Origin: Hypanus sabinus | Lineage: Eukaryota | DNA length: 64,000 bases | Reading direction: 5' to 3' | NCBI RefSeq assembly: GCF_030144855.1 | Contig: NC_082713.1 | Span: 134,602,001-134,666,000, forward strand | Shown: piece by piece, positions 1-64,000 of the stretch | How positions within the stretch are numbered: position 1 is the first letter of the stretch | How the letters are laid out: every line of letters begins with the position of its first letter | Notes under the pieces: generated by a model | Database searches by the model: none | What the model was told of the DNA's origin: nothing | What the model saw: only the letters and a program-made list of their open reading frames with translations | Position numbers and translations under genes: made by a program

Positions 1-205
1 TAAGGAATTGTAATCTCATAGACACGTACAAAATTGTTATGAGACTAACAGGGTCGATATAGAGCTGATGTTGCTCCTGACTGGGTCTCGAACCAGGGGT
101 CACAGTTTTGGTCAGAAAAGAGAAAGAAACCTTTTCGACTGGAGGGTGATGAGTGTTTGTAATTTTCTACTTAAGTGGGTTGAGGATATGTCATTGATGA
201 CTACT
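1..205 (+). mobile_element. Decayed CR1 LINE 3' fragment
   Basis: Resembles the CR1 ORF2 C-terminal DNA (ctcatagacacgtacaaaatt ... gaaccaggggtcacagt) seen in better-preserved CR1 copies in this window. Confidence 0.5.
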
Positions 206-210
206 TTTAA

Positions 211-2510
211 AGTCAGAGTCAAAGTCAAGTTTATGCGCAAATATGAGTACACACAGGTACAATGAAAAACTTACTTTCAGTAGCAGCACAGGTACATGCA
301 TCACATAACCAGCATGCACAAGAAATTATAAATTAAACACGTTGTTTACAAGATGGAACACAATAAGAACAAAAAAGCAGAGTCCATTGCACAGTAATCA
401 TATTGGTCAGAGTGTTGCAGGACTGTAGTGATTAGGGTAGGACCAGTTATTTCAAGAACTAAACAGGTGAAGGGAAGTAGCTCTTCTTGAACCTCGTGCT
501 GTGGGACTTCAGGCTTCTGTACCTCCTGACTGATGATAGCTGTGCAAGATGGTATGGCACCTTGGAGGGGAAATTTGGTGTTAAGTATTGCTTTTTTTGA
601 GGCAGCACCTCTTTCAGATACTATTCATGGTGGGGAGGGATGTGCTCAGGATGTGTTGTGCAGAGTCCGCTACTCTCTTCTGCTTTTCATATTCCTGTGC
701 ATTTGAATTAGCCTACCTGACCATGATGCAACCTCTCAGGACACTTTCAACAGTGAATTGAATTGACTTTATTTCTTTCATCTTTCATATTCATGAGGAG
801 TAAAAATCTTTACATCTCCATCTAAAGGTGCATAGTAATTTATAATAATTTATAATAAATAGACCAGTCAATGTAACATAGAATACACTCAAATCAGCGT
901 GAGTTCATCAGTCTGATGGCCTGGTGGAAGAAACTGTCCCAGAGCCTGTTGGTTCTGGGTTTTATGCTGTGGGACCGTTTCCCAGATGGTAGCAGCTGGA
1001 ACAGTTGTGGTTGGAGTGATTTGGGTCCTCAATGATCCTATGTGCCCTTTTTACACACCTGTCTTTGTAACTGTCTTGAATTATGGGAAGTTCATGTGTA
1101 CAGATGCGCTGGACTGTCTGCATCACTCTCATCAAGGGAGTACAGTTCCCATACCAGGCAGTGATGCAGCCAGTCAAGATGCACTCAATTGTGCCCCTGT
1201 AGTAGGGTTCTCAGGATCTGGGGGCACACATTTCCTCAACTGTCTGAGGTGAAAGAGGCACTGTTGTGCCTTTTCCACCACCCATCTGGTGTGTACAGAC
1301 CACGTAAGCTCCTTAGTGATGTGCATGCTGAGGAACAAAGCTGTTTACCCTCTCAACCACAGATCCATTGATGTCAATAGGGGTTAGCCCATCTCCATTC
1401 CTCCTGTAATCCACAACCAGTTCTTTTGTTGTTGCGACCCTGAGGGAGAGGTTGTTTTCTTGACACCACTGTGTCAGAGAGATGACTTCTTCCCTGTTGG
1501 CCACCTTGTTATTGTTTGAGATAAGGCCAATCAATGTAGTGTCTTGACAAATTTAATTAGCAGATCAGAGCCATGGGTGGCGATACAGTATACAGGAAGT
1601 AAAGGAGGGGACTTAGTACACAGCCTTGAGAGGCTTCTGTTTGAGAGTCAGAGGGGTGGAGGTGAAGCAGCCCACTCTTACCACCTGCGGTGATCTGACA
1701 GGAAGTCCAGGATCCAGCTGCACAAGACAGGGTCAAGGCCGAGGTCTCTGAGCTTCTTGTCCAGCCTGGATGGAACTATGGTGTTGAATGCTGAGCTGTA
1801 GTCCAAGAACAGCATTCTCACATCCTCCTTCTTTAGATGTGTAAGAATGGTATGTAGGGCAGTGGCTATTGTGTCATCCATCGATCAGCTGTGTCGGTAG
1901 GTGAATTGTAGGGGGTCCAGCGCGGGTGGTAGCAAGCTGCAGATGTAATCCTTGACTAGCCTCACAAAGCATTTGCTTATTATTGAGGTGAGTGTGATAG
2001 GATGGCAGTTGTTCAGGCATGTTACCTTGGTCTTTTTTGGCACAGAGACAAATGTGGATAATTTGAAGCCGAAGGCCACTCCACACTGGGAGAGGGAGAG
2101 ATTAAAAATGTCTGTAAACACACCTGCCCATTGGGCTGTGCACATTGTAAGTACTCGCCCGGGGATGCCGTCCGGTCCCTCAGTCTTGCGACTGTCCACC
2201 TGTTGGAAACATCTGCGTACCTCAGCCTCAGAGATGACCAGGGTGCAGGTTGTAGTGGTGGCTTTCCTCAGAAGCTCAGAGTTAGCGACATCGAACTGAG
2301 TGTAAAAGCAATTGAGCTCATCTGGGAGGGAGCTTGATAGCTTTGCACAGCTCATAGCTGCTTTTCTTGAGCTCTGTAGAAAACTGTTAGGGTGTTCAGT
2401 GACAAGCTTCCTTATCCACCAAAGGAGGATTATGTGTTTCCTTGTGACTGCATCCATGTGCTGGGCCCAGGACAGCTCATCCGATATGTGAATGTTCAGG
2501 AATTTACAAA
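211..2510 (-). mobile_element. Older Rex1/Babar-like LINE 3' fragment (211-754 plus about 2371-2510), split by a younger copy
   Basis: Tail agtcagagtcaaagtcaagtttat and body motif cttcaggcttctgtacctcct. Sequence breaks at acactttcaacagtg (754) and resumes at ctgtagaaaactgttagg (about 2373). Confidence 0.6.
755..2370 (-). mobile_element. Rex1/Babar-like LINE, 5'-truncated, frameshifted RT
   Basis: ORFs 1885-2457 (GPDGIPGRVL, LDPLQFTYR), 1678-1881 ([16 protein letters not shown]), 1313-1534 (TKELVVDYRR) and 962-1177 (TGCITAWYG); gaattgaattg tail at 755. Confidence 0.85.
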
Positions 2511-2680
2511 GTTAACCTGGGAATCATGTGGAGTTAGCATAGGAATGTGGCACAGGGTTTAAAGATCAATTACATGTTTATTGAATGATAGAACAGAAAT
2601 GAAGAGCACAATGGCTATTCCTACTTGTACTTCCTATATCCGTAGAGCATTATTTAACCCAGACAACCTGTTCATATTCT

Positions 2681-3078
2681 ATACCTTTACAGTACGGTCT
2701 GGGTCAATTTTGACCCGGCCTAAGAATCCCCTCATAACAAGTGTCTATACCAGATTTTGAACCACAGATCTATTTAGAATATATAAATAGCCTATCTGAC
2801 ATTAATTAAGGATTAATCACCCATTTATTAATTGTTTCAGAGATCTAAAATCCATTTCAATAGGTACGTCAAATTTGACCCAAAACAGCCTCAATGTACA
2901 AAAATTTGTATCACCTGTACAAAATTATAACATTTTTAAAATATTTTCATTTTTGCACATTTTGGGTCACTTTAGGAAAAGTCATCAAATTTTGGCTTAA
3001 AATGGCATTTAAGGTGTTTTTACTGCTGTCAAATGTCAAAATGGGTCAAATTTGACCCAAACAGTATGTAAGGGTTAA
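2681..3078. mobile_element. piggyBac-like non-autonomous element (MITE)
   Basis: Imperfect 36-bp TIRs: atacctttacagtacggtctgggtcaattttgaccc versus gggtcaaatttgacccaaacagtatgtaagggttaa. Right end reads AGGG-TTAA; left TTAA is decayed. No ORF. Confidence 0.65.
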
Positions 3079-3264
3079 GAGAAAATGTGTTGATTCTCCT
3101 ATTACTATTTGTGGGTATTTCTGTATTCGGATCAGATGCCATATCTTTCTGCATTTCAAAAGTTACATTTCAACAATAGCTCATGGACTTTGCAATATCC
3201 TGGAGTTCAAATGAAAAGTATTTTCTACAAATTAGGAAGGGGTTTCCTAGTGTAATTGAGATGC

Positions 3265-3739
3265 TGTCACAAGGGGGCATTGGGAGCAGACCCAAATGCA
3301 AGACACAGACACTGAAGTACTAGGAAGTGGACTGGACTAGAGTTAGAGACAAGACAGGACACAGACATAGTTCCCAACACAGGGTAGCAGCAAACAGCCA
3401 GACCTACCTAGCGAAGGCATGGACACAGAGACAGTTCTCAACAACAATAGACAGTTCCTTATCTAGACACAGCAAGGCTCCAGTCTTGCTCCAGCAGCAG
3501 AACTTGACAGCAATACAGGCACAATTGCAGACAGGACTTCAGAAGGAAAGTGAAGAGAAGGGAGCAGTCCAACAAATGAAGCAGAACCCAGCAGCTATTT
3601 ATGTAGCCAGCCCAAAATGAGAATCAGGTGCCTCAATTAGAGCACCCAACAGAACAAGGGAAAACCAAAAAACCTGGAATACGGAACAAATGACCGGACC
3701 GTGAACCGGAATGCAGACTTTATGGACCGGACCATGACA
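3265..3739 (-). mobile_element. Solo LTR (Gypsy-type), 475 bp
   Basis: Termini TGTCA...TGACA with a perfect 5-bp TSD GATGC at 3260-3264 and 3740-3744. Orientation is inferred. Confidence 0.85.
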
Positions 3740-4274
3740 GATGCAACTTTGCATTGGCAACAGTTTTAAGGTGATCGTTTAAAAAAACTTGAGAGGAAAT
3801 GAGAATTATCTTTACTATCATGGGTTATATGTTGAATGCACTGCCTCATACATGGAAGTCCATTCAATACTATCTTTTTCACAACAATATCATCACAAGC
3901 TGTGTAATTACCCTGATCATACATTCTATTATTTATTGCAAAAGTACTGGCCAGGACTCCTTGAGGTAGCATTGTGGAATCTTTTACAACCATTTGAGAG
4001 AGCAATAAAGACCTTAGTGTTACATTTCAGCCAAAAAGCTGGCATTTGACAGAGCGCTGGAAAAGGAAAGTTTGTGGGGTTGTGGGGAGAATGTTAGGGA
4101 ATGCTTCTTTCAGATGCTGTCATGAGTGCCAAGGGTGGCATCACTACTTCCTCTGTTGCATAATTTCCATACTTAGTTGCTATATAAGTTTTTTTTACTT
4201 CTACTTCAATCAGAAAACTAACTGTACGGATACCTTAATATTGACGATCACTCCTCATTAGGACATTCCCAGCT

Positions 4275-4910
4275 CTAGAACATCGGACAAACTGGAGCAG
4301 GCCACTTAGTTCCTTGAGTCTGTTCTGCCATTCAATGACATCTTAAAGATCTTCTATCCATGCAAATATCATTGATTAAAAGTGATCTATTTATCTCTGT
4401 TTTACAATTAACCAACCATCAGATGCCATTTGAGAAAGAAAATTCTAAATTTCTAGCTCCCTTTTAGGGTACAAGTTTTCTAACTTCATTGTTGTAGGGC
4501 CAGGGTCCAACTTTTAGAGCTTTTCATTTTTGGCCTAGATTTTCCAGGTAGCAGAAGTAGATTATTTCCTTTTGAACTTCATTAAATCATCCCTGAGCCA
4601 TCTAAAGTCAGGGGAAAAAAATGAACCCACACCCTGGCTTCTGGTCTGTTTTTCATTTAATCCCAAGAGTCCAGGTATCATTGTATGTTGCATTCCCTCC
4701 AGGATCAATATATTTTTTCTAAGATGCCAGAACTGGTCACAATACTCCAAGGGAGGTCTGTTTGAGGGTTTATTTACAGTAGATGTAGGATAGTGTACTC
4801 CTTGTACTCAATATTACTGGACAGAAGGATTGTACTTCATTATCTTTTTTATTTTTTAACACTGTCAATGACAAATTAATGATCTAGGCAGATGGACTTC
4901 CAAGACTTAT
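4275..4910 (-). mobile_element. Decayed CR1 LINE 3' fragment
   Basis: ORF 4562-4750 MEYCDQFWHLRKNILILEGMQH corresponds to the CR1 motif LEYCVQFWSP..KDI..LE.VQR. Confidence 0.7.
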
Positions 4911-6096
4911 CAGACCTTAGCAACATTGGCACAGTGACAAGATTAATATAATTCTCTATGAGTTATTCTGATGTAACATCCACACTGTAACTACAGTACT
5001 TCATTAGCTGACAGATCCTTCTCCTTTGAGAGATTTGCAGAGCAATAATAGGTCAACTTATCCAATAATTTAAAAAGCACATGTGAATCAGATGATTCAG
5101 TCAGTCGAATTAAGTCTAAGCAATTATAAATAATTTATAGGCAGATTTCATATTGTGCTTAAATTAGCTTGGAAATTAAAATAAAATATTTGATTAAAGA
5201 GCAATGACCATGTAACAGATAAAGCAGGAGCATATAAGCAAGAACTTATATGGAGTACAGTAAAATGATAATCACACTGAAAAGCTGCATGTCTCCTTTG
5301 TTTTATACAGAAAAGATACTCATTACCTGCGACAAAGTGCAACCAATAGATGCTGATTATTCCGGACACGTGATTTTGGCTTCAAATTAGACCAAAATTT
5401 AGTAAATTGAGTAACTTCTGTCACCTATGGTCTGATGTCTCTTCAGCTTCATCAGACTTCAGGTAATAGGAGATTGTAATGGAATTCCTGTGATTACTTT
5501 GCATGCATTTACCAGATAACATTTGAACCGCTTGATCTTCTGAATGGAAATAAGTCATGCTTAAAATTTAATCCCACAATAAGTTTCATTACACTCTTAA
5601 TAAATCCACTTCTGTGGGAAAGGAGCAGGAGGGAATAGCAATCCTATGTTGCATGAAAATTCTCAAATAGAAGTATCATTCAGCCCCTTGAGTCTGATCC
5701 CGAGCACAAACAAACTTCACTTCAATCACTTCATCTTCTTGCTTTGTTGTTTACTGAAACCGCCTGCACTGACATCATCCACACTGCTGATTAACTACAG
5801 TATATTATTCTGAGGCACCGGGCATAATCTTGCACAAGATTATGAAAAACATTTTATTTATAATAGGAATTTTGACGCAAAGGAATGCTATCAGTTATCT
5901 GGCTGTCCACTTCCCATTAAAAATATACTATCCACATTAATGTTTATTCCTGACTCTGGTGACCATGATCCAAATCAGAATCAGATTTAATATCACCGGT
6001 AGAAGCAATCAAATTTCATAACTTTACACCAACAGTACAATGAAATACATGATATATAAATATAGTGAAAAAACTGACCTACGTTCAGTATGTGCT

Positions 6097-6108
6097 TGTG
6101 TGTGTGTG

Positions 6109-6179
<71 letters not shown>
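6097..6179. repeat. Compound microsatellite (TG)n(TA)n(GA)n
   Basis: Directly visible. Confidence 0.95.
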
Positions 6180-6182
<3 letters not shown>

Positions 6183-6355
6183 GTTAAGTTAAAATAGTAC
6201 TGCCAAAACAGGAATTAAAAAGCAGTGAGGTAGTGCTCATGGGTTCGATGTCCATACAGAAATCGGATGGCAGAGGAGAAGTAGCTGTTCCTGAATCACT
6301 GAGTGTGTGCTTTCAGGCTTCTGTACCTCTTTCCCAATGGTAGCAGTGTGAAGAA

Positions 6356-6688
6356 GGTATAGATAGAGTGAATGCAAGCAGGCTTTTTGCACTGAGGCTA
6401 GGGGAGAAAAAAACCAGAGGACATGGGTTAAGGGTGAAGGGGGAAAAGTTTAAAGGGAACATGGGGGGGGGGGAATTCTTCACACGGAGAGTGCTGGGAG
6501 TGTGGAATGAGCTGCCAGATGAAGTAGTAAGTCCAGGCTCACTTTTAACATTTAGGAAAAACTTGGACAGGTACATGGATGAGAGGTGTATGGAGGGATA
6601 TGGTGCAGGTGCAGGTCAGAAAAATGGTTCAGCACAGCCAAGAAGGGCCAAAAGACCTGTTTTTGTGCTGTAATGTTCTATGGTTCTA
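6356..6688 (+). mobile_element. CR1 3' fragment nested in the Rex element
   Basis: ORF 6368-6673 TRGHGLRVKGEKFKGN..FFTRRVLGVWNELP; tail gttctatggttcta; splits Rex at gaagaagg|catcc. Confidence 0.85.
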
Positions 6689-7176
6689 CATCCTTGGTGG
6701 TGGGGATCTTTAACGTTGGACACTGCCTTCCTAACACACTGCTCCTTGAAGATATCTTGGATATTATGGAAGCTGGTACCCATGATGGAGGTGACTAATA
6801 CAGGGTTCTGCAACTTATTTCGAACTTGTGCAGTATCACAATGATGAATGGAGAGATTAGCAGAGTTCTTGGCTTGTGTCAGAAAAATCAGCGGAATATG
6901 GACATATTTCTGGATACTGAGCATCACTATTTAGCTTCGGATTCAATTGTTTTCCTTAATTTTCCTTTAATTAAAATGAAGATTATCTCCCTAACTGCAA
7001 AGTTTCAAATTTATACCAATCAGAATCAGATTTAATATCACTTGACCTATGTTGTCAAGTGTATTGTTTTGTGGCAGCAGTACAGTGCAATACATAAAAA
7101 ATTATCAATCACAATATGAAATATGCATTTTAAAAAATCAAATAAATAGCTCAAAAAGAACAAAATATAGTAAGGT

Positions 7177-10100
7177 AGTTGTGCATTTAATATTTCCGTA
7201 ATATTGTAAAGATGTTATTTAAATAATTATTTTTGTTTTTTTAAATAATGCAAAAAATGTAAAAGTACATCAACAGCACACGTCATCATGGTATCACATC
7301 ATAAGTGCATGCCTCACCAAAGGTAAAAACAAAACTAGATGTGTTATCTCTGGGCTCCCATCTTTTTCTTTCAATTAATTTTATGTTTTGATATTACAAA
7401 ACATAACTGTGGCAACAAGTAAGTTTTCAAATGAACTTAAGACAATTAACTGTCTGCTGAAGGGCAGCAAGACAAGCATGTGCTTGTTGCAGAAGGTAAA
7501 GACCTGGTCGAGTTTAAAAAGAAAGGAAGAAAATGGGAGTCTCCTAAGTCCCTCTGCACCTCTGATGTTTGAACCTTCTCCACATTTAGATAATAATCTG
7601 CACTATTGTTTCTTTTACCAAAAAGCATTATCATACATTTCCGAACACTGTATTCCATCAGCTACGTTCTTTGCCCTGTTCTCTAATATGTCTAAGTCCT
7701 GCTGCAATCACATTGCTTGCTCAGCACCACCTACCCCTTCACCTATCTTTGTATCATCTGTAAATTTTTGAGACAAAGCCCACTAATTCCATTATCCAAA
7801 TCACTGACAAACAATGTGAAATGTAGCAGTCCCAATACTTGAGGAGCACGACTAGTCACTGGCAGCCAACCAGAAAAGGCCCCTTTTATTCTTACTCACT
7901 ATCCCTTGCCTATCAACCACTCCTCTATCCATGCCAGTATCTTTCCTGTAATATTTTATGATTTCATTTTGTTAAGCAGCCTCATGCATGGCACCTTATC
8001 AAATGTCTTCTGATAAATCCAAGTAAATGACATCTACTGCCTCTCCTTTGGCCACCCTACTTGCTACTTCCACAAAGAACTCTAACAGATTTGTCAGGCA
8101 AGATTTCCCTTTACAGAAACCATGCTGAATTTGACTTATTTTATTAATAGCCTCCAAGTACCCTGAAACCTCATCCTTGATAATACACTCCAACATTTTT
8201 CCAACCGTTAAGGATAGGCTAACTGGTCAATAATTTTCTTTCTTTTTCCTTTCTCCCTTCTTAAAGAGCGGAGTGACGTTTGCAATCTTCCAGTCCCCAG
8301 GGACCATGACAGAATCAAGTGATTCTTGGAAGATCACGACTAATGCGTCCGTTATCTCTTCAGCAACCTCTCATAGACTCTGGGATGTAGTCCAACTGGT
8401 CCAGGTGACTTATCCACCTTAAGACCTTAGAGTCTGCCTAGCACTTTTTCCTTTGTAACAGTAATGGCACTCACTCCTGCTCCCTGACATTCACGGACCT
8501 TTGGCACACTGCTGGTGTCTTCCTCAGTGAAGACTGATGCAAAGTGCCCATTAAATTTATCTGCCATTTCTTTGTCTTCCATTACTACCTCATTTTCCAA
8601 TGTTTTTTACCCTTGCAGTTTCTTAACTCCACGTACAGAGATTCAACATTCTCTGAGCCTATGTCACTTCTTTCTAAAGATGTAATTCCATCTTTTACCA
8701 ATAGAGCTACATCACTGCCTATACCTTTCCTGCCTGTCCTTTCAATACGTACAAAGTATATCCTTTGATCTTAAGCTCCCAACAATGGTCTTCCTTCAGC
8801 CACGAATCAGTGATGACCATAACATCATACCGACCGATCTCTAATAGCACCATGAGTTTGTCCACCTTCTTCCAAATGCTATGCTCATTTACATACAGCA
8901 CCTTCAGTCCTTCATTCTTCGTCCTTTTGAAGTTTGCCTCTGAGGTAAAATTTAATTCTGCTCTCTCTGCATTTATACCCAATTATTGGCTTGTTCTTCC
9001 TTACATTCATGTTACACCAATCATCTACTTGTAAACCTGTTGGCTCATTCTCAGCTCTATCATACTGGTTCCCATCCCCCTGCTCTATTAGTTTAAACCA
9101 CTCCCAACAGCTCTAGTAAACCTGCCTGCAAAAATATTGATCCCCCTCTGTTTCAAATGAAACCAGTCCCTTTTCTACATGTCACACCTGCTCCAGAAGA
9201 GGTCCCAGTTATCCAAATATCTGAATCCCTGCTTCTGCACCAATTCTTCAGCCACGCATTTACCAGCCACCTCATTCTATACCTGTCCTCATTGTTGTGT
9301 GGCACAGGCTGCAATCCCAAGATTACTATCCTTGAGCTCCTGCTTCTCAACTCCCTTCCTAAATCTCTGTATTCTTTTTTCAGGACCTCCTCCTTTTTTC
9401 CTGCCTTTGTCGTTGGTACCAATATGTACCACAATTTTTGGCTGCTCACCTTCCCTTTTCAGGATAATGTGGATGTGTTCAGAAAAATTGTGGACCTTGG
9501 CACCTGGGAGGCAAACTACCATCCATGTTTCTTTTTTGCGTCCACATAATTGCTTATCTGTCCCCCTAACTACAGGGTCCCCTATCACTGCTGCCACCCA
9601 CTTCAGTTCCCTACCCTTCTGAGCCATAGGGCCAGACTAAGGTACGGCATCACCCCACCCAACACTACTCAAAATGGAGTACTTCTTGATGAGGGGGACC
9701 AGCCATAGGGGTGCTCTCCGCTATCTGATATTCTCCCTTTCCTCTCCTGGGCAGCTATTGTTGTTTGCACAATGCTTTAGATTTCATAAGCAGAATCTAA
9801 AGGAAGGGGAGACCATTTTAGCGTAAGCAGCCTAATTGAAGAGATTGTCTGAGCATTGTCAATGCACTGATGGGCGTAATGATATACTGAGAGATTGCTT
9901 AGTTTGTGAAATCTTACAGGAAAGCTGTCAAAAAATGGCTCCCAACTGAAGCACAACTATCATCATAATAGCAATTGAAATCACTATGTCAATGGAAACA
10001 GCAGACAGAGGTGAAATTGAGTTACAGTCAGGTATGAAAATGAGCCTGAACAAAATTGTAGTGTCTAGACAGAGGCCAACCTGGCTGAACAATTTGTCTT

Positions 10101-12916
10101 ACCTTTGTGGCGGGGGCTCACATACCCCAGAGCAGTGCAGATTTAAAGGTGAAACTTGCAGAAAATGCAAAAAAAGTAGGGCACGCACAAAGAGCACACC
10201 AGCCAGTCAAAAATAAATGGACTGCAAAGATTAAAAAAAAGTCAAGTTAGAGTTTCAAAGGGAGTGGTAATTTGCATACTATTAATGAAAAATCTGATTT
10301 TTGATGCGAGTGAGATACAAAAAACCTCAAGTAGCCTTGAGATTTATCTTTTGAAAATTAACAATAGACAAGCAATATAGTTGGCACCGGAAATGAACAG
10401 CAAATTAATTAAAATGGAATTGGACACAGGCTTGGTTATTTCAGTCAGTCCATAAAATGAGTTTGAATGACATTTCAAAGATACTGAACTGAAGCCTGCA
10501 GATATCTGACTAAGAACTTTTACTGGAGAAAAGATAACTCCTGCAGCAATAACATTTGTAATGGTGAAGTACAACAACCAACAAGCCACACTGGGCTAGT
10601 ATGTGGGAAAGAAACAGAAGCAGCAGCATTGTGGGCTGTGATTGGCTGAGGCAGCTACAACTTGATTGGCGATCCATCCACCCTTTGTATGCCACATCCC
10701 CTGCAATAGAGTCAACTGAAACCAAATTAAGAAAGGTACTGAATGAAGCCACAGCAGTGTTCAGGGATGGCATTGGAAAACTCAAACATATCAAGGGTGT
10801 TAAATGGAAATGCCACACCCAAGTTTTTCAAAGCCCTTATACCCTCTGTGATAGCGTAGCCAATCAGCTTGATTGCATGGAGGCTGAAGGAATCCTTTCC
10901 AAGGTTAAATGGAGCCCAAGGACAATGTCAGTGGTCCTAGTAGCCAAGAAGAATGTGTCTGTCAGGATCTGTGGTAAAAGTGGATCAATACACCCTGCCC
11001 AGTACAGATGCAAGAAAAAGCTATAGCAAAGTGGACTTAGCTGAGGGAGGTTTACGTACAGATGGAAATGGAAGAAGAGGGTAAAATGTTTTTCACCATA
11101 AACACTCACCAGAGGACATTATCACCGTAATAGGAGAAGCATCTGCACCTGCACTCTGGCAGAAAGCTGTGGACCAGGTGCTACAAGGCTGCCCAGGTTA
11201 TCAGTGTTTCCTAAATGACATTATTGTTACCAGTGAGGATGACAAGGAACATCTCCCAAATCTCAAGATAATGTTAAAAAGATTGTAAGATTATCAGGCA
11301 GAGCATGATGCAACAAGTGTAAATTCTTTAAACCATGCATCCCTTACTGCAGTCACTCTATTTGTACAAGTGTGCTGAGAAAATTCAAGCAGTGGTGGAT
11401 GATCCAAGGTCAAAGGATGTGTCAGAGTTGCAGTCCTTTATAGTATTTGTCAAATACCTGCCAAACCTGGTTAATATGCTCCACCCATAGAACTTATTAC
11501 TCCAGATCAGGAGGAAAAGCAGTGTGTGGTGACTTTCAATGAGGTGAAGGGAAGTGTGAAGTCACACATTATGATCCATATCATCCAGAGAAGTTTCCCT
11601 GTGACACCTTGCCTTACGGCATAGGTGCAATCAGGTCTCACGTTATGAGTGATGGAAGTGAATGCCCCATAGCTTCTGCATCACATTCCCGTTCAGCTGC
11701 AGGGAACATTTACGCACAGATTAATGGAGTGGTGTTGAGTCTTGTTTGGGGTATAAAACATTTCAACCAGTAGTTGTATGGCACAGAGTTTACCCTCATT
11801 ACTGACAATCAACCACTACTGTCTATTTTCGATCTACAGAAGGATGTTCCACTAACATCAACAGAATGAATGCAGAGATGGACTCTGTTTCTTGGAGGAT
11901 GTAATTACAAGACTGAATTAAAGAGGATGTTTAATCATGGAAATGCTGATGGATTGTCACATTTACACTTAGAAAAGGAAATACCTGAAAAATTTACAAA
12001 AGAAGACACTCGTATTAAGGTATTCTCCACAATGTAAATCAAAAGTCTTACTATTACAGCAGAGATGATCGAAAGAGAAATCAGAAGAGACTCGTCAGTG
12101 GCTCAGGTCTACATCAAATGTATAGCAGAAACTCCAGTTCCCCCATTTTTACCAGGGCTGTGATGAACTTGCCCTTAACAGGGATTACCTTATGTGGGGA
12201 TTGAAGCTGTTGTCTAAGCTGAGAACTAAAGTGTTGGAGGAACTATATGCCAGTCATGTAGGTGTGGTCAAAATGAAAGCTTGGCTCAAAGTTTTATCTG
12301 GTGGCCTGGGATAGAACAGCAGATCAAGCAGCTTTCCATGCACTGTTTTGATGCCAACATGTTTAGAATAAAGATGTCCAGAGTGGTCAGAAGCACATCC
12401 TGTAGTACCAGAGTCAATTCCTACAACCACCACGGAGGAGGCCCCAGAACATGAGATCGTTTCACAGCCACATCACACCCGCCAAGCAGGAAGGACAATA
12501 TCCCACAAGATTAAGAAATCCTCCACGGAGATTATATCTTTAGGCTTGAAAGAGACAATTTATAATTTGTTATGTTGTGGATATCTATATATAGTTGTAG
12601 TATATATTAAACTAAATTGTGTATATCGTTGAGATGGCTTCTACATTGAGATGGAGATATAGCTAAACATGGAGGTGTGTTGTGTTTTTAATATTTCAAA
12701 AATATTTGAGTAATTTCAAATATATTGCTTAATTATTCTTTGTTGCTTACATAATGTATTGCAGGTTATATGTAAAAGTATGTGAATAGCATACGTTATC
12801 ACTCTACCACATCAAAGGTGCATACCTCACCAAAAGTAAAAACAAAACTAGACACATTGTCTCTAGGCTCCCATCTTTTTCTTTCAATTACTTTTATATA
12901 TTGGAGTTACAAAACA
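7177..12916 (+). mobile_element. Mag-clade-like Ty3/Gypsy LTR retrotransposon, decayed (copy 1)
   Basis: 5' LTR about 7177-7403 and 3' LTR 12678-12916, both ending ttacaaaaca. PBS-like tggcaacaag at 7410. gag with CCHC remnants (9986-10216), protease atggaattggacacaggc (MELDTG, about 10413), RT and RNaseH remnants, integrase Zn finger. Integrase core is deleted near 12365. Confidence 0.9.
7536..9748 (-). mobile_element. CR1 LINE (ORF1 esterase, APE N-terminus, RT pieces) nested in Gypsy copy 1
   Basis: ORFs 9289-9627 and 9153-9449 (VIGDPVVRGTD..VCLPGAKV, HIGTND; SGNH-type ORF1), 8719-8982 (LKVLYVN) and 7999-8196 (QHGFCKGKSCLTNLLEFF). 3' end is missing. Confidence 0.9.
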
Positions 12917-14114
12917 GAGCAGTTGTGTTCATGGGTTGGTTCATTGTCTGTACCAAAATCTATTGGTAGAGGGGAAGAAGCTGTTCTTAAAATATTGAGT
13001 GTGTGTCTTCAGGCTCTGGTGCCTTCTCCTTGATAGTAGCAATCAGAAGAGGGCGTATCCTGGGTGATGGGGATCCTTAATAATAGATGCAGCCTTTTTG
13101 AGGCATTGCCTTTTGAAGATATCTTCAATGTTGAGAAGGCTAGTGTCCATGATGGAGATGGCTACATTTAAAACCCTCTTCAGATTTTTCTGATCCTGCA
13201 CAGTGACCCCTCCATACCAGATGGTGATGCAACCAGTTAAAATGCTCTGCAGAGTTTGTCTGTAGAAATTCACTAGGATCTTTGGTAACATTCCAAAACT
13301 CCTCGAACTATAGCCTCAGAAGGGCCTTCTTTGTCATTGCATCATTATCTGCCCCAGAATAGATCCTCAGACATGATGACACCCTGGGACTTGAAACTGC
13401 TCACCCTTTCCACACCTGATGCCTTGACGAGGACTGGTACGTTATCCCTCGACTTCCCCTTTCTGAAATCCACAATCAGTTCTTTGGCCTTACTGATGCA
13501 GAGTGCAAGGTTGTTGCTGTGATACCACTCACCCAGCTGATCTACCTTGCTCCTGTATGCTTCCTTGTCACCATCTGAGTTTCTATCAGCAATAGTTGTG
13601 TCATCAGCAAATTTATAGATGGATTTTGAGTTGTGCCTAGCCAGACAGTTGGGGTGTAGAGAGAGTAGAGCAATGGGCTGAACACACATCCTTGAGCTGT
13701 ACCGGTGTGATTTCAGCAATAAATCAATATACCAAAATAGCCCTTTAACTGTGTTTTTACTTTTCATTCAGTATAGTTTATTGTTCTTTACAAGCCTTTG
13801 AAAATTCAGGTTTATGTTCTCTCTGTCTTCAAATCTGCGAGGTCAGAAGTGGCATCATCCCAGCCAATATGAACTTACTAGATTTATTGTGAAAACAACC
13901 CTAGTTGGACACTACATGTAGTGAATTGAAATCCTCAGACTAAAGTTGCTTGTTCCTCCAAAAGTCTGCAAGGATCTCAATGCATCATTAGCCAGTACCA
14001 TTAGTGGAAGTACCTTCATGCTCCCTGCTTATGATAATGATTTCACGCTCCACCTAACCACTGGCTGGGTGCATCCACAATGGGTAATAGCACCAGCAAC
14101 CAGCTTTAATTCAT

Positions 14115-14995
14115 CCAAATTCAAGTTTATTGTCACAGGCATATACACCCAGGATTGAAATGACATGTAAATCAGCTTTTTGTCATCAAAGAATGCTACA
14201 AGTAGCTTGCTCTCCGTATCATACTGCTCAGGCTTGGCTATCTAGACAGCTAGGACGCAACATGCTCAACCCTGACTGACAGGCACATGCTTTGCTACAA
14301 ACATAAATTAATATAAATTTTACATAACATATGACAAAATAAACAAAGATAACCAAGCTTAGTGAAAGCTGAGAGAATGAGAAAAGAAATGTACTATGAG
14401 GGAGTAGTAGGCCTTTTCAGGTCAGTTCAAGAACAAAATGGCAGTGGGGAAGGAGTTGTTTTTAAACCTTGAGATGTGGGTCCTCAAGCAGCATTGAGAA
14501 GAGTGTATAGCCCAGATGGTGGATGTCATCCTCCTGTGACATTGTCTCTTATAGACGTCCTTTATGTTAGAGAGAGCTGTACCTGGGATGGAAATGACCG
14601 AGTCCAGTACCTTCTACAGCTTCTCGCTTTCTTGTACATTGGAGATTCCATACCAGGCAATGATGCAGCCAGTCCGAATGCTTTCCACAGTACATCTGTA
14701 GAAGTTTGTCAGAGTCTTTATTGATATATCGAAGTTCCTTAACCTTCTAAGGAAGTAGAAAGGCTTGCAAGCCTTCTTAACGGTTGCATCTACATGCTGG
14801 GACCAGATGGATCCTTCAAGATGTTGACAATCTGGAGCTTGAGGCTGCTCACCCTTTTCACCATGGACTGTTCAATGAGGACAGGTCTTTGTTCAGCTGA
14901 CATCCCCTTCCTAAAATTCATAACCAGTTCTTGGTTTTGCTGATTCTGAACGCAAAGGTGTTGTAGTTATGATGCCACTCAGTCAGCTGACCGGC
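14115..14995 (-). mobile_element. Rex1/Babar-like 3' fragment
   Basis: aattcaagtttattgtcac tail; ccataccaggcaatgatgcagccagtc and ctgtagaagtttgtcag motifs. Confidence 0.7.
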
Positions 14996-15906
14996 TTGTT
15001 TGTGTTGTTTCAAGACAATCTGCACGGTTAAGGTGCATTCTAGTTGGAGAAGGATTTGACAGTCATTCCAAAGTCTGAATTTGATCTGGGAAATCGCCAT
15101 GGTGTGGAAAAGAATGGATGCCAAGAGTTAAGAATACATCACAGACCTTGCAGGTGAGGCAGCGGAACTTGTTCTTTCTCCAGTGTGCGAAGACACCTTT
15201 CTGGTGATCAAAAGGCAGAGAGAGATGATGGCTGTGGAGAAAGATGCCATCAATTAATCCCCAAAGATCTGAATGCAGAGCCAAAGGAATGGCATGTTCT
15301 ATCAACGATTATATATTACTGAGCACTAATTACTCTAACAGCCTTCTAACCTTCCCTCAGTCAGAATTCATTATTCAACCTTCAAAGACTCAATATCACT
15401 GTAAGCCCTCATATATATCTCACAGTTGATGGCTTAAAGTTTCCTTCTGTCTCTGGACACAGATTTTCCCATTTCGTTAGCCCTCCAGTAGACAAAACCT
15501 GGATTCTGGCCAAACTGTGAAGGAGAAGCAAGAAGACATTGACATTCATAGCCATCAGTGCAGGTGTGAAATGTTGGTCTGTATAGCATAGAATGTGCCT
15601 GATACATACCAGCTGTATACTTAGAGAGAGAGACTAATTTCAGATTCAGGACAGTACAGTGTTGAAGAGCAAGGTTTTGACCATGCAATCATTGCTGAAG
15701 CCTGCAATCCCAGCAAAGCTGTGGAGCTGTTGTTTCCTACTGTTCTCTGGCAAATGTCCACAGTAACACCACAATGGGCAGTAAACTAATTGCAGATATC
15801 CCCAGCTCCATCCAATGTACCAGACACAAAGTTCAAAGCCCTAGCCACCTTACTAATCATAGTTGATGCAAATCCTGCACTATTCTCAGGAGCTAGTAGT
15901 GGCACC

Positions 15907-17178
15907 TTTCTTTTCCAATATTTTTATTAATTTACATATAAGAATACAGAGTTCAAGAAAAAAATACATCAATACAATATACTAAATCGCATATAGAGTC
16001 CTTACCCTATATTCATACAGATTAACTAATTCATAACATTGAAATATAGTAATGTTATTATATAAAAAAGAAATCTAACGCACTACCAAGACCGAAGCTG
16101 ATTAGTAAAGAAAAAAAGGGAAAAAAATTAGTCATTATCTGTGCTTTAACAGCAAATCAAAGGTTTTGAAAATAATTCAGAAAAGGTCCCCATAATGTTT
16201 GAAAGTCTTGACCAGATTCAGAGATTGAACATCGAATCTTCTCTAAATTTAAACATGACATCACATCACGTAATGAGGGGCCGCATCTTTCCATTTAAGC
16301 AAGAGCCTCCTTCCGGCCATGAGAGAAATAAAAGCCAAAATGTGCAAGTCAGATGACTCCAAAATAATATCCTTTCCTCCAACGATACCAAATAAAGTGG
16401 TCAAAGGATTAGGCTTAAAGTTTACTTTGAAAAGTATTGAGAAAGTTTGAAATACTTCTTTCCAATATTTTCTAAGACTAAGACATGTCCAAAACATATG
16501 AATGAGTGAACCTTCTCCATTATTACATTTATCACTATACGGAGATATATCTAAATAAAAATCAGACAGCTTATCCTTGGGCCCTATGAACCACTTTAAA
16601 TTGTAGGAGAGAGTGGCGGGCACATAATGATGAATTGTTAACCAATTTAAAAATTTGATTCCAAATTCCAAGTTTCCTCAGATATTGAAGTCTGTATATC
16701 TTGTTCCCAAGGATTTTTAATTTTATCTAAAGGAACATTTCTCATTCCCAACATCATATTATAAATATTAGATATAGATCCATTATAAAAAGGTTTCAAA
16801 TTAAAAATTACATCTAGTAGATTCTTATCAGGACTTTTAGGAAATATACTTGAGACCATAAAAAATCTCTTATTTGTAGGTGTTGAAAAAAATGAGCTTT
16901 GGGTAAACTATATTTAGTTGACAGTTGTTCAAATGAAGAGACTTCCCTCTACAAACAAGTCCTGAAAGCATTTAATACCTAATCTATCCCATTCTTTAAA
17001 AGCCACATCAATCATAGAGGGTTTAAAAAAATAATTAGTAAAAATGTGATTCGAAAGAGAAAATCTCAATAAGCCAAGGTATTTTTGGAATTGTATCCAA
17101 ATTCTCATAGTGTGTTTAACCACCAGATTATCAGTTAACTTATTCAGGAACAAAGGAAGTGAGGATGCAAGAAGAGCA
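15907..17178 (-). mobile_element. L1-clade LINE 3' fragment
   Basis: ORFs 16929-17183, 16647-16859 and 16261-16671 (DKCNNGEGSLIHMFWTC zinc knuckle); AATAAA plus A-rich tail; possible TSD ggcaccttt / ggcaacttt (15901 and 17179). Confidence 0.85.
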
Positions 17179-19604
17179 GGCAACTTTGAATGAGGATTTC
17201 ATTACTGCAAAACAGATACTGTTTCCTGGTCCTTCAGTTTGTGGGAATTCATAGTTCAAAAAGTTCTCATCTAAGAGCTTTGTTAAATATGTTGAGATTC
17301 TGCCTCTATCTATCTCTTTCTTTCAGACCCTACCATCTCTGAGGTGAAAATAGATTTTCTTAACTTCCCTTTTACCAATTGTACTATATCCACGTTTCTT
17401 CTTGCTCTTCTTGCTTAAGAAGATAAGACACTCTCATCCATTTAGCCCTCTCATAATTTGATACACTTCAACCAAATTTCTCCAAAGAAAACAATCGCAG
17501 CTTTTATGATTTTTCTTCAGAGCCAACAGGAATTCTACCAACACCTTCTCAGGGGAAGTTCAGAATGGACAATAAACATGGCCCACCACGGTGATGCCCA
17601 TGTTCAAGAGAAGAACAGAAATCTCCACTTTTGCCAATGTCCTTGAAAATGTCTTCCTCTGACACAATAGCATTTTGGTGACTAGTACTGCTTTTAGTAA
17701 CGTATCTATGGCAGACAATGGAGATGTGCAATTGTAATGGCCACCCTGCTCAATCCATTCTGTGTGTATGCATATAAAAGTATCTTCTTTTCTTTATTTT
17801 TTCCACAGGAACCTGTGGACATGAATACCTATGTAATGGGATTTCTATACATATGAAAGATCACTTAAGCCCAGCATAACAGTAGCAAGGATCTAGACGT
17901 TCACCAACCTGCTCTGGAGACTGACAGGTGTATGTTAGGCTATGAATGCTCCTAGCCTGAGGACTTCACCTTTTCCCATCTCTTACTCGTGAGTGAAACA
18001 AGGTAAGCACATATACATTAAAGCAGCATCCAACAAGTTCACAGGTATTCATTGTTAATCACTGAAACTTGGTACTCCACGCATTATTGATGTGTCCCAG
18101 TTCTAACCTACTTTAGGATAGAGATTGCATCAAGCAACCCACTCAGGAAGTAGCACCCTGACCCTTCCCTTCCTTTGTTAAATGCCATTTTCAGCTGACA
18201 AACCATATGTCTCGTAATATAACACGCTTCGAGGCCACTAAACAGGAAACTCAGCTGCATTGGCCACTAACCAGTACCTTGTGCTGAGGTCAGAATCTGC
18301 TTGTTGGAATTCAACCAACCACTTCATTCTTTTTAACCATTTGCAGACTGTGCAGTGTTAGCCAGCAGCTTTGAGGTCTCCGGGATAAGTCAGACTGAAT
18401 TAGTGCTGCAGCCCATCCCATCTGCGTGTTGAGGCTGAGTGCACACTGATCAAACTCAATAGCAGAAGGAGTTGCACTGGTATAACACAGTTGCACTTGT
18501 CACTAAGTCAGATCACAACATATCCAAACAGTAAATAACTAAAATCCTTGGGACCTCATGTCCTTACAGTGTAATGTCTTATCCTGTTTTCCGTCTCCAG
18601 GGGCCTACTCTGCAATGACTCCCATTGAGCACCTGACCAGCTCAATGGAAGTTCGGTGAATTCTCACCTTTTCCCTCACTGTCATTCTAGATGTATGAAA
18701 GATATGTCTCATGGTTGACACTTGTATCATCTGCAAATTTCATAATCGTGCTCCCTACTTTCAAATCTGAATCAGTGAAATATCATCAAAAACAAGGGTC
18801 CTCCCAATCACTGACCCACTGAATCTTCCTCGCAAGTGGATGAAAAGTGTTAAGTGTATCTGTACATCTGTTGATTTCTCTCCCAAGTGTAGTACTTCAG
18901 AATAGAAAACATTATGTGCTGGAATTGTAATCATGATATCGGGTATGGACTTGTTGCAACAGAAATCCCACTGCAGATGTGTGGGGATGCATCGCAACTG
19001 AAACAGACTTCCTGCTAGACCAAGCATATTAATCTGTTTCAAAGCATGTAATCATAACACAGGCCCATATTTCCAAAGCTTTTAAGAATAATCTTGAGAT
19101 GCAATTGCCTTGAAATGAATAGCACTTTTCCTTACCATTAAAGGCAACATGCATGGATAATTGTTTATACCATGTGAAATAAATTCTGGTATATTCATTA
19201 CTGAATAGCTGTTCCATTTAATCATGGTTAGTGAGGTATGAATGACAGTATAAATAGCTAATTGCCTGAGTCTTATCAAATAAATTTATTTTTAATCACT
19301 ATTGCTTGGCAATGAATCCCGAGAGTGACTGATCCTCCTGTTGTGCCCACCACTTTATGCTTCTTTATGTATAATGTAAATTTAAATATGAAAAACCACT
19401 ATTTCCATAAAACACCTTTATTCAAAATTCAGTGACCATATGCTCATTGCAGGAAGCTGCAACCAAGAGCAGTGCGGTTTTAAGAACTCTCACAGCAGCC
19501 TAACTGTGACCCATCTCCTCACTGACTGCATTTCCTTCGTGGTGAAAGGAGGTGATAGATCACTGACTCCATTTTCTCAGACTTGGAGAAACCATGAGCA
19601 TGCG

Positions 19605-19760
19605 GATGAGACATAAGAGCCTGCCGATGCCGGGATTTGGAGCAAAGAAAGAGGATGCTGGAGGAATTCACCAGGAAAGCTTTGAAACGTCGACTCTCCC
19701 GTTGCCTCCACATACTGCATCACCCACTGGGTTCCTCCAGCAGCTTATTTTTTTTTTGCT
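19605..19760. mobile_element. Penelope pseudo-LTR-derived short element with inverted arms
   Basis: gatgctggaggaattcaccagg ... ctgggttcctccagcagc inverted pair; gaaacgtcgac motif similar to 36001-36011. Confidence 0.55.
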
Positions 19761-21860
19761 TTTAACATAAGGTTCATTTCTTGATATGGAGTTAGCGGCT
19801 CCAATTGCTGAAAACATGCATTGTGAAATTTGGAATTCACATCAGTGATTTTAGTTGCCATTTCCTACCCCACCTTCTCCAAGCATCCCAAGATCTCTTC
19901 AGGCCACTCTGTAGGTACATCATTTTCTCCATCCCTACCCCCATCCTATTTCAAAGGGAATAAGAATCAGGATCCAATACGTCCATATTTTAGAAAGTGG
20001 CTATGACAATATAACCACTAAATATAGGTAAAGTAATGCCCAGGGGTTCATTTGTTGGCAAGGATGATTAAATTTACTTAAAGCAAAGGTCTCATAATTT
20101 CATAAGATTAAACACTGGTTTAATTGTAGGAAAGGTACCTAAACTGCAATACCCTCCCTTTCAAACTACTAGTGTTACCACCTTCCAGTTTGTACTCCTT
20201 TCCCTGTATCCTAACTTCTTATTCTAGCTTCTTCCCTCTCAGGACTCAGCCAATTATGGACCCAGCAGAGAGAGATTAATTTCAATTGGCATTGGTCTGC
20301 CATGGACAGTCGGTTGGATGGTATGAGCAGGTTCTCCAGGAGATTCTTGCAAAAGGACTCTGGTTTTGAGCATTTGACTGAGTGTGCTGCTATGTGTTCC
20401 TAGAACTACTGGCCAGCCCTGGAACAGTACAATGGGGACCCTGAGTTTTGCCACGGGTTCTTAAATCAATGTTCTCTAGTTTTGAATTTCAACCTGCAAA
20501 GTTCCCCTTGTAGAGGAGTAAGGTGGCCTATGTAATTTCCTTCCTCTTGGGCAGGGTCCTTTCATGGACAATGGCTTTATGGACAAAGGGCACGCTCATG
20601 TGTTCTGATATAAATTAATTTCTAAGAATGTTGAGGAGGGTATTCTTTCATCCTGCCAGGGGCTCAAAGGCACCCAGCAAATTCCCTGAGCTGCGTCAAA
20701 GAGCATGACCCATGGCCAACTATTCCATTGACTTCTGTACCCTATCAGTAGAGAGTGGATGGAGCAATGCGGCTTTGGTAGCTCTGTTTAGATAGGGATT
20801 AACTGACCAATCCCTGTCATTCGTTCTTTATACCAGGGACCAGGTGGAGTATTTGGAGAAATTTACGGACACAGCCATAAGAATCGACAACTTTATTTCA
20901 GAAAGAATGAGGGAGAGATATGCCTTGTTCACCAGGAGGGTTGGTTCTCAGAACTACCCAGTACCTACTCCAATTCTTCAATCCAATAACCAATGAATAT
21001 TCCTGCAGTCATCTCTGGAAGAACCCATTCAACTTGGAAGTACCCAGGTCTCCCCAGTGGAGTTAGATGGATGTATGAGGCAGAGGTGTTGTTTATAGTA
21101 AAGTAAGGCCGGTCATTTCCAAGTCACCTGCCCCAATTTGTCAGGGAAACTCCCAGGACCATCCAGTGACGTCTCAAGGCTCTCTCCCATTACTTTGAGT
21201 CCCAGTGTGGTTTTACCATACTGAATATCTTGGGGGAGACATCAACATTCTTTAAGAGCCTTGGTAGACTCTGGTCCAGCAGGGAATCTTTTGGACATTG
21301 AATTAGTTGAATGAATCCAAATTCCCAAGGTATGCCCTGACCAGCCAATTTCTGCTATGGCCTTGGATGGTAGATCCTTTAAATCTGGACATATCTTTTA
21401 TCTTGTCGTTGCTCTCAAGTTGATAATTTGAAGGCACAAGGAGATAATTCACTCTCCAGACATTCCCCTAATCCTTGGTTATCTGTGGTTAAATCTTCAT
21501 AATCCTTGGATTTATTGGTCTGCTGGCACCATTCAGGGTTGTTTGACCCTATGCCAGGGTAAGTGCTTTCCGAGAGGTTCTCAGATGCCTGCCTGAGTTT
21601 ACACGTGATCTGCTGTGAACCACATCGAGTTATCAGTCAACTTGCTTCCTGACTCGTCAAGGCCAAATTTGAATTCAAGGGGGTGACTGGAGTGCCTCCA
21701 GAATATTCAGATTTGTTGGAAGTGTTCAGCAAGAGGAGAACCACTATGCTTCCCCCATAGAGGGACTACAATTGCACCATTAATTTACTACCTGGTATGT
21801 GTTCTCTCCAGATAAGGCTTTAAGTCTTATCTGCTCCCGAGATGTAAGCTATGGAGGAAC

Positions 21861-23890
21861 ATTCTGATAGTTGTGGAGTTTCTAATGTGGTTGGTGGCAG
21901 GGACCTTTAAGTTTACTGTCTTCCCCTGTGTGTTAGTCAGGTAACTGCAGGATGATCTCAAATGGTAACTTTCCATGGAAGGCACATAGAAGATTGAATA
22001 TTTGTTGTATAGGAACCTTGGTGCAAATGCAGTATAAGAGGCATTGGTTGAAGAAAGCAGGATTGAAAAGACATGGACATGATTTTGGAAGCTATGATGT
22101 TGTTTTGCCATCCAACATCTGTAAAGCATTGTCTTGTAAGATGGAGTCTAGAAGCAGCAAAAGGACCTCTCAGTGCATAGCAATGATAGAGTTGCCTACA
22201 AAGTTCATTCTGTTGAGTGATGCACAATTCCAAAAGGATGTGAATGGATTTGATGGGCTATCAAGTGCATTGGCCACTGTGGTCCAGTATGTGTCATTGG
22301 AAATCATAGATGGCTCCACTCAAAACTTGGCAAATGATGATTACATTATGGAATGGAGCTGATGACTGCTATGACCAATATGATTGTTTGTTCTTTGTGG
22401 CTATTAGCCAATATCATAGATAAGTGGATTATTAGCTTACTAAAAGGTTTGGCTGCTGTGAAAAAATTCAGCATTTTGATTGAAATCACGCTTTCAAACA
22501 TCAAACAAATGTTTTTAAGGCTCTTTTTCCTAGTTGTAAGAACAGGGGCACTAACTGTGTTGAACTATATGTTTTTAAGTTTCCAAACTTTCATTGGAAG
22601 CATTCCATGTGGTTGTTCCTCACATTCCCAAATTAATGATGTCACTTTCTTGAAGAAGAGAATAATCTGTTGATATCAATTGTCCAAATTGATACACTGC
22701 ATGATCTTTCAGTTTTCAGGATTCTCTGACCTATATGAACCTGACATACAAACACGGTAAGATTTTCCAATTCAAAATGAGGAAATTATAAAACAGCTGC
22801 TCAAACAAAATGCTTGATGTCAGAAAAAAATGTATAGGAACCTTTGTACTCAAGACTGTCTGCAAGATCGGATACAGAGAAGACAGGACTGGCAGATCTT
22901 GACAATGCCTACTACATGAACAGTGTCATTCAGCTCCTTTTCATGGTTTCTGGCTTCAGACATATTCAAGAAGAGAGATTCACAGTCAATAATGATGAAA
23001 CTTCAATGGTTAATTGGCTTCCTGGAGCATAGCCAGAGACTTGCCATCTCTCCCAGCAGCTTCTTGAAAGCTTCATCTCCTTTGTGGTTTAATCAAGGGG
23101 CACAACAGGACCAATCAGACTATTTAAGATATCTGTTGGATAGGCTACACGAAGAAGGGAAGATTGGTAAAGATTAGTTATGGACAAAGACATTCAGGCT
23201 GTGAACCCTGCATACAAAGCTGAGAAACATTAATAGAATAAATGGTGGGAAGAAGGGAACTAGGATCCTTTATCATTATTGTAATAATATTTCCTTCCGC
23301 GAGGAAGCTTTTCCAGATCTATCCACCACCGAACAAGATTCTACAAAGTTCTGATCATTCATGTGTCCCTAATATTTCAATGAAGATTACTAGTGCAGAT
23401 AATTTGGCAACGCAAGCTGAACAACAACACATGACTGCCAAGTCTCCAAGTAAGCAGACACTCAGTGTGGGTGGTACATGTTGAAATAATCAGTTCCCAT
23501 GAAAAAGGAATAGAAGAGACTTCAGCCTCTAGAATTAGTTGCTTGCCACAGAATGATTTTGCAGTGGCTTCCAGGGAAGAAATGTGTGACTCAGCAAGTT
23601 GTAGATCAGTTTCTGATCTCATTAACTACTTCTTTCACCAGAAATGCTGTTGAGTGATAACATACTTTGTATTGCAATAAATGTATCTCATTACCAGAAG
23701 CAGTAAATGTGGTAGAATTAACTGGAAATACACCTTACCTTGACTTTATTATAATTCTCCCTTGATCTAGCAACTATGAAGTACAGAAAGATTCTGGATA
23801 ATGCACCTGTTCCTTTAGTTCTTAAGCAACCCATCAGGATTAATTCAAAGGATGAACACAAAATTTGTGGCAAAAGTCAATGATGCAAAC
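21861..23890 (+). pseudogene. USP35: Processed (intronless) USP35 deubiquitinase retrocopy, decayed and 3'-truncated
   Basis: ATG 22073 MDMILEAMMLFCHPTSVKHCLVRWSLEAAKGPL; SSALATVVQYVSLEIIDG; IDKWIISLLKGLAAVKKFSILIE; QLSKLIHCMIFQFSGFSDLYEP; SDTEKTGLADLDNAYYMNS; KLQWLIGFLEHSQRLAISP; QQDQSDYLRYLLDRLHEE; RSVSDLINYF; RKILDNAPVPLVLKQPI. These match recalled USP35 better than USP38 (AVKKFSILIE versus AVQKFTILID). Many frameshifts and stops; catalytic Cys codon is TAC at 22910-22912; no His box and no poly(A). Confidence 0.88.
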
Positions 23891-24021
23891 TAGGAGAAAA
23901 AATGCTGGGTTCCCTCTCAGGATATTCCCGACCCTCAATTAACCATGGACTTTTATAACAGATCGCCCTGGGCCATAAGGTGCTGCCCATATGGGGTTGG
24001 TGGGGGGGGGGGGGGGAATTC

Positions 24022-24462
24022 TGTCATGAACCCTTCAAACCAGCATGGGGCGCTGGGTAGTGGCAGATCTCAATACACCTGAACATAATTTATTTGAGTT
24101 TATTACAGTTGTTGAATGACTACTGTTATCATTATGCTGTCATTGGGCTTTTTGCGATGCTTGTTACGTGAGTACAGTTTACTTATGCTTCTTGTTCATA
24201 AGTGATTTGCTCTTGATGTTGACATGCATGAGTTTCTTTTGTTTTGTCTTCTATTTATGATTTCTCTGGACCAGCGCTCAATGCTGAGCCCTGGATTTGA
24301 GTTTGTGTAAACTAGAATTCTGTGAACTCAAGTCCCAAGTAAGTGAGCTCTTAGCTTGAATATTCCCTGTATTATTCTCTGAATAAATCTTCATCGTTAA
24401 TTTCTATTGGCAAGACCTGAGTTTACTCTGCACCTGAGTCTGCCTGAATGAAGATCGTAACA
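24022..24462 (+). repeat. 3' LTR of the USP35-carrying element
   Basis: Follows the poly-G PPT; termini TGTCATGA...TCGTAACA; AATAAA at 24382-24387. Confidence 0.8.
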
Positions 24463-24520
24463 AGATCAGCCTTTGCAGACATCTGAAGATACCAACAGTA
24501 ACCGTTAGAACATCATACTT

Positions 24521-26268
24521 AATGCTATTAAAATGATGATTTTACCGAAATTTTTATATTTATTTCAAGCCTTACCAATTCTTATTCCTAAGTCTTTTTT
24601 TGATAGCATTGATTCAAAAATTTCCTCATTTGTGTGGCAAAATAAAAACCCCAGTTTAAGTAAAAGACAGTTACAGAAATCTAAAAAAGATGGTGGTTTA
24701 GCTTTACCTAATCTTAGATTTTACTATTGGGCGAATAATATTCGAAATTTAATATATTGGAAACTAGATTTGGATTCACCATTGTGCCAACAGTGGGTAA
24801 ATTTAGAATGTAATGATGCACAAGGATATTCTTTATTCTCTGTTCTTGGTTCTTCTCTCCCTGCTGATTTAGTTAAACTCAATAAACAGATATCCAACCC
24901 TATTGTCAAACATACATTACGAATTTGGTTTCAATTTCATAAGTTTTTTACTCTGAAAAACTTTGTCCTTGATAGCCCTATCTTACTTAACTTTTTTTTA
25001 AAAACCTTCTTTAACAGATCAAGCTTTTAGCATATGGAAAAGGAAAGGTATAATATGTTTTCGTGATCTTTTTTCTGAAGGTAGTTTGATGTCTTTTGAC
25101 CAACTTTCCAACAAATTTAAGTTACCTAAATCAAATTTTTTTAGATATTTCCAAATTAGAAAATTTTTATATAAAGTTTTACCATCCTTTCCCAATTCAA
25201 CTTTGATAGATTTTTCAGATATGATTTTTACTTTGAATCCCTGTCAGAAGGGATTAGTGGCTCTTATTTATAATATGATTATGAAGATTCAACCAGAGGT
25301 ATCGGGTAGAATTAAACAAGAGTGGGAAAAAGAACTTCAATACAATATATCAACAGAAAAATGGGAAAAGATTTTACAAATGGTTAATTCTTCTTCTATA
25401 TGTGCTAAACATGCTTTAATACAATTTAAGGTCGTACATAGAGCTCATATGTCTAAAGATAAGCCTGCTCGATTTTATTCTCATATTAACCCTCAATGTG
25501 ACAGATATCATTCAGATGTGGCCTCATTGACCCACATGTTTTGGTCATATCCTACCTTACATAACTATTGGAAGGACATATTTGCTACCATTTCCTCAAT
25601 TTGGAATATTGATTTACAACCTCATTTTATCACTGCAATTTTTGGTATACCAAATGAGGATGGTAGTTGACTTTCCCCTTCAATTAGACGAATGATCGTC
25701 TTTGCAACATTAATGGCCAGAAGGTCTATATTACAAAATTGGAAAGAAGTAAATCCTCCTACCACGTTTCAGTGGTTCTCTCAAACTGTCTCTTGTCTGA
25801 GCTTAGAAAAAATTAGAAGTACTATTTTCGATTCATCAATTAAATTTGAAGAAACTTGGGGACCGTTCATTCGACACTTTCATATGAATTAATTTGGCCT
25901 CTTCCAGACCTTTCCTCTTTTTATTCTTGTTCTGGTATGGAGTTCTGGAGTTTTTGACACTATCATATACGTATAAACTATTATTATTGCCCATGTTAGT
26001 TTAGGTTTATTTTTTTTATATACAGTTTTTCTTGCATTTTTATATATTTTTTTTCTTTTGATGACTATTCTTATTCTTTTTCATGTATAATCAATATAGG
26101 TTAGATTGATTATTGTACGATTTTTTTTGCTGATATTTTAATAAGATATTGTTATCTTATTACTAATTTAACTTAAAGTCTAATGTATTCATAACCTATT
26201 TAATACAATATTATGTTATATATTTTTTATATATGAAAATTAATAAAAAGATTGAAAAAGAAAGAAAG
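24521..26268 (+). mobile_element. L1-clade LINE, 5'-truncated
   Basis: ORFs 24533-25030 (ILPKFLYLFQALP, GGLALPNLRFYYWA), 25086-25670 and 25692-25892; AATAAA at 26242 plus (GAAA)n tail; 14-bp TSD agaacatcat[a/t]ctt at 24507 and 26269. Confidence 0.92.
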
Positions 26269-26435
26269 AGAACATCATTCTTGACTTGAATGATCACATT
26301 ACTACTATTGTTGGGTGAGTTACCTGCAGTTGTGATTCTACAGATGTTTACTGTTTTCAGTAGCCGGTCCCGCCATCTGAACGATGGACTGTAGATGCTA
26401 CTGAAGGATGTTTTTTGTCTTCTTTACAAACCCTG

Positions 26436-28925
26436 GATAAGACCGTAAGACATAGGTGCAAAATTAGGTGATTCAGCCCTCTGAGTCCACTCCTCCCATT
26501 TCATCACGGCTGACTTATCTCTCTCAAACCCATTCTCCTGCCTTCTTCCCATGACGCTCAATGCCCTGACTAATCAAGCAGCTATCTACCTCCACTTTAA
26601 ATATATTCAATGACTTGGCCTTCACAGCCTTCCATGGCAATAAATTCTACAGATTCACCACCGTCTGGCTTAAGAAATTCCTTTTCATCTCTGTTCTAAA
26701 TAGACATCATTTTATTCTGCGGCGCTGCCCTTTGGTCACCTACCACAGGAAACATCCTCTCCATATTCACTCTGTTCAGACCTTTCACTATTTGATAGGT
26801 TTTAATGAGATCACCCCTCATTCTTCTAAACTGCAGCAAGTATAGGCTCAGAAACATTAAATGCTCCTCATATGTACGTTAACCCTTTCATTCCTGGAAT
26901 CATTCTCACAAACATTCTCTGGACCCTCTTCAATGCCAATACATCTTTTCTTAGATAAAGGGCCCAAAACTGCCCACAATACTCCAAGTGTGGTCTGGCC
27001 AAAGTCTTAGAAAGCCTCAGCATTATACCCCTGCTTTAATATTCTAGCCCTCTTAAAATGAATGATAAAATTTTACTTGCCCTCCTTATCACTAACTAAG
27101 CCTGCAAGTGAAGCTTTCCAAGACCCTTTGCACCTCTGAGTTTTGAATTTTCTTCCTACTCAGAAAATAATCTGGTCCTTTATCACTTCTACTGAAGTGC
27201 ATGATTATAGACTTCCCCACATTAGAATCCACTTGCCACTTCTTTGCCTATTCTCAAATCTGAGTAAGTGCTTCTGCAGATGCTCTGCTTTCTCAAAATT
27301 ACCTGTCCCTACACCTACCTTCATATCACCTGCAAACATGGCCACAAAATCATCAATTCTGTCATCCAAATCACTGACATTTACTGTGAATAGAAGTGAC
27401 CCTAATACTGACCCTGCAGAACACCGTCACCGGCAGCCAACCAGAAAAGGTCCCCGTTATTCCAACTTTTTGCCTCCAGCCACTCAGCCAATCTTCTCTC
27501 TATGCTAGTTTTTTTTATCCATGTAACTACTTTTCCTTTAATACTACGGGTTCTTACCTTGTTAAGCAGCTTCATGTGCGGCACCTTGTCAAAAGCCTTC
27601 AGAAAATCCACATAAACATCCATTGACTCTCCTTTGTCTATCCTGCCAGTTACTTCCTCAAAGAATCCCAACAGATTTGTCAGGTAGGATTTCCCCTTAA
27701 GGAAACCATGCTGACATTGGCTCATGTACCTCCAAGTACCTCAAAGCCCCATTCTTAATAATGGACTCCAAAGTGGTCCCAACCACTGAAGACAGGCTAA
27801 CTGATTTATCATCTCCTTTCTTCTGCCTCCCTCCCTTGTTAAAGAGTGGAGTGACATTTGCAATTTTCCTGCCCTTGAAACCACGTCAGAAACTAGTGAT
27901 TCTTGAAAGATCATTACTAACCCTTCACAATCTCTTCAGCAACTTCTTTAAAAACCTTGTGGTTTAGTGAAGCTTCTCCATTGTTACATCTATCACAATA
28001 GGGAGATATTTCTGAATGAAAATGAGATAGCTTATCCTTGGTCATCCTTCTCCTTAATAATAACAGCTACAGTGATTTTTGACCCCTGACTCTCGAATTT
28101 CTGGCATTCTGCTAGTATCTTCCACAGTGAAACTGATAAAAAGTACTTATTAGTTCATTTGCCAATTCTTTCTCCCTCATTGCTACCTCTCCAACTTCAT
28201 TTTCCAGTCGTCCAATATCCACTCTCACCTCTCTTTTACTATTTATATATCTGAAAAACTTGTGGTATCCTCTTTTACATTATTGGCCTGCTTACATTCA
28301 TATTTCACCTTTTCTCTCCTTATAGCTTTTTTAGTTTCCTTCTGCTGGTTTTTAAAAAGCTTCCCAATCCTCTAACTTCTCACTAATTTCTGCTACATTA
28401 TATGTCTTCTCTTTTGCTTTTGAGGTATCTTTGATTTCCCTTATAAGCCAAGGTTGCCTCATCCTCCTTTTAGTATATTTCTTCCTCTTTAATACGCATC
28501 TTTCTTGCACCTTCCGAATCGTTCCCAGAATCTCCACCCATTGCTGTTCCACTGCCATACATGCTAGTATTTCCTTCACTCAGCTTTGGCTGGCTCCTCT
28601 CTTATGCCTCTGTAACTTCCTTTACTCCACTATAATAGTGATACTTATGACTTCTAACTTCTCCATCTGAAACTGCAGGGTGAATTCTATCATTTCACTG
28701 CCTCCTAAGGATTTGTTTACCTTAAGCTCCTTGATCATATCTGGTTCACTGCACAACACCCAATCAAGAATTGCTTTTCGCCAAGTGGGCTCAAACACAA
28801 GTTGCTCTAAAAAGCATTCTACATATTTCCTCTCTTGGGAGCCAGAACCAACTTGATTTTTCCAATCTACCTGCATATTGAAATCCCTCATAACTGTCAT
28901 AACATTACCCTTATTATATGCCTGG
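26436..28925 (-). mobile_element. CR1 LINE, decayed ORF2 with 3' tail
   Basis: Tail ataagaccgtaagacatagg; ORFs 27402-27725 (QHGFLKGKSYLTNLL, DFLKAFDKVPH), 28352-28579 and 28622-28900 (MRDFN, AILDWVL). Confidence 0.88.
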
Positions 28926-29044
28926 AGCTAATACATACCTGTATTTGGAGGCATTAACAGGTACCTTTGTGATTGTACCCTATGGCAGCGAGAGTTGCCT
29001 GCTTGAGTATACCACTTAAGCGGCTGAATAACTCTGATTCAAAG

Positions 29045-29565
29045 GTGAGTGAGACCACACTTGGAGTGCTGTGTGCAGTTTTGGTTGCTTTGCTGTAGGA
29101 AAGATGTCATTAAACTGCAAAAAAAATTCTCAAAAATGTTACCAAGACTGCAGGGCTTGAGTTAAATAAGGAGAAACGAGATTGGACGTGATTTGTTTCC
29201 TTAGAGCATAGGAAACCGAAGGGTGACATGTTAGAGGAATATGGATAGGTGCGGATAAGCCGATGGGCACTGTTTTTGCCCAGGTTATGAGAGTCTAAAA
29301 GTAAAGGACACAGTTTCAAGGTGAGCGGAGAAGGATTTGAAATGATACTTAGTGGCAATTTCTTCCCCACAGAGGATGGTAGATATATGGAATAAAATAA
29401 AGCTGTGAAGATGGATACAATTACAACGTTTAAAAGACATTTAGATACGGAAAGCAAAGGTTTAGAGAGGTATGGCCAAATGCAAGCGAGTGAGATTAGC
29501 TTGGGTACATAAATTGGTCAGCAATGCAAGTTAGTCTGAAGGCCCTATTTCCGTTCTATATGGCT
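29045..29565 (+). mobile_element. CR1 3' fragment
   Basis: ccacacttggagtgctgtgtgcagttttgg (HLECCVQFW); 3' gaaggccctatttccgttctatatgg. Confidence 0.75.
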
Positions 29566-29929
29566 TACACTTCAGCCTGGCAGTCACTTACATGGATATT
29601 TAAATCATTTATTCATTATTTGCCAGAGCTGGAAGGACTGAAGTCTGGAATTAGTTGAGCTGGTGACATTATGCAGTCAGAAATAGGAGGGTTTAGATTT
29701 ACATAGCTTAACATTCCTCCCAGGCAGCTCAGGAGAGCAGCATATTTTCAGGCCCCAAATCATACATAAAAACCATCAGTTCAAGTATTAGCACCAGACA
29801 GAGGACTAGCATGCCAGTACTGGCTCCTGGAGTCAAAGCCATAAAGATAGCTCAGAGACTGTACTGTCAATCACCATTTTCACTGGTCCTAATGTCTCCC
29901 ATCTTATTCTTCTCAATTTCTACCATCGC

Positions 29930-30132
29930 TACACACTGGAGGCCAATTTTCAGTGGTCAATTAACCTACCAACCCACACTTCTTTTCTCATGTGGGAGAA
30001 AACCTCAGCACCCAGGAGAATACTGAAACGGTTACAGGGAGAATTTATAAATTCTGCACAGACAGATCATGAGGTCGGGATTACCTAGGTGCCTGGCACT
30101 GTGAGGCAGCAGCTCAACTGGCTGAACCACTT
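29930..30132 (-). mobile_element. tRNA-derived SINE (HE1/V-SINE-like), partial
   Basis: Reverse complement has a tRNA-like head (gtggttcagccagttgagctgctgcctcacagtgccagg) and a core similar to 55000-55340. Confidence 0.6.
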
Positions 30133-33100
30133 TGCAATCCCTTGCAATCCACTTAATTCCACCTTCCTGCTCTTTCCCCACATTCCTCATGCCACTGGTA
30201 ACGGGATTAGAGTTTCTCCTTAATTAAAACTTCCTAATCATTTTGAACACATCCATCAAACACCCCAATATCTTTCTCAATGCCAGCCTCAAAGATTCTC
30301 CAGATTATTAGAGACTGTTACCTCTTGTACCAAAATCTCTACTATGATAAGGAATCCAATCTATTATCACCATTCACGTGAGGAGCCAGGCAGCCTTTGT
30401 TTAGATCTCGTCTCACTCACTCATCATCTAGTCATTGGAATGCCAGGAATCAGAATAAGGACTGGGAGGGATAAGACTGTCGTGAGTTCACTCCCATTGT
30501 CACTCCCTAGAAAGGAAACGACTGAATAGTAACAGGGAAACCAGGACAAGTAACGATAGAAGCTGTGAGCTAAGTGGAAGTGATGGCTCCAGTGGACCAA
30601 GAACCTGGCAATAAATAGACAGCTGGCTTTTGCACACACTGGTAACGTATCACCCAGATTAATAGTTTATTATGGAATACACATGTAGTGGCAGAGCAGC
30701 TAAATTATCTGGCTAATAAACTGTTGGCCTGATAAAAGCAGTTAAAAAATTTAATTCAGTTAATGGTACAGAATTCAGAGGTGAAAAATAATACTTGTTC
30801 TTTGTAATGATGGCCATGAAAAACTGCCCATTTGCCCTTCAGGGGAGGAAATCTGCCATCCAGGTGTGGACTACATGTGACTTCAAACTCAGCTCATGGG
30901 GTTGACTTTCTAAATGCTCATTAAGACAAGCCACTTGAACCACAACCACTGTGCTTTAATGGAAAGCTGCTGGGGCTCAAAAAGCAGCTAGCTGCCATTT
31001 TCTCAGAAGCCCCTGTGGATGGTAATTCAATATTGGCCTAGAGGGTTTTGTCCTGAACCTTAAGAAGAATTTACAGCTATTTTCATTGCTTTTCAAGTTC
31101 TCTGTAACTTGGTTAAAAGAAGATTGAACTTGGATTTGGAGTCTATTGATATACCAGCTATACTCAGCTACCTCAGAGCCCCCTGAAGCTGCAGTTCCCA
31201 AGAGACCAGCACTAAAGGGAAAACATCTGTCTGAAAGCAATGTGTGCTAGCTCTGTCCTCAAGTCAACTCCTCCAGGATGCCAGCAAAAAGATCATAAAA
31301 ATGTTTAAATGGTTCTGTTCATTACCTATCTCTCTCTCCCATTCTCCTTACCTTTTGATTGCCTCCTGCCCACTTCCTAATCTCTCTCATCTTGGGTCTC
31401 TCTCTCTTTCTAGTTATTTACTCCATTCTTCCAAGTCCTAAACTTTGTGTTCTGCAGAGCATTGTGCAAGCTTAAATTGAACTATTGATGGTGAGTGGGT
31501 GCCTGCAGTCCTCTAGTCTGATGTGACTGTTTCAGGCTTAACTACTTCAGTTCAGGCATTGAACCAAGTGCATAATTCATGATGACAAACTCTTTTAGCC
31601 AGCATTTCTTCCTGCCATGTTACACAAAGCGTTGGTCATGTTTTAAATTAGTTGGGTATATCAAGTGAAGCAGCTTCTTGTAGACTGCAGCCTGCGCCCT
31701 TTGCTGTAGCAGTAACACAAGGTATGGCCATGGGAATTGGACCAATTACACCAACAACATGCAGAATCAACTCCTCATCAGTATTAGGCTAGACTCTAGC
31801 CTGACATTATACCGCACATTGGACACATTGTTGCAGACTAGCTCGGCTAGTACAACTGCAGTGAAATTTAATTTCAGTGAGTTAAACAGACACATGTAAT
31901 AGCTACCACAAATGAGAAGCAGCTCCACCCTGATGGCCAATTTAGTGGCAGGCAATAGTCCAGTTCCATATCCATTGCAATATGGCTGACTGCTTTTTGA
32001 AAAATGGTCTAAAGAGCCACACATTGTAGCAAACAATTCTTCAGACAATGTTGAAGAACCACGGACATAACACTGTGTCCTTACCGTTTCACCAGGCTGG
32101 TATGTCATCATTTTCTTCTACGTGGTTTATTAAATTGTGGTTGTTTCGTGGATTTGATGGTGCTAGTCAAATGAATCATGTACTACACTGTGAGCTTCAA
32201 GACTGCAATGGAATTCAATCCCTCTACTGGTAGCCCAGAACATGCCATGGTTTTCTAAATCTGTTCTAGGTCTGTGCAGCCCTTGCATCGCACAATGCAA
32301 TGCATCCTCATTTTGAGGATTACACTTTGTGATAGATGGTCGATGTGCGGGTCACTCCAGAACAGTCACCTCTGTGGTATGTAGATTCTTGAGAACAAGA
32401 TCAGCAGGATTTTCCTCGCCATTCGATTGCCTCCTCAGTGGGCTCGCAGTTAGCTCCGCAGCAAAATCCTCAGGATTCAGGTGGCTCAGACAGTTCTGAT
32501 GGAGATAACGTATTTGATTACACACATACTAAAATATGGAAGCAACATAGACAGAGATAAGCGATGCACAATTAATGTATCAAATCAGCCCTATCACGTC
32601 TCAATGTGAATTTTGGTGGTTTTGTGAGCACCACTACACCCAGATAGAGATCAGCACTTGAATGCAAGATAAGGTTGAATGATTTTCAAGCAAGAGTGCT
32701 GACTGGATGATATATCACTGACCTGTCCTGAAGTGCCCCCATTACAGAAGTCAGGTTTCAGCCAGTATGAGTCAGCCATGCAATATCATAAAAGGAAAGC
32801 ATTGAAATAAATGTCAAGGATGCAGAAACTGATAATATGCTGTCTATATTGCTCTCGAATTATCAGTGGCACCAGACAAGCTCTGCTATTATTATGGAAT
32901 TTTCCATTTTCTTGGTTTAATACAAACTTAGGTAGGTATAAATTTTTTTTTTAAATCTTGGAAATGGTCACCAGCTTGGGCTGCATCTGAAGGAAGAGAA
33001 ATAGAGTTTAGTTTTCAGGCCAAAGATACAGCCTAATGGTCTGAGTATTTCAAGCATTTTGTTTTTAAGATTTCCAGTGCCTGATTCTTTTTTTTTGACT

Positions 33101-34717
33101 TTCACCAGTTTACTTTTGTGCTGTGCACATAAAGAAGGACAAAACCAGTGTCGCTCAGTAACCTTCTCAGGAGATTAGATTTTGCAAGACCACTCAATGG
33201 CTGATGTCTTTACAGCACTGGCAGACAAACTGAATTCTAGAGGCAAGATGTGAGCTGTTGTGCTTGACTTTAAGGTAGATAGTCTATCAAAGGATGCAAA
33301 ACTTCGCATGGTGATCACTCATTTAAGAAAATGATCATGGGGTGGGGAAAGCTCGGAATGGGTTAGAAATGATATAGGGCCCAATGAGAAGACTTCATCA
33401 GTGATGTTGGAAAGGATGTCTGGAGATGGATTATTGACTGCACCAGAGAAAAGATCAGTGGAGAAGGAGAAAGAGGTCAGGAAGAGACCTAAGGTACCAT
33501 GAGGACATCAGTAAAGATTGAAGCAATGGAGGCCATTACGGAGTTAACGATGTTGAGAATCAAACACTTCCCTGGCAAAATAATAGGCTGGGACTCAAGA
33601 CACCCTTGTGTTCATGACTTGCTCTGCAGTTTGTGAATCAAATGTGCATGGTAGAATTGCACACAATTAACATAATTTCAGAATAGTAAACTGAGTAGAC
33701 CCAACAATCTCCATGTACATACGTATCACGCACTTGGTGGACCTAGACCTAATTTCAAGATATGTGTGCATAAAGCAACCAATTGCACTTGGCCATTGGG
33801 TGCAAGATAAAATTCAGTTGTGCATTGCATAAAAACATCACACGCTGCAATACAATTTCTAAGGCCAATCTTCAAATGCTCAGGGCGACACTCAGTGATA
33901 ATACCTATTCCTTCCAAATCTCACCCTCCATGTTAATAACTCTGTTCCAGCACCTGAGACCATGCTGTAGGCTTTGTTCTGTGAAGCCTTTATGATTGAG
34001 CATTGGAGTTCTGGGACAAGCCTTTCATTTCTAGGTTATACTCTGTTCTTGTGCCTCATTGTAGAACATAATGCATTGATAATATTCTGATAGTGTACTT
34101 TTGCTTTGAGCAGATCATTTGTGGCAATGATACTTGGGACAGGGAGCTGAACAGGTACTGGCAAATCTCAAATCCTTCTCCAACAAAAGCCCAGGATAGA
34201 CAAAAATAAGACTAGCATTTATTCTGGTGAAAGATTGGCTAACTGAAATATTATCTATTTTTCTGTCTTTACAAATGTCACAGTGTATTTTCAACATATT
34301 ATGCTTTTTTCCCCTAGATTTCCAACATCTATAAGAACATAAGGTCTTGGAAAGCAATTAGGCCATTCAGCCCATCAAGTCTGCTTGGTCATTCAATCAC
34401 AACTAATTTTTTTCTCCTGTTCTGCTGCCTTCTCCCCCTTATCAATCAAGAACTCATGAATCGTTGCCTTATCTACACCTAATGACTTGGCCTGCACAAC
34501 CCTCTGCATCCCATATTCAGCACGTTGCTTTCTGATGTCCCTTTCACATCACATTCAGTAAAGGTGCAGTCAGTAATGCAGTTTTCCAGTACTATTTAAT
34601 CCAAAAGTATACCATCCAGTTTGTGCATAGCAAGCGCTCACCACTTCATGGTTATAATCAGACAATAGACCAGAAATACCTTAACACAATAGTAAACAAA
34701 TGCAATTAAACCTGTGT

Positions 34718-35012
34718 AGCATGCTAGCATAGTGGTTAACACAAATCTACAGGACCAGCAATTCCCACTGCTGTCTGTAAGGATCTTGTGTTTTCTCCCT
34801 GTGACTACTTGGGTTTCCTCAAGGTGCTCTAGTTTTCTCCAATATTCCGAAACACGTATGAATTAGGGTTAGTAAGTTGAGGGCATGCCATGTTGGCACT
34901 GGAAGCAAGGTAACACTCGCAGGCTGCCCCTCGGGCTGTGTGGGTCACTGATACACACAACACACTTCACTGTATGTTTTGATTTATAAATAACAAATAA
35001 ACTAATAATCTT
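34718..35012 (+). mobile_element. tRNA-derived SINE with a Rex-like tail
   Basis: Head tagcatagtggttaacac; core tgggtttcctc..gtgctctagttttctcc; tail cactgtatgttttgat..aaataaa. Confidence 0.6.
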
Positions 35013-35231
35013 ATTGAAAGCTGTTTAACATAGAATAGACAATTTTTGGCTGTCAGTGCCCACTAGGAAATTCTTCTGATTTTACAGTGGGAATCCTGTT
35101 CTCCATGCACTTTCTTTCTGGTGCTAACCTTCATCAGTGCAACGTCTCATTTGCAGTGAGATTTCCAGCCTCGTTCTGACACCAGTTCTCATTTACTCAG
35201 AGCCTGGTTTATCAACCTCTTTTCCCAGCAT

Positions 35232-36077
35232 TCTCATGTCCACTCGTTCCCCCCTCCCCATCCTTTCCCACCGATCTCCCTCCTGGCACTTATCCTTGTA
35301 AGCAGAACAAGTGCTTCACCTGCCCTTACACTTCCTCCCTCACCACCATTCAGGGCCCCCCCCCCCCAGACAGTCCTTCCAGGTGAGGCGACACTTCACC
35401 TGTGAGTCGGCTGATGTGGTATACCGCGTCCGGTGCTCCCGGTATGGCCTTTTATATATTGGTGAGACCCGACGCAGACTGGGAGACCGTTTCGTTGAAG
35501 ACCGACGCTCGGTCCGCCAGAGAAAGCAGGATCTCCCAGTGGCCACATATTTTAATTCCACGTCCCATTCCCATTCTGATATGTCTATCCATGGCCTCCT
35601 CTACTGTCAAAATGAATCCAAACTCAGGTTGGAGGAACAACACCTTATATACCGGGTGGGTAGCCTCCAACCTGATGGCATGAATATTGACTTCTCTAAC
35701 TTCCGTTAATGCCCCTCCTTCCCTTCTTACCCCATCCCTGACATATTTAGTTATTTGCCTGTTCTCCATCTCCTTCTGGTGCTTCACCCCTTCCCCCTTT
35801 CATTCTCCCGAGGCCTCCCGTCCCATGATCCTTTCCCTTCTCCAGCTCTGTATCACTTTCGCCAATCACCTTTCCAGTTCTCAGCTTCACCCCACCCCCT
35901 CCAGTCTTCTCCTATCATTTCACATTTCCCCCTCCCCCCACTAATTTCAAATCTCTTACTACCTTTCCTTTCGGTTAGTCCTGACGAAGGGTGTCGGCCC
36001 AAAACGTCTACAGTGCTTCTCCTTACAGATGCTGCCTGGCCAGCTGTGTTCCACCAGCATTTTGTGTGTGTTGCTTG
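35232..36077 (+). mobile_element. Penelope-like element 3' end: GIY-YIG endonuclease plus pseudo-LTR
   Basis: ORF 35311-35709 FTCESADVVYRVRCSRYGLLYIGETRRRLGDRF..EQHLIYRVGSLQPDGMN; pyrimidine-rich 3' region; ends ccagcattttgtgtgtgttgctt. Confidence 0.9.
35976..36013 (+). ncRNA. Decayed minimal type I hammerhead ribozyme in the Penelope pseudo-LTR
   Basis: tagtc-CTGACGA-a-GGG tgtcgg CCC-aAAA-CGTC-tacag: core box 1, stem II, GAAA box with a G>A change, and a GUC cleavage triplet. Confidence 0.6.
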
Positions 36078-36364
36078 ATAAACCTTTGGTGCCTTAACTG
36101 TTCTGCCATTGGAGGTCATGACCATGGTGGCACTCAGTTTTGTGGCTTCAAGATCATTTCAGTCGGTGGCTTATATCTGCCACATCTCACCGCATGCTGT
36201 TACTACTGCATTCAAAAGTTCACCCAAACTCCACACTCATGGGGAGGTAAGCTCATCTAGCTTTCCTTTGGCCCACAGGAGTACAGAAGCTGAATTACAG
36301 ATTTTCTCAAAGTGCAAGTGTTTACTGACTATTCTTCTTCTCTGAGATCTTCATTCTTTAGGAA

Positions 36365-36758
36365 CTTCCAGCTAAGGTCATTGAGGGGCTCCATGCACAA
36401 TGAACGTGCCTCCTCGAGTGATGTCCATCACCCACACATATCTACCACTGGTTCTGTTCCCTATCTTCTGCCCTTATCCTCTACTATCAGGTTTCATATT
36501 TTCTCACTCCTTTGTCACTTCCACCTACCACCTCCTTGCTTCTTACATCATTTCCATTCTCCTCCATCTCTCATTTGGATCCACCCCTCGTCCCTCAGTT
36601 TTATGCTGGCAATTTCCTCCTCAATCTTTCTAGTTCTGGTTTTCAACCCAAAACATTGACTGTTCATTTCCCTCCATAGATGCTGCCTGACCTGCAGAAT
36701 GTCTTCAACCTCCTTGAGTCTTGCTCCAGATTTCCAGCGTTTTCAATCACTTGTGTCC
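36365..36758 (+). mobile_element. Decayed Penelope-derived pseudo-LTR fragment
   Basis: Pyrimidine-rich tract followed by cccaaaacattgactgttcatttccctccatagatgctgcctgacctgc, similar to 36000-36050. Confidence 0.6.
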
Positions 36759-38449
36759 CTATAGTCTAACAACATTCCTGTCATCACCCAGATGATGCAA
36801 CATTATTGCGTTCAGAAGTAACATTGATTTGCAATTTAATAACATTGTATGTATTGTGGTAAGTACCTTGCAGGAATGTGCAAAACTCACATAACGTCAA
36901 TCGGGAATGCTACTGAAAAAGACAACATCAATTCCAGAGAGGAGATGCACAGGGAAAGCAGTCAATGTTTTTCTGTAAACCTTCTAATTGAACTTCTTTT
37001 TCAGTGAATAATGTTCAGATGATTGACAATACTATTTTTATGGCAAAATCATCAAAGTGGAACAATTTCAAGGCCCATTTCTTTTTGTGATGGTGAGTGA
37101 GAGATGAATATTGACTTGGACACAGAGATAAATAATCGGCCATACACTGGGAATAACACTACCTCCTCTAATATGAAGAAGAGCGCCACAAGATGAAGAC
37201 CTTCCACATCTATCTCAGAGAGTTGACTGCCAGCTGAGGCTTTTGGAGCCATTATTTGTCCAAATGAAACCTGTCAGTGGGTTCTCACCAGTGAACATGA
37301 GAAATCTCTGTCTTTTCGCCTACTGTTATTAAATGCCCCAATGTACATTTGCAGCAGGTCCTACTTTTAATTCTTGTTTTCCTGCATTCACAACTCTTAC
37401 TGACCTATCCGATGAAATGTCCTGGCTGCTTGTATGCATGGTCTAATTACTTTTGCAAAACTAATTGACTTGCCTGTGGTGTCTCAGTGGAGTGGGCAGT
37501 GGGGAGGCAGACGTTGTCAGACTGGCAGCAACTAATAGGGGAAAGATGAATCCATGCTGTGGGTGATTTTTGTTCTTTTCCGAAGTTAATTTGTCTCCTT
37601 ATGTAGCCATGTCACAAAGCATTTTAATTGCATTTTCAAGGCCTGTGCAGATTGACATATTTACTGTAGTTAGGATAATTTCACATTGTCCTCACAGGGG
37701 AACTTGTCTTCTTCAGTTAGAGGCATTTTTCATCTTCCCCCAGAAATGTCCTCAAGGATGAAGAGTGGATGGGAGGAGGAGGAACTAAATTTTGCGCGTA
37801 ATAGAGCTGCTGTGAGAAGGACCAAAGGGGGAGAAGATGTAACATGGGAAATAGGATGGATAGAAAGATCAAAGAAGCAGATAAGCCAAATGACAGAACA
37901 GGCTCAAGAGAGGAGTGACCTACTCTTGTATTTGCAGAGGAAAGAATGAGAAATGAAGCTGTAAGAGGAGAGGAAGAAAAGGCAAATTAATAAGCAAGAG
38001 AATAGTTTTTTTTAATAGTTAAAATAATTCTGATTGAAATTAATTAAATTTTCGAAATATAGAGATTTGAGGTAGACTGTGAAGTGAACCCACGATGTGA
38101 TGAAGAATATTCAAAATTAGATCTAAGTAGAAACCTGATATCAACCTAAGGGAAAATGGTTAAAATTTCAGCAGCAAAGTTGGATCAAGTACACCATGAT
38201 AATAAGGTGACCTCTGACAGTGCTCCTGGCTATGTAATGTCACTGAACAGCCAGCAACGTTACATTCACAGATTGGAACTATTTTTTTTACACTAGACTG
38301 GGGGTGCCAAGGAAGCCAAATCCAAACTCACTCATCAATCCATTTTATTAAACAGTTGCACTTTGCAACAATAATCTCTTTGTTGAGATGATGGAATTTA
38401 TATTTCTTAGCATTTATATCCAGCTTGGTAAATAGAAAACCCAGTAATG

Positions 38450-38760
38450 CAGTGGTACAGCAGAAAGTGCAAGTAGCTTAGAGCACCAGTGACCTGAGTT
38501 CAATCCTGAACTCGAGCATTGTCTATCTGCAGTTTGCATACTCCCCTTGAGAATGGATATCTCTTAAGGCAGTCCGATTTTTCTCCCATATCCCAAAGAC
38601 ATGCCAGTTATATGATAAATTAGTCACAGTAAATTGCCCTGAGTGTGCGTGGGTTGCAGGAGAATTGGTGGGGGGTGTTATTGGGGATATGCAAGGGAAC
38701 TGGCTGCAGGAAATAAGCGAAGGAAATACAATGAGATTTACAGCCTAACTAGTCTCTATC
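38450..38760 (+). mobile_element. tRNA-derived SINE, decayed
   Basis: gcagtggtacagc head, gacctgagttcaatcct B-box-like motif, and ttctcccatatcccaaagac core. Confidence 0.6.
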
Positions 38761-39032
38761 TGATAAAGAAATATTGTAAAGTCAAACAAATACTATAAAA
38801 TTGCACCTACTGCATTACACATTCCAAATTCCAGCTTAACATCTATGTTTCAAAGGTGCATTTTGTCAAGAAGACTTATCCAATTTTGTTGTACTCAATA
38901 CTTGCTTTCCTACTTTGCTTAATTGCCATCGTACCTAACTGAATGATTCAAAACAACACAGCAGCAAATCAAAACCAAGGAGCAGGGAGTCAAACAGAAG
39001 TTGCTATCCTGAATATCTAATCTTTTCATTTT

Positions 39033-39630
39033 AGAATCAGATCATTATTACTGACATATGACATTAAATCTGTTGTATTGTGACAGCAAATAAAAGACAT
39101 AGAAATCTATAAATTATACTAGTTGTAGAATATGACTTCTAGTGCTGCTTGGACGTGTCTTCAGTGATGAACCTGGGGGTCATAGGATGTTTTGGGTCTT
39201 TAATCATCAGGCACCATAAATAATGCAGAAAAAAAAGAATAAAGAAGTAGTATTAATGGGTTCATGGACTGTCTGTTCGGAAATCTGATGACAAGAGGGG
39301 AGTAGGTTGTTCTTGAATTATTCAATGTGGGTCTTCTCATAGGGCATGTCCCATATGTCAAGATCCTTAGAGGTGTATGCCATGTTCTTGAGGCACCACA
39401 TCTTGAAGCTGTCCTCAGCAGTGATCCTGTGCATTGGAGACTCCATACCAGGCTCTGATGCAAGCAAGCAGATTGCTCTCCTTCTCCACTGTACATCTAT
39501 AGAAATTTATAAGAAATTTTGTTAACATACCAAATCTGCTCAGATTGCTAATGCTTGCCTTCTTCATAATTGCATCACTGTTGAGCCAAGGATCCTTTGT
39601 GATTTTGGCTCCCTGAACATGGTCCAATTC
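39033..39630 (-). mobile_element. Rex1/Babar-like 3' fragment
   Basis: agaatcagatcattattactgac tail; ORF 39415-39627 (NFYRCTVE..LACIRAWYG). Confidence 0.7.
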
Positions 39631-40209
39631 AAAGCAGTCCTATCAAAAGTTCTCCACTTCCCTTGACCATACAGGATTCTCACTACCAAAGTGCAGGCAT
39701 GGAATAGTTATTGTATTGGATCCTCTGTTTCTGCAGGTCAATGTTAGCGGTAGTGCTTAGGGACTTCTGCAGGCTTGCCTGATTGAAGAACCCTGCAATA
39801 AACAAGAATGTATTCTAGTCTGCTTTCTCATGAGGGTTGATAGGTTTATAACAAATCAATAAAATTAAAGTCATAATAAGAGGTGAAGCAAATACTGAAA
39901 ATCACCAAATTTTGAGTACTTATCCTTGATAATCTTGCCCTTCCCCAGGAAATGGCCCAGGATTCATCTACATTTATTGAAGCAAATTCTGACAAAAAGA
40001 TCTTGGCCTGAAATTTTTAATGTTTTATTCTTTATAGATGCTGCCCTGCTTACTGAGAGCTTCTAACATATTCAGTTTTTGTTTCATTAGTAATTGCTAT
40101 GGTACAGAAGCTTTCCTTAACCAATAGAGTTGGAAACCGCTTGTGATGTACCATGGCCACAGAAATTACCAAAAGCTTATAGGATCTCGTCAGGATAATA
40201 CAAAACCAG

Positions 40210-41512
40210 AAGTCAAGTGGTTTATTGTCATTTAACTATATACATATATATTATACGTATATAACTGTGCACCTGTGTGGGGAAGTGGTGCACTCTCAAC
40301 AGAGCTAGAGTGAGAATTTGTAGGACGGGAGACAATATGGTGAAGTGGGGTTTAAAGACCAGCGAATCCTGTGAGTGTGGCGAAAGGGTGCAGAACATTG
40401 AACACATTCTGCTCAGCTGCCCACTCTCACCTGATTTAGCTGACACTGACCTGTTCAACATCGACTAAACAACACTCAAATAGCTGGCTGCCTGGTGTGA
40501 CAAGCTATGATGATAGTGACCATATAATGTATATAGAAACAAGACAACGTTTCTTCGAACCAGGGTGTAAAGCACAGTAGTACACATAACACACAATATC
40601 TTACAGATCCACAGGTGAGTCACACATAAATAACAAACTAATATTAATATTAAATATTGTAAGGTACAGAACGGATTAATCAGTGACACTTGGAATACAA
40701 TGCAGCCGGGAATTCAGAAGCCTAATGGCCTGGGGGAAGAACCAGTTCCTCATTCTGTTCTTTCTTGTTTGTATGTATCGTGATCTCCTCCCTGATGGTA
40801 GAAAGTCAAAGAGGATGCTGGATGGATAGGTGGGATCCTTGACAATACTAAGGGCCCTGTGTGTGCAGCGCTCCTGATCAATATCCCTGATGGATGGTAG
40901 GGAAACAGCCATCTCCAAGCTGTTCTCACAGTCCATTGAAAGGACTTCAGGTCTGATGCTCGGCTGCTCCCATACCAGATGGAGATGCAACTTGTCAGGA
41001 TGCTCTCAATGGTGCTCCTGGAAAATGCAGATAAGATGGGGAATCTTTGCATCTTCTTAGGAAGTGGGGGTGCTGTTGTGCTGTCTTGTTCAGGGAGGTG
41101 ATATTAAGGGACCAGGTGAGGTCATCCGTAACGTGATCTCCCAGGAACTTGGTACAGATATCTCTCTCTATGGAGCAGCCATGTATTCGCAGAGGGGGAT
41201 TGTTTGTCTGCATCTTCCTGAAGTCCACAATGATTTCCTTTGGCTTCTCCACATCCACGTAGGTTGTTCTTCTCACACCAAAACACCAGCTGCTCTACTT
41301 CCTCTCTATACTCTATCTCATCATCATTCTTGATAAGGCCAACAACTGTTGTGTCATCCGCAAACTTGATGGTACGGTTTGATACAGTTACGTGTCAGCG
41401 TGTGAACAGCTGCAGGCTGAGCACATAACCTTGGGGAGCACTAGTGCTCAGCGTAATGGGATGAGAGACATTGCTGCCCACATGGACTGACTGTGGCCTT
41501 GCTGTTAAGAAG
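40210..41512 (-). mobile_element. Rex1/Babar-like element
   Basis: ORFs 40995-41276 (KEIIVDFRK, KFLG.HVTDDLTWS), 40750-41052 (TIESILTSCISIWYG) and 40676-40990 (FDFLPSGRR). Confidence 0.85.
40262..40515 (+). mobile_element. Vingi/Ingi-like LINE 3' end inserted in the Rex 3' UTR
   Basis: ORF 40277-40468 WCTLNRARV..RTGDNMVKWG..CECGERVQNIEHILLSCP (C-terminal CCHC knuckle); short tgatgatag tail. Confidence 0.55.
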
Positions 41513-42694
41513 ATTACCTTCTATTAAAAAATACCACAAGAGCTGGAAATATGAGATGAATTAGAAAGGGCTAGCAATACCCAACAGATTGGTTATTACC
41601 AGAGAGAAGCCTAGCAGTGTTTCAGCTTGTTGGCCTTCTATGTATATCAGCTAATCTTGCATTGTGTACCTCATGTTTATTTTGGTTCTTTATGCTGTAT
41701 CAGTTACGGAGTAACAATCATTTTGTTCTCCTTCACACTTGTGCACTGAAGAATGACAATAAACAATCTTGTATCTTGAATCTTCTATCATTCTTGATCA
41801 AAGGAATGTTTTTATGATTTTGGATCTCAATATTTCAACAATCCTCTCAATTTCTATTGAGCAATCCCATTGGAGAATCTGAGCTGCTTCTTACATATGA
41901 ATCTTGCACCACCTATACACACGTTCTCACATTCTCCTCACACCATGACTTATTTTACTAGAAGTCTGGCACGTGCTAGGAGTTGAGAAGAGTATCTCCA
42001 AGATTCAAGTTGATGGCCATTAACAGACAACAGCACACTTGCAGGACGAACCCTCCCTGTTTATGTTTTACTTTCCAAAACTAACACTGCAGATGAGATA
42101 GGATAAAATAACTAATTTATGTAACATCAAAAAGTGGAAACATTGATCTTTTAACTAACGCTGGAGTTGCTTTCTTAAAATGCAGTAATGTAACCATTCA
42201 GTTGTTATAAAACAGCTAAACATGTGCATAAATGCCATTTGTATTATATGTATTGATCTCGGTAGTAAATTATTTTCATTCTTTAACTCTGTACATTGCT
42301 AGGAATGTTTATTGTTGATGTTGCTTAGCTACCATAGTTGATTGATTTCATTATAGCTCTGTTGCTGTGGTTGGAGTCACGATGACTACGCTGTTATCAG
42401 TAAAATCCACCTTGTTACTTTGTTCTGTGCAGCCCCAATGATTCACTGACCTCATTTCAGCTGATTTTCACTTTCCCAGTCTCACTGGAAAGAAGCAGGT
42501 GAGAGGGAAGAGGGAAAGAAACAACAGACCCAACGGCAGAGGGGCAGTGGTTCTCAGGTGTTTCAAGAAAGGAGACCTAGTGGCCATCTTGTCATTGCTT
42601 TTTCTTCACCTCACTATTCCCACCTGTCTGCTGGGTGAGCTACTTTGTCATTAACTGAGAGACATCAGTCAAGTGCAAGTACAAAGAAGCACAA

Positions 42695-42880
42695 CAGACT
42701 GTCAATGCTGGAACCTGGAGCTCCAACCATCGTGCCACTTCTTTTCCAATCCTGATGAAGTGCCTCAGCCCAAAGCATCAACTGTTTATTCCTCACCGTT
42801 GATGCTGCCTGACTTGCTGAGTTCCTCCACCATTTTATGTGTGTTGCTCAAAATTAGATACATCTGAAGAATCTCTTATG
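42695..42880 (+). mobile_element. Penelope pseudo-LTR-derived short element
   Basis: cctgatgaagtgcctcagcccaaagcatcaactg ... gatgctgcctgacttgctgagttcctccacc. Confidence 0.6.
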
Positions 42881-44135
42881 TTTATGATTTGCTAGAGGAA
42901 CTAATTAAAAAGGGCAAGTGAATCCTGCGACAAGGGTTTATATTGTTACTTCATTAAGCTTTCTCTGTGATCGGCTCTATATATTTGCTGTGAGCATTGC
43001 TAAGATTAACAACGTCAAAGCTACCTTGGATTTGATAACCATAATGGGATTACTCATAGCTGGTATGGAAAAGACGGCATGGTACATGCCTTTTATGATG
43101 CTATTCCATTGTCATACGAGCTTTAATTGTTGAGGATTATTAAAGAGCAAGAGGGCATGCTGAGCTCATAACTGAGATCCCACGGCGTATGGCTCTGGAT
43201 TGAGAGTGCAAACTCTCATATATCTGTAGATGATAGCTCATGTCTCTGGGGCTTAGTACCTGGTTTCAGTCTGCTCCTTAAACCACATTACTTATAGTCA
43301 GTCTAGAAACAATAGCAAAATCACAGGGACTAAGAAGGTGGAAAAATGTTACAACAGTCATTGCAACAAAATAAAACATCTAGTGTGGATAGTGACATTG
43401 CAGCTTTAATGATGAAGGTGCAAAATTAGCCTTAAGCAAATTGTCACCAATGAAGGAGACAGGGAAGAGTCTGCTTCACTAGAATGTAAAATAGTTATTT
43501 CTGGTCGGCTATATCACCATGGTAACCCATCACCAGAGTTGAACATCTCCAAAACAAAGAATCCTTTTGAGCAGAGCTCCAAGTTCCTTGATACAAGCTC
43601 TTCTGTGCTCCCATACAAACTGACATTATCCACTTAAGCCTGAAGTACCAAGACATGGGCAGGCAAGAATGCAGAGTGATTGCCTGCAATTTTCCTGTTC
43701 CAGGCTCAGTTTCCCGCCATTTTCACACACTATAATGAAAGAGTTGAGAATCACACTTTGACAAGTGTAGAATCAGAAAATCCAACTCAGAAGCCCCAGG
43801 GACTCAAATTCCATTGCCTTCATCTGCTACTAACTGTGCAGTAATACAAGGTAGAGAAGATAAAGTTAGTAACCAGACGAACACAGCAGCTTCATTTTAA
43901 AACTGATCTTACATTGGCTGTTATAATTATCCATGTCTTTCAGGCCCTAGGCCTTGTTATGATGAAAATCAAGACCCTGTTACATAAACAGCTGCCATTG
44001 TAAGAAGTTGGCCAGGGTCTGTTCTGCAGCATCAAGGCTTTAAGACTACCATTCAGATTGTGCTTTCTTCTCACTTCTACCATTGGGCAAGAGGTACAGG
44101 AGCCTTAGGTCCCACACCATCAGTTTCAGGAACAG

Positions 44136-44390
44136 TTCTTCTAACTGGCCTAAATCTCTCTGCAAACTTTGAAAACCTACTTCATTATCCACAACGCCAC
44201 CTACCTTAGTATCATCTGCATACTTACTGATCCAGTTTACCACCCCATCATCCAGATCATTAATGTATATGACAAACAACATTGGACCCAGTACAGACCC
44301 TTGAGGCACACAACTAGTCATCGGCCTCCAACCTGACAAACAGTTTTCAACCACTACTCTCTGGCATCTCCCATCCAGCCACTGTTGAAT
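44136..44390 (-). mobile_element. Internal CR1 RT fragment lacking both ends
   Basis: ORF 44046-44429 VPQGSVLGPMLFVIYINDLDDGVVNWISKYADDTKVGG; nearly identical by eye to 59579-59752. Confidence 0.85.
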
Positions 44391-44456
44391 ACTTCTTTTT
44401 ATATTTATTTTGACTTTGATTATTTTCACATTATCAAGTTCTCTTAGCTGGATATA

Positions 44457-45020
44457 AATTCAAAGTCAAAGTTCAAAGCAAATTTATTATCAAAGTACAT
44501 ATATGCAACCATATCCAATCCTCAGATTCATATTCTCATGGGCAAATTCAATTAATCCATAAGAGAAAATTAACTATAATCAAATAAATTAAAGACTGTG
44601 CTAACTTGGGTGTTCTTTGCCCAGTGTGCAAAAGACAATTAACTGTGCAAATCCAAAAAGAAAGAAATAATAATTATAATAAATAAGCAAAAGATCCCAA
44701 GAACATGAGATGAAGCATCCTTGAAAATGAGTCAATAGGTTCTGAGAACATTTCAATGATGGGGCAAGTTAAGTTGAGTGAAATTATCCACTTTGGTTCA
44801 AGAGCCTAATTACTGAGGGGTAATAAATGTTCTTGAACCTTCTGGTGTGAGTCTTGACACTCCTGTACTCTCTAATGATGGCAGCAGCCAGCAGGGAGCA
44901 TGTCCTTGGCAGTGGGTGTCCCTGATGATGGAGGCTGCTATCTAGCAACACTTCGTGTAGATGTTCTCAATGGTGAGGAGGGCTTTACCCATGCTGGACT
45001 TGGCTGTTTCTACTACTTTT
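44457..45020 (-). mobile_element. Rex1/Babar-like 3' fragment
   Basis: aattcaaagtcaaagttcaaag tail; related to 53510-54270. Confidence 0.7.
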
Positions 45021-45800
45021 TTATAGAATTCACATTGCATACAGTAATTTCAGGCTGTTCTTACCTATCTGCTAGTCCCTATCCAGGGGATATTAATAAC
45101 TTGGGAGCAGATCCACAACTTATCCCCCTCAATGTCAGCAAAGCATGGGAAAGAAACTTGTACAAGAGAAACATAGTTTTTTCTTCATCTGTGCTTCAAA
45201 TTTTACTTGCATGTAGAACCAAATGCAAAGAAGAGATCAGCCAAATGAGATATTTGAACCACGCACTAAAGTAGGACGTTGCAGCTTCTACCAAGAACGG
45301 ATGGATCAGAGCACAACTGTAATCAATTTCTGCTCAGAGAATTGATTGTTTATTAAAAGCAGCTATATCTTTGCTGCTGCCACAACAGAGGGAGCAAACT
45401 AACTAGAAGCAGGAGTTGGCCACACTTAATAAGATCTTACTGATCTGGCTGGAGCTTCATTCCTGTCTACCTGTGGTAACCTTTTATTCATTTACTTCTC
45501 AAGTATCTATTAACCTCTGACTTCGAACTATAGGAAGACTGTTGCTTGACTTAAGTCCCTGGAATCCTTACTCAGAAAGAGAGAAAAAAAATCACCTCAT
45601 CTTAAATGAAAGAGTGACCTTAGTTCTATATTCTTCCGCAAAAACATCCTCTACATGTCCACCCTGCCAGAAACCTTCAGGATCTTATGTTTCAATTACT
45701 TACTCATTATAACTCCTGTAGATACAAACCTAGCTTGAGCAACCTTTCTCCATAAGTTAATCTATCCACTCTATTTATTGGTGCAGTTAACCTTCTGAAC

Positions 45801-48800
45801 TGTTTTGTAACCCCAAAACATAAAACATGGGAGGGCCAGTGTTAACACATATATTTAGATTAATTTCTATACTTCAGGGAAATGTGCATTTATGATGTGG
45901 TGACATAATGGTGTATGTCATTCATGTACTTTTACACATAACCTGGAGTGAATAACTTAAACGAAGAATGCTTGAGAAAACAAGATTAATTGCTGTGGAG
46001 GTTTTCTTACTATTGTGGGATAATGCCTTTTATAACAGAGGGGGTCACTCTGGCTGACAGGTGAGACTTCCGGCTGTGAAATAATCTCAGGTTCTGCGGC
46101 CTCCTCTGTAGCATTTGTAAGCATTGACTCTGATACTGCATGAAGTGGTTCTGACAGCACGGGACACCTTTCTTCTCTAATAATTGACTCTGCAATCCTC
46201 AGCTGATCAATGTGTCATCTCTTGGTGACATCAGACACAATCTCCTGTGTAGGAGAGTGGTCCAGTTCTGTCCTTAATCTTTCCAAGCATCCGCTTTTGA
46301 TCACCTCTGTAGTACCTTACCAGGACTGCTTGTCCAGGAGTGAAACATCAAAACTCCTTGTTTGAGGAGCTCTCAATTTGTCTCAGCTGTTTGTCCTGCA
46401 TACTCCTTCTGAGACTGGGTTTGAGCAGATCCAAGCATGAGTGCAAAGGACAACCCAGGAACATCACAGCTGGTGAGTTATGGGTTGTAGACTGTACTGT
46501 AATGTGATATGCAAGGAGGAAATTTGCAACCCTCTGATTCAGTGTCAGTGTAATGTGTCCTGATGACGTTGTTCGCAGCGCAATTTTTAGACTCTGAACA
46601 AATGTTTCCACCAAGCCATATATAGCTGGGTGGTTTGGAGCAGATGAAAAATGTCTTAGTGCATAAATTTTCAGGAATGACCAAAGCTGTGACCGATTAT
46701 CACTGATTAATTGTCTGGAACACCTGTTCTTGAGAAGTTTCTCAACACATCAAGGTCGAATTGGGAACACCTCTGTCCACTCTGTAGCTGCATCCACTAA
46801 CACCAAGGAGTTCATGTCAATGAATGACCCAGCAAAATTCACATGAATCCTCTGCTAAGACAATGTAGGCCACTCCCAGAGGTGGAGGGGCACTGCTCTT
46901 GACATCTTCTGGACGTGTTGGCATCCCAAACAGAGCATGGCAAGCTGCTTGATCTGTTGATCTGTCCCAGGCCACCAGACAAAGCTTCGAGCCAATGCTT
47001 TCATTTTAACCATGCTTAGAAGATGGGTATGCAGCTCCTCCAACACTGCTCTCAGCTTGGATGGTAAACAACTCTCAATCCTCACAGAAAGCAACCTTTG
47101 TCAAGGGCAAGTTCATCCGCGCTCTGGTAAAAATGGGGGAATTGCAATTTCTGCTGCACATTCCAGCCATTTTGGGTTGCCATGTAGACCTGAGGCAGTG
47201 TGGGGTCTTTAATGGTTTCCTTTGGATCATATCTACCATAATAAGGAGACTTCCAATTTGCATTAGGGAGAAAATGTCAAGAGGAATTTCTTCTTTTGTA
47301 AATTTTTCAGGGATTTCTTTTTCCAAGGACAAGCGAGAGAATTTATCAGCATTTCCATGATTAGTTGTCTTCTTGAATACGACCTTGAGATTGGGTCTTC
47401 CAAGAAACGGAGCTCATCTCTGCATTCATGCTGCTGATGTGGTGGAATACATTTCTGTGGATTGAAGGCTGTCCCGATAACCATTTCCTTTGTCTTTTGG
47501 AAAGCTACCTCACACTGCTTTTTCCATTGCCATTTCTTCCCAATCTATAGAAATGTGTTCAAGAGGTGGAGCACAGTAGCCAGGCTTGGCAGGAACATGT
47601 TATAGTAATTGACAAATTCTGGAAAGGACCACAACTGTGACACGTCCTTTGCTCTTGGGGCATCCACTGCTGCTTGAATTTTCTTAGCACACTGGTGTAA
47701 ATCCTATGCATCAATGGTGTCCCATAGTAACTGATGCTCGGTTTAAAAGATTCACACTTGTTCTGTCATGCTCTGAGTCCATAATCTTCTAATATCTTCA
47801 CCACTGTCTTGAGATTTTAGAGATGTTCCTTGTCATCCTTACCAGTAAAAATAATATCATCCAGGTAACACGGAGTGCCTCGGAAGCCTTGAAGCACCTG
47901 GTCTATCACTTTCTAGCAGAGTGCAGTTGCAGCTGCTACTCCAAAAATAAGCCTATTATAGCAATAAAGCCCTTTATGAGTGTTTATGGTAAGAAACACT
48001 TTAGACTCTTTATCCATCTCTATCTTTTTCGGCCAAGTCCTCATTGTTGAAGTGTTTTCCTCTATAAATGTTTGCAAAAGTATCTTCTATCCTGAGCAGA
48101 GGATATTGATTGCTTTCAGTATGGGGTTGATAGTGACCTTAAAATCACCACAGATCCTAACAGACCCAACATTCTTAGCTAGTGGAATAGTGAAACCACT
48201 GGCATTACCCATGGACTCTACTCAATGTTGGAAAAAATTCCTTCTGCCTCCATGCGATTAGCTCACTGGCTACATTATCACAGATGGAATTGGGAACCAG
48301 ATGGCCTTTGTAAAACTTGGGTGTGGCATTTTCATTTAACACTACCTACTTTACCCTCGATAGGTTTGAGTTTTCCAATTCCATCCTGGAACATTGCCGT
48401 AGCACCATCCAGTCTGTTTCTTAATTAGCTTACAGTTGATGCTATTGCATGGGTGATTGCAAATAAATGTTGGATGGATCTCCCATCAAGTTGTACTTGT
48501 CTCAGCCAATCTCAGCCTCAGAATGCTGCTCCTCCTGTTCTTATCACATATAAGTCGAATATGCCTAGTGGATTGTTGTATTTCACTGTTACAAATGTCA
48601 TTCCCACAGGAGTTATCTTTTCTCCAATATAGATTCTTAGCTGGATTTTTATAGGCTTCAATTTTGTATCTTTGAAATACTGTTCAAACTCATTTTGTGG
48701 AATGACTAAAACAGCAGAGCCAATGTCCCTTTTCATTTTTAATTCATTTACAATTTATTGCTGGTGTAAGCCATTTTTCTTGTCTATTGTTATGCTTTCA

Positions 48801-50190
48801 CATGGTAAATCTCAAGGCTACTTAGTCCTGTGTCATCCTCATTATTTTCAGACTTCCATAAATAATATCCAGATTAGTGCTCTTTTTGAAACTGCAACTT
48901 GTATTTTTATCTTATTCTCTTCCCTATGCAGTCTATTTATTTTTGTCTGCCTGGCATGCTTTTTGTATGTGTCCTATTTAGTTGCATTTTCTGCAAGTTT
49001 TACCTTTAAATCCTGCATTGGTCTGTGGTAGGTGAGCCCATGTGACAAATGTAACACAATTTGTTTGACCAGACAGGTCTCCTTCTAGACCAAGGGTTCC
49101 CAACCTGGGATCCACTGACCCCTGGCTTAGAAGTATTGGTCCAAGGTATTAAAAAGTTTGAGAACCTTTGGTCTAGATGCTGCAATTTTGTTCAAACTCA
49201 CTTTCATTCCTGACTGCAACTCAATTGCATTTGTGACTGCTATTTCCATTTATACAATGATTTCAACTGCTCTTTTAAATTGAGTTGTGCTTCAGTTACG
49301 ATCTATTTTTGGATGTCTTCTTATTAGATTCTACAAACTAATTGATCTCTCAGCACATCATTAAACCCAGCACTGAACTGGCAATGCTCAGCCAACTTCT
49401 TCAGTTCAGCTCCATAAGTTGAAATGGACTCACCTTCCATTTGATTCCACTTTATGAAAACTAAAATATCTGTAATCAACAATGTTTTCAGTTCTAGGTG
49501 TACCTGCATTACTTCCATGATATCAGCAAAGCTCTTTTTGACTGGTTGGGTTTGAGCAGTTGAATTTCTGTGCAAACTATATGCTCTTCCACTGATTATG
49601 CTCAGCAAAACTTGCACTCGCTTTTCATTTGCTTCAAGATACAGCTCAGTTCACTCAGTATATATTAGCCAGTTATCTGTTGTGCAATTGGACACTTTTA
49701 TCTTCCTGATGTAGCCAGCCATATCTGCCCTTTTATTAATTTATGATTTTTATCATCTGTTACTCACTGTATATGAACCACTGAATTTCAGCCATTTTCT
49801 GCCCCAGTTTTTTTTTAGTCAACTGCCTTTCTCTTCCAATTATAAAGAAACAAATGTATTGTGTTAATTTGTTACTCAAGTGTCTCTCTGCACTTCAACA
49901 GGGAGGTAGTCAACTTGAGATTGTTTTGAAAACTTCCTCATTGCCATTGTTTTGTAACTCAAAAACATAAAACTAATCGAAAGGAAAATACGGGGGAGCC
50001 AGGGATCAATTGTGTTCATTTAGTTGCATTTCTTTACTTTAGCAAGGTGCGCATTTATGACAACTTGGCATAATGACATATATTATTCACATACTTTTGC
50101 ACATAACCTGTAATAAATTATTTAAACAAACAATACTTAATTGAACAATGTATTTACAATATTACTCTCTGAAATATTAAATACAGATCA
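45801..50190 (-). mobile_element. Mag-clade-like Gypsy element, decayed (copy 2, same family as 7177-12916)
   Basis: 5' LTR 49948-50190; PBS 49937-49946; gag 49324-49617 (ELKKLAEHCQF); protease 48518-48736; integrase 46855-47094 (KMKALARSFVWWPG) and 46348-46614; partial 3' LTR 45801 to about 45975. Inserted into a decayed CR1 (about 45480-45800 and 50191-50340). Confidence 0.9.
49091..49170. mobile_element. 80-bp hAT (Charlie-type) MITE inside Gypsy gag
   Basis: TIRs caagggttcccaacct / aagtttgagaacctttg; 8-bp TSD ttctagac / gtctagat. Copy 1 has a single gtctagac at the homologous site (about 10062-10069). Confidence 0.8.
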
Positions 50191-50639
50191 TTCACCACAG
50201 ATACATACACTGTAATTGGTAGTCCAGATATAGTCTCATCAGTGGTCTATATAACTGAAGCATAACCTGATTTTTTAAATAAGTGTAAAAATATAGGTCT
50301 TCTTACTTACTTGCTATTCATGTTCATTAGCCTAGCCAGCTTTTCTAGTCCTTTTATCTCTTCATTATTTCCTACATCTTTTCTTTCTGACTACCTGGAG
50401 CATCTTCCATGGCAAAGACTGATACAGTCTCTCCACTCGCATCTTTTCCATCGTTATGTGGATCTTCTCAGCTCATGATCAGCACCAACCTGCACACCCC
50501 TCTTCTTAGAATTTATTTAATATTTACATATCTATAGAAAACTTATGGATTCTATTTACATTAATTAGCATAACATCATGGGCCAAAGGTCTGTACTGCA
50601 TTGTAATGTTAACTGCCATTGGCTTCTCATTGTCCTTAC

Positions 50640-51170
50640 ATGCAAATCTATTGTGCGGAATTTTGGTCGTCCCATTACAGACAGGATTTGAAGGCTTAGG
50701 AAAGGATACAGAATTATTTACTAGGATGTTGTCTGGATTAGAGGGCATGAGCTATAAGGAGAGGCTGGACCAACTTGGGTTGTTTTCTCTGGACCATTAG
50801 AGACTGAGGGAGGACCTGATTGAAGTTATAAATTGTATGTATAAGATGGACAGTCAGAATCTTTTTCCCAGGTTAGAAATATCAAAAGCTGGGAGGCATG
50901 TATAGTATTTATTGTGAGAGGAGGAAGTTTAAAGGAGATGTTCAGGGCAATTATTAGTTTTTCTTTATATAGAGACCAGTAAGTACCTGGATCAGGTTGC
51001 TGGGGTAGTCCTGGAATGGTGATTTCAAAGAGGCTTTTAGATAGCCATATGACCATACAAGGAATAGAGGAATATGGATCAGGTGCAGGTAGAAGAGATT
51101 TAGTTTCAATTTGCATCATGTTCGGCATTTTCACAGTGGCCAAAAAGGGCTGTTCCTGTGCTGTATTATT
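50640..51170 (+). mobile_element. CR1 3' fragment
   Basis: ORF 50606-50800 FTRMLSGLEGMSYKERLDQLGLFSL; 3' gggctgttcctgtgctgta. Confidence 0.75.
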
Positions 51171-51251
51171 TCCCTTTCCATTTCCTCCCTCTTGGTTTAC
51201 TTTATACAGCCTGATCCTTGGATTATCAGTGCCATGAAGATAAAGCAGGTT

Positions 51252-51780
51252 ACTGGGGAGGTAGTGGGGATAAGCTCCCACTACCTATTAAATGCTTCCA
51301 ATAGCATGCATCTCAAACAACCTCTGACAACCAAGCCCAGATCCTGGCCTTCACATGTGGCTTAGCTATTAAGCCTAGTGGAACCATTTCTATTGATGGG
51401 TGAAGGGGTAAAGGTGTGTCTCTGGTGCCTTAAAACCAGTTGCTTCTGTTAGATGGAGCTTGTCACCCATGGTTGGCAGCTTGTCTAGGAGAAAAAAACT
51501 CTGATCTCTTACTTCTTCTACCTTGCAGATATATCCACTCATGAGAAAAGTTTTGGGAGTAAACCCAAGAAACGATCTAGAGCTGCAGTATGTAACTCGA
51601 GTGGCAACTCCTGTGATGTCACTGGTGGCAAACAGTATTGGTCTCGGCCATTCGTTGGGGTTCATCACCTGCCTGGAGAGGGGGAGATTGCTGCATGGGA
51701 ATCGGCTTGCTTTCCATATCGTACTGCCCTGGCTGTGTATTGATCTATGCATCATGTAGATGGCTAGGACACAACACAAC
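51252..51780 (+). mobile_element. Non-autonomous element resembling an RTE-clade 5' region
   Basis: ggttggcagcttgtctaggagaaaaaaactctgatctc resembles the recalled RTE 5'UTR motif TCTAGGAGAAGGAAAACTCTGA; 5' hairpin; acaacacaac tail. Confidence 0.45.
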
Positions 51781-53509
51781 CAACAGAGGGCCTTAAGATA
51801 AAGCAAACTATTTTTGACAAATGCTAACAATTTAATATATCCATTATCTCTTAATTCACAGTACATAAAACCCCAATAAAATCAGTGGGGTTGTGGATCT
51901 TATGTCAGGTCTGATCAGTACAATTTCCATGAGGCAATTCCTCCCCCATACTATAAAATGCCAATGAGCCCCAACAAGACTAGCTCTGCCTATTGACTAC
52001 ATGTGTTCTGTAGTGTTGAAGAATAATGATAAAATTAGCAACCCCCATCTGCCATAAATCTGTTATCAAGTCCCAACCTCAAAGTGCTTCAGCCAGATTT
52101 TGGGACTCTTCACTTGGAATGACTGGATGCCAGCTGTTCCATTTAGAACTGCCAGCCACCAACCAACAATGAAATCGACCATGCATCTTCCTTGAGGACA
52201 TTGCTCACATGCAGTGTGGTGGTTAATGGAGGAAGATGATGGATTGGAAATAGCTTTCTGGCACCCCGTCACATTCACGGTATTTATCCTTGCACGTGCC
52301 TCTGACCCCATCTGCCTCAAATTCATGCAGTTAACTTTGTGGAGTGTACTGGTATTATTAAGTTACCTTAGCATTTTGAATTCTCACTGTGTAAAGAGTG
52401 TTTTAGTAGCTGAAGCATTTTAAAGTAAATAATCATTATGTGCCAGCCGCTACTAGTGCGAGAATGTCTATTGTTCAGATACACAGAAATCAATTTCATA
52501 TTCCTACCTATAATAAGAAGAAAATAAATAGTTGAAAAGGAGGCCAGCCAAGGAATATTTATTTAAAATGTTATAAATTGAATTGTACTGGAAGGGCAGG
52601 TAATCTGCAATTGAGCAGCCCTGGCTGTTCAACACAGTTTTTCACAATGTATTAATGCATTCCTTAATATGTGCTGTTGGGCCAGGGTAGTAGAAGTGGG
52701 AAGGAGGACTTAATGTTATGCAAAGGAGGCATCCTTCTCACTAACACTAAACTAATTTTAAATCATTTAAATATTTTTGTCATTTTCTGCAGCACAGTTC
52801 ATGTCTCTTCAGACTGCAGTTTGTAATTATACGTATAGACTTACAAGCTTCTTTTAGCATGTCATGCCTTATTTATGCTTATAAATCTAGCCATTTGCTC
52901 TTAACATGAACTTAAGTGTCACCCACTTCTCAATCAACAATCATTTTTGCTGAACTCTGAAAGCTAAATATAAATCCAAACCTGTTCACAAGGTTAACTT
53001 TTGGAGTTGTCATACATCTATCTTTAAATTTGTGCACATCTTTTATTTCCTTTTCAAATATCCATCTGTCCACTCCACCTCTGGGATATGGAAATTTCTT
53101 CTCCCCCAAGCAATTATCATATTACAATTCTTCACAACATTTTCTACTTGCCTAAGCAATTAATTATCCACCTGTCTGCTGTGGACAGCTTCCAATTATT
53201 ACTCTGCTGACCTTATTATTACTAATTTCATCGAAATTGCTTCTGCCATCAATGCTCCTTTTATCTGTTATGTTATCCTTGTCTAATTATACCATTGTTC
53301 CTTGCTTTGCAGGTCTTTTTTATAGCTATTCAATGCACCCTCTCAAATATGCCTTGTTCATTTACAGCTCATATTCTCTGTGACACCAACACTGTCTGGT
53401 AAATGTGCTATTGCCATTGTTTCTTCATTATTGCAAATGCTTTCCCCTGATTCTCATCCTTCAATCTACTAATTATTATCCATCCCTTGCTCGTCAGCTT
53501 GAACAACAG

Positions 53510-54270
53510 TTCAAAGTTCAAAGTACACATTTGCTTGGGGGCATACCCAATAAATCCAATAACCATAACAGAATCAGTGAAAGACTGCATCCAACAGGAT
53601 GGACAGACAAACAATGTGCAACAGACAACTAACTGTGCAAATGCAAAAATAAAGGGAAAACGGCATTAACAATAATAATAATAATAAAACACAATGAATA
53701 TCAAGAACATGAGATGAAGAGTCCTTGAAAGTGAGTCCATAAGTTGAGGGAATAGTTTAATGATGGAAAAAGTGAAGTTCAGTGAAGTTATCCCCTCTGG
53801 TAAGCGGCTGATGGTTGAGGGTGGTAACTGTTTCTGAACCTGGTGGTACGAGTCCTGAGGGCAGCAGTGAGAAGAGAGCATGACATGGGTGGTACCCACA
53901 ATGCTTCGTGGAGATGTGCTTGATAGTGGGGAGGACTTCACCCATGATGGACTGCATCATGTCTGCTACTTATTGTAGTATTTTCCATTGAAGGGTGCTG
54001 GAGTTCCCATTCCAGGATGTGATGTAGCCAGTCAATATATTCTCCACCACACATCTGTAGAAGTTTGTCAAGGTTTTATATGTCATACTAAACCTTCTGA
54101 GGAAGTAGAGGTGCTACTGTGCATTCTTCATAATTGCACTTAGGTACTGGGCACAGGGCAGGTCCTCTGAAATAGTAACATTGAGGAATTTAAAGTTGCT
54201 GATCTTCTCCACCTCTAAATCCTCAGTGAGGACTGGCTCATGACATCTGTTGTCCTCCTCCTGAAGTCTT
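53510..54270 (-). mobile_element. Rex1/Babar-like 3' fragment
   Basis: ttcaaagttcaaag tail; ORF 53757-53960 (HPCHALFSLLPSG). Confidence 0.75.
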
Positions 54271-54539
54271 GAGATTTACTGAATACTATTTCCTGTTTGA
54301 AACTAATTTTCAATTATCCAATTTTTAGCACATTATCATACTAGTTCTATATATTTTTGCATTCAGTCTCCTCAACCAGAACACATTTTTCCAAAAGAGA
54401 GAGAGCAAAGGGAAGATAGTCCAGTGGAGTTATTATGCATTATGATCCAACTGCAACAATATTCACACAGATATATGAAAACATTAGAACATCAGAGGAA
54501 GGACATTAGAACAGGTGGTCACAGACTTGGTTGAAGATA

Positions 54540-54950
54540 ACACACACAAAATTCTGGTGGAACATAGTAGGTCAGGAAGCATCTGTAGAGAGGAATAAAA
54601 TGTTCATGTTTTGGGCTGAGAGGCTTCACTGGGATGGGAAATGAAGAGGAAAGAAGCCAGAATAAAAAGGTGGGGTGGGGAGGCAATACAGGCTGGAAGG
54701 TGATAGGCGGAGCTAGGTGAGAGGGAAGGTATGTGAGTGGAGAGGCAAGATAAAGTGAGAAGTTGGGTGGTGATAGGTGGAAAAGGTAAAGGGCTGCAAA
54801 AGAAGGAATCTGAGAGGAGAGTGAACCATGGGAGAAAGGGAAGTAGGAAGGACACCAGAGGGCAGTTATGGGCAGGTGAGGAGAAGTGAAGGAGTAAGTG
54901 AGGTGTCAGAATAAGTAATGGGGGTTGGAGGTTTGGAATGGGAGTATAGT
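54540..54950 (-). mobile_element. Penelope pseudo-LTR-derived element
   Basis: acacacacaaaattctggtggaac... is the reverse complement of the 36030-36075 end; purine-rich body. Confidence 0.65.
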
Positions 54951-54999
54951 TTGAAGAATAGTCCAATGGTTAAAGGCACAGATGCCAGGAGAGATTTAG

Positions 55000-55340
55000 G
55001 ACACAGTGGTACAGCTGGTAGAGTTGCTTCATCACTGCAACAGGAGACCCAGGTTCAATACTCACCTCTGTTAACACTTGTGCAGAGCTTGCACATTTTC
55101 CGTGACCAAATGATGCTATGGTTACCTTACACATCCCAAAGATGTGCGGGGTTGGTAGATTCATTTGTGCTACTGAGTTGGTGAATCAGAGTTGGGGGCG
55201 GCGGGGGGGGGGGGAGGTTGAGAAAGTGCTGATGAGAATGTGGGAGAATAACATGGGATTATTGTAGGTTAGTATAGATGTGTGGTTGGTGCAGACTTGG
55301 TGGGCTGAAGGGCCTTTTTCATGCTGTACCTCTCTACAAT
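55000..55340 (+). mobile_element. tRNA-derived SINE with a CR1-like 3' tail (HE1-like)
   Basis: Head cagtggtacagctggtagag and gacccaggttcaatac; core cacatcccaaagatgtgcgggttggtag; tail gactTggtgggctgaagggcc..tgctgtac shared with CR1 3' ends. Confidence 0.7.
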
Positions 55341-56975
55341 TCCAACTTTGAGAATTGTTAGAATGCTAAATTTAACAGGTTACAGTACTGTGTGAACTTA
55401 AAAAGGCAAAGTCAGTTGAGGCTATGGGAAGTGTTGCAGACTGGAATGAGAATAGGTTACTCATGAAATATAGATGTAGAAAAAGGCTTTGTTCCTGGTC
55501 CCAGCATTAGGATCAGTGCATGAATGAGAAGTTTGTGACAGAGAAGTAACTTCTCCTCTCTCTGCAATTTTTATTCAAACAACATTATCTTTCCTTTTCC
55601 TTTCATTTTGGAATTGTAGAAGAAAGAAAATAGATTCATATCTGTTAGTGTTATTCACCTGTCAAAGCAAATCGCAATTTTGCCATGGTTATTGTTGTTT
55701 ATTACCTATCTGATCTTTCCTTCTTTTTTGGATCACAGAAGATATCCCATCCCCTTCTTTTATTATTTCTGGGATAGAAACAACTATTGTTCATCCTGCA
55801 GTGCGACACCAAATTATGTTGGGCCAGAGTATCCCCAGACCAGTCAACTCCTTCTGTTTGCTTCCAGTGACGTCTACTGATGGAATACAGTGTACGGAAT
55901 GGTCTGGAATTCACAAGCTAGACCCTAGCCAGGGTATTCGGTGTCAACATCTCCTGACCATCCCAACAACCTTCTTCTGACCTTCCTAGACCTTGTGCTT
56001 TCGGAAGACCTTTCTAAACATCATTAGTGGTCAGGCACACAATAAACACCTGTGGAAGCAGTTATAAAACATGGAAGTGATTTAAAAATAAAAATAATAA
56101 ATCAAATGAATTTGTATTGTTTTAAGTAATGAAAGAGGGGAAAGTGAAGCCACATCTATTCTGCATTCAGGTCAGCAACGTCATCTGAGGAAGTGTTTCT
56201 GACCTGCCAGCTTGGTGTGTCGTGAAACAACCCCTGGGCTCAAGGCGTTTAGTAAAAGCTCAAAAGTTCTGGCACATGACCACCTATACCATTCTGCATT
56301 CTGATGCTGTGGTATCCAGGCTTGAGAATTTGGAAGAGCTGAGGAGCCCACTCAGCTGGCCTAATGCTAGACTTCAAAAAAACTGCAAGCCTCTGATTTG
56401 CAAGTCATCATCTCTAAAACTTGGTCTATCCTGTGTAGAGAAGGCCATGTTGCGAAGATGAGAACACAGTTCATGATATCGGAAGTGGAGGTGTATTGCC
56501 CTTTTACTTAGAAAGGTTACTTGGGTACTGAGAAGAAATGGAGGAGGTGAAAAGAATGATGTTGCATCTCCCACTGGAATTTAAGTTTAGTTAATTAAAT
56601 AAACTAGCAGTAGTAATGGTGACTTGCCATAAAAACTTCTCTGGGATATTGTAGATCAGCTTTTTTTTCACCTGATCTGCCAAATGTGTGATTTCAAATC
56701 CACAATCTCAATGTTTGATGATTAAATGGACCCTGAAGCGGTCTATCAAAGCCACAACAAAAATCTACTCAAGAGAATCACTGAATCAACCACAAAGCAA
56801 GAGACAGAGAAAGGCATATCCAATCTTCACCATTGCAACAATCTGGCATAGTCACACTCACAGAATTGGCCTTTCAGCTGATAGCATTGTCTTAATGCAG
56901 ATGACACAGCAGCCTATTGCAGGTTGTAAACAATACTGTTGCTAGATTATTTGGTCAGCTGCAAACCAACTAGAC

Positions 56976-58418
56976 CAGGGGTCGGCAACCTTTACCACTG
57001 AAAGAGCCATATGGACCCGTTTCCCACAGAAAAGAAAACACTGGGAGCCACAAAACCCGTTTGATATTTAAAATGAAATAACACTGCATACAAAGTTTTT
57101 TTTGCCTTTATGCTATGTATAATCAAACTATAATGTGTTGCATTTATGAAATCGATGAACTCTTGCAGAGAAAACAAAATTACATTTCTGCATGCAACAA
57201 AAACATTTTGAACTCCGATAAAAAGACATTGGGTTGAAGGTTACTTTTAAGTAAAATACTCAATGTCTATTTGAGTCCTTCTTGTATTTATGAAAAACGC
57301 CGAACTTAAATTGTCCACCAGCAGCAAACCAAAAATAATGTCAGCCAGCTGTCAACCAGAAAAATAAAAGGACTATTTCACTGAACCATAAAAAAATATG
57401 AATATATGTAAAATAATAGGCAATTAAAATATTTATCATACTTGGTTAATGGGATTTCTGCTCCGGGACCTCAGCGCACAGCGTCTGCACATCAGGGCTG
57501 TATGACGTCACCTTCATCTTTACACAGGATCACAAGCTGTCATCTGTGAGGCGTGCGCGATGTTTGTTTTTAATAAAGTTCATGTTGGAGAACACCTGCT
57601 CACATACATATATGGATCCAAAGATCGACAGGACTCAAAGCGCATACTTTTTAATGTTTACATAAATGTCGGGGGATAGCATTCCATGTTTCGAATATAA
57701 GTTTGCCCGGTCTGAGAAGGTTTTCAATATCACTCCATTTGCGATTTTGAACAAGAACGGCCTTCTGACGGGCAACATCTTCAAGGTCTGCTGTCAAGCA
57801 TCTAAACTTGGACACCCATTTGTCTTTGTCGGCTATGTCAGCCAGTTCCATCTCAAGATCAGGTTGACTCACACCTGCCAATGCAATCATATTCAGTAGG
57901 GATGGATCGATGCTTAGGGGAGTGGCGGGTGTCAGGCATTGGCAGTGGTGACATATATTAATAGCGATAAAAAACACGTTGTAGCGGTGTGCTACACGCA
58001 GAGCTAAAATAACGACTTGGAGTCGGTAAACTGCAGTCAAAGATAACTTTATTCAAACTAAACAGCCTTGCTTTTAAGCCTCCCTCAACCCGTCCCCCGC
58101 CCCCCCCCCCCCGTGGGTGCGGATGCTCCAAAAGACAAGTACTCACAAACCCCTGTAGGCTATCTCCCTTAGCCAGAATGCTGGCTAATTGTGAGCCGGT
58201 TCGGATGTGCCAGGAAATGGGTCGCCACAACATTTTATTTAGATTGTACAAGATCACCATAATCTTCAAATTTAGAATTACATTTCAAAAACTAACAAAC
58301 TAACATAAAATACATTTTAATTAAATACTCATCATTTATTTTCCAAAGCCACAGGGAGCCGCAGCACAGAGATGAAAGAGGCGCATGCGGCTCTGGAGCC
58401 ACGGGTTGCTGACCCCTG
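56976..58418 (-). mobile_element. Internally deleted hAT DNA transposon (Charlie/GTF2IRD2-like transposase C-terminus)
   Basis: TIRs caggggtcggcaacc / gggttgctgacccctg; perfect 8-bp TSD AACTAGAC at 56968 and 58419; ORF 57651-58040 followed by VLSIFGSIYVCEQVFSNMNFIKNKHRARLTD (hAT dimerisation motif). Confidence 0.92.
57980..58229 (-). mobile_element. 250-bp solo LTR inside the hAT element
   Basis: TGTAGCG...CGCCACA termini; minus-strand AATAAA (tttatt, about 58048); 4-bp TSD acgt / acat (one CpG transition). Confidence 0.7.
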
Positions 58419-58736
58419 AACTAGACTAAAGAAATGGAATCTCTTTTGGTTTGGCCACAGCTCATTTGGTAGCGGATCACATAACACATGGGCGGCCAAG
58501 GGCCTTTGCAGGTAAGTAATTACTTGACGCCATGCTTTTTTACATGTTCTTCTGACTCTTTGTTAGCCTTGTCCATTATTGAACAGTGACTGTCAGATTT
58601 TGCATCCATCTACAGCTGAAGTTAGGAAGGGGCACAGAGCCTGAAAGTTTATGAAAACAGTTATTCCAACACCCACTGGTAAGGCAGGTTTAACTTTTCT
58701 TCAGGATAGTACACATAGTTTCAGAATTGTAGATTT

Positions 58737-59752
58737 ATAACCACATAATATAGCCATATAACAATTATAGCACAGAAACAAGCCATCTCAGCCCTTCTAG
58801 TCAGTGCTGAACGTTAACTCTCACCTAGTCCCACTGACCCGCACTCAGCCCATAATCCTCCATTCCTTTCCTGTACATATACCTATCCAATTTTACTTTA
58901 AATGACAATACCAAACCTGCCTCTACCACTTTTACTGGAAGCTCGTTCCACACAGCTACCATTCTCTGAGTAAAGAAATTCCCCTTGTGTTACCCTTAAA
59001 CTTTTGCCCCCTAATTCTCAATTCATGTCCCCTTGTTTGAATCTCCCCTATTCTCAATGGAAAAAGCCTATCCACGTCAACTCTATCTATCCCCTTCATA
59101 ATTTTAAATACCTCTATCAAGTCCCTCCACAACCTACGCTCCAAAGAATAAAGACCTAACTTGTTCAACCTTTCTCTGTAACTTGGGTGCTGATACCCAG
59201 GTAACATTCTAGTAAATCTCCTCTGTACTCTCTCTATTTTGTTGATATCTTTCCTATAATTCGGTGACCAGAACTGTACACAATACTCCAAATTCAGCCT
59301 TACCAATGCCTTGTACAATTTTAACATTACATCCCAACTCCTATACTCAATGCTCTGATTTATAAAGGCCAGCATACCAAAAGCTTTCTTCACCACCCTA
59401 TCCACATGAGATCCCACCTTCAGGGAATTATGCACCATTATTCCTAGATCACTCTGTTCTACTGCATTCCTCAATGCCCTACCATTTACCATGTATGTCC
59501 TATTTGGATTATTCCTACCAAAATGTAGCACCTCACACTTATCAGTATTAAACTCCATCTGCGATCGTTCAGCCCACTCTTCTAACTGGCCTAAATCTCT
59601 CTGCAAGCTTTGAAACCCTACTTCATTATCCACAACACCACCTACCTTAGTATCATCTGCATACTTACTAATCCAATTTACCACCCCATCATCCAGATCA
59701 TTAATGTATATATCAAACAACATTGGACCCAGTACAGATCCCTGAGGCACAC
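58737..59752 (-). mobile_element. Young CR1 LINE, 5'-truncated, RT C-terminal half open
   Basis: ORF 58956-59750 (264 aa) PQGSVLGP..KYADDTK..LEYCVQFWSP..TRGHEL; ATATGG-type tail. Confidence 0.93.
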
Positions 59753-59892
59753 CTGAAAGGGCACTTCCTGAAATACAAATATTTCACACATACGCTTAGG
59801 TGTATGCACACAATAAGGTCTGAAAAACGCACAGGTTTGTGGTGATGAATATAAAATAATATTCACTTGCAGCGAATCTAACATGTTTCATA

Positions 59893-60240
59893 AGACTATA
59901 AGATATAGGAGCAGAATTAGGCCATTTCGCCTGCCAAGTCAGCTCCACCTTTTGATCATGGCTGATTTATTTTCCTCTCAACCCCTTTCTCCTGTCTTCT
60001 CCCCATAACCTTTGACACCCTTGCTACTTAACAACCCAGCAACCTTGGCTTTAAATGTACCCGATGACTTGGCCTCCACAGTCACCTGCGGCAACTAATT
60101 CCACTGATTCACCACCTCTGGCTAAAGAAATTCCTCCTGCTCTGTGTTCCGAAGGAACGTCCTTCTATTCTGAAGCTGTTCCTTCCAGTCCTTGACTCTC
60201 CCATAATGGAAACATCCTCTCTATCCAGGCCTTTCAATCC
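59893..60240 (-). mobile_element. CR1 3' fragment
   Basis: Tail ataagactataagatataggagcagaattagg, as at 26436. Confidence 0.75.
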
Positions 60241-60269
60241 CTTGGCTTATAATGACACCGACTCTGAAA

Positions 60270-60650
60270 TAGGAATTGGCTTATTATTGTCTCATGTACA
60301 GAGATGTAGGGAAATGCTTGTCTTGCATACTGTTCATATAGTTCAAATGTTATACAGTGCTTTGAGGTAGAAGGTGGTAAAAGAATAAAATGCAGAATAA
60401 AATGTAACTGCTACAGAGAAAGTGCAGTGCAGGCAAACATTAAGGTGTAAGATCATAACAAGTTAGACTGTGAGCTCAAGTCCATGCTACTGTACTATTG
60501 ATAGTCTTATTTCAGCAGGATAGAAGCTGTCCTTTAGCCTGGTGGTATGTTCTTTCACGTTTTGGTATCTTCTGCCTGATGGGAAAGGTATGGAGAGAGA
60601 ATGCCTGGGGTGGGTGGAATCTTTGATCAGGCTGGCCAATATCACCAGCA
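60270..60650 (-). mobile_element. Rex1/Babar-like 3' fragment
   Basis: aattggcttattattgtc tail; gaagctgtcctttagcctggtgg and tcttctgcctgatgg motifs. Confidence 0.7.
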
Positions 60651-60654
60651 CTAA

Positions 60655-63600
60655 GGCCCTTAGAAGAGGTCCTGCAAAGAGAGTTTAGAGAGTTAGGTGC
60701 AAAGATGAAGGACAGGATGTCCAGGGTTGCAATCTCAGCATTGCTACCCATGCCACATGCTAGTGAGGCTAGAAATAGAAAGATAATGCAACTAAATATG
60801 TGGCTAAGGAGATGGTGCAGGAGGGAGGGCTTCATGTTTATGGACAATTGAGCTTTGTTCCAGGGAAGGTGGGACGGTGGGACGGTTTGCACCTGAACTG
60901 GAGGGGGACTAACATTCTTGCGGGTGGATTTGCTAGTGCTGCTCCGGGGGGTTTAAACTAGATTTGCAGGGGGATGGGGGAACCAGAGTGTTACAGCAGA
61001 TAGCGAGGTGGAGGAGGTTAAAGGTCATGCAAGGACTGCATGTATAGACAGAGATCAAAGGTTTGTATGTGATAGAGATGTTCTCAGATGCATTTATTTC
61101 AATGCAAGGAGTATTGCAGGCGAGGCAAATGAGTTTAGGGCGTAGATTAGCACGTGGGATTACAACATTATTGCTATTAGTGAGACTTGGTTGCAGGAGG
61201 GGCAGATCTAGCAGCTTAATGATCTCGGTTTCCGTTGTTTCAGACGTGATAGAGGGGGGAGGGATGAAAGGGGGAGGAGTGGCATTATTAATCAGGGAAA
61301 ATATTACAGCTGTGCATAGACAGGACAGCCCGGAGGGCTTGTCTACAGAGGCCGTATGGGTGGAGCTGAGGAATGGGACTGGTGTGACCACACTAATAGG
61401 GTTGTATTATCGACCGCCCAATAGTCAGAGAGAATTGGAGCAGCAAATCTGTAGAGAGATAGCAGATCGATGTAAGAAACAGAGAGTTGTAATAACAGGG
61501 GATTTTAACCTTCCGCATATTGACTGGGATTCCCACACTGTGAAAGGGCTGGATGACTTGGAGTTTGTCAAATGTGTTCAGGAAAGTTTTCTAAATCAAT
61601 ATATAGAGGTACCTATGAGAGAGGATGCAATACTTTATCTCCTATTAAGGAACCAGACAGGTCAGGTGACAGAAATATTTGTAGGCAAACATTTTGGGTC
61701 CAGTAACCATAATGTCATTAGTTTCAAGTTAATTATTTATAAGGGTAGGTCTGGTATTTAAAATTATGAGGGGGATAGATAGAGTTGATGTGTATAGGCT
61801 TTTTCTATTGAGAGTAGGGGAGATTCAAACAAGACGACATGAGTTGAGAGTTAGCAGGCAAAAGTTTAAGGGTAACATGAGGAGGAATTTCTTTACTCAG
61901 AGTGGTAGCTGTGTGGAATGAGCTTCCAGTAGAAGTGGTAGAGGCAGGTTCGGTATTGTCATTTAAAGTAAAATTGGATAGGTATATGGACAGGAAAGGA
62001 ATGGAGGGTTATGGGCTGAGTGCGGGCCAGTGAGACTAGGTGAGAGTAAGTGCTCAGCAAGGACTAGAAGGGCCGAGATGGCCTGTTTCCGTGCTGTAAT
62101 TGTTATATGGTTATATGGTCCTCAAGTTGAGGTTTCAAATTGGACTGGAGCCTCACAAGATGGGGAGATAAAACAGATTTTGTTTGCATCAGTATTTACT
62201 CAGGAAACCAGCATAGCGTATATGGAAAGAAGGGGAACAAGCAGTAGTGTCATGGAACATATAGAGATTAAAGAGGAGGAGGTGCTTGCTGCCTTACAGC
62301 GAATAAAGGTAGATAAATCCCCAGGGGCCTAACATGATATTTCCTAGACCTTGAGAGAGACTAGTGTAGAAATTGCAGGGGCCTGGCAGAAATATTTAAA
62401 ATGTCCTTAGCCACGGGTGCAGTGCCGGAGGATTGGAGGGTAGCTCATGTCGTTCCGTTGTTTAAAAAAGGCTCCAAAAGTAAACCGGGTAATTACAGGC
62501 TGGTGAGCCTGACATCAGTAGTTGGTAAATTATTGGAAGGTGTTCTGAGAGATCGGATATAATAATATTTGGACTGCCAAGGGCTGATTAAGGATAGTCA
62601 GCATGGCTTTGTGTGTGGTAGATCGTGTTTAACGAATCTTGTAGAGTTTCTCAATGAGATTACCAAGAATGTAGATGAAGGAAAGGCTGTGGATGTTGTC
62701 TTCATGGACTTTAGTAAGGTCTTTGACAAAGTCCCACATGGGAGGTTAGTTCAGAAGGTTCAGACACGAGGTACCATGGAGCGGTTGTAAACTGGATTCA
62801 AAATTGGCTGTGTGGGAGAAGACAGAGAGTGGTAGTGGATGATTGCTTCTCAGACTGGAGGCCTGTGACTAGTGGTGTGCCTCAGGGATCTGTGCTGGGA
62901 CCATTGTTGTTTGTTGTCTATGTCAATGATCTAGATGATAATGTGCTAAATTGGAACAGCAAGTTTGCTGATGACACTAAGATTGGAGGCATTGTGGACA
63001 GCGAGGAAGGCTTTCAAAGCTTGCAGAGGGATCTGGACCAACTGGAAAAATGAACCAGAAATTGGCAGATGGAATTTAATACAGACAATTGTAAGGTGTT
63101 GTATTTTGGAAGGACAAATCAAGGTAGGACATACACAGCAAATGGTAGGGCACTGAGGAGTGTAGAGGAACAAAGGGATCTGGGAGTTCAGATACATAAT
63201 TCCCTGAAAGTGGCATCACAGGTAGACAGGGTTGTAAAGAAGGCTTTTGGCATCAATATTAAGTATAGGAGTTGGGATGTTATGGTGAGACCAAATTTGG
63301 AGTATTGTGTACAGTTCTGGACACCCAAATATAGGAAGGATATCAGTACAATTGAAAGAGTGCAGAGAAGATTTACTAGGATGTTGCCGGGCCTTCAGGA
63401 GTTGAGTTACAGGGAAAGATTAGGAAAGTAACAGGTTAGGACTTTATTCCTTGGAGCGTAGAAGAATGAAGGGGTATTTGATAGAGGTTTACAAAATTAT
63501 GAGGGGTATAGACAGAGTAAATGCGAATAAGCTCTTTCCAATAAATATGAAAGGACATGGCTTTAGGATGAAAAGGGGAAGGTTTGGGGGAACATTGGAG

Positions 63601-63831
63601 GGATCTTCTTCACTCAGAGAGTGGTCCGAGTGTGGAACAAGCTGCCATCTGACACGATAAATGTGGTCTCACTCTTAAGTTTTAAGAATAAATCAGATAG
63701 ATACATGGATGGGAGGGGTCTGGAGGTTTATGGACTGGGTGCAGGTCAATGGGACTAGCGGAATAAAGTTTCGGCACAGACTAGAAGGGCTGAATGGCCT
63801 GTTTTCTGTGCTGTAGTGTTCCATGGTTCTA
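60655..63831 (+). mobile_element. CR1 LINE (ORF1 end, APE endonuclease, RT, 3' tail), decayed and internally deleted
   Basis: ORF 61063-61761 (GGGVALLI, YYRPPN, GDFN); 62569-62790, 62829-63053 (KFADDTK), 63069-63431, 63451-63660; tail gtgttccatggttcta. Confidence 0.92.
61756..62119 (+). mobile_element. CR1 3' fragment nested in the CR1 endonuclease region
   Basis: Same family as 58737-59752 (gttatatggttatatgg tail); inserted into host tctggt|cctcaag with TGGT on both sides. Confidence 0.85.
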
Positions 63832-64000
63832 GTTATTCTCAGTCAGTTGCATTTGGCTTGCCATGTTGTCTGCACAACAGACAACAGATTCTCTGAACCG
63901 GCTCACTATTCCATGCTTTGTAATGGGAGAGCATTATCAGATGGACAGAGAAAAAGATACAAAGTCATATTAAAATCTACCTTGAAGAAATGCAACGTGC

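Follow-up and report, generated by a model that had tools for sequence, protein, structure and literature searches.

The hybrid retroelement found in a window of Hypanus sabinus DNA (the whole 64,000-nucleotide stretch that was analysed, G000:C26:134,602,001-134,666,000) is most probably a dead member of a non-autonomous LTR family of gypsy (Tf1/sushi-like) type whose reverse transcriptase (RT), RNase H and integrase gave way to a spliced USP35 mRNA, likely through two template switches, and whose later spread was likely driven by helper elements, with USP35 as a passive cargo. The insert is spliced, both of its joints carry microhomology, one pair of joints is found in all copies that retain them, the copies have different flanks, and they decayed neutrally.

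Structure of the hybrid element and its USP35 insert

The element occupies positions 20240-24462 of the window. Its order is gag, a decayed CCHC knuckle, GGGAAAC, a DSG protease, the first RT residues, a foreign stretch of 2.04 kb, the latter half of a chromodomain, a polypurine tract (PPT) and a 441-nt LTR, as follows:

20240..20250, plus strand: self-priming site, first bases of the internal region, no tRNA primer-binding site (PBS); 10 of 11 bases complementary to LTR 24283-24293, reached by 0 of 300 shuffles
20256..21143, plus strand: gag remnant (ATG 20256); tblastn with fish chromovirus polyproteins P0215 (E 5e-19) and P0247 (E 7e-56), and translation
21090-21131, plus strand: decayed CCHC zinc knuckle within gag; translation
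21144..21150, plus strand: GGGAAAC; sequence
21151..21858, plus strand: aspartic protease remnant (DSG 21267-21275) and RT start, AMEE ending at 21860; tblastn with P0215 aa 312-510, E 1e-25
21855..21858, plus strand: 5' switch point, AGGA common to pol and exon 1 of USP35, beyond which a weaker similarity extends to 21863; alignment of 11 USP35 copies, 4 pol copies and host exon 1
21855..22072, plus strand: captured USP35 5' UTR, 218 nt (part of exon 1, exon 2, start of exon 3); junctions 21950/21951 and 22060/22061
22073..23895, plus strand: captured USP35 CDS, isoform X3, exons 3-11, ending near host residue 807; exon mapping and alignment
22886-22927, plus strand: USP35 Cys box, Tyr at the catalytic position; alignment
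23893..23897, plus strand: 3' switch point, with GAGGA microhomology seen in the sister copies and a loss of about 20 nt in the window copy; alignment of 9 USP35 copies, host and 6 pol copies
23894..23968, plus strand: C-terminal half of the integrase chromodomain (WVPSQDIPDP 23906); tblastn with P0215 aa 1352-1376
24002..24018, plus strand: G-rich polypurine tract; sequence
24022..24462, plus strand: 3' LTR, TG...CA, 441 nt; borders agree across copies

The gag, CCHC, GGGAAAC and DSG protease motifs and the linker up to AMEE near 21860 had been described in a sequence-only reading of the window and were all borne out, as was the resumption of the retroelement inside the chromodomain, followed by PPT and 3' LTR. 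The polyprotein P0215 (1433 aa) aligned in tblastn with the window only at aa 89-510 and 1352-1376, and with a pol-bearing relative at aa 437-1376. RT, RNase H and integrase are therefore absent from the window copy, in agreement with that reading. The window gag, protease and chromodomain pieces gave no matches in Pfam, nor did the gag piece in PDB. From its motif, GGGAAAC at 21144-21150 is the likely gag-pol frameshift site; in several decayed copies an exact search with GGGAAA(C/T)T found no match at the corresponding position. The 3' LTR had at least 40 genome matches (best 40 of 211 candidates scored), and the search for a 5' LTR remnant upstream of the window copy returned only chance-size matches in 5001-20260. 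The copy is dead, as first read, with 14 frameshifting indels, 7 stops and a catalytic Cys changed to Tyr; the deletion of about 20 nt at the 3' switch is private to it.

The 2.04-kb insert is a spliced USP35 mRNA that matched 11 host exons contiguously at 77-88% identity, with 10 exon-exon junctions and no introns, which upholds the earlier proposal that spliced USP35 stands in place of pol. Eleven exons of the host parent gene were mapped exon by exon in the genome to C17:59.655-59.687 Mb (G000); translated, they give residues 1-939 of P0003, named USP35-like of Hypanus sabinus by NCBI. The exon protein P0001 was 100% identical to the NCBI USP35-like protein, 49-58% identical over its full length to tetrapod and bony-fish USP35 and 42-49% identical to USP38, and its best PDB match was the USP35 structure 5txk (E 3e-87). 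USP38 was rejected as the parent because its identity was lower and the best structure was that of USP35, the parent named at first reading. A likely USP38 locus, assigned from sequence and 40% identical, lies at C17:130.64 Mb.

The insert lacks 501 nt, because a GT donor inside exon 3 is spliced to the normal acceptor of exon 4, the join lying near 22242. Exactly this skip is found in an annotated isoform of 827 aa (X3 in Hypanus, X2 in Mobula hypostoma), which is shorter by 167 codons, and the skipped part of exon 3 was covered by the parent only (24 matches, 23 of 23 candidates scored). A private deletion or an RT jump was rejected as the source of the gap because it equals the annotated isoform, and for the same reason the captured molecule was a mature mRNA from alternative splicing. 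By the evidence of the captured copies, the X3 form is old. Two earlier statements were refined by these data: the probable 5' UTR of about 210 nt was confirmed by the exon junctions and measures 218 nt from the 5' switch at 21855-21858, and the intronless CDS from ATG 22073 to just short of the His box kept both of its ends and lacks the 167 codons.

The capture breaks off in exon 11 at about residue 807, 24 codons short of the His at 831, so that it could never have been an active deubiquitinase. The His box was absent from every copy in the genome search, in which no copy matched past the capture end; the combination of Cys box and His box, the catalytic triad by which an active USP deubiquitinase is recognized, was not found. 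The C-terminal domain of USP35 is needed for dimerization and activity, according to excerpts of a review (PMC13193824), and a captured product without this domain and the His box could not be an active enzyme. The earlier description as capture of a deubiquitinase was correct as to USP35 and overstated as to the enzyme, because no copy ever had the His box or the C-terminal domain.

Pol-bearing relatives matched the window up to 21863 and again from 23893. Microhomology was present at both switches, AGGA at the 5' and GAGGA at the 3' side, and supports the double template switching that had been put forward. The pol frame runs into a stop inside the captured 5' UTR in six of six copies tested and in the host mRNA, so that a gag-pro-USP35 polyprotein is not indicated; read-through from pol into USP35 was rejected on the same ground.

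Sampled element words were present in fifteen sequencing runs under 9 organism labels, four of which were compared. Contigs from all four runs (4 organism labels) bridge the 5' switch, and contigs from three of the four bridge the 3' switch among the pieces listed. Contigs of three runs also join the same LTR-less upstream flank to the element, and one of them has 294 differences from the window over about 3,010 letters. Since contigs of independent runs bridge the joints and the flank, the window locus is no assembly chimera and is common to several species; the check for independent sequence across the junctions thus came out in favour of the hybrid.

Dispersed copies and pol-bearing relatives

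Copies carrying USP35 with the same junctions were found at a minimum of 11 dispersed loci on seven contigs: C26:134.6 (the window), C26:69.5, C25, C27, C19, C1, C110 and four on C16. On C35 there are further copies, one of them a fragment at 3.99 Mb and the others at about 20 places between 42.97 and 43.73 Mb; the copy counts are lower bounds, as two of the searches scored the best 40 candidates. The joint and the exon 3 skip were identical in every copy covering them. Ten dispersed copies have 3' flanks that are unlike one another right from the final CA of the LTR onward. LTR sequence was present on both sides in six copies, and the window copy is without a 5' LTR. At the three loci with both outer LTR ends readable, near-target-site duplications (TSDs) of five bases agreed at 4/5 (C19 and C16:161) and 3/5 (C27). 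The sequence surrounding the C16:161 copy and continuing across it is, from its motif, CR1-like. Mobilization in trans as a non-autonomous family, proposed from the sequence, gains support from the dispersed copies, whose junctions are identical while their flanks differ. Further copies of this kind had been asked for as a check at first reading; those found are all dead.

The copies in the C35 cluster lack the 3' end, have flanks of kilobases in common at up to 85-87% identity, share frameshifts and form one clade with 100% support, and are for these reasons later DNA duplicates of one insertion. The cargo tree of the dispersed copies was a star, in which no subfamily structure was resolved.

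Helper (pol-bearing) copies encode RT, integrase and a chromodomain, have LTR and gag-pro in common with the USP35 copies, and are equally decayed. Their RT matched RVT_1 (E 8e-21), with Ty3 RT as nearest PDB structure and fish homologues at 53-60% identity, many of them with PF00385; the Pfam Chromo model was found on two pol copies with E values of 1.5e-4 and 3e-3, below the curated cut-off. The gag-pro tree was also a star, with helper and cargo copies intermixed and only two diagnostic columns. As pol copies match both sides of the insert and intermix with USP35 copies, gag-pro and chromodomain-LTR come from one family, a point on which the first reading could have failed. As in self-priming, the 11 bases that follow the 5' LTR are complementary to a site lying 150-180 nt upstream of the LTR end in seven of eight copies, at 8-10 of 11 bases; in a shuffle test three of the eight copies reached p<0.05 and the other five did not, and the window and C27 copies pair at 10/11. 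Judged by these sequence features, the element is a gypsy element of the Tf1/sushi-like chromodomain type. No other cargo was recognized by eye in the helper family: among 18 loci compared with a pol copy, 17 match pol at least partly and one does not match it.

Decay of the cargo and age of the capture

All USP35-carrying copies are dead. The pN/pS of singleton variants was 0.79, equal to the neutral expectation of 0.79, and the variant rates at the three codon positions were 0.112, 0.110 and 0.118. The copies decayed neutrally after insertion. No two dispersed copies had a frameshift in common. Stops were shared in five columns. Four of these columns are CGA codons in the host and show decay on both strands, and in the fifth CGA occurs in the copies; as these stops fall at CpG-type codons, they were rejected as a sign of a dead founder. 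The absence of a shared frameshift and the position of the shared stops suggest that the frame was probably open during the burst, which needs no selection because an open frame is also expected if the burst soon followed capture.

Purifying selection on the cargo was not significant: among shared non-CpG variants, those in at least 3 copies had an N/S of 35:18 compared to 722:242 in singletons (p = 0.15, synonymous changes being unpolarised). The Asn five residues before the catalytic Cys, an invariant Cys-box residue with an oxyanion role, was present in 10/10 outgroups and was Asp in 8/9 copies, a change that fits a loss of constraint. No RNA runs were among the runs listed with element words, which weighs neither for nor against expression or co-transcription from the LTR, and the copies are ancient.

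Terminal branches of the dispersed copies measured 0.10-0.13, with copies 10-13% from the centre of the tree, and four LTR pairs had diverged by 0.19-0.24 and two by 0.09. A deletion of about 10 residues in Hypanus, Hemitrygon and Mobula that is not found in Pristis was also present in the copies (14 of the 14 covering it are without the insertion), and a 4-residue stretch lost by the same three genera was kept in 11/15 copies. At 33 amino-acid stem changes common to these genera, the copies have 23 new, 8 old and 2 other states, and they carry none of 14 later lineage-specific changes. Because the copies hold a mix of new and old stem states and no later changes, the capture is placed late on the stingray stem, a period that would be Cretaceous; by the sequence comparison it is dated before the stingray-manta split and after the sawfish split. 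No absolute date for the relevant ray nodes was found in the literature checked. The insertions are older than the stingray radiation and could serve as clade markers.

Origin of the family and comparison with known systems

The following course of events would account for the data. A USP35 isoform X3 mRNA may have been co-packaged in a particle, and RT would have jumped onto it at GAGGA and returned at AGGA. The chimera would have retained both LTRs, the self-priming site, gag-pro and the PPT, with RT and integrase supplied by pol-bearing relatives. One short burst in the stingray stem lineage may then have produced at least 12-13 insertions, one of which was presumably multiplied later by segmental duplication on C35. 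Counting against this explanation are the lack of a shared frameshift, the in-phase 3' joint, the lower N/S of shared variants (p = 0.15), the TSD of 3/5 at C27 and the uneven LTR-pair divergence.

It is rather unlikely that a family of the same origin carried a translated and useful cargo, with the USP35 fragment (shortened HEAT region, Cys box, no His box) and its chromodomain tail serving as an accessory or decoy on partners such as STING and MAVS. The USP35 frame is in phase with the chromodomain tail at the 3' joint, with clean read-through in four of seven copies tested and the same joint by alignment in two more, C27 (in phase, then deleted) and C16:80; together with the absence of shared frameshifts and the catalytic Cys kept in 8 of 12 covered copies, this speaks for translation. 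Excerpts of a review (PMC13193824) also state that human USP35 dampens STING and MAVS signalling. However, an in-phase joint arises by chance in one of three cases, the pol frame stops upstream and a route to translation is not indicated, the constraint is not significant, the His box and C-terminal domain are missing with only half a chromodomain left, and the family is small and extinct. We give similarly little credence to the proposal that a vertebrate gypsy element gained a fragment of a host immune regulator as an accessory gene; a USP35 isoform without catalytic activity, joined in frame to the chromodomain tail, would then have been expressed, would have been kept open by selection in the burst and would have acted on STING/MAVS or ubiquitin signalling.

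LINEs abound in the genome, and a recent 244-genome survey (10.64898/2026.06.26.734816), in the portions consulted, attributes most non-mammalian retrocopies to them and also places SUDS3 among the top parents in cartilaginous fishes. A LINE-made processed pseudogene that inserted into, or recombined as DNA with, the element before the composite spread is nevertheless strongly disfavoured and very improbable: no poly(A), TSD or other duplication was found at the insert ends, as the first reading had already argued against an L1-like origin, the insert stops short within exon 11 at its 3' end, some 2.5 kb of pol was replaced and not interrupted, microhomology is present at both ends, and genome searches found no free-standing USP35 retrocopy. 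Spread of the dispersed copies by DNA duplication of one locus, which holds for the C35 cluster, or an assembly artefact at the junctions can be dismissed almost entirely, the former being refuted by the ten copies that differ from the first base past the LTR and the latter being opposed by the bridging contigs.

Helper-driven spread of a captured, passive USP35 has precedents in its mechanism. LTR-mediated retrocopies of metazoans, as described in excerpts of Tan et al. (2016; PMC5131818), consist of partial spliced mRNA in a discontinuous LTR element, with microsimilarity at the switches, sense orientation, no poly(A) or TSD, and secondary retroposition with shared switch points. The USP35 family resembles them in all those features and differs from them, as far as those excerpts go, in being ancient, in cartilaginous fish, and in having at least 12-13 insertions. 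USP35 had 0 occurrences in the files searched from the supplements of that study, though parents are given there by Ensembl id. Maize Bs1, as summarized in the same excerpts (PMC5131818), holds pieces of three genes in 1-5 copies with a possible hybrid protein, and all of its copies have common switch points; the USP35 family is like it as an LTR element with captured spliced host sequence and common switch points, and unlike it in having one gene and more copies, all of them dead.

Acutely transforming retroviruses also carry captured genes, oncogenes; their replication genes have given way to spliced host mRNA, and they depend on a helper. Compared to these, the USP35 family is without env, infection or a Gag fusion, and its cargo is catalytically incomplete with no sign of selection. 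Vertebrate Tf1/sushi chromoviruses of the V clade are relatives of PEG10/RTL1. The USP35-carrying branch differs from Tf1/sushi chromoviruses in the absence of RT, RNase H and integrase, and its likeness to them is one of sequence features. Tf1/sushi elements use a self-priming site instead of a tRNA PBS, according to excerpts of PMC6317226, and the helper copies are like them in Gag-CCHC, protease, RT, integrase with chromodomain and self-priming site.

No earlier report of a USP35-carrying retrotransposon family was found in the literature searched, outside whose scope lay Repbase/Dfam, most subscription papers and the retrocopy tables of the survey 10.64898/2026.06.26.734816. The capture mechanism is already known from LTR-mediated retrocopies and maize Bs1, and the USP35-carrying stingray family is a new case of it. 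It provides a fully resolved vertebrate LTR gene capture with spread in trans, for which parent gene, isoform, both switch points, helper family and relative date are given. One capture can give dozens of apparent processed pseudogenes without any LINE, and if further captures of this kind exist, LTR capture may inflate the retrocopy counts of sharks and rays.

Host USP35 isoform and the captured exon 1

An internal donor within exon 3 of the host USP35 gene (contig C17:59,660,660-59,661,353, locus L021) yields an in-frame isoform without residues 61-227, which form part of the N-terminal domain. This isoform is annotated in both Hypanus and Mobula and the donor was in use by the time of capture; the isoform is therefore old and conserved.

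The captured exon 1 contains 23 nt (window 21875-21900) that are absent from the present-day host exon, and the same 23 nt were missing from one dispersed copy, on contig C27. The missing segment was likely lost between short direct repeats. Further along the captured exon 1, a pyrimidine tract with CAG at its end (window 21912-21941) resembles a splice acceptor and may have permitted a subgenomic RNA.

Copies on contigs C110 and C35

The C110 copy was split, with its two parts about 10 kb apart. The inverted part was as follows:

C110:20,527,900-20,528,900 (locus L086), inverted relative to the 5' part: 3' part of the copy, comprising the USP35 end, chromodomain and LTR

On contig C35, about 20 USP35-carrying pieces, all decayed, lie within 0.76 Mb (42,970,000-43,731,000), and this cluster formed through repeated segmental duplication. 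Long open stretches in the parts of it examined resembled transposon sequence.

LINE sequences

A LINE ORF2 of 1205 open codons, with an ORF1-like frame ahead of it, was found at C35:43,181,600-43,185,200 (locus L092) and is probably a young insertion within the old USP35 cluster. Directly 3' of the window LTR lies a segment (window 24509-25892) identified by its motifs as a 3' fragment of an L1/Tx1-like LINE ORF2; it showed very high depth in the contigs matched to the window.
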